Assembly (NCBI GenBank): GCA_964057225.1 | Contig: OZ059896.1 | Span: 7,564,001 to 7,628,000 of the forward strand | DNA from: Auanema rhodensis | Lineage: Eukaryota; Animalia; Nematoda | Length of the DNA stretch: 64,000 nt | Direction: 5' to 3' | Shown here: positions 1-64,000 of the stretch, piece by piece | Numbering within the stretch: the stretch's first letter is position 1 | Layout of the letters: each line of letters opens with the position of its first letter | Notes under the pieces: model-generated | Told to the model about the DNA's origin: nothing | The model's input: the letters and a program-made list of their open reading frames with translations, nothing else | Databases searched by the model: none | Program-made: the position numbers and the translations under genes

Positions 1-2523
1 CATGTTAATCCTGAGTCAAGATTTATAATATTTTAATAAAGATTTCTATATAATCTTTGGATTATTATGTATCACGAGCAGAATTAATTATTTTATATAA
101 CATGTAAATGTTATAGATATGCTTATACATACATATATACATTCATATACATATATATAGATATGTATGTAGATATATATATATTATATATTATATATTA
201 TATATATAGATAGTGTATATATAGTTTATATTCAAAAGTTGTAGTGAAACATGAGAAAATGGACGAAATATTCCATCATCATCATCATATCTGTTGTATT
301 GATATTCAAAAAAAGTAATTTTACGGCTCTCCGTTCTCTATCTCATGTAGACTTGGAAATATCCAAGCAAACGAAATCTCCAACTTGCATTCAACTTTCA
401 AAATTATTAGTTTTCTTTTCTTTCTTTTTCTCTCTTTTACTTTAATATTATGAATTTATTATTTCGTCCTTACTTTATCAGGGGGATTACTCCAACATAA
501 AAATATAATTGAAAGGTAAAACGATAAATCTTAATGTTAAATAAAACATAGTTTTTATCTTTTTTTTGAAAGTTTTTATTAATTAATATGACATATTTTC
601 ATGTTTAAGTCATATAAAATTATTTGAATAAATTTAAATTATATATACACATATGTATATAGTTTGTATTTAGTTTGTATAGATATGTACATACATAACA
701 AGTATTTATGCACATATGTATGAAGTATCTTTCAATTTTCACATGATAATTCCGATTGTTAAAACTTTTTTCATAACTAAAATTACTATTTTTTAGCCAA
801 ATAATAACTTATTTGGTTTATTTGAACATTTTAAAATTACTGTTTGCTCCATCCACGTTTTTGACAACATGAACATATCGAGATATAGCTGTTCTGTAAT
901 TCATGTTTTCGTTTATTCAACTATGAATAAGTTGAAAATTTGATTTTTAGCTGTTCCCTTGGTTATAATAAATTGAAAACAAAAAGAATACTCTATGGTA
1001 TGCATTAAGACAAACATAATTTATTGTATTCATCTATATTATATATTTAGATATGAATATAATGTATTTATATTATATTTAATATAAAAAAATGAATCAG
1101 TTTTCTTTCAGGAATAAAACAAAAATATTTAAATTACAGAGGGAACAATTTATAATTTTTAAAATATAAATTGATTAACAAATAGTTAAAATATGAAATA
1201 ATAATTTTTTTATTTTTCTACTTCAAATAATAAAAATTATACATTTTGTTTTATTCATAAACACTTGTATAATATATATATATATATATATATATATTAT
1301 ACTTTTTGGTTATATAATATTTTGAGAATAAATGCTTCGAAAAGCTTTTTCTATATGATCTTTATTTGGTAATTGAATTTTCTTTGTAAAAAGCTTACTG
1401 AACATACATTTATTGACTTTAATTTCATGAATTCAAAATGTATAATATTAATGTAAATGAGATTGAAAAAGCAAAATTATTTTTAGATTTCCGCAATATA
1501 GTCAATGTTATTTGTTTCAAACATATGCAATAAAGCATAAATTCATATACAACTTTATTCTACAAATCAGTTAAGCAAATCATCATTACTGAAAATCCAA
1601 ACGATTCTTTCTAAAAATTGAATATGCAATGAAATTTGAAACTTTATCTGAATATTCATATTTCCGGACATCAAAACTATTGAAGGCACTGATTTATATG
1701 ATACACATAGACATTTGAATGAATATACATACATATATATATATATATATTTCTATATGTATTCTATTATATTTTACTATACTCAATGGTTATAATAAAC
1801 ATTTTGATTGTTTTATTCAAATTTTGAAATTGTAAATATGATAACAATATTTCTATTGATTTTGTGAGAGAGTTGGGAATGACTTTGGTTTGCTTAAAGC
1901 ATCAAAAGTATATAAAATGTGGAAAGTAGCAGTGGGACTTCTACATAGTTTGGGGAAAAGTTTGAGTCTCAGGAGAGATTCTTCGATTTGATAAAAACCA
2001 AATACAGATGTTTGTTTTTACATTTGATTTGTGCTTGCTAGTCGTTCCGTATCTCTACTACATCAACGGGTGATTTTGGATGGTAACAAGAAAAGTCATA
2101 TCCTTTTTACTTATGTGTATACTTAGGAATGAAAGTAAATAATTATATTTCACATTCCTTTGTTTTTTTTGTGATGAGAATAAAACAATAATAGCTGCAT
2201 TTCTTTATAATCAACGTCTAGTTATGCAACATTCCTGCCCGATTTTCAAAGCAGTGTGACTACGGATGAGAAAGCCACTTAGGAGAATAGATTAGAATGT
2301 TTTAATGACATGTCGCTTCAGAAGCTTATTACAGACATAGATGTACATACAACTTAGATAATAAAAGATGAAAGAGACACCCGCATTGCCCCCAAAATGT
2401 TGTCTATTAAGACGCTGGAGCAGAAGGCGACACAAGCACCAAGACGACGGCTGCGCGACGTCGGATGATACAGAGGCGAAAAACACGTCAGCCAGTATGG
2501 AAGAAAGATCGTCAGTTTGGCTT

Positions 2524-4257
<1,734 letters not shown>

Positions 4258-4588
4258 TTTCTAGGTGGTCCTTAAAATAATTAATAAAGAGACTATTAAA
4301 ATAATATAGAAAGAATTATATTAAAAAGATACAAAATAATCTTATATTAGAAAATTGTTGTCAACATCGCAAATGAAACATCAAAAACAAAAAAATTCAT
4401 ATGTTAGACTAGCAATCGTGATTTCAACAGATGCAGCCAAAATTGAATATATAGAAAATGGAATGACGAAAATATAATAACAGAATCCAAAGAATTCCTA
4501 AATGCAGAGTATTCTACAGACCTATACATGAGTTACGTTCTTTTAGCTTATGGAGGATGAATATCGGGGAATCTCAAAGACCGGACTG

Positions 4589-4680
4589 TTTTATATAGGA
4601 GAAGAAGGCGGCGTACAGTTGACTGCCGCCAGCTACGGACGGTCGCGGACGCGGAACGAAGACGCAGCGCCGTCTTCGTC
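4589..4680 (-). promoter_or_regulatory. Collagen core promoter: TATA box plus GC-rich upstream block
   Basis: TATATAAAA on the minus strand at ~4589-4597, about 320 nt above a ttttaag trans-splice-like acceptor at ~4271; CpG-rich block at 4607-4680. Confidence 0.6.
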
Positions 4681-5099
4681 ACCTCGCTTTGACATCTTCA
4701 TCCAGCAAAGTCCCATGTCCCTAGCTTTACCATAAAACATACATGGGTAGATACCTATACAGGGCTTTCCTGTTCTTATTCCATATCATCTACATTCTTT
4801 TCTTTTTTCTGGTCTTCTTCTACTGAACCACAATTTGGGCGTGACGCAAGTATGGCGTAGCCTTGTTAACTCTGTTGATAAAGTTTTTAGTAGTACTTAA
4901 AATGGGTTTATGAATATGACGGAAAACGTTAATTTACAACTTATTGGTAAACGCTTTTACCTTGCTGAAAAGAATCAACAATAGAGTTTTTTGGTAAGTT
5001 TGAACGATCCTCTTCTCAGGGTGAACATCATCACTCATAATGTACAATGCCAGTGAGAGATGTACTTATCATACGCTGGAATATAATAAGGAAAACTGG

Positions 5100-6070
5100 A
5101 AAAAAGTGAAATTCTAGCTGTGTTCACTAGACATCCTAGTTGGCTTATAGAATGTGTTCCTCTACAAGAACATTCTTTACTAACGATAAGAGGACAAGAA
5201 AAAGGAAACTTGACGAATAATACAGACATACCTAACCTTTTCATACGTATAGCTGTGTTTGATGTTAACTAGATAATTTAAAACTTCATGGTTGAATCAT
5301 CTTCACTTCTTATACAACATGTTTATCTGATAATTTTAAAATTTCATCTGCTTGCATTATTTTCAATTAAATTCCAAGTCAATGAAAATCAAAATGAATA
5401 TCTGCAACTAATTATGGTTCTCCCGTCTAACGAAGACTGTCGATTTATTTAATTAATCCCACCATGATTCTGTTAAAGCATTTAGAAAGAAAGATGTAGT
5501 ATTATAAACGAATAGTAATCATTTCTTGTTCGGCGGAAATAATGTTCATATACTAAAACTAAGCCTCCGTCTTGCTTTTCTGCTTAAAATCGACTGTAGA
5601 TCAACTTGATTTCATCTCGTCTATGACGAACTATTATGTATTGAAGCAAACACAACATAACGATATCTAGTCGTGGTCTGCTCTATCTTATGTCATCACA
5701 GGTTCCAAGATGTCTGCTGAATTCGACCGCCTATAACGGCAGGAACATAATATCCTTTTCATCTTTGGCTTCTTCAGTTTATCTTTTTTTTTCTATACAA
5801 TGTGTAAGATATATAGCATGGTCAATCAATCAGAACTATTTTTATAATCATCGATCATTGCCATCACATTCATAAAAATATTAATAGAAGGAAAATTGTT
5901 TTACCCTATCTTTTATATTAATTTGGGGGGTCGACAATTTAGAAATCGGCTCCTACCATGTAGATCACTATCAATTTATACCTTGTAAGAACTCTCTTTA
6001 TATATCTTCTAGCCAAGTTTGATCTTTAGAATGCTCAGAGTGATTCTCAGCTCTAAATAATTGTTTTCAT
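5100..6070. mobile_element. Highly decayed non-LTR retrotransposon RT remnants
   Basis: Broken minus-strand motifs occur in RT order: WLEDI (6001-6015), D*LT..KPK..IMFLP (5735-5834), NIISAEQ (5526-5546), IFIDLE (5372-5389). HPSWLIEC is on the plus strand (5132-5155). Many stops and frameshifts. Confidence 0.35.
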
Positions 6071-6804
6071 TGTTCTACGAGATTAACCGAAAACTTTTTC
6101 AACTTCGACAATCATCATCCTCCAAGCGCCAATATTAAAATACTTTTATAGAATACCATGGACGAAAAATATCGTTGACACCGTTGCACTCGACAAAATC
6201 ATTAGCTGATAAACTTGTTTGATTAGTGAACCCAAGAACATGCTTTTCCAAATAAAACAAAAAAGAATATTTATTCTGATATACTATGACTTAGTAGTAT
6301 CAGCTCACAATATTGTAACTTAAGAAAATCCCTTTATTCTACCTCTTTAGCGGAACAACATTAGCTAGTTTTTTGCTTATACGTTATATCATGTAAGTAA
6401 CTGATCTTATATATCTTATATGTATATAAGAGAGACACTAATAGAATATGGCTGGATAATGAAAAATACTATGTAAAACGAAACAAGCCACTATTTTTAT
6501 TTTATTTTCTAAGCATTTCTTTAGAGATGTCAGGTGGGAAATAAAAACTACAAGGTTCTAACATTTATATATATTTCCATATCGTCATATAATTTTAGTA
6601 TTTAATATTAATAAATTTATTCGGATTAGGATTGGTTACGTCAAAACGAGAACTAATAAACATTATTTATATATAATAATGTCCCTGATAGCCCTGATCT
6701 CATATACTTTACTTCATTTGGAATTTAAAAAATTTGAATTAGGGAGAATGTTTTATCATTTATGTGTAAAAATATAATAAATCTATTATCACGAGTAATC
6801 CTAC

Positions 6805-8306
6805 CTAAGAATCCAATTGTAACCGTAATTTTAAGCATGATAAATTTTCATTTTTTTTCTCTAGTTCCTCCAGCCACCAAGAAGCTGTATTATTATTATT
6901 TCTGAAGGACATAATTTTTAAGAAAAAAATGAATAACTGTTTAGATACTTGTGCAAGACAGCTAAGCCTAGAATAGTCTCTGCTTTTTGCTCATGTACTG
7001 TTCGTTTCTTCTGATAAGTTCTCTTGTTCCAATCAGAAAACCAATTTTCTGATATATCCTCATCCTAAATCATGGACGAACATATAAAGTGAAAACTTAT
7101 AGAAAACCTCAGAAAAGTCAGAACCAATTTGATTATTTGGAGGACAGGTAAGCATAACATACTGTATTAAATTATCCATCAGATAAACATTAAAAGGTCC
7201 ATTGACGGAGACCTATTGCTGAATTAAACATAGAATTCAAATAAAGCAGAAAACCTCTGAATCAACAGGTAATCTGGACAACAACAACATTTGAGATCTA
7301 CTTTGTGCACTAGCAATCCACGCTGGTTCATCGGAGTGGACATTCTTAAAAAACGTATAAACTATATAAAATATTATACTCTTCTACCTTAAATAATGAG
7401 AACTGGGTTCCGGGGTCTCGGCTCATTGATTTAAGAGCAAGACCAGCTAATTCCTCAGGAGATAAAGACTTACCTGAAAAGAACAATTGTTATGACAATT
7501 TAATAAAATATACCTTCTATATGACGGCGATCTAAATATTTATTCGTATGCTTTAACTTAGGCATCCAATATATCATTCTTTTAACCTGAACACTTAATT
7601 TGAAATAATTTGTTCATATTATTCATACTTTTTTAGTTGCGAAGTTCCATTCACCGAAAGCATTCACAACAATATCATGAATTTCTTTGTCAGGACTGAT
7701 ACCTATAATCGCGTAGTATGTAAGAATATTTATGGAAAAAGTTTCAACCATGCCATTCCATTTCATCCAGAACCTTCACGCAACAATTTTGCTGCATTGG
7801 ATAATGCAAAAATAGTTTCTAAAAATTCAGTACATAAAAGAAGGATGTGAATTCCTACTTGAAACGTTGTTTGAGGAATCATTTTACCCTTAGGAAATAT
7901 GTTGAGTAAAGCTTTGTATGTCTCAATATCTTTATGAACCCCATATTCTTTAACGAATTTCAAAGCAGCATTGATGAACTCAACATGACTTCTAGATTTT
8001 TTATCCTTGAACATTGCTAGAAAACGCAAAGATCCTCACTAATTATAATAAAATATACTAACTTATTGCCGCCATAAAAGCTTTCTTGTCTCTTTCCACT
8101 CTAGGAACAGACTCAAATTGTTGTTCAATATGCACAAGCGAGATCTGATCATTTTGTTTTCTCTTAAAACTGTATTGTATTATTCTCATAAATTTATCTA
8201 TGCTAAATACCTCAGAACGTGCTGTTGAAGCTAACCGATAAGAAGATATTCTTGAAGTGTCTCGCTTACATAATATTTGAAAGCTTCTACCAAGTTTTGT
8301 TAACAT
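6805..8306 (-). CDS. ECSIT: ECSIT, mitochondrial complex I assembly factor
   Basis: HVEFINAALKFVKEYGVHKDIETYKALLNIFPKG...YPMQQNCCVKVLDEMEW matches the ECSIT family. N-terminus is basic and presequence-like; last exon ends LRLQLDS*. Confidence 0.88.
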
Positions 8307-8704
8307 TACAAAAATTTTCCAATTTAAATTAAAATAAATATATAATTAACTAAAAGTTGCGCAAAATTGGTGTTGACGCGTTTTACGTGAGTAAAAACTG
8401 ATTACGGTACCGAAACACGCAACACGACATAGTGCATTTTGGCATACACCTTCATACACTTCAAGCGTCAGATCTACATTTTCCTAAAGATGAACTTCAT
8501 TCTATCGGAATAATTTGTTTTTTTTACCATTTACTTGAATTTATACCTCTTTCCTTAATGCTAATTATGATGTGGCAGAATTTGCCGAATTTATTATGTG
8601 TTGTTTTATTAATGTGTAATTTTTTTTAGTCTATTTACTTGAACTTTAAATAATTTTTTTCAAATTTTAATCGTAAAAATTAATTTTTTTTTGTAGGGTT
8701 AAAC
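8307..8704. promoter_or_regulatory. Divergent promoter region between ECSIT and rpl-20
   Basis: Head-to-head starts 398 nt apart with a CpG-enriched core at 8355-8435. Confidence 0.55.
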
Positions 8705-9311
8705 ATGCCAACCAAGGCTCTTGGAGAGACACTTAGAGAATACACCGTCATCGGACGCAGACTCCCATCAGAGGCTGAGCCCGTGACTCCAGTATGGAAG
8801 ATGCAAATCTTCGCTTCCAACCACGTTATTGCCAAATCTCGTTTCTGGTATTTCGTCTCTATGCTTCGCAGAGTGAAGAAGGCTAATGGAGAAATCCTCT
8901 CTTGCCAAGAGGTAAATTATTATCTGTCTTTTCAGATATTTTAATTTATAATTTTTTTAAACTTTTTGTTTATAGGTTTTCGAGAGCAAGCCTGGATCCG
9001 TCAAGAACTACGGAGTCTGGCTTAAGTACGATTCTCGTACCGGACATCACAACATGTACCGTGAGTACCGTGATGTTACCGTTGCCGGAGCTGTCACCCA
9101 AGCTTACCGTGACATGGGAGCCCGTCATCGTGCCCAGGCTGACAGAATCCACATTCTTAAGGTCCAGACCATCAAGGCCAGCGAGACCAAGAGAGTTGGA
9201 GTCAAGATGTTCCACGATTCTAAGATCAGATTCCCACTCCCACACCGTGTCACCAAGAGAAGAAACGTTTCTCTCTTCACCACCGCTAAGCCAAGAACTC
9301 ACTTTGCTTAA
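8705..9311 (+). CDS. rpl-20: 60S ribosomal protein eL20 (L18a), 2 exons
   Basis: [13 protein letters not shown]...IAKSRFWYF and HNMYREYRD...RFPLPHR; intron ~8912-8976. Confidence 0.97.
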
Positions 9312-9547
9312 ACGTTGTTATTGTTGCACGGATAAATGTTTTGTTGTATTTTAATTTTTTTTTACATATTATTCTTAGCGTTTGTCGCTGTCTATATCGC
9401 GCTCCGTTGCGTTCTCTCATTGTCTGCGCTCTATCTCTCAGAATTAGACCAGACCGCCCGTCTTTAGCGGCGGTGGTTCTTCTCTAGTTTCTGCTTTTTA
9501 CTCCCTGATAATTATTTTCATTTCAATTTGTTCAGCCTTTCAACACA

Positions 9548-9932
9548 ATGGCCGCTATCCCAGAGGGTGATTACGAAAAAGGAAAGCAGATCTTCAAGCA
9601 GAGATGCCTCCAATGCCATGTTGTTGACTCTAAGGCTACCAAGACTGGGCCCACTCTTCACGGACTTATTGGACGTACCTCAGGAACTGTTGATGGATTC
9701 GACTACTCTGCTGCCAACAAGAGCAAGGTAATTGTTGTTCTATCTAACCGTTTCTTATATGTGAATTATTCAGGGAGTCGTCTGGAACAGAGAAACCCTC
9801 TTCGAATACCTTTTAAACCCCAAGAAGTACATCCCAGGAACCAAGATGGTCTTCGCTGGATTGAAGAAGGTCGACGAACGTGCTCACCTTATCAAGTACA
9901 TCGAGGTTGAATCCGCCAAGCCATGTGCTTAA
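9548..9932 (+). CDS. cyc-2.1: Cytochrome c, 2 exons
   Basis: CLQCH heme motif, [23 protein letters not shown]; short intron after NKSK; ends ESAKPCA*. Confidence 0.96.
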
Positions 9933-10050
9933 ATTTCATACCATCTCTCAACATTGTTGTAGGATTAAAGTTTAATTTAACGATTGTTCGATAGAATAGT
10001 TTTAATATATGTAGAGAAGGCGTAAGCCCAGAATAATACATTTTATACAT

Positions 10051-11382
10051 TTATAGTTTTGATTTCTTTGGGGATAGTAGTAATAACTGCTTTTTTCCAC
10101 CAGATAAAGTTTTCACTATTGCTTCATGGTAGTCATCAATGTTGACTGCATCTGCAGGAGGAGCGGAAATCTTTCCTGCTATAGCCAATTCCTGATATAA
10201 ATTATAATTTCTCGTTCCTAATTTCGTTCCGTACCTCTAGTTCAGCCATACACCTCTTGGTTTTCTGTTCGTTCTCAGGTAGTCTCATCCACCAGCCAAC
10301 CCGAATGCCCCTCACTTGAATATCATTAAATACCAAAGCTGAAGTAGAGAACTCGTGAGCTTTCTTTGACATGCCTCCTAAAAAGCGCTTTCATTATGAA
10401 TTACACAATGCACTATACCATAAACTATACACATTCCACCTGAAGCTAACGCTGACGAGATAGCAAGGGCACTTCGGCCACCCACTCCATTAAGAGCTAG
10501 TTTGGGTCTATTTTCAAGTTCTTTGATAAGCTTTAATCAAACTATAACTTCCTGATAAAAAATGAAAGTATTGACCTTTGTTCCAGATCTTGAAAATTCT
10601 TCTTCCGTGAAGACGTGATCGGCTCCCAGACGCCAAAGTTCAGTCTTTAAGCGGCCTACATTAGGACGATCACGAATAAGATTGATTGTTCTGATCCCCC
10701 ATGCTGAAATTTACTTTAGGAAAACATTTACTTATGTTTCCTTACCTTTACAAAGTTGAATAACATTACGTCCAACTCCCGAGTTAGATGCATTTTGAAT
10801 AACATAGTCACCAGAATTTAAGGAGACGTACTCGCGCAACATTATCCATGCAGTTGGAGGATTAATCATGAAAGTTGCAGCTGTTGCCTTAAAATTTTGC
10901 TTATGTGAGTAACCTAATGAATAGTTACCAAATCAACTTTTTTACTAATTCGAAACAAATCAGATTCTTCTGCAATATAATATTGACACCAGAACGGTGT
11001 GCTGGATGAAAATAACGTTACATGGTCACCTATCTCAAATTTTGATCCTTCCACCACCTAAATTCTTGAACAGTGTATTTATAATTTTTAACCAACTTTG
11101 ACAATCTCTCCAACTCCTTCTGATCCACCGATAGCAGGTAGTTCATCAGGAAAGGGGTATCTTCCTTGTATTCTGTTGATGTCCAACGGATTAATTGGAG
11201 AAGCTAACCATCTGATGAGAACTTCACCAGGCTTTAAATCAGTGGATATTTCTTGATAATCTATTTCCAACACCTAAAGAAAATCGATATTTATTTCATA
11301 TACTTATAAAAACAAATGTTAATGAAACCTTTCGCGGGTCCCCATACTTCCGAAATATGACAGCTTTGGAGTGAACAGACAT
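10051..11382 (-). CDS. MECR-family 2-enoyl thioester reductase paralog (MDR superfamily) ending in -SKL
   Basis: MSVHSKAVIFRKYGDP, ASPINPLDINRIQG, GGSEGVG, INPPTAW, IQNASNSGVG, ALNGVGG; ends KKQLLLLSPKKSKL*. Confidence 0.9.
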
Positions 11383-11769
11383 TGCTTAAAATGAGAACAA
11401 ATTATACACTAAATAAGCTAAATTATACTGATATAATTAAAGTAAAATTATGTTCCACTGCCACACATAGCGATTGCAATGGTAACAATTTACACAGACT
11501 ACAATGTAGTGAATCAAAGAAGACAATATGATAAACATGAACTAATATTATACCTAAGTTCTACATTCTAACTTATGATTTCTCAGTTTTCTTTCAGCAT
11601 TATATCATAATCAAACTTTGAGGGAGATAACTACTACGCACATGATTAACTCATCAAATCGTATTCCTTAATTTATCATATCAATGTTTTGTTGTTCTTT
11701 CTGTTGATCAACACAAAACATCAGCTGATATCGCTTGTTATTCATATTGTAGTGACATTTCGCTCTTGT

Positions 11770-11975
11770 AACAACTTCTTTTAATACAAACTACTCCACT
11801 TCTTTGATTAGTTTATTGCGATGAAATTCAAAGTTTTTGAATATTTTATGTTACTGTAGTCGATACTTATTTACATAATTCAAATTTTCTCTTGATCCAT
11901 CGACTATTATACAGCTCTCTTGCATTATTCCGGTATTCTTGCAGACTATTTCATGCGTTGTTCACAATTTTTTTT
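11770..11975 (-). mobile_element. Decayed LINE (RTE/CR1-like) RT fragment
   Basis: With frameshifts it reads NNA*NS..ARIPE*CKRA..NYVNKYR..HKIF..NKLIKEVE, resembling the LINE consensus N..W..G.IPEEWK.A...NYR...YKIF...NRL...VE. Confidence 0.4.
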
Positions 11976-13344
11976 ATTATTATCATTATCATGTCAATAT
12001 TGTTCTTTTGATTGATACATTGTTTTTTTTTCTAATCATCTTATTCCATGGAAAATTATATGCTCTTATAGTATTATTTTGTACTATTCTGAAATAAAAC
12101 TTGTTATATATTCAATTTAAAAGTTTCTTTCAAAATCACTCATATAATTATTCTATCTTAGGTCTAAGCTCTATTATTCAGCTATACATTGATAACTTTG
12201 AATTAGATTTGATTTTCTCTATTCATATAATAAGTTTGTTATTAACAAATGTTTTTAATAAATTCATGTAGGTAATCCATTACCCTTCTCTACATTGTTA
12301 CCAAATGATTCTGTCATCATAATCTGTTCCACAAGTTTATAAAGTTCTATAAATTGATTGAACGAAGTCGTTATTTGACCTTATAAGTCCATTTAATCAG
12401 GCAATCACAGAAGGGTTGCGATTTCGTGTATTTTTATTACCCAGCTTGTTCATTGAACAGCTCTATTAAATGATATGTAAGTTTCTTATCAAAATTTTGA
12501 ATGAAAACTACCCATGATAACTATTGCACTGATTTGGGATGTCGTTGAAGGAGTAATCTTATCAATAATTGTTGAAAAACGAAAACGATTTCGCTAATTA
12601 GAGTTAATTGAAAGTTCTACTGGATATCCTTTTTATTTGTAAGCATATCTCATTTATAATAGGGATATTACTTTACACTAAAATAATTTATATAACCGTT
12701 TTGGCATATTTTTTCGTATGATAATATATATTTTGATATGCATTCCAATGAGGTCGCTATAACTTTATGACCCTTTGTATTTATCATATTTCTTTGCCAC
12801 ATTTATTCATATAATCAAAAGAAATCATTATATTCATGTTGTAAAAGCTTGTCTTTATTTATGGATGTTATATATTGTTCCTCGTGGGTCTATTCTTTAT
12901 ATATCATCGGATGTTTCTTGAACTGTCCTCGCTGTGCGTCTTGTAATCATAAAATATAATCGAGGCGGAGGTCTAGGGCACCTCCCCCAAGAAAAGAACG
13001 CAGTTTCTTGGCCGAAAGATCTGTAAACCTCTTGATATGAACCTAATGGTATCTAATATAATCGTAACACATTGCCATCATTTATAAGTTTGTCTTCATT
13101 TGTTTTCCCTTTCCTTATAATTATTCTTAATGTTTTACATTGCGCAGCTCCAATCTAAATTAGTTGCTTAAATAAATTTTATTTAGAGTCGCTTGTTTCT
13201 ATTTGCTATGTTTTTAGGTTTAGGTTTTTCTAACTTATTTATTTATTGTTTTATCACTGTTTTAAAATGTATTTTATTTTAATATATTAATTTCTATTTA
13301 ATTTTTCAATCATATAAGCTATTTTTGCCACAAAAATTGCAGTT

Positions 13345-13510
13345 ATATGCGAGAATGACCTCGTCGCCGACTAATTCAATACCCCTCATGGTGCGCATCT
13401 CGTCGATGACGTCACGATTTTCGGCCATTGGCTCTGCGCCAACATCCCATGGCCTCGCGCCAGGCTACGCCCACCAGGCGATAACTTTGTCCGTTTTACG
13501 ACGTACGGTT
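13345..13510 (+). promoter_or_regulatory. CpG-rich promoter region upstream of FNIP
   Basis: GC island in an AT-rich background with CRE palindrome TGACGTCA at 13407-13414, about 400 nt above the first acceptors at 13916/13934. Confidence 0.55.
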
Positions 13511-14052
13511 TCATTTAAACTATTCATTTACAAAATAATTAATTGATTAGTTTTTTATCAATCATTCATCCTCTGTTTTCATGTTTAACTCATGATTATA
13601 CACGCCTGTTCATGACTATGGTGTTGATCTTATCATTTTGCTTATTATGTTGTGATAATAATTTTGGTAGATTTACGTTATTTAAAATATGCGTTTTTTG
13701 TAAAGTTTTATTCATTCTCTTTGATCTAATTTTTTTTATTCATTATTTCTTTTGCTTCAGTTTCATTCCCATATCACGAGTTGTTTTACGACTAGCTATT
13801 CCCACGTTTATGTTTCTTTATTTTATATTTAAATTTTTAGACTCTGTCGTTTAACTATAAAAAATTTACTCTTATTTCTTTTTATTGTTTTTAGTTTAAT
13901 TATTTTTGTTTTTTAGTTACCTCGCCATATTTAGGTGATGTGTGGAATCACGGGTAGATAGCTACCTGCGATTCTCGACATTTCTTGGTAAGTTGATTTT
14001 GAGTTTTAATTGTACTGTAATTTATTTCTTTTAAAGATTGGCTCTGCCGTAA

Positions 14053-17000
14053 ATGTTCCGATTGTGGCCAAAAAGACGCCGCACGGGCGAGGAAGAGTTT
14101 GTTGAGCCTGAACCACCAAGTAATAATAAATCGAAAACCCGAGGGCGTCCTGCTTCCTCTATATCCTTAATTGAGGAATTATGGTAAGTTTTTTGTAATA
14201 TCTATAATATATTTTGTCTTGTGCTCATTTATATATTTATGTGTTTTAGTATTTCGCGTGATTCCTTGCTAGCTGGCGACAGCATGCGCATGGTAATATT
14301 AGAATGTGAACCCAAAAGAGCTATATTTGATTCTTCTACTATTATTCCTATTGGAGATCGTTCCAGAGAAGGTCTGAAAATTTCATCGTGCAAAAAATTT
14401 GAGGTATGAATTTTATTCGTTATTTTATTATTATTTTGTTGTCAGCTTCTCCGAAAGCAGAAAGATCTTAATATGCTAGGACAGTTAATCTGGGGAGCAG
14501 TTCCAACCCCTCAGGGAGCTGATGCTCTCAAATTTCATCAACTGTAAGTTGATAGTTCACTTATATTATTAAAGTTTTACTGTTAAATATTTTAGTGACG
14601 ATGATAAGTTACTTTTAAGTAGAGTTTTTGGCCTCCCAAAAATAGCTAGCAAGTGAGTTACTTTAATTAAAATTGTTTTTTAAATGTATATATTGTAGGG
14701 ATAATCTTGGTATGAACGATTCTGTTGTGTCTTCTGATAATGAAGTGCAATACGTCAGTACTGTGCGGTCTTTGGATGGTGGACTACGAAGTTCATTATG
14801 TTCTACAGCACCTCCCGAACAATTTCAAAGAGTAAGAAGACATGTGTTACTATTCATATTTATTTAATATTCTTGAAGGTGCGCAATGCAAGTCTTCAAT
14901 TAGATAATGATGATCTAGAAGACATCCGACCGTTTTCACCTCCACATCGTTTATCACGCAATAGACGAATAATTATGTCTCAGAAGGCATCACTCTGTGA
15001 CTCGGGTAGCTTTTCGTGTTTATCAAAGCTCACATGAGTTTGTTCTTCTAGGCCAGTCAATCAATTCTAATAAGACTAGATCTCGATTGAGTTCATGTGG
15101 ATCACAACCGGAGGATGAAATTGTTCGTCAAGTTGCTATCGGTATTATTTTTGGTAACTCTCAGCGACATTTTCTTTTTCAAGTTAGTTACCTAATTAGT
15201 AATCTTTAATCATTTCTTTTTAATTTTAAGCATATTCCCATCGTTGAAACAGAAATGTCCAAGTTAGAGGCTAGAGTAATAAATGCAGCGATGCATACAC
15301 CTTCTTTTCTGTATAATGTACATAAGGTATTTAGTTTTGATTTTATTAACATAATATTAATTATTCAGGCTTGGGAAGAATTTTGCAACTGTATATGCTT
15401 TTTGTATAATTCTCCTCGACTGCGAAATCCTGTTTGGTTGAGCTTAGCCGAGAAGGACTTGAATGATTCTCTTGTCGCCTCTAAATTCTGTTCCCAATTA
15501 GCGAACTTAGTTCAGAAATTGGATACAAAACAGACTAAATTGTGGGTTCTAGCTGGTGTTAAAAGTTGAATCTCTATTTTTTTAGCTTCCTTTCAAACGT
15601 AATATCTTCCGTTCTCATGCATCACATGTCTTGGGTTGCTAGTGTTGCTTCTCCGCAAACTGCACCGTCAACACCTATTCATAGTAGAAATTTTTTAATA
15701 GGAACGGCAGAAAACCCCGAAGCTTCTTATTTTCCTTATAACCCTCATATGGCTCAGTATTTGGAGATTAGTGGAAGTGTTGGACATTCCAGTAGAAGCA
15801 CAAAAGTAAGTAGCAAGTTTTAGTGTTCAGAAAGTAATTAATTTGTCCTTGTAGACTGTTGTTTGTGGTGGAGACTGGGATCAACTCGCAGAGATTTTAC
15901 AAGTTCTTTCATATTTTATCCGCTGCTCTACTGTTCAACAAAGAGGTTAGTTTTTGTTTTTTCTTTATTATTTTGATTATGTAATCAATGTTGAGGGATT
16001 TAAGTGCTTAAGGCTTATTAAGTGTTTCGTTATTTGTTGAATTTTCCTCTAACAAGTGCAGGAAAGTTGCTTTTCCACTATTTACTGTTTGCTGTACACT
16101 TTTTAATTCGTTGCGTACTCACGTCAACTCTGCTTACCGGAAGTTCAACGAGAAAATATACTGAAAAGTCATATGAATTTCCTTATTCCAAACACCTAAC
16201 TGTTAGCATAGAATTTTAATCACGTGAGAACATAGGAATGTAGTAAATTGTTATGGTGATAGTCTCAAAGCACCTCTTTTTTTCTGTCCAGTTCTTTCAA
16301 ACGATCGAATGTTCTGTTTAACATCACAAAAAGATAAATTGAAGGGATACCACATGAAAATTGATAAAAAAAGGACCGTGGAGAGAAAATGAATGCCCAC
16401 CGGAAATAATCTATTTTGTTTGATTATGAACTTACATGGTGTTGGTATTGGCCCATAGTTGTAAAATTGAGATAGGTGGGCGGATATGTTTGCTTTCGGA
16501 AGTGAGGACAGCTGTAATATCGCCGATAATAGCTATTTTGTTGTTTTGAAAATAAAATGACGTGATGAAACTTTTAAAAAAAATTATTCATTCTTTTCAG
16601 AAACAACATTCAAAGAATCTGTACCACTTCCCATTTCACAGTCGTTTTCACCTGAAGCGTCATCTCCGGATCTTGTCGGATCCCCTCCTATCGGAAGTTT
16701 GAGAGAACTAGCTTTCAGTCCGGACAAACGTATGTTTACAGATTTATTTTATTGAATTATGAAAGTTTTTTCATTACACTAAAGAAGCAATCGAGAAAAA
16801 ATATATAGAAAACGTTGTTTGTGTTCGTCACAAATTGCGGGTTTTCTTCTATTAGTTAAATGCTATAGAAATTTTAGTTACGGAGACGGATGCAGCATCT
16901 TCATGTTCTCTGGATTCTCTACCTGCTGATTGTATCAGCTGTCCAGTCCTTTCAACTTTAGATAATTTGGGTCGATCACTTTTAGCTGGACCATCAGTTC

Positions 17001-17696
17001 AGTATTCACCGCATTTTGTGTTATCTGGCTTGGTGAAGGAAGGAAAGAATTATGACGATGCGTTTTCAAAGTAAGATAGTAGTTTCATTACTAAAATATT
17101 GGGTTTCTAAAATAGCTCATTAATGAATCATGTTTAGAATGCTGGACGAAGTTCGGCTTGAAGAATCTGCTGTTCATAGAGCAGCCGCAGCTTCACTTTC
17201 CTCTTCCCAAAGCTCTTCATCTGTTTCTGATCCTCAACTTCCTGAATCGGTCATAATTTTGGCTGATTTAAGCGATTGGTCTGTAAAAGTAAGTCATGCA
17301 TACTGTTTTCTTTATATAGTTGCTTTTTCAGATTCTTTCTACTGACGGAATGGCTGAAGTAGTTTCACCGTCAGAGACGGTTGTTTCTATGTTAGAGCAG
17401 TTCGCAACCCTGCAATCTGGAGGATGTGCTCCTAAGTTTTTAATAACATTTGTCGAAGACATTTTATTCGAAATTTTGGGGAAAAGTCTGAGCTTAGTAG
17501 AAATGGTTTGATGATCGCTTTTATACCGTGTTTAATACTTTTTTGTTTATAGGTATCTGGGGGACCTCAAGATTCTCCTTCTATGCTCAGTCCTGAACGG
17601 GTACGTTCAGTAATTGGATGCGATCACTCCGACCTGCGTTTAATAGTAAACGTTGCTTCAGTATATTATCCTCCAGTTTTGCATTCTGTTTTATGA
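14053..17696 (+). CDS. fnip-2: Folliculin-interacting protein (FNIP), multi-exon
   Basis: MLGQLIWGAV, LLSRVF, LRNPVWL, VLMHHMSWVASV, PYNPHMAQ, LSYFIRCS and DLRLIVNVA match FNIP_N/M/C motifs. ATG at 14053 follows a non-coding exon. Confidence 0.88.
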
Positions 17697-19220
17697 CATT
17701 TTGGTACCAATGTCTTCTCACATTTTCCATTGTACTAGTTCAAATTGGGTTTGATCTATTACGGGTTTAGAGTCTACTATGCTCTATCATCGTATTGCCT
17801 TATTCCTTATTAGGTATCAGATTGTACATAGTCTTCAGATTTCTATTCCGCTCTGTCTTTTTGAAACCTGTTCACTCCTTATTAATCTTTCATCAGAGAT
17901 ACTTTATCTTTCGAAAATTTTTATCCAAATATAGGTAATTATTCTTTCGCGTTAACGCAAAGATTTTTTCTTGTAATACCTATGAAAGAGCTGTATTCAG
18001 TATCTAATATTCATGATATGAATGTCAAGCAGCGTCTTATAAATAGTTGGTTCAACAATTGTTATTAACCCTGCACTTTCTTTCATTGTTCTGTATATAT
18101 TGTTCGGTTGGAGTGGCCTTAGATTTGCTCCCAATTGCGAGGTTAACGAAATGAACTGTTTTCTTATTGTTATATCTCGCTCTTGTAAATTTAATTTTTT
18201 TCGTTTGTATGTTCTTTCCCTATTTTCCACTTTCATTATTGTCTTTGTTTTTCTTTCCTCCTCCCCCTTACCTTACTCCTCACCACATCTTTCCTTGTCT
18301 ACCTGTATCACTGTCCTTCACTGTTAGATGTCTGGTGGCCTTTCATTATTTCGTAATATTCTACAGGTTGTACCCCTGAGGCAGCTCTACTTCAATGTTA
18401 TAGTTTTACATGAGATTTAACCCAGTCGCTGTATCATCTGTCTGAAAGTCCACTGATCTTACGAACTATTCGACTCGCCTCCACGTTCTCGTTTGAAATT
18501 TTTACTTTCTTATTTTGGTTTTTGTTCTTTTTTACCCTTTATGACCCAACATATATTGCCTTTCTCTTTGCTCAATTCAGGTGTTCAGCTGCTTTCCCCT
18601 TCCAGTAACAGTAGAAATAGTGGGTGTAGTAGTAGTAGTGTATATGAGTCAACTCTTGATAAGGTAAATCTTTCATTGACAGTAGCTTGGCTGTTTTCTT
18701 TATTGTTGGTGCTGTCATTGAAACAGATTACTTTTAAATGTTTATAACTAATAATTTCTTGTTTTAATTTGCTAACATCACGAGTTGTGAACCTTCTACT
18801 TCTGTACTAGAGCTCGATTCTGTTGAATATTTCCATCCATAGAACACTTTCCTACTTTGTGCATCATCCCTACTGACTTATTAGATGGAGGAAAGAATTA
18901 TTTTGTTTTTGAGAGCTGGCATATTATTATTATTAGTATTAGATGATTATTTGCTACAAGTTAATAAATTGGGATTTATTTGTTGATATGGATATTCGTT
19001 TTTTTCATCGTGATTTCAAATTGTGCTTCTTGATCAGATCATATATCTGAAAAGGATATCTGAGAACTAATTCACGATTGTTTTCAGGAATGAATGTGTA
19101 ACAACATTGAAAATTTGGAAAAAAAAGCTATCATTAAGAAAAGAACAGCTTATGTGTCAAGTTTTATAAGATAAATTGTATGGAAAATTGACAGCTGAAT
19201 AGGTTTTTAGTTTCTATGAA

Positions 19221-19250
19221 CTTAATTTCCTGCTCGATTTTAAAAAAGCT
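19221..19250 (+). mobile_element. Possible isolated LINE RT motif-A remnant
   Basis: LNFLLDFKKA resembles FLDFKKAFD; flanks are unreadable. Confidence 0.2.
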
Positions 19251-19771
19251 GAGGTGAACAATTGTATTACGGATTTTCATACTATAAACTCAGTTGTAGA
19301 TTACTGAATATAAGAAAATAAAAACAATTAGTACATGTATTATGAGGTAGATTCTATAAAAATCAATGAGATGAAGGTAATTAGTGTGTATAACATCTTA
19401 TTTTATTTAGAATGATCATGAAAGAGAAAAAAAGACTTTTCGGGAGAAATACATAACAAGTATTTCGTTTGTTAATAATCAATATATCAATGTGTGATAT
19501 TAGAATTCGATCTTCTATTGATTTTTGTCAAGTAAATAAAAGAAGCATTGAGGTGATTCTAATCCACTAAGATATTTTCGTGGGTCATATGATCAAGGAT
19601 CAACGAAACTGAATTGAATATGAAATAATGTAAGACAGTTTCTCGATATTGTGAGTCATCGGAATTCATTGTAGAATATATACCATCATTTGGATTTCAA
19701 AATCTCTCTGAAATAGAACTAGTTTTTTGTTTTGTGATGAGTTGACTATGCAAGAAAGATTCAGAGAGGGG

Positions 19772-19776
<5 letters not shown>

Positions 19777-19815
<39 letters not shown>

Positions 19816-19817
19816 GA
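19777..19817. repeat. (GA)n microsatellite
   Basis: About 20 GA units with one interruption, ~140 nt upstream of the CYSTM gene. Confidence 0.95.
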
Positions 19818-19953
19818 GAAGAGGTAAAGTATTGTTGCCTCCATGGTTACGCCTCCCACCTTTACAGTCACCGTCGACTATTTCTGCTGACTGTTTAACC
19901 TCTTCTTCCTTTTCTCCTTCTTTGTATTTGTTTATATTTCTTATTTCGATAAA

Positions 19954-20576
19954 ATGAATAACTACAATAACCAGGTAAATAATAAATTTACTGTTTTAGA
20001 AAATTATATTAATTATTCTAAACTTTATATTAAAATAAGGAAACATTATTGAAAAAAAAAATGCTTTTGAATATATCTATCTGAACATTTTATATTTTAT
20101 TCTTTCTCAGGGACCACCAAATCCTGGTTTTTACAACCAACAGCCAGGCTATTATCCACAAGGTCCGAACTATCCTCAAGGACCTCAAGGATATCCTCAG
20201 GGGTCTTATCAGCCTCAACCTCAAGTCATGTAAGTATTTTAAATTTGTTTTATTGAAATTTTAAAATATGGTATTAAAAACGTTCTCATACAGGCGAATT
20301 AATAGTAACCGGTTTTCTTCCATATTGTTTTTTAAGTTAAAAATCGGGACATAGGTTGGCCAGTACTGTGAATTTAAAAAATTCTAAAACTTAAAAAAGG
20401 AATTATATTTATTATTTGATTCCAACAAAAGAAATTAAACAAATTAAGTGAAAACTAGTAATTATTTCAGATACCAACCACAACCACAGCCACAACAACA
20501 AAACGACCGTTGTTGTCTTTACGTTCTCTTAGGTCTATGCTGTGGATGCTGCATGGGGGAAGTGTGTTGTGATTAG
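19954..20576 (+). CDS. Small CYSTM-like protein, 81 aa, 3 exons
   Basis: Exons 19954-19974, 20111-20229 and 20471-20576 join in frame: MNNYNNQGPPNPGFYNQQPGYYPQG...NDRCCLYVLLGLCCGCCMGEVCCD*. Confidence 0.88.
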
Positions 20577-21029
20577 AAACTATTCATGTCAGTTTTCCTG
20601 ACAATATTCCAGAAGTTTATCTCTTTTTAATCCAATAAACCATTATGATGCTGGTTTAAACTAAAATGAACAACGAGTTTTCAATCTTTGTTATATTGTA
20701 GATACTTGCCCATTTTTGTACTTGAAAAATAAATTTTCGAAATATTCATAGATATACACTCATAAACCTTATTTTTTTATTAAATAAATATTATCATTAT
20801 AATGTCTCGTGTCAATGCCTGTATGGTCTTTTTATATTTTCAAGAGGTGTGATCATTATATTGAAAAAGAGGTTGACGTGATGACTTTCGCATTCTTAGA
20901 AAAACTAGAAGTTTCGAAACTCTGTGACTCATGATTTCTTTGCTATTAATAGCCTCCGAAAAGCTTTTAAATTTATTTTTGTTTTTATTAAAATTTATAA
21001 TGATTAATTGATTACACTATTTCAAGTAG

Positions 21030-21420
21030 AGAGAAAAAGAAGTATGCATAGTATACGTTTATACTTTTTTTTCTCTTAAAATGACTCATAATTAGGTTGA
21101 AGAGATTGAAATATGACCTGTCTTTTCCAAACTTTCTCCGTATTATGATATATTTATAAATATATTGTCCGGGTTAAGTTCAGGCAAAAGAACCAAAGAT
21201 TGAAAAGCTTGAATAGGTTCGTAGAATATGAAGTCAAATATAAGTGAAATCTCTATGAATCATGAGGAGTAAAGATAGATTTCAAATTTATCCTTCAATC
21301 GCATTTACAAAGCATTTAATAACTAGAATGCTTCACAATAAGAGATCCAGGAAATTTAGCAATGGTTAATAGTGTTCAAACCAGATGTACAAATGGAGCT
21401 TATGGCATTTACAACAAGTA
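21030..21420 (+). mobile_element. Decayed LINE (RTE-like) RT fragment
   Basis: Collinear broken motifs EKEVCIVYV, DS, KYDLSFPNFLRIM, GVK..SNLS, MELMAF correspond to RT motifs A, B and C. Confidence 0.45.
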
Positions 21421-21650
21421 GTGGGAAGAAATTCGTTTTTTCACAATCTTCTTTTCATATAAAAAAATTTAATTCTCAAACGATTGATGATAAAAAGAAC
21501 ATCGTTTTGTAAAACATTAAATATTTATAAAGCAGAATATGCGAATATATGATGATTTCAGATTAACCGTTCAAATAAAGTGATAGGAATAATACAAAAA
21601 ATGTTAAACAATAAATAAAGTTCATAATTGTTCCAGCAATATCAACTTAT

Positions 21651-22904
21651 CTAAAATGCAATTGCATACATGACTGTTCCAATAAACACTACTATTCCAC
21701 CTACTAGATGAAGAACGTTAAATGGATTAGCAAAAATTACAAAAGAAATAACTAAGGATATAAATTTTCTCAAAGATATGATCATATTTACATTCAGTGA
21801 TGAAGTTAAAGCCGTCAGCCGATATACATTATTAACACAAATCCAGCTAAAAAAAAAGTTTTTTTTACCTGGAAAATAAAAAATGACATACTTGAGAAGT
21901 GAAGAAGACAATATGATTATCCAAGCAGATGGTACAGCAACTTCAATGTCAAAAAACATGAAGTTTCGTGAAGAATTTACAGATGCTATCACATCGCCTA
22001 ATTCTTCTCCGAATACAGCAAACATAGGAATGGACAAAGCATGCTTAAAGTTATATATTTTAAAAAGGAGCAAAAGAACCTGTCTTACAACATAAAACAT
22101 AACTTCTTTATGATGAGGACCGTATTGAGTATAAAGATGTTCTTGGCAGATACCCAAATATGAGCTCAGTAATACAGATGTACATAGGAGCGATATACCT
22201 AGAGAACGGGTATATAATTTTCGCAGATAACTATGAGACACCTATAACGAAGGGTGGAACAGGTAAATCATGAAGCCAGGCGATTTCAGATGGATTGGAA
22301 TGACCTTTCGGATCATAACTTGCGAGAGTGAAAATGGCAACTCCAGCTGTCACAAAGAGAATAGAGAGTACCTAAAACTCAAAACTTGAAAACAGTTTTT
22401 AAATGTGATAGACTTGTTTCAAATTAAAATACTGTCCAAGTAAAACTGCTCGAAGAAGCATATGAAATAGCAAACTGCTCTATAATAATGATTAAAGATA
22501 AATATCTAAAACTAAGTTTTTAACTTACAGATTTGAAAATGATAAAGAGTGGGAAATAAACATCAAATTTCAAAGAATAGTTACTACATGCGTTAACAAT
22601 GAAATATATAATAATGATTTTGATGTATGCACTGTAATATTGATACAATGAGAAATAATTTTGTTCAAAACAAACCTGATTGGAATTTTTCTAGGTACTG
22701 ATAAAAATTTTGTTTCGAAAATTAATCCTTCAACTGATATGAATATAAAGTTTACAAGTGTAAGTAGATGTAAACAGTTTGGTAATTGCCTTAGAAAATA
22801 AAATGTATTATTTAAAAGATTATAACAAACTTTTGCATATGCTCAATTGCAGCTTGACACCCTATACATCCTCCTAAGGTGGCCAAGATAGCTTCAGAGG
22901 CCAT
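21651..22904 (-). CDS. SLC35B4-like nucleotide-sugar transporter (UAA family)
   Basis: MASEAILATLGGCIGC, FPTLFIIFKS, YLGICQE, SLRKFISLVIS..FANPF; multi-TM. Confidence 0.88.
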
Positions 22905-23372
22905 CTTAAACACTTTATAAAAGACATAAAAATTGCTTCTGCTCAGATAGAAATGATTGCAAATACTATTGAATTGTAAAAATATTAATAAAAATTTTAA
23001 TTGAAATAAAATATTTAATAGATATTTTCTAAAAAGTAATCACAGTTTACAAAAGAACAACAGGGTGCACAGTAAACTAGAAATATACCGGTATAAAAAC
23101 TCTTGGTTAAGTAAAGCTTGTTAATTAGAAATATTAGGAAATGACAGAAAATTTGGTTCGTTGGATCTATCACAGAACACAGATAGTAGAAATGAAACAA
23201 ACTATTAAAGATCATTGCAAGGAAACTTGAGTACAAATGGCCAAAAAAAGATATGACGAAAATGACGGGAAAATAAACAGTGATATAAAACAGTTGGTAT
23301 AGCAAGTCACAAGAAAAAAATATGTATAAATATAAAACAGAAAACCCTCCCAAAAAAAAGTCTAGAATCATC

Positions 23373-26300
23373 CTAAGGGGGAAGAACTGATGAAGCAGCT
23401 TCCGGAGTGGAAGATTCTGAAGGTAAAGGCTCGTTTTCAGATATAAGTGTAGTCTCGTTCAGAGAAGAACAAGATAAGTTATCCGAATCGACCGATTCTT
23501 TGAGCAAAGGGTTTCGTACTGTCTAAAGCAAAAATATATATATAAATGTAAACAAACGCATTTTTACCACTTTTGTGGAATCCTCAAATACATTCAATAC
23601 AACATTATCATCAGAAATTTCGGGTGTTCTACGTCCTTGATGTGCACAATCCTGAAAATTTCAATTTGAATATTAGTAGAGGAATATGATATACCTGCAA
23701 TGCTGAACAGTAGTGAAGCATCAAAACCGCTAAAGCTTGTAACCGTTCATCGAGACCTTCAAAGGCTCCGGAGTTAGACTGTAAAGAAATATTTGATCAT
23801 TATAAGACAAACTCTTCGAATGAACCTCTTCCTTCATTGCAGCTAATCTTCCATTTTTGGTTTCTCTTATAGCTGACTGTATAATATCGATCTATAAATT
23901 ATAAGAATATTAATAAACATAAAATAACTAATCATACTTGTTGATTAACTTTATGTTGTCTTTCTACTCCAGAATATTCATTGAAAATTTGTTTTCCTAA
24001 TTCCTTAGCATTTGTTATTATTTCTTCATTATAAGCATTTCCAGGTTGGAAATATAAACTATTTATAAAGGGAGAACCATCTAGCAATGCAAGTACATCT
24101 GATACGCAATCCTATAATCGAAATCATTAGCTTTCAAAAACTGATTACTATCACTAACCTGAATACTTGTAACTGGGCTAGCCTGATCTACTTCCGACTC
24201 GGTAGTTGTACTATCGACTGTACTTTGAGAATTTCTCGATAATGTTTCAACTTCTGAATCTTCTTTCTTGCGGCCACGTCGCCAGTAGGAGAACTTCTCA
24301 GACACCTTGCTTTTTAATCTTGCTCTTCTTGAAATTGAATCAGAAGTTTCACCAACAAGAACAGGAGATTGGGTTTGTTGAGGTGTGGATGGAATCAAAG
24401 TAACTGGAGGCTCAACCTCCACTTTTTCGTTCTGGAGGTCAGAGTCAATCTTAAAAATAGTTTTTATACAGTTAAAACAAAGAAAACGTACATCATCAAA
24501 ACCATTATCATTATCAACTATAGAGCTTTTGGTACATACTATACCGGAGTTAGCCTTTTCAGCACATTTAATATGACATATTACAAAACATCTTTGGCAA
24601 CAGCTTGCTGATTTTAACCAAATTTTTCCTCGACACATAGCGCAGGTATTACCTATTAAATAAAGATATAGTTACTGATAAAACGATGATCCTACCGGCA
24701 TTTTTAACAGTCCATGGCCTCCAATTGTGTTGGGAGGGTGGTCCCATTAGAGGTGGCGATACAGATCTCACATTATCTTCAAGTTCAGTCTCAACGTTAT
24801 CCGAATTGCTTAAATATGTCGATAGAATACCAATTAAGGCTTGATAATACCCTTGATCGCCAGCGTTGAGGTTTGCTTCAGAAGGTAAACCATTTGGAAA
24901 ATAGCGGAAACCAAGAGTTACATCTCCGTAGCAAAGTCGCGGATCGAAACCAGCATGACGAGCGAATTCAGAATTATTTGAACTAAATGTTACACATAAC
25001 AATTCAAATACGAATAAAATAATACCCATTCAATTCTGCAATGGAACTGATTCCAGTTGGAGGCTTCAGAAAGAAAACTTCACGATGGCAATTTGAAAGA
25101 GTTAGTCGGCAGTCATCAATTAATTGTGGAATATACAACGATGTCTTAAAAATATAATTTCATCAACATAAAACAAATTATTAACTTACGTAACCTAAAA
25201 GAACTGGTTTTTTAGGTTCATTAAATTCAATACCATCAGATGGAGATATTATTTGCTTGGCATGAATAGTTACATTTAAATATTTACAACCTCCAGACCT
25301 AGAAGCCACTGTTCCATCTAGGTCAAAATGAAGGGACTGACCCCAGAGAACATCCTGTAGCATATAATAGAGGTTAAAGTTCGACGAAAAGAGCTACCTG
25401 TTCAAAATGAACGGATTTTGTTGTTCTGGAATGAATCGAACCAACGGAGTTCGTAGGTGAATCATCAAAACCATTCTTAGAAGTATTTCCACTCCGAGGA
25501 GAGCTTCTAGAACTATAAAAGAGAACATACTTTCAATAGAAATTCAAAACAAACTTCTTTTTAGTTTTCTTTCTATCTTTCTTATCCATTATATTGATCT
25601 CTGTTGGGCTTCGTTTACCTGAACTAGGCGCGGGTGATCGTGAATGCGACTAAATTGAAATGTAATAAAAGATAAAAAACAAATATATAAATATACCTCT
25701 CTTTCTGGCTCCAAAAGATCACATTCGTTAACTTCGGAGCCTATTTCAACAGGGTCACCGGCAATAAACTGTCTTTTCTTTTGAGGAATAAAATCAAGGA
25801 CCTTTCTTTTCCCCGCTTGCAACGTAGCCTATATAAATTCAACACCGTTATAACTTCATAACAAATTTGTAAAAAATACATGAATTCTTTGTCTTCTTGT
25901 AGATGCGGGACGATTACGAGAAAGCCGAGAATCGTCTTCATCTCCATCACAATCCGTATTTTCAGTTCTACCAGAAACAGTGGACAATAAAGATACTGTA
26001 CTGCCGGCCTTAAGCATTTAATAAACCAATATTATTGAAAATAATTTCGAACCGTTGGTAACCCAGGAGGTGCATCTTTAAGTGTCATATCTTGTTCACC
26101 AACAGCAACCGGAGCTAATGTATCGTCAATCGGAGCACGTGCAACTGCATGCACAATTTGCTTTTCTTCAATACATTTTGGTTGAAACTATTTTGAAACG
26201 TGTAATTGTACCTATTATGGATTCTACATTCATATTACTTTCTTGAGTCAACCCAGCTGTGCTCACATCGCTAATAGATTTAGCATCCAGTTGGCTTTCT

Positions 26301-29300
26301 GATCTAGTCCTTCTCAGATCCAGGCTAGGTTGACTAACAAGGACATGAGGAACACGTGCACTTTCTGCTCTTTGGACAAGCATTGAGCCATTTAGAGGTC
26401 TTTCAAATCTTCCATCTGAAGATTAATATTTGGAATTTTTGTACACTTATGCATTTTTTTAATATTATTTGTAGCCTCATTAAGGCTTATTAAGGCAATT
26501 AACCTTGATTTTACATTCCAATAGTACCCTCATACAAATTTTAACAAATAATAAAAGACAGTTCAAATACAGATTCATTCCAAAAGGGACATTCAAGATG
26601 AAAAAGATTCTTAACGGCGGCTTCCATCCTCGAAGAATACTCCTCCGTCGAGAGCGCAGTACTTGGGGCAAATTCCGCGTTCTCCGTCGCTTCCGTCTTG
26701 TCCTGGGTGTCCTGGGGTTCCTGGAACTCCATCGCGTCCTGGAAGTCCTGGAGCTCCAGCATCTCCCTTTTCTCCTTGAGCTCCTGGTTGTCCGTCCTTT
26801 CCAGCCTCTCCTGGCTGTCCACGGGTTCCTTGAAGTCCTGGACGTCCTGGTTGTCCTGGTGGTCCTGGCTTTGGCTCTCCATTTGGACCATTCTCTCCTG
26901 GTGGTCCAATTGGTCCTGGCTTTCCTGGTTGTCCTGGTGGTCCTGGGGCTCCCTTATGTCCTGGTCCTCCTTGTGGTCCGTCTGGTCCCTTTCCTCCTGG
27001 TCCTCCTGGAGCTCCTGGGAATCCTGGTTGTCCACATGGTCCTGGTGGTCCTGGTGGTCCTGGTGGGCATGGCTTGCATGGTGGTGGAGTGATGGCCTCG
27101 CAAGGTTGCTGAGGTGGACGTCCTGGGTTTCCTGGCATTCCTGGGGCTCCTGGCTTTCCTGGCTTTCCAGGCTTTCCAGCAACTCCCTGTGGTCCTGGCT
27201 CTCCAGGAAGACAGCAATCGTTACAAGCATCAGCATCAGCTCCAGCATTTAATCCATAAGCGTTTCCGTGGTAAGCAGCACGAGCAGTTCTGTTGGCGGA
27301 TGGGACATCCTTCAAAGTGTAAACCTCAGTCCAGAGTTCCTTGGCCTCGGTAACACATTTCTCCAATTCATGCTCAACATTGTGGCTCACAGAGTGAACA
27401 TAGTTGTGGAGAAGTGGAAGGGTAACACAGATAGAGATTACAGCAACAGCTGAGAAAGTGATAGCTGCGTACCCGACGAATCGGTAAGCTGTGATCTTAG
27501 TGTCAATGTCCATGACGGCTACTGGCATTGAAGTTGGTCAGTAAGCTTATATACTTCCCAGCAAAACGGGTTCTAGCAATTTTTGCCAGATTCCCGAATC
27601 CATTTTTTATTCGGTCACACTCATGAGTCCGTTTCGAACATTTTACAACTTCAAACTTTGAGTGTAAAAGAAAATTTGTCATTTCACATGTTATAGTCCC
27701 AGTTTATGACATGAAGCTACATAAATATAAAATGCAAATAATACCTTTGTGCTGATAAACTCAAATTCAAATATTCTCTCTTCTTTTTTTTAAAAATATA
27801 TCCGTTTGTATCAAGTGAAACTATAGAATGTAAAAAGGTGAGAAATGTTTTAGGGTTAATAAGATTTTTGGTTCCCTTCGTAAACGGGTTTCTAATAGTG
27901 TAAGAGGCGTACCTAGACTGAGTAAAGAAGAGTCAACGGAATGTGAGTCCGTGGTATCCACAAGTGAAGTAACTGATGGTAAAGAAGGTCCTACAGACAC
28001 ACTGTGCCGACGATTCGCTAAATTTCTCTTTGACATCCCTACATTCATTAATAGAACTTACAACTCGTCGTAGTTGTGCTATGTTTTCTGCTAGTCCTTC
28101 CTCGTTCAAAGCTTATTGAAACAAAAGCATCATCAGCATCATCCGTAGGATTTCCTATTATTTCCTCGCTTTCTATAAAAGTTGTCTTGTGTAAATAGTT
28201 TCTTCCTACGTATCTTACCCTTAATGTCGTCATCGTCTAAATCATCCAAATTTCTTTCCACAAGCACCATGAGATCTCCTGTCGTTTGTTGTAGAAAGCG
28301 TGTTGCTTGTCGTTCACTTCTAATTGGTACATTATTAATAGCCACGAGTGAATCGCCTAGAAATATTTAAATAATTAATTTGAACTAGACTAAAGATTTA
28401 ACCAGGTTTAAACAATGCTTTGTCCGCCAAACTACCTTCATCCAAAGTTGCAACACGAACAGGACGAGGTCCCTGACTAGATGATGAATACTAAAAATAT
28501 TTTTGAAAGTTGTTTATACGGTTTTCATAAAAATAGTACGCATCAAGAAACATGTGGGTTCCGAAAAAAAAATTTTCAAAATTAAACCTAAAAAAGGCTC
28601 ATTTGTTGTGTAGAATGTTTTGAAGAAAATTTAATAAAATAAATTGACTAAATTTGGATATGTTAAAGCAATTTATATAAAATCAAAGATCACTCTACTC
28701 TTCAGAAATGTAATTGTAACTGATATCTCGACTTACTTTCTCGAATGTTATTCCTATAGGTTCTCCAAGATCATAACGGGAAAACACTAGCATAACACTT
28801 AATGCATGAGCAACGTTATGGGATGTGTTTTGAAGAAAAGGCCGTTGATCTAAAATGAGTGTTCTTCAAAATATAAAAAGTAGCTAATTAGATACCCATT
28901 GTTAAAGTACAATACACCTCCCAATTTTCAGTTTTATTAACCAAATCGGTTTTTAAACGCGAGCACTGGAGTACTGTGACTTCTAAACCACCTTCTAATT
29001 TGATGTGAGCGAATGCACCTGAGGAATAGATTGATTAACTGTGAATCTAATAATTTGGCATGTATACTCAAAGGTGGTGATGCCTGAAGCAAAGGATTTG
29101 GAAACACGGGTCGATATCTAATCTTATAATTTGGCCAAACATGCTTGCGTTGAAGAGCTCGTCTTATAGATTCTTTTATTAGAGGAATGAGTCTTTTCAA
29201 TTGATGCCCTTGAATTTCAGAGCTAATCTGAAAAGTCGACTTTAACTTTCAGTTCAAGCAACATTACCCACATCAGTTTCCAATTTCGGGGCTGCTACAA

Positions 29301-30158
29301 ACGACATCGTCCAATGATTATAAGGTTTTCTTGACAATATAAATCGAACCAACCCGGCTAATTTCGTGATCTAAACAACATCAACAAAAAAATTAAAGAG
29401 TACTAAAAGTTTTCGTTACTTTAACAGAGAGATTAGCTTTTCTTCCAAACATTGTTCCCACATCAATAGATGTTTCGAACCCGCCTGTGTAATTTATGTC
29501 GACGAGAAATGTAACATTCTTTAAAGGAAGTTTTTAAATTTGGTTAAAACATGAAATTTGAGTAATTAACACCTGGAATGTATTTTTATCATCTGACATT
29601 TCAACTTTCTCAACACGAATAGCATTTACAACTGGAAACTTTGTTCCCAGAGAGAGGTCACGGATACGAATATCCTTAAAGCTATTCATTAAAATGAACG
29701 AGCAAGTAAACAAATAAACCTGAAGCAAGCGTCCAGCAGCAGATCTAGTAGCTATATCGTTTAGTTCCATTTGTAAACGTTTATGCATCCACCTGAAGAG
29801 GAGATTACATCTTTTACACTATCATTTCATTTAGACCACAACCTTCTTAACGTTCTCGTATCTTTATGCTCTTGATAAAACATATGAAGAAACAAGCTCA
29901 ACGAAAAACAAGATTCCCATTTCGAAACCCCTTCTTCATCTGTTCCCGATTTTAAAAATTGTTTCAGCTCCTTAAAGGATTGTTAACATTAGAGTTGTTG
30001 TCCAATTAGCATCTTACATCAGGAACCTGGATAGGTTTGAACTGGTCAATAAAGGGAAGCGGTTGACTAGCTGGTCCCCATGGATCAACAACAAGAACAT
30101 ATATAATAAACAAAACTATTCCGGCTCCAACAGCTAGGCCGAGAAAAAACGCAATCAT
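23373..30158 (-). CDS. pdzd-8: PDZD8 ER-contact lipid-transfer protein (TM-SMP-PDZ-C2-C1-coiled coil)
   Basis: N-terminal TM, SMP segment [19 protein letters not shown] segment [12 protein letters not shown]1 finger [28 protein letters not shown]-terminal [13 protein letters not shown]. Confidence 0.92.
26611..27513 (-). CDS. Intronless cuticle collagen nested in a pdzd-8 intron
   Basis: [33 protein letters not shown], Gly-[23 protein letters not shown]. The TATA box at 27546-27554 favours ATG 27513 over 27528. Confidence 0.96.
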
Positions 30159-31368
30159 CTCTAAAAGAGGAAATTGAAACCTTGTTTCAGATGATTCATG
30201 ATTACCTTTTAGCTGGTGATAAGCAAGCGACTATTTGTGCAAAGATGGTTTTTATTTACAAGATATGCTTTTTCCAATTAATGCATTGTGTTTAACTGAA
30301 AGAAAAATCGGAAAGGATTATAAGATTTAGCCAAGGATAAACTACTAGAAAACGTGATACATGCGGGAAAAAACTGGGTAATCAATAACAAATTGAGAAA
30401 TACATTGCGAAGTAACATTTTATCATCATAATATTCGTTCAAGGAATATATACAAGTACATTATTAAGCTGGAATTGAGCCTTATTAAAAGTAATAAAAC
30501 CTTAAGTTAGAGCGAAGTAACACAGAGAAACGAGATATGCGACGTCAGAGCAAAAATAAAGATACGTAATCACGTATAAAGAACAAAAATTATTTAGATA
30601 ACTGGATCTTATAATAGAATACAAAGAAAAACATGATATCAGTACATTTAAAGTGATAGAACAAATTGAAATTCGTTTAAAATGAAATGTGAAAATATGA
30701 ACTGGGTAGAGCTGAGATCAGGAATAGTAAAATACGCAGTGGAGATATCAATTTACAAGATCAGCAGAGCTACTGAATAGATGAAAATGACATAACTCGC
30801 TGTCAAAACACCTGAAATTATTAAACAAGTTTAACTGTTTTTAAAATTTTTGGTATTCAGATAAGCGCAAATGTGGCTATATTTATGATTACACATGACC
30901 AAAATGGAAGAGCCAAACAAATAATTCAATTTTGAAACGGAAACGAATGAAAAAAACCAGGACAAAAAATATATAGTAGTGAAATTTAGCGAGAAAAGTC
31001 GATAAGAAAAGCAGTAGACAGATGACACAGCCTATTCTATCAACTATAAACGTCCTTGCGTAAATTAGAACATTTTGTTTGGGGAAGAAGATGACATCAA
31101 AAATTATTGGCTAAATACGGTAGAATGTCAAGAATCGCATTAATCAACTTATTACCATGTAGAAAACGACTATATATATGTACTTAATTTGCAATGGCAT
31201 TTTTTAAGTAGTGAGAGGACTACATCAGACAATCGAGCAAAGAATTTCATAAAAGCAATAATGAGTATAGAGGAAATAGGGATGAGAAAAGCTGAGTCGT
31301 TTAACTTCTCTAACAATATACTCAGTTTCGAAAAAAACTCGTTGAAGCTCTTTTTAAGCTTTGAGTCT

Positions 31369-33154
31369 TCAATAATGAATTCCGGGAAGCAAAAAAGGCG
31401 TAGTAGTTGCCAGGATAAAAAGCATAGTTGGAAAGATGTTTAAGCTCAGCATAAAAAATCTAGTGAGAGCAGCATTTCCAATATTGAGCATTATATACGA
31501 ATCGATTCATTCACAAGAATAGCTGACGTTTAAAGACGACACCATGAAATACTTTTTGAGCATTAGCGTCGTCATACTTGAGAATATGAAATTATTCACT
31601 CTCCTCGCCTTTCTTACTTCTATCAAAACACAAATATAGCCAAGTTTCGTAATTGTTGTATATATATAGTATATAAACATATATTTTTGTATCTGACAAT
31701 ATAAAAAAACCTACCAGTCCCGTTTGGATCCTCCTTTTCTGACTTATGCCGACGAGATGGTCGTGCGATATTCAACTCATGTCTTCGCTGAATAATATAA
31801 TTAAACTTATAAAAAATAATGCGCTTCGTACTCTATATTCTTCTAGCTTACTAACAAAATCATCAGTGAAGGGTATTGGTTCAATAAGCCCAGTGTGCTC
31901 GAAAGTTCTTTGCTTCTCTATCATTTCTAGATCTAATTCACGTTCTATAAAACATATATAATAGATTAAATACATTAATCTAATAAAAACAATTACCTAT
32001 AGCTGGGTGAACATTTTTTTTCCAACTTAGAGCGCCATTTTCTTCTACTAAATATAAGTTTTGATCTTTTAATCGGCCTTCATCTAATTCGATTCCATAT
32101 AGTGATTCTTCCACAGGTTTCTGAAACAGTTATAAGTTAGATTGTAAACACAACAATTGAAAAAGTACAACCGTATCTACAAATTTTAAATTAAAAATGA
32201 AAAACAATTCTTTAAGAGATGCAATACGTACACTAAAGTAGAACCACAACATGAAAACTTGTAAAAAAAATAAAACAAACCATACCATTTCCATGGGACC
32301 AAATGAAACAGCCAATCTCATGTTTTTCTCAAGACATAGGCCCAATCGACGGTTATTCATCCCTTTCAAATCACCAGAAGATGTAGCTGAAATAAAACAT
32401 TATTTTTATAATTTTTAAAGAATTTTTTTACATACTTATATAATAATTTGAGGAATCATGAAACGCTCTTTTCATTGTGTGATGAACTATTTTATGTCCA
32501 AACTTCTTGCAATGACCGATCGGAACTGCGTAACTGCTTAACATACAATGCAGAAAATCATCGTATGGAACCTATAAGATACGTAAGCAAAATATGATTA
32601 GAGCATTAAACAAACCTGATAAATAGTACTGTACTCTGCATTTAGCCCTGAGGGACAGTGAACTCTTAAAATATCCCCAGCATGTGCTATAATTTCATAG
32701 TATCCAGGTGAGTCAATCACATTATCAAATGGTTCAAATCTGTAAATTGTCAAATTTCGAAATAAATAATAAATATATTTATATACATTCTATCTCTTCT
32801 ACAATCTTTTCTTTGTTTTTAAAAATTTTTGACTCGTTTTGTAAAAATCAAATCACGTGAAAATGCAAAGTATACATATGATTTGTGGTCAAGAGAGAGA
32901 GGGAGAGAGCACTATGAAAAGATGGAAGAATCAATCCATTTGTGGAAAAAACATTGAACAAATTTTATCTCGATTACAAGATTATTCTTCTTTGTTTCAG
33001 CCACGTTTCAACTTCCTCTTTTACTATGACAAGGTGGTTAGAAGAAAAAAAAGTTTTCTTACAATGGATTTGATGAATTCCAGTATACGTCGTGATGATG
33101 AACCTTGCCATCCGATGGTAATAGCAGCAGACAAAATATTAAAAGAAACAGCAT
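31369..33154 (-). CDS. Ephrin, probably GPI-anchored; 3' exons uncertain
   Basis: Signal peptide, DVYWNSSNPLF, GDILRVHCP and TSSGDLKGMNNRRLGLCLEKNMRL are ephrin-domain motifs. A hydrophobic tail candidate ends at 31369, but the last splice could not be resolved. Confidence 0.8.
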
Positions 33155-33205
33155 ATTATCTGAAAAATAAAATAAATTAAAGATAATTTGGTATATTAAG
33201 AAAAG

Positions 33206-33207
<2 letters not shown>

Positions 33208-33237
<30 letters not shown>
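33208..33237. repeat. (AT)n microsatellite
   Basis: About 14-15 AT units; similar tracts near 1272-1297, 1733-1750 and 37680. Confidence 0.9.
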
Positions 33238-33243
<6 letters not shown>

Positions 33244-36200
33244 TTAAATCATACTATAAGGAATAAACATAAGATTACATAAGAACAACGAAAATAATGA
33301 ATACTTTAATATTTATAATAAGCTTAATGTATAGAGGAGTCTATATGATAGTATAAAAGATAAAAAAATTAGAAGAAAAAAAAACCTTAATGCTGATAAT
33401 AGTATTTGATTAGCAAAATTGACAAGTATAGGGGGAAATCCAATTATAAAAAAAATGATATACATCTATCATTTGAATTTTTAATTTTACGTTTTGTAAT
33501 CAATATAAAACACTAAATTAAAATTAGGAATTTTAGAATTAAAAAACTTTTAAAGTAAAATAATTATTTAATTTATAAAAATAAATAAATTAACATGCCA
33601 ATATCCTTTAAAAAAATATAATAAATATTGAAAAACATAGAAAATCTTTAAAAATATGGATGAACAACACTACACTGTTATCCTTCATATAGCATTGAAA
33701 GTAAAGCAAAAAAGGAAACTATCAATGAAAATACAACCGGAAGAAGTAAGTGCTTTTATGAAGTTTTCAATAAATTGTCAACTTTTAATGGATAGAAAAT
33801 AGTCTTATCTTTCCAAAAAAGATTATAAAATCATCACATTCCATGCGAGTTTTCAGTATTTTGAATGGATCACAACTTGTGAATAGCATTCTTTAGATAG
33901 TGTTATATTAAAGTCCGAGTAATAGTTCATAGTCACTTTGAAAACTGTCGATGCAAGCTCTTATACAATGAAAGAAGAATGACCATTGTCTGAACGACTT
34001 AACACTCTTAATCTGATAGATGAAAGAAGAAAAAAAAGAAAATGCACCTCTGACAACAGTACATTCAACGGTTTTTTTTCAAGTAGAAAGCATATCTAAG
34101 AGTTAAGGAAAAGATCAACATAAATAATCTGACATCAGAAGTGTAAAAGTGTTTGAAATGAAGAGAATTATAAGATCAATAGCATCATTTATTACTTTTT
34201 GATAAATAGATATGGAAAAGAGTTCGTCATTTTAATTTGATAGAATTATTCCAAAATAGTTCAAAATCATTGAAGATGGTAGATGAAATAACAAACCGTC
34301 TCGTGCCACACTCGCACGTATCTTTTATTGATGTCATCAAAACATTCCTAGAAGTAGCAAATTCACAAGAATATTTTGAGAATCAGGGAATCATTGTACC
34401 AAGTAGAATGAGTCAGATCAATCTCCTCCCACGATATTCTTTTTGAAATTGGAGAAAATGCTAAGTTTGGTTTTTAGCTACAATTCGTGAATTATTATCA
34501 AAATAATAGAAGTGAATCACAATATAAAATAACCTTGACTTTAAAATAATCAAAAAATTTAATAATTTATGAGTAGATGCTTGAAAATCAATATCGACTC
34601 ACTTTAATCTTTTACGGAAAGTCAAATTTTTCAAACATTTTTGATAATATATAATAGTTTCGTAAGATCTTTTACAGATAGATCATTCAACTGGTATTCG
34701 GATCAAAAACACTGAAAATCCGTACAAATATTGTATAATACACGTACAAGTGGAGCTGAAAGTGACGACGAAAAAAAAAATTGAGTAGAACATTCAACCA
34801 TCGCTTTCGTTTCCCCGTTAAGTTACTCTTTGAGATCAAAGAGAATTTGTGGTCAAAACACACACAGACACTTGACGGTAACATTTGTTTATGATTAGAA
34901 AAAGCTACTTAATCAATAGACATCGTTTTATGTTTATCTAATCAGTAGTTCTCTATTCATGTCAAAATGAAGTTCAAACTAAGGAGATGATTCACATTGA
35001 AACAAAGCAATTAAAGAAATTGTTATTCATAAATAAATAATTTTTTTAAACTAGAAACAATAATAAAAAAGATAAGAAAAGCATAAAGAATAATTAAAAT
35101 TTAAAATAAAATTCATAAAACTATAAGAAAACTGTTGAATGTATTAGGAAATAATAACAACTCACAGTCATTGATGTTGTTGTTGTTGTTGTTTTGTTTA
35201 TACTTTAATGGAAAAAGAAGTAAAATGTAAATATTCACATGTAAAATATGTGAATATTTTTATTTATTTTTATTATTATAATATAACATAATCATAAACT
35301 ATTTTTTAAATAAATTTTGAATATTTTCTTAAATATCGGATATATCCTGTAATTTTGGTCGTCGTCTTCAACTTTTTTTTATTAAAAAAAAAAAATTGAG
35401 ATACAAACTACTAAAATAAATGATCTTTGTTGAGTAGAGGATTAAACAAATCAAAAGACAACGAAATATGATTAGTAGTGACGAAAAAATTATCAGACAA
35501 GATTTTCTGGGTATTTGACAGATTTTTATTACTTTAAACCTATAAAAAATTTCATTTTCGATAACCAGTAAGAGGATTAAGATATGCCATACACATCTTC
35601 TATTAATATTATTATTTATATTGATATCATTAGCTAAAGAAAAGTATTAAAATAATAAAATATAGTTAAATTATATATTTTACGTTAATCTAGTTATTTC
35701 ATTTTTTCTATTTTTTTTCTCAAAATATATACAATACAATGTCGGTGTATGTATTAAGAAGTTGTATCGTCACATGATTCTCTCTAGATCGAAACTTCAT
35801 AGATCCTACCATGATAACTAAATCTTTTGAATAAACTTTGTGGAATCATAGACAAATTCAGAAAATAAATTTGAAAAAGATATATGATTCTTTCTTTGTT
35901 TTCAATTTGAAAATTATAAAAAGTTATAAGAAACAAAGGGGTTCTTTCGGTGAATTTTTAAGAAAAATTAAATATTTTTTAATAAAAATGTATAATTCAA
36001 TAAGAAAGCTATCAAAATTATCATTTTTACTATGTTTTTCATTCTAAGGAAATGATAATAACAGGAGAAAAACGGTTTTGAGTGAAACAATTTTCTGTGT
36101 GAATCGGCAGCAAGTGGAAGCAGATCTGCAGATGACGAAAGGGTGTCTTGTTTCTTATCAAATGACATTGACGTGAAAGTTTTTAGCTCATTAGATATCG

Positions 36201-36580
36201 TTGGACATTTACCTTTTGAAAGTTTTTATTTCATATGCTCGTATTATTCCCATAGTGTCCATACTACTTTCTCTCCCTCATCTTACGGTCTCTTAGTTAC
36301 TCTCATCTTATATCTTTTACTGAATATCCGTATTTATGTTATTTTCAATGAAAATATATAGATATAAGTAGATAATGAATGAAAAATATATTGAAAAGAT
36401 AGAAAAACAATGTAAAAACCAATCCTCATGTGGAATAGATTGATTTGCGTACAGTGCGGAATGTTGAAATACAGGAGAGAGTGCTTGTCCAGAACATAAA
36501 AAGAATCGAAATTCATTGTTTTTCTGCTCAATGACATTTCATCATTGGGAAAAGAGGTTATTTGAATTGAATAAGGATAA

Positions 36581-36665
36581 AGAGAGAGAGTGAGAGTGAG
36601 AGAGAGAGAGAGAAAGGGAGGGAAAAGGGAAGACCCAAGGAAGAAGGAAGACTCAAGGAAGACTA
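36581..36665. repeat. GA-rich purine tract
   Basis: (GA)n/(GAGAGT)n followed by GGAAGAC-like repeats; a (CT)n tract also lies at 39387-39417. Confidence 0.8.
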
Positions 36666-39386
36666 GAAACAAATGCTAGAAAATACTTTTAATTACAATT
36701 ATTTATTGTTCATATATAAGAAATAATAATAAAATTATACATATTCTGAAATCTCGGAGAAAGAAGCTAAGACTACCTAACATCTATTTTCCAAATGAGA
36801 AGCTAAGTCGATTATTTTGATAAGAAAAGATTTTGAGATGTCAATTACCTGGGCAACAATAAAATTGATAATTTCAGAATAACAATAAGGAAAATGTGAT
36901 AGAGAATCTCTAAAGACTTTCTCTAAAAAAAAAAAAGAAAGTTATAGTTGATATGATCAGAATAATATGAGTTTATGATGTGAATATATGGGGAAATGTT
37001 AAAACATTTGTGATAATTCCATTGATTCTTTTACTTTGAACCAAATCATTTATTACTAAGCATGACATCTTCAAATTCGAAACAAATGTTTTAAAGAAAA
37101 AAAAATGTGTTCAGGGTGAGTATGACACACACACACATGAACATTCCAGAAAAATTCAATTGAAATATGTTGGAACATCTCAACAGTTTGGCATTTGGAT
37201 AGTAAAATATGGTCAATGACCAAATATAAAAGAAATAAAGTTTTCTAATTGAATACATAATTTTCTAGATAACATACTATTTGTTTTGATATTTTAATAA
37301 TTATTTTAAAAAATTTCAAATAAATAAATGAAATTATTAAAAATATTTTTAGAAATACATATATATATCTATTAAATAATATTTTTTTCAACTTTAAACA
37401 TAATAGCTTGAATTCAAACAAGGACTAACTAGTGTGAACCTCGTGAACACGGCGATAAGATTCCTTGAAATTGTCGGCGAATATCTTTCGTCTTTGTTCC
37501 ATAGCTTTATGAATGATAACTTTCTTTCATTATAATGCCCATAAAAGATATTTCTTACGTATTTATATACATAAAGATATTTAGATTAGACAAATAACGA
37601 ATAGTTTTGATTCTAAAATAGTGTGTCTTATACTGTATCTCTTGCAATACAATAATACCTATACACATGTAATCATATAATATATATATATATATACATG
37701 AATATGTATAATTAATATAAATATATTCAAATTTTTATTATAATATATATAATATAATATAATATTTATTTACTTGTCTTTTTACGAGTTTAACACAAAT
37801 TATATAATATTATATAAGAATGAGTTAAGATGAACAGAGCATCAACATCTCCGTCTTGTCAAAATAATTGTTTTCTATGCTACTTGAGTTGTTTTAAAAT
37901 CTATTCTTCACAAGTTTTAATTCTTATCAACATATGTACAAAGATAATAAAAGGAAAAAGACAAACTCAGTTCATTTCTAAGTACCCTACATCGTATTCT
38001 TCTTTTCTCATCTATTATTATATTTATTTAAATATAATATACTATATACTATATAGTATACTCATATTATTGTATAATTCTTATCTTTTTTTCTTTTTTT
38101 TAAAATGATAAATATTATTATTTAACATGTATAGATAGATATATAAGATTTCTATGATCTTTACTCTCTACTTGGATTTCATCTTCAAATTTTATTATTG
38201 TTGTAAGTTGACTCATAAACCAATTGTTATCTTCAATCATTCTTAGTTTTGAATTAACTTCAACAATTTCACAAAAGTTCAATTTTTTGTTTTAATTTTA
38301 TGAAATTTTAGATAACAAATAGAAATTATTTCAAATATGAAATTGTATATTTATTTTGTTTTTGTTATGTTGTTATTATTATTATTGTTTTGATTCAATA
38401 TTTGTTTATTTATTTATTTATTTTGTATAAAATATAATTTAAAAATAAAATATAATAATAATCATATATGTATGTATAGTTATCGTAACAAGTAATATAT
38501 TTGGCATTGAAAAACTATTACTAATAGGAAAAACAACTAACACAGATATAGTAATCAATATTAATATTATAATCAAATATATCTTTATTATGAAATAAAT
38601 ATTGTTTTATATATATATTTTATTTTTGTCACAGCGAAAACAATTTTATTCTGTCAAATTATTTAATTTATAATATTTTTTTTTATATTCATTATTAAAT
38701 AAATTAAAAATTTATTATTAATTATAACAATTAAAATATTATTAATTTTTATTATATTAATATAGAAAAATAATAATTATTAATGTTGAATTATTAAGAT
38801 AAATCTTCTTAATCATCAGATTGAATGTATTAATTATCTAATCTAACACTATCTATACAATTTACTTTGATTTTCAACTTTTATTTTATATTAGTCAATA
38901 TTTTTAAATAATAATAAATTATAATATAACATATATATTAATATACTTATATATTATTATTATTATTATTATTATTTTATAATAGTTATTCCTTGTTATT
39001 TCCTATTTATCTTCTCATAATGTCTATTTTCTCTTTTCAACTATACATCAAACTACTCTTACTCCTCGCCGATCATCTGATTTGTAGTGTACAATTCACA
39101 TAAACCTTTTGACACTTTTTCATTTTTTTCGTTATCTGTTTATCAATCTATTCTTCAATTTCTAGTTATTGATGTTGATATAACGTTTGAGGTCAAAAAA
39201 ATGGTTTCATTCTTCAAATTGTCTGTCATCTTACTATAAGCAACAATCCCAATATTTTTAAATTCAACTATTCTCTTAGTTCCAGCTGTTTCATTTAGTT
39301 AATTCTACTTTTTAATCTGGAAGAAAGTGGAATGTTCATTATATCTTTCTCTCTAATTTTCTCTTCTATCCCCTATTCTTATAATA

Positions 39387-39417
<31 letters not shown>

Positions 39418-40380
39418 TTACTTCTTATACACGATGATTTTTCATTTCCTTTCAAAGTCAAATGAAAACCATTTCTTTTTTTTTCATTGGCTTTGATTCA
39501 TCAGCTTTGTTTCTCTTTATAATCCAACTATAATGTTTCTCACTTTTTCAAAATCTTTTTTTTTCTAAATCTATGAAATCAACCTCAGTTTGAAAATGTT
39601 TTTCTATATATTCCGTGAAAAGTGTTTTTTCTTGAAAATCATCGATCAATCAATGCCATCCACAACTACTGGTCTCCAGTGTGTGTTAATGTGATATATG
39701 TATTATTCATGTTGTCTTCAGAAACACGTTCTCTATCATTTTATCAAATTGTTAAACTTAGTTTTAAATATTTTGAAAGATTTATACCTTAATGACTTTA
39801 TGCTTTTTGATAATTAATGATTAACTAACTATTTGATTTATTCTTTACTTTTCCCCATGACAACAGATTGGGTTTAAGCTGACAATTTTAATCTTTCTGC
39901 TTTTCAATATCTATTATAAACTTTCTATGAAAATAATAATTATATCTTGCTCCTTTCATGAAAACTAATAATTAGAATTTGATAATTCTGTTGATGCCAA
40001 GTTTTCTTTAACACTTTTCTTCACATTTTCAAGTTATTTCTATACGATCTACAACTATAACTTTTTAACTGCTTTATACATATCTATACTATATGTATAA
40101 TATCAATTATATTATATTTTTAATCTAAAATATCATTTTTTCCTATCAAAATGTCATGATGTTTCTGAATTTTTCATTAAAATTTTTTTATGCAACCGCT
40201 GCGATGAATTCGCGATAATGGTATACGTCAACTGAAAGCAACCACTCACGTTTCACTGAAGCAGTTGACATTTTCGATTTATTTCTAAAAGTTCTCAAAT
40301 GATGCCATTTGAAGCTTTTGTGATTCTTAATCCAACTTGTAGTTTTTGTTCTTATAAATTATTTTTAAAATTTTCAGGAA

Positions 40381-42013
40381 ATGAATCATACATCAACGAT
40401 AAGTCCTCATATTTCTACTTCACAAGATCAAATAATAGGATATATAGCTTTAGCCTTATCATGTGCTGGTTTTGGAACTATGTTTGTTCCATTGAAGTAT
40501 ATTCAACCCAAAGATGGTACAACCGATTCATTCGAAAAATAAAATAAAAATAAAATTTTGAATTTGAAGGTTTCTTTGTTCAATGGATTGAATGTAGCGT
40601 TGTTCTTGTTACCGGCTTCATCATCAATGCAGTCAGAGGTTTTCCGGATTTTCAATGGATTGCCGCTATTGGCGGAGCTTTATATGCTACAGGTATCAAT
40701 TATAATTTCTTTAATTTTCTTTTCTTTTTATTTTTCAAGGAAATGTATTTTCTGTACCAATTGTTAACGGTATTGGCATGGGTTTAGGATTCTTAATCTG
40801 GAGTTCTATGCAAGTATATCTGATTTTAAGATTAGTAAACACAGAGAAATGAGTAATGCTTAAGATCATGGTTGGTTGGAGCGTTGCACGTTTTGGATTA
40901 TTCAATTGGCTGTCAGCTAGTCATGTTGAATCCGATTCTCTAAACTATGCTGGATTAGCTTTAACTATAATCAGGTAAATCAATCATTTTAATATTTTAA
41001 TAAAATATTTTTGAATTAAGTGGAATATTATTCGTCTTTGTTCGACATACTAAGCAAGATTCTCCAGATAATTCTTATGAATTTAAATCATCTAATTCAT
41101 CAGAATCAGATACAAATAAGAAGAATATTCTTATGAAATTACCGTAAGTATAATACTATTCTTATATTTTTCTTTTTTCTTTAAATAGTTTCATTCTAAT
41201 GGCAATGGTTTTGGCTGTATTTCATGGTATTATGATGTCACCAATTGACATTCTAAAACAAAAATATCCTTCAAATGATACATATAAAGGTATTTTCATA
41301 ATATACAAATCATTTTTTCATTATTTCAATGAGCACATGAACATGTATTTTCAGTTTTTGACTATTGTTGGTCATTCTATTCAAGTGTATTTGTCTTTTC
41401 TACGATTTATTTCTTTGCATACTGTATTGTACTTCGACGAAAGGCTTATGTTGAACGTGAATTGATCATACCATCCATAATCTATGGTTTACTTTGGACA
41501 ACTGGAATGACTTTCTGGTTCTTATCAAGTGATAAGTTATCTCAAGTTGTTGCTTATCCTATTACAACACGTGTAAGTTCTTTTGTAAATTCTCACCAAA
41601 GTATAATCTTTAACCTTCATTTTATACAAAAATATAGTATAATATATCGATACAGTTAGTACACAATGCGCAAAAGTTCGTGGCCCTCCTCGCGCCCACA
41701 CGCACCCATCTCTTATTTTTTAAAAGTGTTTCCAGAAAATTTTAAAAATAATACACTTTATTTTCTAATATTTATTTATATATTTAATAATTATTTATAC
41801 TTATTACTTCTATTTAAGCTTCCAGCCATTATTAGTGCCATACTAGAAGTTTCCATCTTTAGAACTATTCGGGTAATTTCAATAATATTTTCAGAATGAA
41901 ACTGATTTTTAAACATCTTTCAGGGAAAATATAATATACTCTATTTGGCTTTTGTAATTTTAGTTGGATTATCAGGAGTTATTCTCATAGCTTTGTCTAA
42001 TCAAAAGTTATGA
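40381..42013 (+). CDS. TMEM144: TMEM144-family membrane protein, 9 exons
   Basis: GFGTMFVPLK..DGFFVQW, GGALYATGN..VPIVNGIGMGLG.LIW, GWSVARFGLF, SQVVAYPITTRLP. Confidence 0.88.
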
Positions 42014-42265
42014 ACCTGATCTCAATTGTTTTGTTTTATTTTATTTTTCATAAATCAAATATTAAAATGTTTAAAAATAAGTGTATATAAATAGAATTTT
42101 ATATATAAAATATCAGATAAATATATATTATTATATTTTAATGGTTTATACAAAAATATATTTAAAGCGTTCAAGAGGAATGATAAATAAAATTTCAAAT
42201 CTGAGAATATATCAAAAAACTTTTCAGGAAATAGTCGATACCCCAAAAGCATATATTAACATATT

Positions 42266-44072
42266 TTAAAAACTTAACGCTTGATTTGTATATGTTCGAA
42301 GTTCAGATGCTCGTAAATATTCTTTTTTCAATTTCTTCGGCAAAGCATATTGTGCTGAAAAAAAAGTTTTATATTTTCTTTAAAAACTTTAATTTTTAAA
42401 ATAATAAAAACATACCAGATCCTCCAAATATCATTGTTGTTAAACTTAATATGACAATCATCAAGTTCGTACCAAGTAAGATAGATGCATAAGTTAGTTT
42501 CTCTTGATAAGTCAAGCAACTATGAAATTCTGCATATTTTTTACAAGAAATTTCAAATTCAGGAGGAGTTAACCTATAATCAGAATATCAAAGTTACAGA
42601 AAACTTATATTTTAAAACTTTTGGAGTTTATTTATTGCGATTGAGGAAAAAATTAAAGCAACAACTGCCCCAGCAAAAGCACCAATAGCAGCAAGATGAT
42701 ATAAGTAAATCTAAAATGAATTACTTACTATATGTATTTATGTTTTTTTAAATAAATAAAAAATATTTTATAACATTTACCATATATTTAGCTTTATTAT
42801 AACTGTTGTAATGATTCTGAATAAGAAAGATGTATGCTGTGAGAAGGAATCCTCCAGTACAAAGAGAAGCTATATCAGCATTCTGTAGAAAAGAAGTAAT
42901 ATTAAATAATTAATAAAAAATATAAATATATTGATTGAATATAAATATAAATTACCTGCTCATCTGGGATTTGTGTGCTTCCAATGTATTGTCCTCGACT
43001 CCATAATGTCCACAACGCGATGAACACTAAAACAAGTGCTGGGAATTTCATCAAGGAAAATACAAATCGTTGATAACTAATTGCATAGTTATTGAACAAA
43101 GCACGAGCTTTTATATCTTCAGCTTTTCTAAAAATAAATAAAAATAATAATAAAGGAAGAGAAAGTTTCATACTCATTTGAACCAGATACTGTTACTGTT
43201 TTAATAGCTGGTATTGCAGATGATAAGAGTGGTTCAGCAGCATTTCTAAATACAGTTTAGTAACTATTTATCTATATACTATATATATATATAATTATAT
43301 AATTATTTTATAGTTACCCTAAGCCTTCTATTCCGTTTGGACGTATCATAGCTCTTGGAAAAGTAGCTGGTACACCATCAGTTGAAGTATAGAGATTGTT
43401 AACACCACTTTCAGAACGAATTCTTACAGCATTGCTACTAAAACATTTTGAAATATTGATAGCATTTCCACACATATATGCTTACGTTCGTCTTTCATCA
43501 ACAAAACTTGGAAAACTAAAAGCTGATGGCACTTCTGAAAACTGAGCGCTGGGTAACACATCTACAGTTGTCTTCTTGTAAATGTTAGAGGTAGATATCT
43601 CAGATATATCTCCAGATGGCATAGGACGACCAAATCTTCCATATGATGTCCCTGCTACAACATACATTTATATGTTTTATATAAAACAAATTTAATTATA
43701 ACCTGACGGATAATCCTCCATGATAGGAGGAAACCCTTCAGTAAATGGACGTGGAATGCGGATTGGTGTCAACTCCATTGCCCCAGGTAAAGCAATGCTG
43801 AATACAAAAGTTAACTGTATTATAGTTTATGATGTTTTAAAATCATCAAGTAAACTAGAAATATAGTTAACTAACCCATTTCTTATTGATCCGGATACTG
43901 AAGGTAAATAATTTCCATATATATCGTTTTCAGGCTATAATTAGAAAAAATATATAAATATTACTATATTATTATAAATAATATAATACATCTTTGATAT
44001 GTTTTATATCAGTTTCTAATCAAATTATATCATTTCAACAAAGTTTTTAAAAAACGAAAGTCAAACCTTCAT
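42266..44072 (-). CDS. Uncharacterised 4-TM protein with long N-terminal tail; start uncertain
   Basis: About ten short GT-AG exons join in frame: a P/S/G-rich N-terminal region, then four hydrophobic segments with loop CKKYAEFHSC, ending NQALSF*. Confidence 0.75.
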
Positions 44073-44913
44073 TATAACCGCGAGTTGCTGACTGTCCTGG
44101 GAACTTGTGCGCCTGCCAGCCGCAAAGATTTGGTGTTTGTCCGTTCTGTAGCAGTTTGAGTCGGCAAACGACAACTGATAAGAATACGATGTCCAATTTC
44201 AATCGGCTCTTATCGGTCCTTTTCATTCTCTTTCAACTCTCCTACGTTTGAAAACTCTCCATATTTCAGTAATATTTCGTCGTTTTTCTTCATAACGTCT
44301 TCTTCATTCGCCCTTATACACTTTAGATTATGTTCTTCTATTTAATAACTATTCTTTATTTATCTGTATACTTTATAAATATAAATATATAGTAAAGAAT
44401 TAAGAAAGGTTTAAATATATTATTCATTTTATAATTCATACTTATATCAATTGCATGACTCAATATACAAACGCCTTTGCAAAATAAATATCTGGATTAT
44501 TTTATCAAATTATCTTTGGAATTTGTATTTTATTTCGCTTTCAAATCACAACCATTATTCATTATTGTAAGATTTTCTTCTTATCTTCTCACTTAGAAGC
44601 CAAATAGTTGAAAAATTAATTTTTAAAGATTTTTTTAATTGAAAACTAACGTATATTGAATAAAAGAATTTATTCAGTTCAATATTGAAATCATATTTTC
44701 TCTTCAAAAAAGAGAAATCAAATTGTATCTAAGTAAATAAACAACAATGTGAAAGTATGCCCTGAATTCATATTTGAATTAAAATGTATAAATACATAAT
44801 ATATATCATATAAATGAAAAGCAGAGGGTTTAAAGTGTATAAATATGCCTTATAAGGTCAAAAGTTAGTAGAACAATTACGGTTTTTGGTTTTTCTATTT
44901 TAGAAAAAAATTA

Positions 44914-46161
44914 TTAGGCTTCCAATTCTTTTCTGAGATCATCAAAACTGGTTACAAACCAATCTGCTCGGCTACGAACAGATTCCCGAATCTAAAGTAG
45001 AAGAAATTTAAAAAAATATGAATATATTTAACACAAATATAGTGTAAACAACTCAAATAAAATAAAATTTACCTGATTTCCACCAAAGCCAATGAAAGCT
45101 TCAGCTGGTGGACAAGCTTCTAAATCAGTTGCTCCATCTCCTATCATAACAACATTCTTATAGTTGAATTTCTTTTTTAACAAAGTAATAACAGCTGGTT
45201 TACCAACCTAAAATATAAAATTAATAAATAAAAACAAGAAACATTTACATCTTTAGATCCTGAATCACTGGTTGGCTCATTTTCATCAAATGTTTTATAT
45301 TGTTTATTAATATCATAAATAATCTCATTTGCGTAAATATGTTTTCTATCAACACCTGTAAAATATTTCAAATATTCAATATTCAAGCAGGTAATAGAGG
45401 ATTTACCTAAGATATCAGCTACTGGAATAATCAAGCGGCGGAATCCTCCTGATACAAGGTAAACTTGAGTTCCACGCTCGTGAAGAAGTCTGACAAGCTC
45501 ACGGATACCGGGTGTCAACTGAATTTGAAACGTAACTTTCAAAAGCAAATTCAAAATGATATACCTTTGGCTTAGTTTTAGCAGCATAATCTTCAACTTG
45601 ATCATAGGAAGGCTTCATGACCTGTAAACGAGCAGCCAAAGCATCTCTAAAAAAAGTAGAACTTAGTATAACATATAAATAAAGATATAGAAAAGAAAAA
45701 CAAAAAAATATTTTATTTAAATTATAATATCTAAAGCATATGATCCTACCTAAACCGGGCGTTTCCGTTCATGGCTGCACGTGTTACATTAGCAACAGCT
45801 TCTCCAACACCTAGGTAATTGGCAAGCTCATCGATGGCTTCATCCTTAAAAGATTTATATGCTTTTCAATGATGTCATATGTATAATCTTTTTTAAATTT
45901 GAAAATATTTGCAAAACGAAAAGAACTACATAGAGACGTAAAACAGATTCAAATAGATAAGAAGAACAGCCTTACTTGGCAGACTGTAGAATCTACATCG
46001 AAGCATACAGCATCGGCATTTCTCCAAATACGTTTCGTTCGTTCCAATCCACTTTCTTTGGCGTGCTGACCATCTTTAATCAAAGTTCCAATATCTTGCT
46101 GGCGTCCAGTTGTGGTTGTGGACAAATTAGATGAAGCATGTTGGGTGGCGACACGAATCAT
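44914..46161 (-). CDS. PSPH: Phosphoserine phosphatase (HAD family)
   Basis: ADAVCFDVDST (motif I), LVSGGF, MIGDGATDLEA, FIGFGGN. Confidence 0.95.
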
Positions 46162-48564
46162 ATTTGGAAGGAGACGAATGGTGAAAAAATGAATCAAAAA
46201 ACTGCAAAGATTCATTCTTAAAAGCATAAACTATTGAAGAAACTTCAAAAATTAAAAAAATACATATTTGAAAGGATGAGAAAGAACATAACATGGAAAA
46301 GAAACCAAAACATTCATTCAATCCAGACAATGTTAGATTTTGAACGCAGTCAAAGATTGTTCGTCAAGTAGCAGCTAAGAAATCTTATATATTAACTCGA
46401 AATTGGAGGTGGAGCTCGTACTTTTTGTCACACCACACATGGAACTCCCTACCCAGACCATCAGCGCTGATGTACCTTGAACAGAGCAGAGACAGCAAGC
46501 TATCTCTAGATCGTTCACATCATCACAATGGTCTCTGATGCGATATCAACAAAAATGACAGGGAAGAAGAAAAAGAAAAGAAGATAAAGAAACAGGAGTA
46601 GGAGAGAGAGAGAAAGTGTAGAGAGAAAGAGAAGGATTGTCTGAGAGGCAAGAAAAGAAGGAAATGAAACCGTCAATGAAAGAGTAGAAAGCATAATCGC
46701 ATATGCTTTTCATGTGAACATTTCTTAGTATTTTGAAAAAAGGAAACCAAAAAAACAGTAAATAGATCATAAATGCTAACCATAGACTTGGAAAAGAATT
46801 AATATAGATGGTTATGGACAATGTCCTGCGAAGGGTTATTTGATAACACTTTAAGCGACTTATCATCAGTGAGCAAGTAGATTTTACATGTAATAACATA
46901 CGTTTATGGTTTGCTTACTATTCTAGTAGTTGATATTATAATGAAAAATATATATTAATGAGATAATTCTTAATGACAAACATGTAAAAATACAAGAAAA
47001 AGAGAAGAATTTGAGTAATTATCAACAACATTCTGATAAGGCTTATTCAATTTCAAAGAAAAATACATACATTTCAACTATAATAAGATTTAATTTTTTT
47101 TAAATTGTTATCTACCCAATTATAAGTCAAAACTTGTGATGATATAACTTGCTTTACATCTTGAACTATACCGTATACTTTACAAGTTAAGGAGATGTAT
47201 GCAACATTCAATACCGAATTAAGAAATGGACTCGAAACACAGAACAAGTGAAGCTAAGAGTTCAGAATTTGAAAGAAAACTATTCAAATAACTAATGCTG
47301 AAAGCGACAAAATAGAGAAACAAAGACTATCTTAAAACTGGATTTGAGTTCGAAATGACATCGACATGACATACAAGCTAAATGGAAAAAGCTGTAGCTT
47401 CATCTAATCTGCCTGAGGATATTCAAAGATCTCGATGAGTCCTATAAGAACGATCGAAAAGGATAGAAAATATTGTCGAAATCTGGGAGATCTTTGACTT
47501 TTCTATATAAATTATGAATAACGGCAAAATCTGAAGCAAATGGGTTTGTGGATAAGAGAAGATTTTGGACAAGTGATGATCGGCTGGCTAGACAACGATG
47601 TAGCGATGGTAGAATAACTGTTTTAATGAATGTCATTCTCAAAAAGAGATAGAAATGTAAAAGGATATGAAGATAAGGAAATCCGAAAAGATGTCAAAAG
47701 AAAAAAAATTCACGTGAAATACATACAGTTGTATGATTCAGAATATGCTCATCGTACTAACTAATTATATAAAATGACATCATAATCAACTAAATGAAGA
47801 AATAAACATGTTGAATTATTAATAAAAACAGAAATAATTATAGTTTTTAAATACTTTTTCTTAAAACAAAAATAGATACAGAAGTCACGTATCATCTTAA
47901 TGGTGTACGTGAATTTTTACACAATTCAGATTCTTTATGCCCTCATCATAAAAACTGTAGAGAATCTATTTTAGTCCTTTTTTTTGAAACATCTAAGAAA
48001 AAGTAAAGGAAAGAGACAGAAATACAAAGAAAAGGAGGGATAAAGAATAAAAGGAGAGAGAGAAAGAGAAAATACTTAGTTCATGGTACAAGGACAGTTT
48101 TTCATAGAAACATCAAAGATGATATTCAGAATATGATGATTTTCTCAAATCACATAATCATAATAATAAGATTTTATTTATTATAAGATTCTTTGTTATA
48201 TTACCATTTATAAAAAGTAATAATTAATCTTAAATAGAATGTGATGATGATGATGATAAAGAGATACTACGTTATATACAGTTCAATGATGTATATAGTT
48301 GTTATTAGAACATATTATAAGATAATAAACTATGAAATACTGGGGTAAAGTTTGTGGATGACATCAGAATCAGGAAAATTTTTAAATACACACGTAGACA
48401 AAGCATCAGCATCTGGTATTATATCTATCATACTATATGGACATGATTTCTACATTCAATGATTCAGAGGAGGGGGGGGGGATTCTAGAGTTATGTACAC
48501 TGTCAAATGATAAATATAATCAAAATTGTTTAGTATTCCATACGTAAACATCACAGAGTCCCAG

Positions 48565-48645
48565 GAGAGAGAGAAAGAGAGACAAAGAGAGACACAAAGA
48601 GAGAGACAAAGAGAGAAAGAAACAAAGAGAGAGAGAGAGAAAGAG
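48565..48645. repeat. Degenerate GA / GAGACAAA repeat
   Basis: gagagacaaa-type units merging into (GA)n; a second (GA)n tract at 48811-48828. Confidence 0.85.
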
Positions 48646-50918
48646 ATGTTGAAAATACTTCCTATATCTCATTCTATTATTACGTAAACTACTATTTAAC
48701 TAAGCAATCATGCTTGAATAAATATTTTCTATCTAATTAAGAATAGAAAACAACTGAAGATTGATGACTTGACCCCATAAAGAACAAAAAATATTGACGA
48801 AAGATACAACGAGAGAGAGAGAGAGAGAAAGTAAAATCTCAACTGATATTCCAGTCTTTGAAAATTTTCGAATTAAACTTGATGATCTTTAAAGAAAGAA
48901 GTCAAGTTAACAACGGAAATGACGACGATGTTACAGAAAGAAATCATTTGGATCAAAGAATTCTGAATCATGAAACAAAGAAAGACATTTGATGAAGAAA
49001 GACATTTTTTGTGTCTGCAAAAGTGATAGATCATAAAGGAGCAAGAACTCTGAAAACAAGGCAAAGTAGCATGCGTTCTATGGAAATGTGTTTATGCGTA
49101 TGCATGAGATGGAAAAGAGGGAAATAGAAGAAAGAAGAAAAACAACAACAACAAGCAACATGAAAAACATGGAAATTGGTAACGACTACATTGAGAAATA
49201 TGAAAATATTCTAATAGAAAAGAAGCTGAAAATATTATAAAATGAGATGAAACTATGTAGACGATTTCAAAAGACAAAAATGATTAAAATGATTTTTAAA
49301 GCAGAAAACGTTGAATACATAGTTGTTAAACTAACGAGCATTTGCTCTCTTAGTATCACCTAACTTTATCTATTTATTATATTCGATTTGAGCAAATCGA
49401 TGAACAGACATGAAAGAGAAAACGGAAACAGAGAGAGAGCAGGCACGAGAACGAAACAACATAGTTAGAGAAAGCGTCTTTCCTCACTGAGATAGCACGA
49501 TCTCCACCGAGCTTTGTCGACTGGGGAACCCCCCTTTTACTCTTTTTCTCTATACTCTCACAACTCGAGATAGTGTCTAACAATGTGTCTAAACGGGTGT
49601 GTGTAAGGCATGTGAAGTCCACGTGACTATCCAACATACTACTAAAGATCCTTATATGAACAATTGAAAAGAACATAAGAAATTGATTTAAAGAGAATAT
49701 GAACAGTACAATATGTGAGAAAGAAGTTCATTTATCTATAGTTCTCTCTCTATAAATTAAATTAAGATATTTCAAATAAGAATTAAAATAATGTCATCGA
49801 AATGTTTAAAAACATCATCGAGATGTTAATGATAGAAGACGAAAATTAAATAAATCTCGAGGAAAAGATTAAAAGAGAGAAAATTAAAAGATAGAAGTTG
49901 AAATGAAAGTAGAGAAAAACACTAATCACTTAAAATACAAAAACCAAAATGTTAGCAACGAAAGACAAAAGAAGTATGGCAATTTCCTTTGAGAAATTAA
50001 ATTCTAACGAAAATGCCTTATACATCTTTCAATATCATTAATATTATAAGAAAATTTAAGTAATATTACTAAATAAAACCAAAAAGATTTTAAAAAATTG
50101 AACATAATCATAAAGATGGATAAAGATGGATATGTGTACTTTGGACATTTAATCCATTAAATGCACATACACTTTCTCATGTATTACAATATTTATGAAC
50201 ATTATATATATATATTTCTATATATAATATTTATAAAAGATATAATTGAGATATATTATACGTCTAATATATTCTTATGTTCATCCCGAAAAATCAAAGA
50301 TCATAAGGTCATTCAATATGTAGATTAAAAGCTAAAAGTTTGAATATAGTTAAATATATTTTAATCTTATAGTTATATAAGATAATACAGTATACCAATA
50401 TGAATGAGGAAATAAATTGAAAATTTTTAAATTCAGGAAAAAAAAATATTTAATCAGACTTTTAATGATTTAAGTTTTAATCTTCATCTTTATTTTTCCA
50501 CGTTTAATCTTGTTTTTTTTTTCTTTTTAATCTTCATTTCGTGTTTCTGATCTAAATCAGTTAGCTTTTGATAGTATGTTTCGTGATGTTTGATAAATGA
50601 TCGGAAATAAATCAAGAAAAGTTATAATCTGAAATGAATGAAGCCTTTACAACTTCTTCAGCATTTTTTACATTACGTAGAAACATTTTTCATTATAGAA
50701 ACTGATATAAGAAAAGAAAAGATGTGTGTCGCCTTGTTCACAGTAATAATCCTTGTAATTTTATCAAATTTGATCAGTAACAAGCTATGTTGGAGAATTA
50801 TCAGTTATTGAGATAATCAGTTGCTCATACGTAAGGTGGAGGAAAGCGTGTTATATAAGCTTTAAATTATCTTCTCATAATAAATTTTAAGAATTGTAAC
50901 TGTTTTTTCTTTCTTTAG

Positions 50919-52119
50919 ATGAAGATCTGTTCTTCAGTTTTTCTTGCAGCCTTATTTGGCGTGTTTATAACAGTTCAATCAGGTTGGTTCAATTCATTTT
51001 CTTCTTCCATATTACTTTCAAAAATAAAATGTTACAACTATATATGAATATGTATGTATGTATGTTATACATTCATATAATAATCTTTCATTTTGCTTGT
51101 TTTCTTTATGTTTAAAACTAAACAAATATGCAAAAAAGAGTGAAAGTATCGAATAATTTATTACTTTCATTCTTAAAAATCAAATACTTTGCTCTCATAT
51201 CAGTTCTGTGATAGTTTTAAATTATTAACTTTATCTCCCTTTTACAACGTATAATATTGAAAACTAAGTTTATAATCACATATATGGTTAATATAATCAA
51301 ATAATTATTATTTTATAGTTAAAAACAATTGTAATAATTATAATAGAAGATATATTATAGTATTTAAATCCAAATATAATTATTTTTTGAAACAATTCTT
51401 TTCCATTGCTTATTAATGAATTAAAGAATATTTCAATTTCAGCTGTTAATGTAACTCAATGTGACAATGGCTGGACTTATTTTGATGCATCAAACTCTTG
51501 CTATTGGGTAAATTATATAAATATATAATCATAATAATAATAATATATTTAAATTATATATAATATATATGCTTATAGGCTGGAGACCATCAGGATTTTC
51601 CTGCAGCTGAAAGTAGCTGTGTAAGCCTTGGAGGACATCTTGCATCTATTCATAATTCATTTGAAAATACATTCATATCATGTAAGATTTGAAAATGATC
51701 ACAATCTTTCTAACATACTTGATTAAACTTAAGCACTGACTGAAACTGGTGAAAAACAAAAAGATAGTGAGATGACTTGGATTGGATTACATATTCAGGT
51801 TTTGATATCAGGATTATTTAAAAAATAAAATAATACTTATTAGGATGGAGCTTGGAAATGGACTGATGGTTCACCAACTGTCTTTGCATATTGGATGTAT
51901 AAAGATCCTAATGATATGAAGAAACTACAATGTGTAGAGGTACGTATCTCAGTTCTCAATATATGATTCTTAGATATCTCAATGTAATCCTATTGTTCAT
52001 TGTTTCAGTTGTTGCAAGATGATTTGGGCAACAAGAGAAATACAAAAGGCCAATGGCACAATGTACATTGTGGAACAAAAATGAGAAAATATATCTGCCA
52101 AAAGAAACCAAATTATTAA
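50919..52119 (+). CDS. Secreted single-domain C-type lectin, 6 exons
   Basis: Signal peptide, CDNGW..SCY, CVSLGGHLASIH, WIGL, WKWTDGS, W..KDPND, QWHNVHC..YICQK; TATA at ~50852. Confidence 0.93.
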
Positions 52120-55100
52120 AACTAAAAGATAAAACTATTTTTCTGCTTTGATCGTTGTCAATTTCTTTAAAAATGCGTATATGGCTATAATCATAGAAAA
52201 TGCAATACATTCGTGAAGTTTTGAATATTCAAAATATATACATATATACATACTTATATGATTATTATACATATATTAACGTGTTTTTCTTCTTTATTTT
52301 TTTTTAAAAATATTTTCCACAACATCATTATTACGTAACAAATGAACTTTACAAAAAAAAAATAAAATTACAAAACCAATTTCGGTTTTAATGGGGTAAA
52401 CAGAGAGAAATTTAATTGTGAAATTGAATGAGGAATGCAGCCGTTCTACTAGATGAGATGTTCAATTCGAATATTCAGTTCATCTATATTACTGAATTCA
52501 CTTTTAACTTCTTTTGGTAAAAAAGTTTCACGATATATTACTGTATTTGTATGTTTCAACATCAATGTTACAATTCTTTTGAAGAAAAAAAAAACATTTT
52601 TGCTATCATGTCGTTCATCGTTTAGATACTGACCATTCCATTGTAGATAGCGATTATCTGTATGCTTCCTCTCTGATCATAAGGATAAGCGTTTGCAAAT
52701 CTTTTTCTTTTCAACATTTATACCTAAATTCATTTCATTCACAAAATGATAAACAATTAAATGAAATAAATTTAGTTTCATTTGTTGTACTTTAGTTTCA
52801 TAAATTTCAATTTCATTATGAATGAGCTACATTGGAAACAGGACATGTTATTCTTAGAAACAATATCTTAAGAACGATGAACATACTAACTAGGAAGAAT
52901 TTTATTTCATTTTTTTTCTATAAAAACATCTTAAAAATTTGATTGACGAACATTTGTAAATGTTATGATTTGTATTTCAAGTTTCAATATAAAAGGATAA
53001 AAATCTTTTTGAAAAAAACAGATCACAGCTTTTAGTGCTTTTAGTACATTTTCAATGTTTCCAAATGTCTAAGTTATTCATCTTGTTTCTCCCATTTTCA
53101 AATAAAAACTTCATTGTATTTTTCAGTTCTTGTCTGTGAAATGCTCGCCTTAACTGCTTTAATGTTCTTTCTCATGTTTTATCCCTTCATAAGGCCTTTT
53201 CTTACTTCTCTCTTTTTTATTCTTCTTTTTACACTCAGTTTAGTACTTGCTTTCATACTATCAAAACCCTTAGGTCTCATTCCATCCGTTTTTGTCATTG
53301 TTTTCAAAAATTATACATGTTTTCAGCATCTTATCTTCTTTTATCTTTGATTTCTCTTTATCTACTCCCAATTTCAGTTATCTCTAGGTCTATTTCCTTT
53401 TTTCGAGATTATATTTGATCCAGAAACCAACATCAGTATAGCATCTGATAGGCTCTTGTTCCCAAAATTGTATTAGAGCTTCCGCCTCCATCATTCTGTT
53501 TAGAAAAATGATTCTTAGTTTTTATCATACAACATCCACATATTTCTCATAACAAGTCTCTTTGATTGATGAAAAAAACAAGCCAGATTATGCATCATTT
53601 GATGCTTTTCTTGTCCTTTTCCTAAATATTTATTATATATTTAAGATACCTGTCTAATAATTTTCTACTCTTTTTACATCATCGAAACCCAGACATTTTA
53701 CTTTTTGAGATGAAGGCTTGTTATTTTGTCTGGGTTGCATCAACATTATAGACAGAAGAGTACGAAGCCCTTTTTCAACTGATTTTTGACGATCATGGTT
53801 TTTCTAGAACCAACACACATTTGCTTCTCTTTTTATTAAAATATGATCAAAAATCTTTCCCATTGTATTTTTTTTAATATTAATCTTCTTTGATCATTTT
53901 ATTTATAAATGTCTTTTCAATATACATCCATATTTCTAATTACATCACTTCCTTTCTGTTTTAAAATTTGATCTCAACTATTAATATATGTATTGCATTT
54001 ACATTTACATATGAATATGATTTTTGTTACCTTTTTCTAATAATTTTGATCTAATTTTTCATATTTTCTATCCTCAAATCATATTTGAAATTTTCTATAA
54101 ATATCTTTCATATTTCCTAAAAAGATACATATGCATGTATGTATATGTAAATATTGAATAAATAGAAAAAAAATTGTCCAAAGCTTTTCTGAGTTATCAA
54201 ATTTTTTTTTAAAAACAGCAATGTTATTACAAACTATGTATTATATTTGAAATACATTATTGCTTTGAATCAATATACATACATATGTTAATGATTGAGG
54301 ATAAGACAGCTTCTTTATATTCTTTAGTCTAAGGATGCTTCAATTAAGACACAAGAGAGTCCTTGAATTTGTGATATATTGTACTCGGATATATGGCTTC
54401 TCAGTGAAATTAATAAAAATCCTCGAGACTTGACATAGCTCCGCCTCTGGATCTGCTGCTATGTCTTTACTGCTAGGATACGGACTGCAGCCTCATTTTC
54501 CATAATTAGTCGGAGCATTTTTCTCGTCTATTTAAAAATATTAATATTTTGTTGTTTATTATAGAGTTCGATTCTTTGAACATATTCGATGTTAAAGCTT
54601 TTCGATAGAAAGTACTTTTTCCATTTATTTTCCGACCAACTTTCTAAGCTCATGGACGAACATGCGAATATGCTACTCAATCGTCAATTTTTGGATTTAT
54701 GCACTTATTTTTTGGTTATGTCGATTTGAGTAAACGAATTGGCTTCTTTTAGTCGCCAACATTGTTATTATTAGTTTTCCTTTTTTTCTCAATATATATT
54801 AGAAACTAGACATATGTATAAAAATGAAAAAGTGATGTAGAATATAGAAGATATACAAAAATTGTATACATATTTAAGATTTTTTATGCTCAACAAACGA
54901 TTCCAACGTATTAATATTAGCAAGAAACAATGAATTTTGTTTTTTTTTTCTCTGAGATTACTAAACAATTTCGTTTTTTCAGTTTTAAACTTACACTATA
55001 TATTATGTTTTTATTTTTCAATCAACTCGATACTATTGTTCATTATGATTCGATTTCACATTAATTTCACTACCTTATATAACTTTCTCACTTTCATATA

Positions 55101-55283
55101 ACTTATATTATAAAAACATTACATGAAAAAGCCGGATAATCTTTCCTAGTCTATATAGGGAAACGCTTATCTTATCATTGGACTTTGAACATGCTCTCAT
55201 CCTCTGTTAAACGTGCTCAGCTCAGCTTATATCCTTTTATATCGTTATAATTTTTATAGAACTAATTTTGTGACTTTAGAATA

Positions 55284-55748
55284 ATGTGGCCAAATCATGA
55301 AAGAGAGAAATCAACCTTTTATCCGCCTAATTATATTCCATTTTTTTCAACAGATACATTAATGTCTGTGTTAATTCCTTTATTGGCAATCATATTTGTA
55401 GTTGTAATAGGTAAATTATTTAAAATTATATGTTTAACCGTAATTATGAATTTTAGTTCTTGTACTTGTATATTTTATACGAAGATGGCGAGAAACATCT
55501 ACCGGTACTTACATTGATGAAGAAGAAGACATTATTATTCGGCCATTAACTCCACGGTACTTAAGCTTTTCTCTGATATGTTCAATATCTAGACTTTCAG
55601 ACCAGAAAGTTTCCGGAGGAACTCAGCTCAAGCACAATATCGGCTTTTAATTCAGAGTAAATTTGAGAAAGAATTTGGAGTTGGAGCTGCACGGTTAGAA
55701 AATGGATTGTTGATGCCAGTTCGTATCATAGAACCTAACTACGTTTAA
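55284..55748 (+). CDS. Small single-pass membrane protein, 3 exons
   Basis: [24 protein letters not shown], then [16 protein letters not shown], ending IIEPNYV*; two short GT-AG introns keep the frame. Confidence 0.7.
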
Positions 55749-55995
55749 ACTTTTTCAACAGTCTTTAGTCTTCACCGAAAAATCACAATCACGAGTATAA
55801 GAAATGCGATTTTATGTCACTTAATGAATATCTAATTATATTTTTTCTTCGAATATTTATATTACAAGGAAATAATAAAATGAATCCATGCATTTACAAA
55901 TCCTAATGTTTTAGATTAAAGAATAGTATGGTCATGTGAGATCTTACATCGAATTTTTGATAATTCATGCAAATATTTTGTATTTATTTTTGGAC

Positions 55996-57559
55996 TTATT
56001 TATCAGATCTATTCAATTTCCTTTTTTCCAAACTGGCAACAACTATTTCCTGATAGTGATCACGCCCTAATAACTCGTATGCTGTCCTCAATGAAAACAT
56101 AGCCATTTTCTCCAAAGAAGAATAATTAGCCAGAAATAGCCAATGACCAAATTCCAAACCCATTCCGAAATCACATTCGTCATTTGCGAACTTTAAATAA
56201 AATTTAAAATTCAAACTAGAAGTAAACCCATACCTGGACAAATGTAAAAAGCTCGCTGATTTTAGCTAATTTTTTCTTCTTCAGTTCTTCACTAGATGTT
56301 GTACCAATAAATTCTAACGTTTTTCTCATGAATACTGACAAAAATTATGATTAATGAGCAGAGCAAATGATTTACACCTGCACTTTCTGGAATCTCTCTG
56401 TACCCAACATCATTCACAACTTTTACATAAATTCCTAAAGGATGGGGAGGTGTTCCCAGCTTAAAAATGAAATTTTTAAAACCAATGTTTGATACAAAAC
56501 CTTCAATTTTTTTCGATCCTTTAATACTTCGGTTCGTGATTTCTTTAATGAAGTGACGGATAGGTCGGAAGGTAGAAAAGTATCCAATTGTTTATCTTTT
56601 TCACCTATTAAATGTAGCAACATGTGTTCATATTTTGAGCCAATAAGCTAAACATATTATCTTTCATCTGTTTCCATAGCAAGAATAATCTACCTCAATA
56701 GTCGGGAAATGATCTTTGCCGTCGGAATGAACAATCAAGAAATTTTCATCTTTGGGATCATCTCTCCAAATGGCATAGTGTCCATTATCACATATAAGAA
56801 ATGTTTGCATTTCCGGAAGATCAGTGGGAAAACGATGATGCATTAGAAATTGCTCTTCTGAAACCAAAACGTTCAGAAGATAAAAGATCTTTGGATATTT
56901 CTAACCAGATATGTCAAGAGATCCTTCCAATTGTTCAAACACTCCTACAAGTTCAGCAGAAAAATAAGCAGAAAACGACTCTATAACTTAATTATGACAA
57001 CAGCAAAAACTTGAGTATTAACTTCTGGGATTAGCATTCTTGAGAGATAATATATGAGTCCAAAACAATTCTGTGGCCCGATCAACTTTATAGTATTCCT
57101 TTGTTATTTTCTTTGGCCTACAACAAGAACATGAAAGCCATAGTAGTAATATATTAACAAACATAGTTGAATTATCTTTGTTAGCTTTCAATGTATCATT
57201 AGACGACAATTTTGCTTTTTTAGCGCAGGGCTCAAAGCAACTGGATTCTTGATTTTCAGACTCCTGATCAACGTGGTCGACAGAATTAACAGGAATAACT
57301 TTGAAAAACTGTGAGAAAATAGATATGACATTTCTATACACAAACTTACATTACTTATTTTAGCTTTACCACCTTTCTTTTTCTCTTTTTCTTCTTTTTC
57401 CTTAAGCGAACTGGGACCTTCATTAGAATTAAGAATTTTGGAGTTCCCCATTTGCCTAGTTTTTATGGTTGGTTCAATTATCCTTTCTGAGTGAAACTTC
57501 TTGACATGATCACGGTTTTTTCGATAGCATTCATTTCCAAACTTACAAGACTCTTCCAT
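55996..57559 (-). CDS. HPF1: Histone PARylation factor 1 with N-terminal PBZ zinc finger
   Basis: CKFGNECYRKNRDH..FH (PBZ), HRFPTDLPEMQT, WRDDP, FANDECDFGMGLEFG. Confidence 0.9.
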
Positions 57560-57729
57560 TCTTCAATTGAAGATATCACATAATGCTTGTTAACCGTTAA
57601 AAATATATCAAAGCATAATTAGCCAAACGAATTGCTGAACATATTGTTAAATAATTTTTATTAAACCTATTGAAGAAACAACAAATAACAGCTATATATA
57701 ATACAATACTATCTAAATTTCTACTATAT

Positions 57730-58684
57730 TTATGACGATTCTTTAGGAGATTGCTCAGGCTTTACCTATATGTACAATTTATTAATTATTCAAGTTTATT
57801 GAACTCACATTTGGTCTGTTCGTTGGATCAAAGGGACTAGGCAACTTCAATCCTGATTTAGCTTCAAAGAATGTATAGCTCAACAAAATATTGTCTAAAA
57901 ATTCCAGATTTGGATCATTCGCATAATCAGGATCAATAAAGAAGAATACAGGCAGATCAACCTCAAAAAAACAGATTATTTAATTTGAAACATTAATATT
58001 TTAACCTGCTCCCCAGGATTTAAGATTTGCTCTTCGAAACAAAAGCACTGAATTTTATTGAAATAATAAGCGGCTTGGAAAGGTGTCAAGTTATAGCTAG
58101 AAATTCCAATGATAGGCTTATCAGTTGGATTACGAGCAGTATAAAAAGCTAAAGCTGTTTCTCCTGGATGAACATACATCTAAAAAAATGATAATTTATA
58201 ATATTTTTAAAAATATACTCTGCACCTCCAGTTGTTGAGGTTTGAACTCCCATTGCATACTAGATGGTACATCAGAGTTGAACTGAACTCTAATCAATCT
58301 ATCTTCCACTTTTTTCATGTTCGCTATTTTTTCAAAATCCGAAGCAACCTAAAAGATATGAATTAGCTTAGAATAATAATTTCATGAAGATACTTGTGTT
58401 AAGCCACCAAAGGAAGTTTGTTCACAAAAAATACGATAGGCTGGAATAGCAGCAAAAGTGACGCCGATAGCTACAACACCCAGACTAACCACATAGTACA
58501 TATAATCTCTTGTTTTTGCATTCGATTTTTGTTGCTAAAATTTGTTTTCACTATCTGAGACAACTTTTAATATTAATACTCTATTGAAATATCTGATCTG
58601 TTGATTAGGTTTCACTGTTTTGAAGATGTTGGATATTGGATTATTACATGTTAGACTAGAACGAAAAAGGCGGGATAACGACAT
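57730..58684 (-). CDS. cox-11: Cytochrome c oxidase copper chaperone COX11
   Basis: PAYRIFC, VHPGETALAFY, FNKIQCFCFEEQ, VDLPVFFFIDP. Confidence 0.96.
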
Positions 58685-58781
58685 CTGAAAACGTTTTAGG
58701 AAAATTACTGTTCCAAGTACTGCATAATTAAAATACTAAATGGACGATACCATTAATAAAAACAATAGGATTCAGTTATCT

Positions 58782-59416
<635 letters not shown>

Positions 59417-59575
59417 TAGAATGACTATCATAATGAAAAATATAATTCTTCATAACTTTGGCAAAGTACAGATAGGAAATCAACCAATTATTAACACATA
59501 AATTGCATTTGTTACAATTACCACCAGGATATTGGAGATAGCGAGATCTTGAAAGCGTTAAGATTATCAATTTCT

Positions 59576-61307
59576 TTACATTAAATTGGAGGCGCTTGTT
59601 ATAATTTGTTCCAAACACCGACCAAATTCTCGTAAGACAAGACGTTCCATAGCTTCCATGGTTTTATCGCCTGCGTCGCCTTTGGAAAGCTGAAACAAAT
59701 CACCATTATTCAAATAATCACTTATAAAACATACTGATTCCTCAGACTGCGCTACCATGCATAGCGTTGCGGCTTCAATAACTTCGTCAGTCATATAAAA
59801 CCAAGGATAAGCCCTTGGGTCAGGTTCATTTGGTTCATTATCACTTTCTTCATCTGATATAGGGGAATCTGCTCGACTGTTGGCTGAAGATATAGCGGCG
59901 GTAGCAGCATTTGCTAAATTCATAAGAGCAGAATTAGTAACTCTGAAAATTAATAATGTATGACACAACACAATACTATATTAGCTACTTGTCCTTTATT
60001 CGAGATTGCCTATCATGCTCAGTATTCTGGCACCCTTTGCATTTACATCTTTCCGTACAAGGAACTTTGGCCTAAAGTTTGTTATTTGCATTGAAAGAAA
60101 AAAAAAACCGACTTCATAGCATTCACAATAGTTTTTTAAGCACCCGCTTTTTTTACAATGACAACCTTTTTGATGCAAGCGTTCAATATCAGCCTGGCCA
60201 GCTTTAGTAACACCTACGATATACTAAAATTATTTAATTCATTTTTACAATACTCACCAATTTTAGGTTTGAAAGCGTTTGGATTTCTTTCTAAAGATTG
60301 CTTTATAGCTCTGGTCCTATCAGCTTCATGTTCCAAATTATTATGGCAATCTTTACAGTTACAATCACGACAAAATTCTCCATTAGCAAAGCAATCACAG
60401 TATAACTTAAGGCACATAGATTTAGTACAATTGCAAGGTTTTTTTTGTCCTATTGTTGGTTTCCTAAATAGGACAAGTGAAAAAGATTAATAAAGAAATA
60501 CAATACCTTTTGGGTTTCACAGGCCTTTCGACATTAATATGAGACGAATTGGTACCAGAATACGGAGAACAGTATTCTCGTTTCACTTGGTGAAATGTTG
60601 TAGAAGGTTGCATAGAATAAGAGTAAGTTTTAGGAGCTGCTGTTTCCACTAGGTGGTATGGATGGTTGGCAGACTTTTGTTCCGCCATATGAGAGGACTG
60701 TAATTTATTAGAACCTAAATTTCTAAGAACTTATTACTAACCATTACAGGTTTAGAAGTATTATTTGACACATACTTATACAGAGTATTTCGCGTTGGAT
60801 TACTCGTAGAAGGGGAATTTTTTTGAACTCGTATCATCTGAAAAACTAACTTAAAATGGAAGATAAACTCTACAACCTCACTGCCTCTGATAGCAAATAT
60901 TGTAGATCCAGACTCATTATGTTGCTGTGATTGATAATGTGCACTGTTAGAACTAGAGTATTGACGCTAATAAATCGAGATTTCGGTTTGAACTGCATAG
61001 AAATATACCCCTGGTAACGAACTGGAACTTGGATGCACTTGCATTTGTTGCTGATTATCTATTGGTATCTCATTAGCAACATATCTACCATCATCATAAG
61101 GAATATATTCTTCTTCATACTCAATGTATTCGCCTCCATTGTCAAGATACATGCCATCTACATCATCTATTTCATGATAAACCTGTAAAATACCAAACTA
61201 CTAAAAAAAAAAAGAAAAAAAAACTGAAGTGACTGTAAAGCTTAACAACTAACCTCTTCTCCCTCCATATCATTAAGCCCGTGTCCAATGTCAGGCTTAC
61301 TTCCCAT
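59576..61307 (-). CDS. lin-54: LIN-54, DREAM/MuvB subunit (CXC-hinge-CXC)
   Basis: [46 protein letters not shown] and C-terminal [10 protein letters not shown]. Confidence 0.96.
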
Positions 61308-61410
61308 ATTTTTTCAATATTTCATAAAAAATACATTGGATTTTCAAAAAGCAAAAATTATCTGTTCAATTTCAGTGCTGGCGCATTTCGAGTGCGAAAA
61401 GGGCAAACGT

Positions 61411-61426
61411 TTTGAATTTGCCGCGC
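61411..61426. promoter_or_regulatory. CHR plus E2F-like (DREAM) site in the lin-54/rpl-12 divergent promoter
   Basis: TTTGAA directly abuts TTTGCCGCGC; minus strand reads GCGCGGCAAATTCAAA. Confidence 0.6.
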
Positions 61427-61548
61427 TGAGACTGCTGCGCATCAACTGAATAGGCAGTGGATACGCAGCAAAATCTTCGTGCTACGAAATTCCTATAGCA
61501 ATTCACTTGTGAAGTCATCCTCCCAAGTGGCTGGTAGACAGATTAAAT

Positions 61549-62327
61549 ATGCCTCCAAAGTTCGACCCCAATGAGATTAAGATTGGTAAGTATTTGTTAT
61601 AATTATTATGAAATTTATATAATTATGTATTTTAGTCTACCTCCGTTGTGTAGGAGGAGAAGTCGGAGCTACCTCTGCTCTTGCTCCAAAGGTTGGACCT
61701 CTTGGTCTCTCTCCAAAGAAAGTTGGAGAAGACATTGCCAAGGCTACACAAGACTGGAAGGGTCTTAAGGTCACATGCAAGCTGACCATCCAGAACCGTC
61801 AAGCTAAGATCGACGTTGTTCCATCCGCTGCTTCCCTCATCATCAAGGAGTTGAAGGAGCCACCCAGAGACCGCAAGAAGGTTAAAAATGGTATGCGCCT
61901 TGGGCAGAGGGTCGGGAGTTCACATGCTCTCATCCCCCAGTCTTTTGTTTCTTAATTGACATGGGCTGGTAACGCTTTGGTGTTTACTTGAGCTGTGAGT
62001 TTACCAGTTACTGCTGTCGGACCCCCAATCCCCCTCGTTATTGAGTTTCTAATACCTATTCACTCGTTATATTTTAGTGAAGCACTCCGGTGACTTGACC
62101 ATTGATACCATCATCAAGATTGCCCGTATCATGCGTCCAAGATCCATGGCCAAGAAATTGGAAGGTACCGTAAAGGAAATCCTCGGTAAGTTAAACAAAA
62201 AAAAACCGGTTGATAAAATTGTTTTTCAGGAACTGCTCAATCCGTTGGGTGCACTATCGGAGGACACCACCCCCATGATGTCATCGACCAGATCGCCAAT
62301 GGAGATATTGAAATCCCCTCCGAGTGA
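61549..62327 (+). CDS. rpl-12: 60S ribosomal protein uL11 (L12), 4 exons
   Basis: [44 protein letters not shown]. Confidence 0.98.
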
Positions 62328-62705
62328 TTCTGTTGTTGTTACTGTTTTATAAATTGTTATCTCGCATGATTGTGTTTCGGAAATTGTTTTAAGTTACAGC
62401 TTTACCGGTACGAACCAACATTGGCATAAATCGAAAAAAGTTTGAAATTTTAATTTGGATGTAACTTGTTAGGGATGGGTGGTACCATGATAGGGTGGAA
62501 ATGATAATAGTATAATATGAGTGGCTGATAAGGGTATTTGTTTTGGCGGTTCTATAGGTCATTAGCATATAATATTAGGCTAAGATTAAATTAACTGCGT
62601 ATCGGAAGTTGTCTTTAAAAAAATTATGATCCTTCAGTGTTGACAACTCTGATTTGTTGAGAGGTTTTATTTTATAACAATGCTGTAACGTAATTATGTC
62701 GAAAA

Positions 62706-63277
62706 TTGGCGCGAAAGCGACGGTTTCTTTTGTTTAAATCTTGATCGTGTCGTTGGTTCAGGGATGTGGGGGATCTTTCTGACAGGTTGCTTTGGGTTCA
62801 CTTTCTTATTCCTGCTTGAATATTTATTTGTTTTTCATTAGAAGTGGCTAAAAACATTATTTTCCTTGTGGGTTAATTTTCTATTAAAGATTTCTACATT
62901 TTGCAGTGATTGTATTACTGTTGACTCATGTACATATTCTTTGATATAGAAGACAATTGATCAGAGGACTCCCGAGTGGTGGATAAATTCATTAGATTAA
63001 CAAGCGTTTTTCGCGCATAGGTAGTTTACCTTTTTATCTTTTTGAGTGACGCCTTATCTTATTGACGATTGGAGCTGCAACTACTACGGAAACGCACTCA
63101 TGGCAATAGAACTGCAGCTGTTAAATATTTTCATTATTTGTTTCATATAATTTCACTTCATTTTCAACAATTAATCCCCGACCTCTTGCTGTGAGTATGT
63201 AAATGATCACATCTGCGGCTAGCGCAGAAAATCTACTTCATCTAAGTTCGGTGCGGCTGTTGCCGTTTTGGCGCCAA
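62706..63277 (+). promoter_or_regulatory. Cluster of three canonical E2F sites
   Basis: TTGGCGCGAAA at 62706-62716, TTTCGCGC at 63009-63016, TTTGGCGC at 63267-63274. Confidence 0.6.
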
Positions 63278-63632
63278 TATCGTAGAGAGGATCGATCGAT
63301 GAATACGGTTGTGAGGGGGGTTGGTATTTTAGCTGTGTGAGGCAGACAGGCTGCGTAAGCACATGGGCAAGGTCAAGCAGTGAGGAAGAGATGGTTGGCT
63401 TGGTTGACCCCTACTGCACAGCACAGTCTCCACCTTCTTTTCATGCATATTTGTGTGTTAACCCACAACTGTTTTGGCTGCATATGCCGTGCTTGTTTCC
63501 AGCTTATTTCATTATTATACAATATACTTTCTTAAAATGCTAGAATATTTCATAATATATAATTATATCCTTTTTTAAACATAAAATCATCAAACTTGTT
63601 AAAAATGCTAAAGAATTTTTGTTTTAAGCTCT

Positions 63633-63962
63633 ATGTGGGAAGGACCCTCCTGGCTCGTAGCTGAACGTGAAGCTAATCAAGCTCTTCAGGAAGCAAGTCC
63701 ACCCAATAAGTGGCCTAGAGTTACTACACCTCCAAGCAGACGACAGTCGCTGCTTAGTAATATTGACGACTCCGGAATAGGTTTATCATTTTGTAGCCCA
63801 CCAATTTCTCAAAAGGTTTGTTGACAGTTTTTTATAAAATTGTAGTGTGGTGTAAAAAATGAAACAAGATATCGAATTTTAGGGAGCCGTCAGGACCTCC
63901 CCGCTTAGAACTCCTAAAACTCGTACAATTGTGCACATGAGTACAACACCTTCACCTTTCCG
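63633..63962 (+). CDS. 5' part of an unidentified SP/TP-rich protein, truncated by the window end
   Basis: Exons 63633-63815 and 63883-63962 join in frame: MWEGPSWL...DDSGIGLSFCSPP..SPLRTPK..TPSPFR. Confidence 0.7.
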
Positions 63963-64000
63963 GTTAGTATCTATTATTAATAATGCGCATGTTTCAAATT

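What the first reader, a model, noticed from the sequence alone, without database searches (positions are those of the whole stretch)
10051..11382. MECR paralog with a peroxisomal PTS1 (-SKL) and no obvious mitochondrial presequence
Seen: the last exon reads GGKKQLLLLSPKKSKL*, and the start Met (just after a ttttaag acceptor) leads almost directly into the catalytic fold. Known: MECR/Etr1 enzymes are normally mitochondrial FAS-II reductases, and SKL preceded by basic residues is the canonical PEX5-bound signal. Inference: this may be a re-targeted peroxisomal 2-enoyl-CoA reductase. In nematodes it could act on peroxisomal acyl-CoA intermediates such as unsaturated ascaroside side chains.
Basis: partly seen in the sequence, partly recalled or inferred. 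Interest (0 to 1): 0.75.

Follow-up and report, generated by a model that had tools for sequence, protein, structure and literature searches.

The report
Peroxisome-targeted copy of mitochondrial enoyl reductase
This worm gene is a duplicated copy of the mitochondrial fatty-acid enzyme MECR that has lost its mitochondrial address and gained a peroxisomal one. The change is shared by many nematodes, including the C. elegans gene Y48A6B.9, which databases still label mitochondrial.

Summary
An 8-exon minus-strand gene (10051-11382) encodes a 341-aa MECR/Etr1-type reductase ending in KKSKL.

- **Transcript:** all seven introns appear in spliced contigs of four public runs from one study. The contigs stop 4-8 nt upstream of the ATG, and nothing is covered for the next 2.4 kb. 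An in-frame TAA lies two codons upstream, so no presequence exon is seen.
- **Family:** the protein is the ortholog of C. elegans Y48A6B.9 (Q9XXC8). It sits in a nematode-only clade (support 100/100) that is sister to chromadorean mecr-1.
- **Targeting signals:** in that clade the leader before strand 1 has a median of 7 aa, against 23-36 aa elsewhere. The C-terminus matches the PTS1 consensus in 36 of 42 sequences, against 0 of 45 elsewhere.
- **Active site:** the catalytic Tyr is kept, but the otherwise invariant Trp311 is lost (Arg here, Ala in most clade members).
[quoted passage not shown] C. elegans, Auanema and Diploscapter have one at the same position; four mecr-1 loci have none.

Most likely this is a PEX5-imported, NADPH-dependent enoyl-CoA reductase of the fasting-induced peroxisomal beta-oxidation regulon. 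Localisation, substrate and any ascaroside role are inferred, not shown. I found no paper that describes this retargeting.

The parts
10051..11382 (-). Whole coding span of the MECR-paralog gene (8 exons, 341 aa), ortholog of C. elegans Y48A6B.9
   Evidence: Gene model. All junctions confirmed by spliced contigs. Orthology from the trees.
11329..11382 (-). Exon 1 (start ATG at 11382-11380; 18 aa, MSVHSKAVIFRKYGDPRK)
   Evidence: Junction 11329|11273 confirmed. In-frame TAA two codons upstream.
11097..11273 (-). Exon 2 (59 aa; GroES-like domain; holds the catalytic Tyr57 codon at 11159-11157, equivalent to human Tyr94)
   Evidence: Pfam ADH_N hit, E = 5.4e-07. Tyr conserved in all aligned rows but one gapped clade-A row. 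Junctions.
10929..11057 (-). Exon 3 (43 aa)
10746..10887 (-). Exon 4 (holds the NADPH-binding segment VIQNASNSGVGR)
   Evidence: The Q, N, S and G/V positions of this segment are invariant or nearly invariant columns in A2.
10576..10703 (-). Exon 5
10419..10530 (-). Exon 6
10235..10377 (-). Exon 7 (holds Arg273, codon 10303-10301, at the position of the otherwise invariant human Trp311)
   Evidence: Column counts.
10051..10191 (-). Exon 8 (last strand KQLLLL, 7-residue tail SPKKSKL, stop TAA at 10053-10051)
10054..10062 (-). Codons for the C-terminal tripeptide Ser-Lys-Leu (canonical PTS1), preceded by Lys-Lys
   Evidence: Direct reading. PTS1-type endings in 36 of 42 orthologs. The tail is flexible in the AF2 model of the Auanema ortholog.
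11385..11391 (-). ttttaag acceptor-like site two bases before the ATG; assembled transcripts end here (possible trans-splice site, not shown)
   Evidence: Contig ends at 11386 and 11390.
11497..11511 (.). [quoted passage not shown]
   Evidence: It is the only match in the 64 kb window, with 0.05 expected. An element at the same position occurs in C. elegans (perfect), Auanema (1 mismatch) and Diploscapter (2 mismatches). The element is defined in PMC12856210.

Best explanation
The gene encodes a peroxisomal matrix enzyme that arose by duplication of the nematode mitochondrial enoyl-thioester reductase gene mecr-1.

- **Shown by sequence:** after the duplication this copy lost the N-terminal mitochondrial presequence. 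It gained a short flexible C-terminal tail ending in a PTS1 tripeptide, here Lys-Lys-Ser-Lys-Leu.
- **Inferred:** the tail would be bound by the PTS1 receptor PEX5 (prx-5) and the folded protein imported into peroxisomes.
- **Shown by sequence:** it keeps the MECR fold, the NADPH-binding segment and the catalytic Tyr.
- **Inferred:** it most likely uses NADPH to reduce the C2=C3 double bond of trans-2-enoyl-CoA thioesters, which are the products of peroxisomal acyl-CoA oxidases. It would act on CoA esters rather than ACP esters.
- **Shown by sequence:** several residues that are invariant in all mitochondrial MECRs are changed (Gly136, Arg173, Asp177, Ile301, Trp311 in human numbering). The substrate range is therefore probably altered.
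- **Regulation:** an inverted GACTAC repeat about 120 bp upstream is shown. That transcription runs through the NHR-79/NHR-49 fasting and peroxisomal beta-oxidation regulon is inferred here and was shown experimentally only for the C. elegans ortholog.
For: - **Gene model and RNA:** seven introns are confirmed, contigs stop 4-8 nt before the ATG, and there is no coverage for 2.4 kb upstream. An in-frame stop lies two codons upstream.
- **Family:** the Auanema ortholog (70% identical) hits human MECR structures at E about 1e-63. Its AF2 model has pLDDT 93.5, and Foldseek gives TM 0.91-0.92 to 1ZSY, 2VCY and 7AYB. It carries Pfam ADH_N and ADH_zinc_N.
- **Paralog clade:** support is 100/100 on core columns. 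The clade is sister to chromadorean mecr-1, with Trichinella, Trichuris and Soboliphyme outside.
- **Targeting signals:** the leader median is 7 aa, against 23 (mecr-1) and 36 (other animals). PTS1-type endings occur in 36 of 42 against 0 of 33 and 0 of 12. The linkers are variable.
- **Structure of the ends:** strand 1 starts at residue 2, and the last 5 residues have pLDDT 59.
- **Catalytic Tyr:** kept.
- **Regulon:** a single IR3 lies in the window upstream of this gene. It is conserved in position in C. elegans, Auanema and Diploscapter and absent upstream of four mecr-1 loci. C. elegans Y48A6B.9 behaves as an NHR-79/NHR-49 target, induced in dhs-28 mutants together with prx-13, lonp-2 and B0395.3 (PMC12856210). 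It is induced 2.7-3.9 fold by dietary restriction (PMC3502458).
- **Earlier prediction:** Gurvitz 2009 found weak mitochondrial prediction for Y48A6B.9 (TargetP 0.207; PSORT II cytoplasmic) (PMC2774161).
- **Substrate class:** MECR accepts CoA as well as ACP thioesters in vitro (PMC9899272).
Against: - No localisation or enzyme data exist for this protein or, as far as I could find, for any ortholog.
- The RNA evidence consists of assembled contigs from one study. Contigs drop rare isoforms and cannot define true 5' ends.
- Some orthologs carry weak or non-consensus endings: SHI in C. elegans; NKL, TKL, HHL, ASL; the ascarid members end in TAL and MNK.
- The active-site Trp311 is replaced (Arg here, Ala in 36 of 42), so straight-chain 2-enoyl-CoA reduction is not assured.
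- The IR3 was not found within 1.5 kb upstream in Pristionchus, Steinernema or Bursaphelenchus.
- I could not check whether this genome also keeps a mecr-1 gene. Its nearest relative in the database, Auanema, does.
Confidence: 0.72

Rival explanations
1. The enzyme is peroxisomal as above, but its chemistry has shifted away from straight-chain trans-2-enoyl-CoA. Candidate substrates are 2-methyl-branched enoyl-CoAs, 2,4-dienoyl-CoAs or other alpha,beta-unsaturated carbonyls. The cause would be the remodelled active site and substrate entrance.
For: Five positions are invariant in 45 of 45 mitochondrial-type MECRs and changed in this clade, including Trp311 to Ala, Ser, Arg or Asn, and Arg173 to Ile, Val, Leu or Met. 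PDB entry 4W99 is a Y79F,W322E double mutant of Etr1p. By the shared GFW motif, Trp322 appears to correspond to human Trp311 (the equivalence is my inference). The stem branch of the clade is long, 0.56.
Against: The catalytic Tyr, the NADPH segment and the overall fold are retained. No structural or kinetic data show what the substitutions do.
Confidence: 0.25
2. The enzyme is cytosolic. The presequence was lost, but the C-terminal tripeptide is not a working import signal, or works only weakly, so the protein acts on cytosolic enoyl thioesters.
For: PSORT II called the C. elegans ortholog cytoplasmic. C. elegans ends in the weak variant SHI, and ascarid members lack a PTS1.
Against: 36 of 42 orthologs keep a consensus PTS1 while the preceding linker changes freely in length and sequence. 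This is hard to explain without selection on import. The window protein has the strongest form, KKSKL. The promoter element ties the gene to the peroxisomal regulon.
Confidence: 0.1
3. The enzyme is still mitochondrial, or dual-targeted. Entry would be through an unseen alternative first exon or an internal or cryptic signal, as current database names imply.
For: Database names say 'mitochondrial'. MitoProt gave 0.65 for Y48A6B.9. Contigs can miss rare isoforms.
Against: There is no upstream exon in contigs of four runs and no coverage for 2.4 kb upstream. An in-frame stop lies two codons before the ATG. Strand 1 begins at residue 2 in the model. The leaderless N-terminus is shared by the whole clade, whereas every mecr-1 has a 15-29 aa basic leader.
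Confidence: 0.05
4. One reading: the enzyme reduces alpha,beta-unsaturated ascaroside side-chain CoA esters in peroxisomes. It would thereby shape the ratio of saturated to unsaturated pheromones.
For: The reading is indirect only. The gene would share a compartment and a regulon with the ascaroside beta-oxidation enzymes acox, maoc-1, dhs-28 and daf-22. The clade is nematode-specific.
Against: No data link the gene to ascarosides. The only paper found that holds both 'ascaroside' and 'enoyl-CoA reductase' concerns mecr-1, and its edited alleles had no effect. Saturated ascarosides can arise without a reductase (my own knowledge of the pathway).
Confidence: 0.12

Closest known systems
MECR / Etr1p mitochondrial 2-enoyl thioester reductase (C. 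elegans MECR-1 = W09H1.5; human MECR, PDB 1ZSY, 2VCY, 7AYB)
   Same: It has the same MDR fold (TM 0.91-0.92 for the ortholog model) and about 38-40% identity. It keeps the catalytic Tyr94 equivalent and the NADPH-binding segment. In the tree it lies within the nematode MECRs.
   Different: It has no mitochondrial presequence and carries a C-terminal PTS1 tail. The invariant Trp311, Arg173, Asp177, Gly136 and Ile301 are replaced. Its promoter carries the peroxisomal-regulon IR3, which four mecr-1 loci lack. There is no known ACP in peroxisomes, so CoA esters are the presumed substrates.
C. elegans Y48A6B.9 (UniProt Q9XXC8, annotated 'Enoyl-[acyl-carrier-protein] reductase, mitochondrial')
   Same: It is the direct ortholog: about 56% identity, the same clade, the same leaderless N-terminus and C-terminal extension, and the same IR3 about 100 bp upstream of the ATG.
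   Different: C. elegans ends in the weak variant SHI, whereas the window protein ends in the canonical KKSKL. Papers and databases call the C. elegans protein mitochondrial or cytoplasmic.
PECR, mammalian peroxisomal trans-2-enoyl-CoA reductase
   Same: The proposed job and compartment are the same: NADPH-dependent enoyl-CoA reduction in peroxisomes, with a PTS1. The comparison with PECR, including its PPAR-type regulation, rests on my own knowledge and was not tested here.
   Different: PECR belongs to the short-chain dehydrogenase (SDR) family, which is unrelated. The window protein is a medium-chain (MDR) reductase, so this would be a functional analogue and not a relative.

Membership tests
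MECR/Etr1 enoyl-thioester reductases (MDR superfamily) | MDR two-domain fold (GroES-like domain plus Rossmann domain) | tested here: met
   Pfam ADH_N on window exon 2, and ADH_N plus ADH_zinc_N on the 70%-identical ortholog. AF2 model with Foldseek TM 0.91-0.92 to human MECR.
MECR/Etr1 enoyl-thioester reductases (MDR superfamily) | Catalytic tyrosine (human Tyr94 / Etr1p Tyr79) | tested here: met
   Window Tyr57. The column is Tyr in 41 of 42 clade members, 33 of 33 mecr-1 and 12 of 12 outgroup sequences.
MECR/Etr1 enoyl-thioester reductases (MDR superfamily) | Active-site tryptophan (human Trp311; apparently Etr1p Trp322) | tested here: not met
   Window Arg273. The clade has Ala 36, Ser 4, Arg 1 and Asn 1, against Trp in 45 of 45 others.
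MECR/Etr1 enoyl-thioester reductases (MDR superfamily) | Phylogenetic placement inside the family | tested here: met
   It is nested within nematode MECRs, and its own clade has 100/100 support.
MECR/Etr1 enoyl-thioester reductases (MDR superfamily) | N-terminal mitochondrial presequence | tested here: not met
   There are 6 residues before strand 1. The clade median is 7, against 23 and 36. No upstream exon appears in RNA contigs.
MECR/Etr1 enoyl-thioester reductases (MDR superfamily) | NADPH-dependent 2-enoyl thioester reductase activity | not testable with these tools
   Needs an enzyme assay.
PTS1-targeted peroxisomal matrix proteins | C-terminal tripeptide of the type [SAC][KRH][LM(I)] | tested here: met
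   SKL at the extreme C-terminus, followed by TAA. The last exon is confirmed by RNA contigs.
PTS1-targeted peroxisomal matrix proteins | Favourable, accessible upstream context (basic residues, flexible linker) | tested here: met
   Lys-Lys at -4 and -5, Pro at -6. The tail extends 7 residues beyond the last strand. The ortholog's tail has pLDDT 59 against 93.5 overall. No dedicated PTS1 predictor was available.
PTS1-targeted peroxisomal matrix proteins | Signal conserved among orthologs and absent from non-peroxisomal paralogs | tested here: met
   36 of 42 against 0 of 45. Exceptions are listed.
PTS1-targeted peroxisomal matrix proteins | PEX5-dependent import into peroxisomes | not testable with these tools
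   Needs imaging or fractionation.
NHR-79/NHR-49 regulon (79/49RE, IR3 of GACTAC; PMC12856210) | IR3 with at most 2 mismatches within 400 bp upstream of the start codon | tested here: met
   GACTACAATGTAGTG at 11497-11511 is the only match in 64 kb, with 0.05 expected at up to 1 mismatch. Its position is conserved in three other species.
NHR-79/NHR-49 regulon (79/49RE, IR3 of GACTAC; PMC12856210) | Induction on fasting or on a peroxisomal beta-oxidation defect, dependent on nhr-79 and nhr-49 | not testable with these tools
   Reported for the C. elegans ortholog only.
PECR (SDR-type peroxisomal enoyl-CoA reductase) | Short-chain dehydrogenase fold | tested here: not met
   The fold is MDR. The resemblance is functional only.

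The most novel reading that the evidence does not exclude
Nematodes run an NADPH-dependent reductive step inside peroxisomes, using a retargeted and active-site-remodelled MECR copy that fasting and NHR-49/NHR-79 switch on. This enzyme would decide the fate of enoyl-CoA intermediates. That could include the balance of saturated against alpha,beta-unsaturated ascaroside pheromones, or the handling of branched or unusual acyl chains. Some parasitic lineages would have lost the enzyme or its signal.
Probability: 0.15. Interest if true: 0.8.

Novelty: new variant of a known kind. Interest (0 to 1): 0.6.

Why it matters
The C. elegans ortholog is annotated as mitochondrial, and papers from 2012 and 2026 discuss it as mitochondrial (a 2009 study found its mitochondrial prediction weak). 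One of these papers found it co-regulated with peroxisomal genes and treated it as the odd one out. Reading it as a peroxisomal enzyme removes that oddity. It also adds an unrecognised reductive activity to nematode peroxisomal lipid and pheromone metabolism. Finally, it gives a clean example of organelle retargeting after gene duplication: presequence lost, PTS1 gained, active site and promoter changed. The idea can be tested directly in C. elegans with existing tools.

Tried and rejected
- **Spliced protein as a query:** the spliced protein has no reference, so it could not be handed to the search tools. I searched with exon 2 alone, then with an alignment of nematode hits plus the separate exons. 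The window's own protein is not in either library.
- **Acyl-pocket position Gly165:** I considered it as a sign of chain-length change. The column varies across animals (Ser, Lys, Gly...), so I draw no inference for this clade.
- **Equating Etr1p Trp322 with human Trp311:** the HMMER alignment of the ortholog to Etr2p shifts this segment by a 4-residue gap. The equivalence rests on the shared GFW motif and is marked as inference.
- **Bacterial-type promoter and terminator scan:** irrelevant to a nematode gene.
- **Literature searches:** MECR plus peroxisomal targeting signal plus nematode, 'mecr-2', and PTS1 plus enoyl-CoA reductase plus elegans found no description of this retargeting. One search on Etr1p residues returned only unrelated papers.
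- **Trans-splicing at ttttaag:** contigs end exactly where SL1 (from memory...TTTGAG) and the genome (...TTTAAG) would start to differ. No leader letters were seen, so this stays a conjecture.
- **Earlier scan notes:** the notes returned did not bear on this gene.

Full report
**Observation.** The minus strand of 10051-11382 carries an 8-exon gene. All introns are GT..AG and 39-55 nt long. The CDS is 1026 nt and the product 341 aa. The last exon ends ...GGKKQLLLLSPKKSKL followed by TAA. The ATG at 11382 lies two bases after ttttaag.

**RNA evidence.** Spliced contigs from four public runs (one study, same coded organism) were laid on 9300-15200.
- They contain all seven junctions of the model and run through the last exon into the 3' region.
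- They end at 11386 (three runs) or 11390 (one run), which is 4-8 nt upstream of the ATG.
- 11467-13830 has no coverage. The next expressed gene starts near 13990 on the other strand.
- An in-frame TAA lies two codons before the ATG.
- So neither an upstream presequence exon nor an alternative last exon is seen. The caveat is that contigs can miss rare isoforms and do not define true ends.

**What the protein is.** The window's protein is not in the searched libraries. Its closest relative is Auanema sp. JU1783 protein P0155, at 70-72% identity. The Auanema locus has the same gene order as the window: this gene, a convergent cytochrome c gene, then ribosomal protein L18A.
- P0155 matches human MECR crystal structures at E about 1e-63 and Candida Etr1p at about 1e-35.
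- It carries ADH_N and ADH_zinc_N.
- Its AlphaFold model (pLDDT 93.5) superposes on 1ZSY, 2VCY and 7AYB with TM 0.91-0.92.
- The catalytic Tyr (human Tyr94) is window Tyr57 and is conserved throughout.
- The NADPH segment VIQNASNSGVGR is intact; several of its positions are invariant or nearly invariant columns in A2.

**A separate paralog clade.** Two database searches recovered two nematode groups. I built a maximum-likelihood tree of 87 sequences, restricted to core columns so that the N-leader and C-tail could not influence it.
- The window protein falls in a clade of 42 sequences with 100/100 support and a long stem of 0.56.
- That clade is sister to all chromadorean mecr-1 sequences. Trichinella, Trichuris and Soboliphyme branch outside.
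- The clade contains C. elegans Q9XXC8. I take this to be Y48A6B.9 from memory of the accession; it lies on a 13.78 Mb chromosome.
- It also contains Diploscapter, Mesorhabditis, Pristionchus, Steinernema, panagrolaimids, cephalobids, aphelenchids and Ditylenchus.
- A later search added ascarid members and a Heterorhabditis fragment.
- Auanema and Diploscapter, among others, have both paralogs.

**Targeting signals.**
- Before strand 1 the clade has a median of 7 residues (the window has 6). mecr-1 sequences have 23 and other animals 36. The few longer clade members have an internal Met at the usual start position, which points to gene-model artefacts.
- After the conserved Lys-Gln of the last strand the clade has a median of 12 residues, against 5-6 elsewhere.
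- 36 of 42 end in [SAC][KRH][LMI]: SKL 15, SHL 7, SKI 6, AKL 3, SRL 2, SHI 2, AKI 1. The count is 0 of 33 for mecr-1 and 0 of 12 for outgroups.
- The linker before the tripeptide varies freely in length and sequence, so it is the signal that is conserved and not the tail sequence.
- In the model, strand 1 begins at residue 2 and the last five residues have pLDDT 59. This is consistent with an exposed tail.
- The window's KKSKL is the strongest form of the signal.
- Exceptions are NKL, TKL, HHL and ASL; one probable mis-model (ANA); extra Bursaphelenchus copies ending SQI and CQL; and the ascarid members ending TAL and MNK.

**Active-site changes.** Five positions are identical in all 45 mitochondrial-type sequences and differ in this clade. 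In human numbering they are:
- Gly136;
- Arg173, replaced by Ile, Val, Leu or Met;
- Asp177;
- Ile301, replaced by Val;
- Trp311, replaced by Ala in 36, Ser in 4, Arg in the window and Asn in Auanema.

Numbering was transferred through the 7AYB alignment. It checks against the G165Q difference between 7AYB and 7AYC and against Tyr94. PDB entry 4W99 is a Y79F,W322E double mutant of Etr1p. By the shared GFW motif, Trp322 seems to be the same position as Trp311 (inference). The enzyme therefore probably keeps hydride transfer and protonation by Tyr, but with a remodelled substrate site. MECR accepts CoA thioesters in vitro (PMC9899272), so ACP is not required.

[quoted passage not shown] It drives peroxisome proliferation and peroxisomal beta-oxidation genes on fasting. 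The paper lists Y48A6B.9 among IR3-bearing genes and confirms by qPCR that it is induced in dhs-28 mutants in an nhr-79- and nhr-49-dependent way. It nevertheless calls the gene 'a mitochondrial beta-oxidation enzyme' (PMC12856210).
- In the window, the only IR3 match at up to 2 mismatches is GACTACAATGTAGTG at 11497-11511, 115-129 bp upstream of this gene's ATG. The expected count is 0.05 per 64 kb at up to 1 mismatch.
- The orthologous loci have an IR3 at 93-107 bp upstream of the ATG in C. elegans (perfect), about 99 bp in Auanema (1 mismatch) and about 98 bp in Diploscapter (2 mismatches).
- None was found within 1.5 kb upstream in Pristionchus, Steinernema or Bursaphelenchus.
- None was found upstream of four mecr-1 loci.
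- Y48A6B.9 is also induced 2.7-3.9 fold by dietary restriction (PMC3502458).

**Literature.** Gurvitz 2009 noted that Y48A6B.9 is poorly predicted as mitochondrial (TargetP 0.207; PSORT II cytoplasmic) and set it aside (PMC2774161). None of the five papers that name the gene mentions a PTS1 or peroxisomes for it. Further searches found no description of a peroxisomal MECR paralog. The search covers open full texts only.

**Conclusion.** The core interpretation, a MECR paralog retargeted to peroxisomes, is well supported by five independent lines: transcript structure, orthology, signal conservation, structural accessibility and a peroxisomal-regulon promoter element. Import, substrate and physiological role are inferred. 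The ascaroside idea remains an untested hypothesis. I rate this a new variant of a known kind and of moderate to good interest. It corrects a standing annotation in C. elegans and points to an unrecognised peroxisomal reductive step in nematodes.

Noticed in passing
alignment column of human Gly165 (window Met127): Nematode mecr-1 proteins carry Gln at this position in 27 of 33 sequences. This is the same residue as the engineered human G165Q variant, which shortens the acyl tunnel. The window's clade has Met in 28 of 42. The result is alignment-based only.
   Followed up: partly
window 9548-9932 (+) and about 8900-9350: A two-exon cytochrome c gene (9548-9727, 9774-9932) converges on the reductase gene. 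Contigs bridge the two 3' ends. A ribosomal protein L18A-like ORF lies just before it. Auanema sp. JU1783 has the same three-gene order (L001).
   Followed up: partly
proteins P0348 (Aphelenchus avenae) and P0341 (Ditylenchus destructor): This is a second, separate pair of leaderless MECR copies. They keep the GFW tryptophan and fall outside the window's clade. P0348 ends in SKL, which may be an independent retargeting.
   Followed up: partly
protein searches: No member of the PTS1-bearing clade was returned from strongylids, filarial worms, Strongyloides and its relatives, or cyst nematodes. All of these yielded mecr-1. The ascarid members (Toxocara, Parascaris) lack a PTS1. This may reflect loss in animal parasites, or gaps in annotation.
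   Followed up: partly
window about 13986-15200 (+): A spliced, expressed gene with at least seven short GT..AG introns starts about 2.6 kb from the reductase ATG on the other strand. Its identity was not examined.
   Followed up: no
run X5: A gut metatranscriptome holds 6% of the sampled words of 9500-11400. This is probably a conserved part of a relative's cytochrome c.
   Followed up: no
L002 and L003 (C. elegans): A Logan transcript contig of Y48A6B.9 is colinear with the genome for 101 nt upstream of the ATG and starts inside the IR3. It shows no spliced leader and no upstream in-frame ATG. A 95-aa isoform b (P0376) shares the SHI end.
   Followed up: partly
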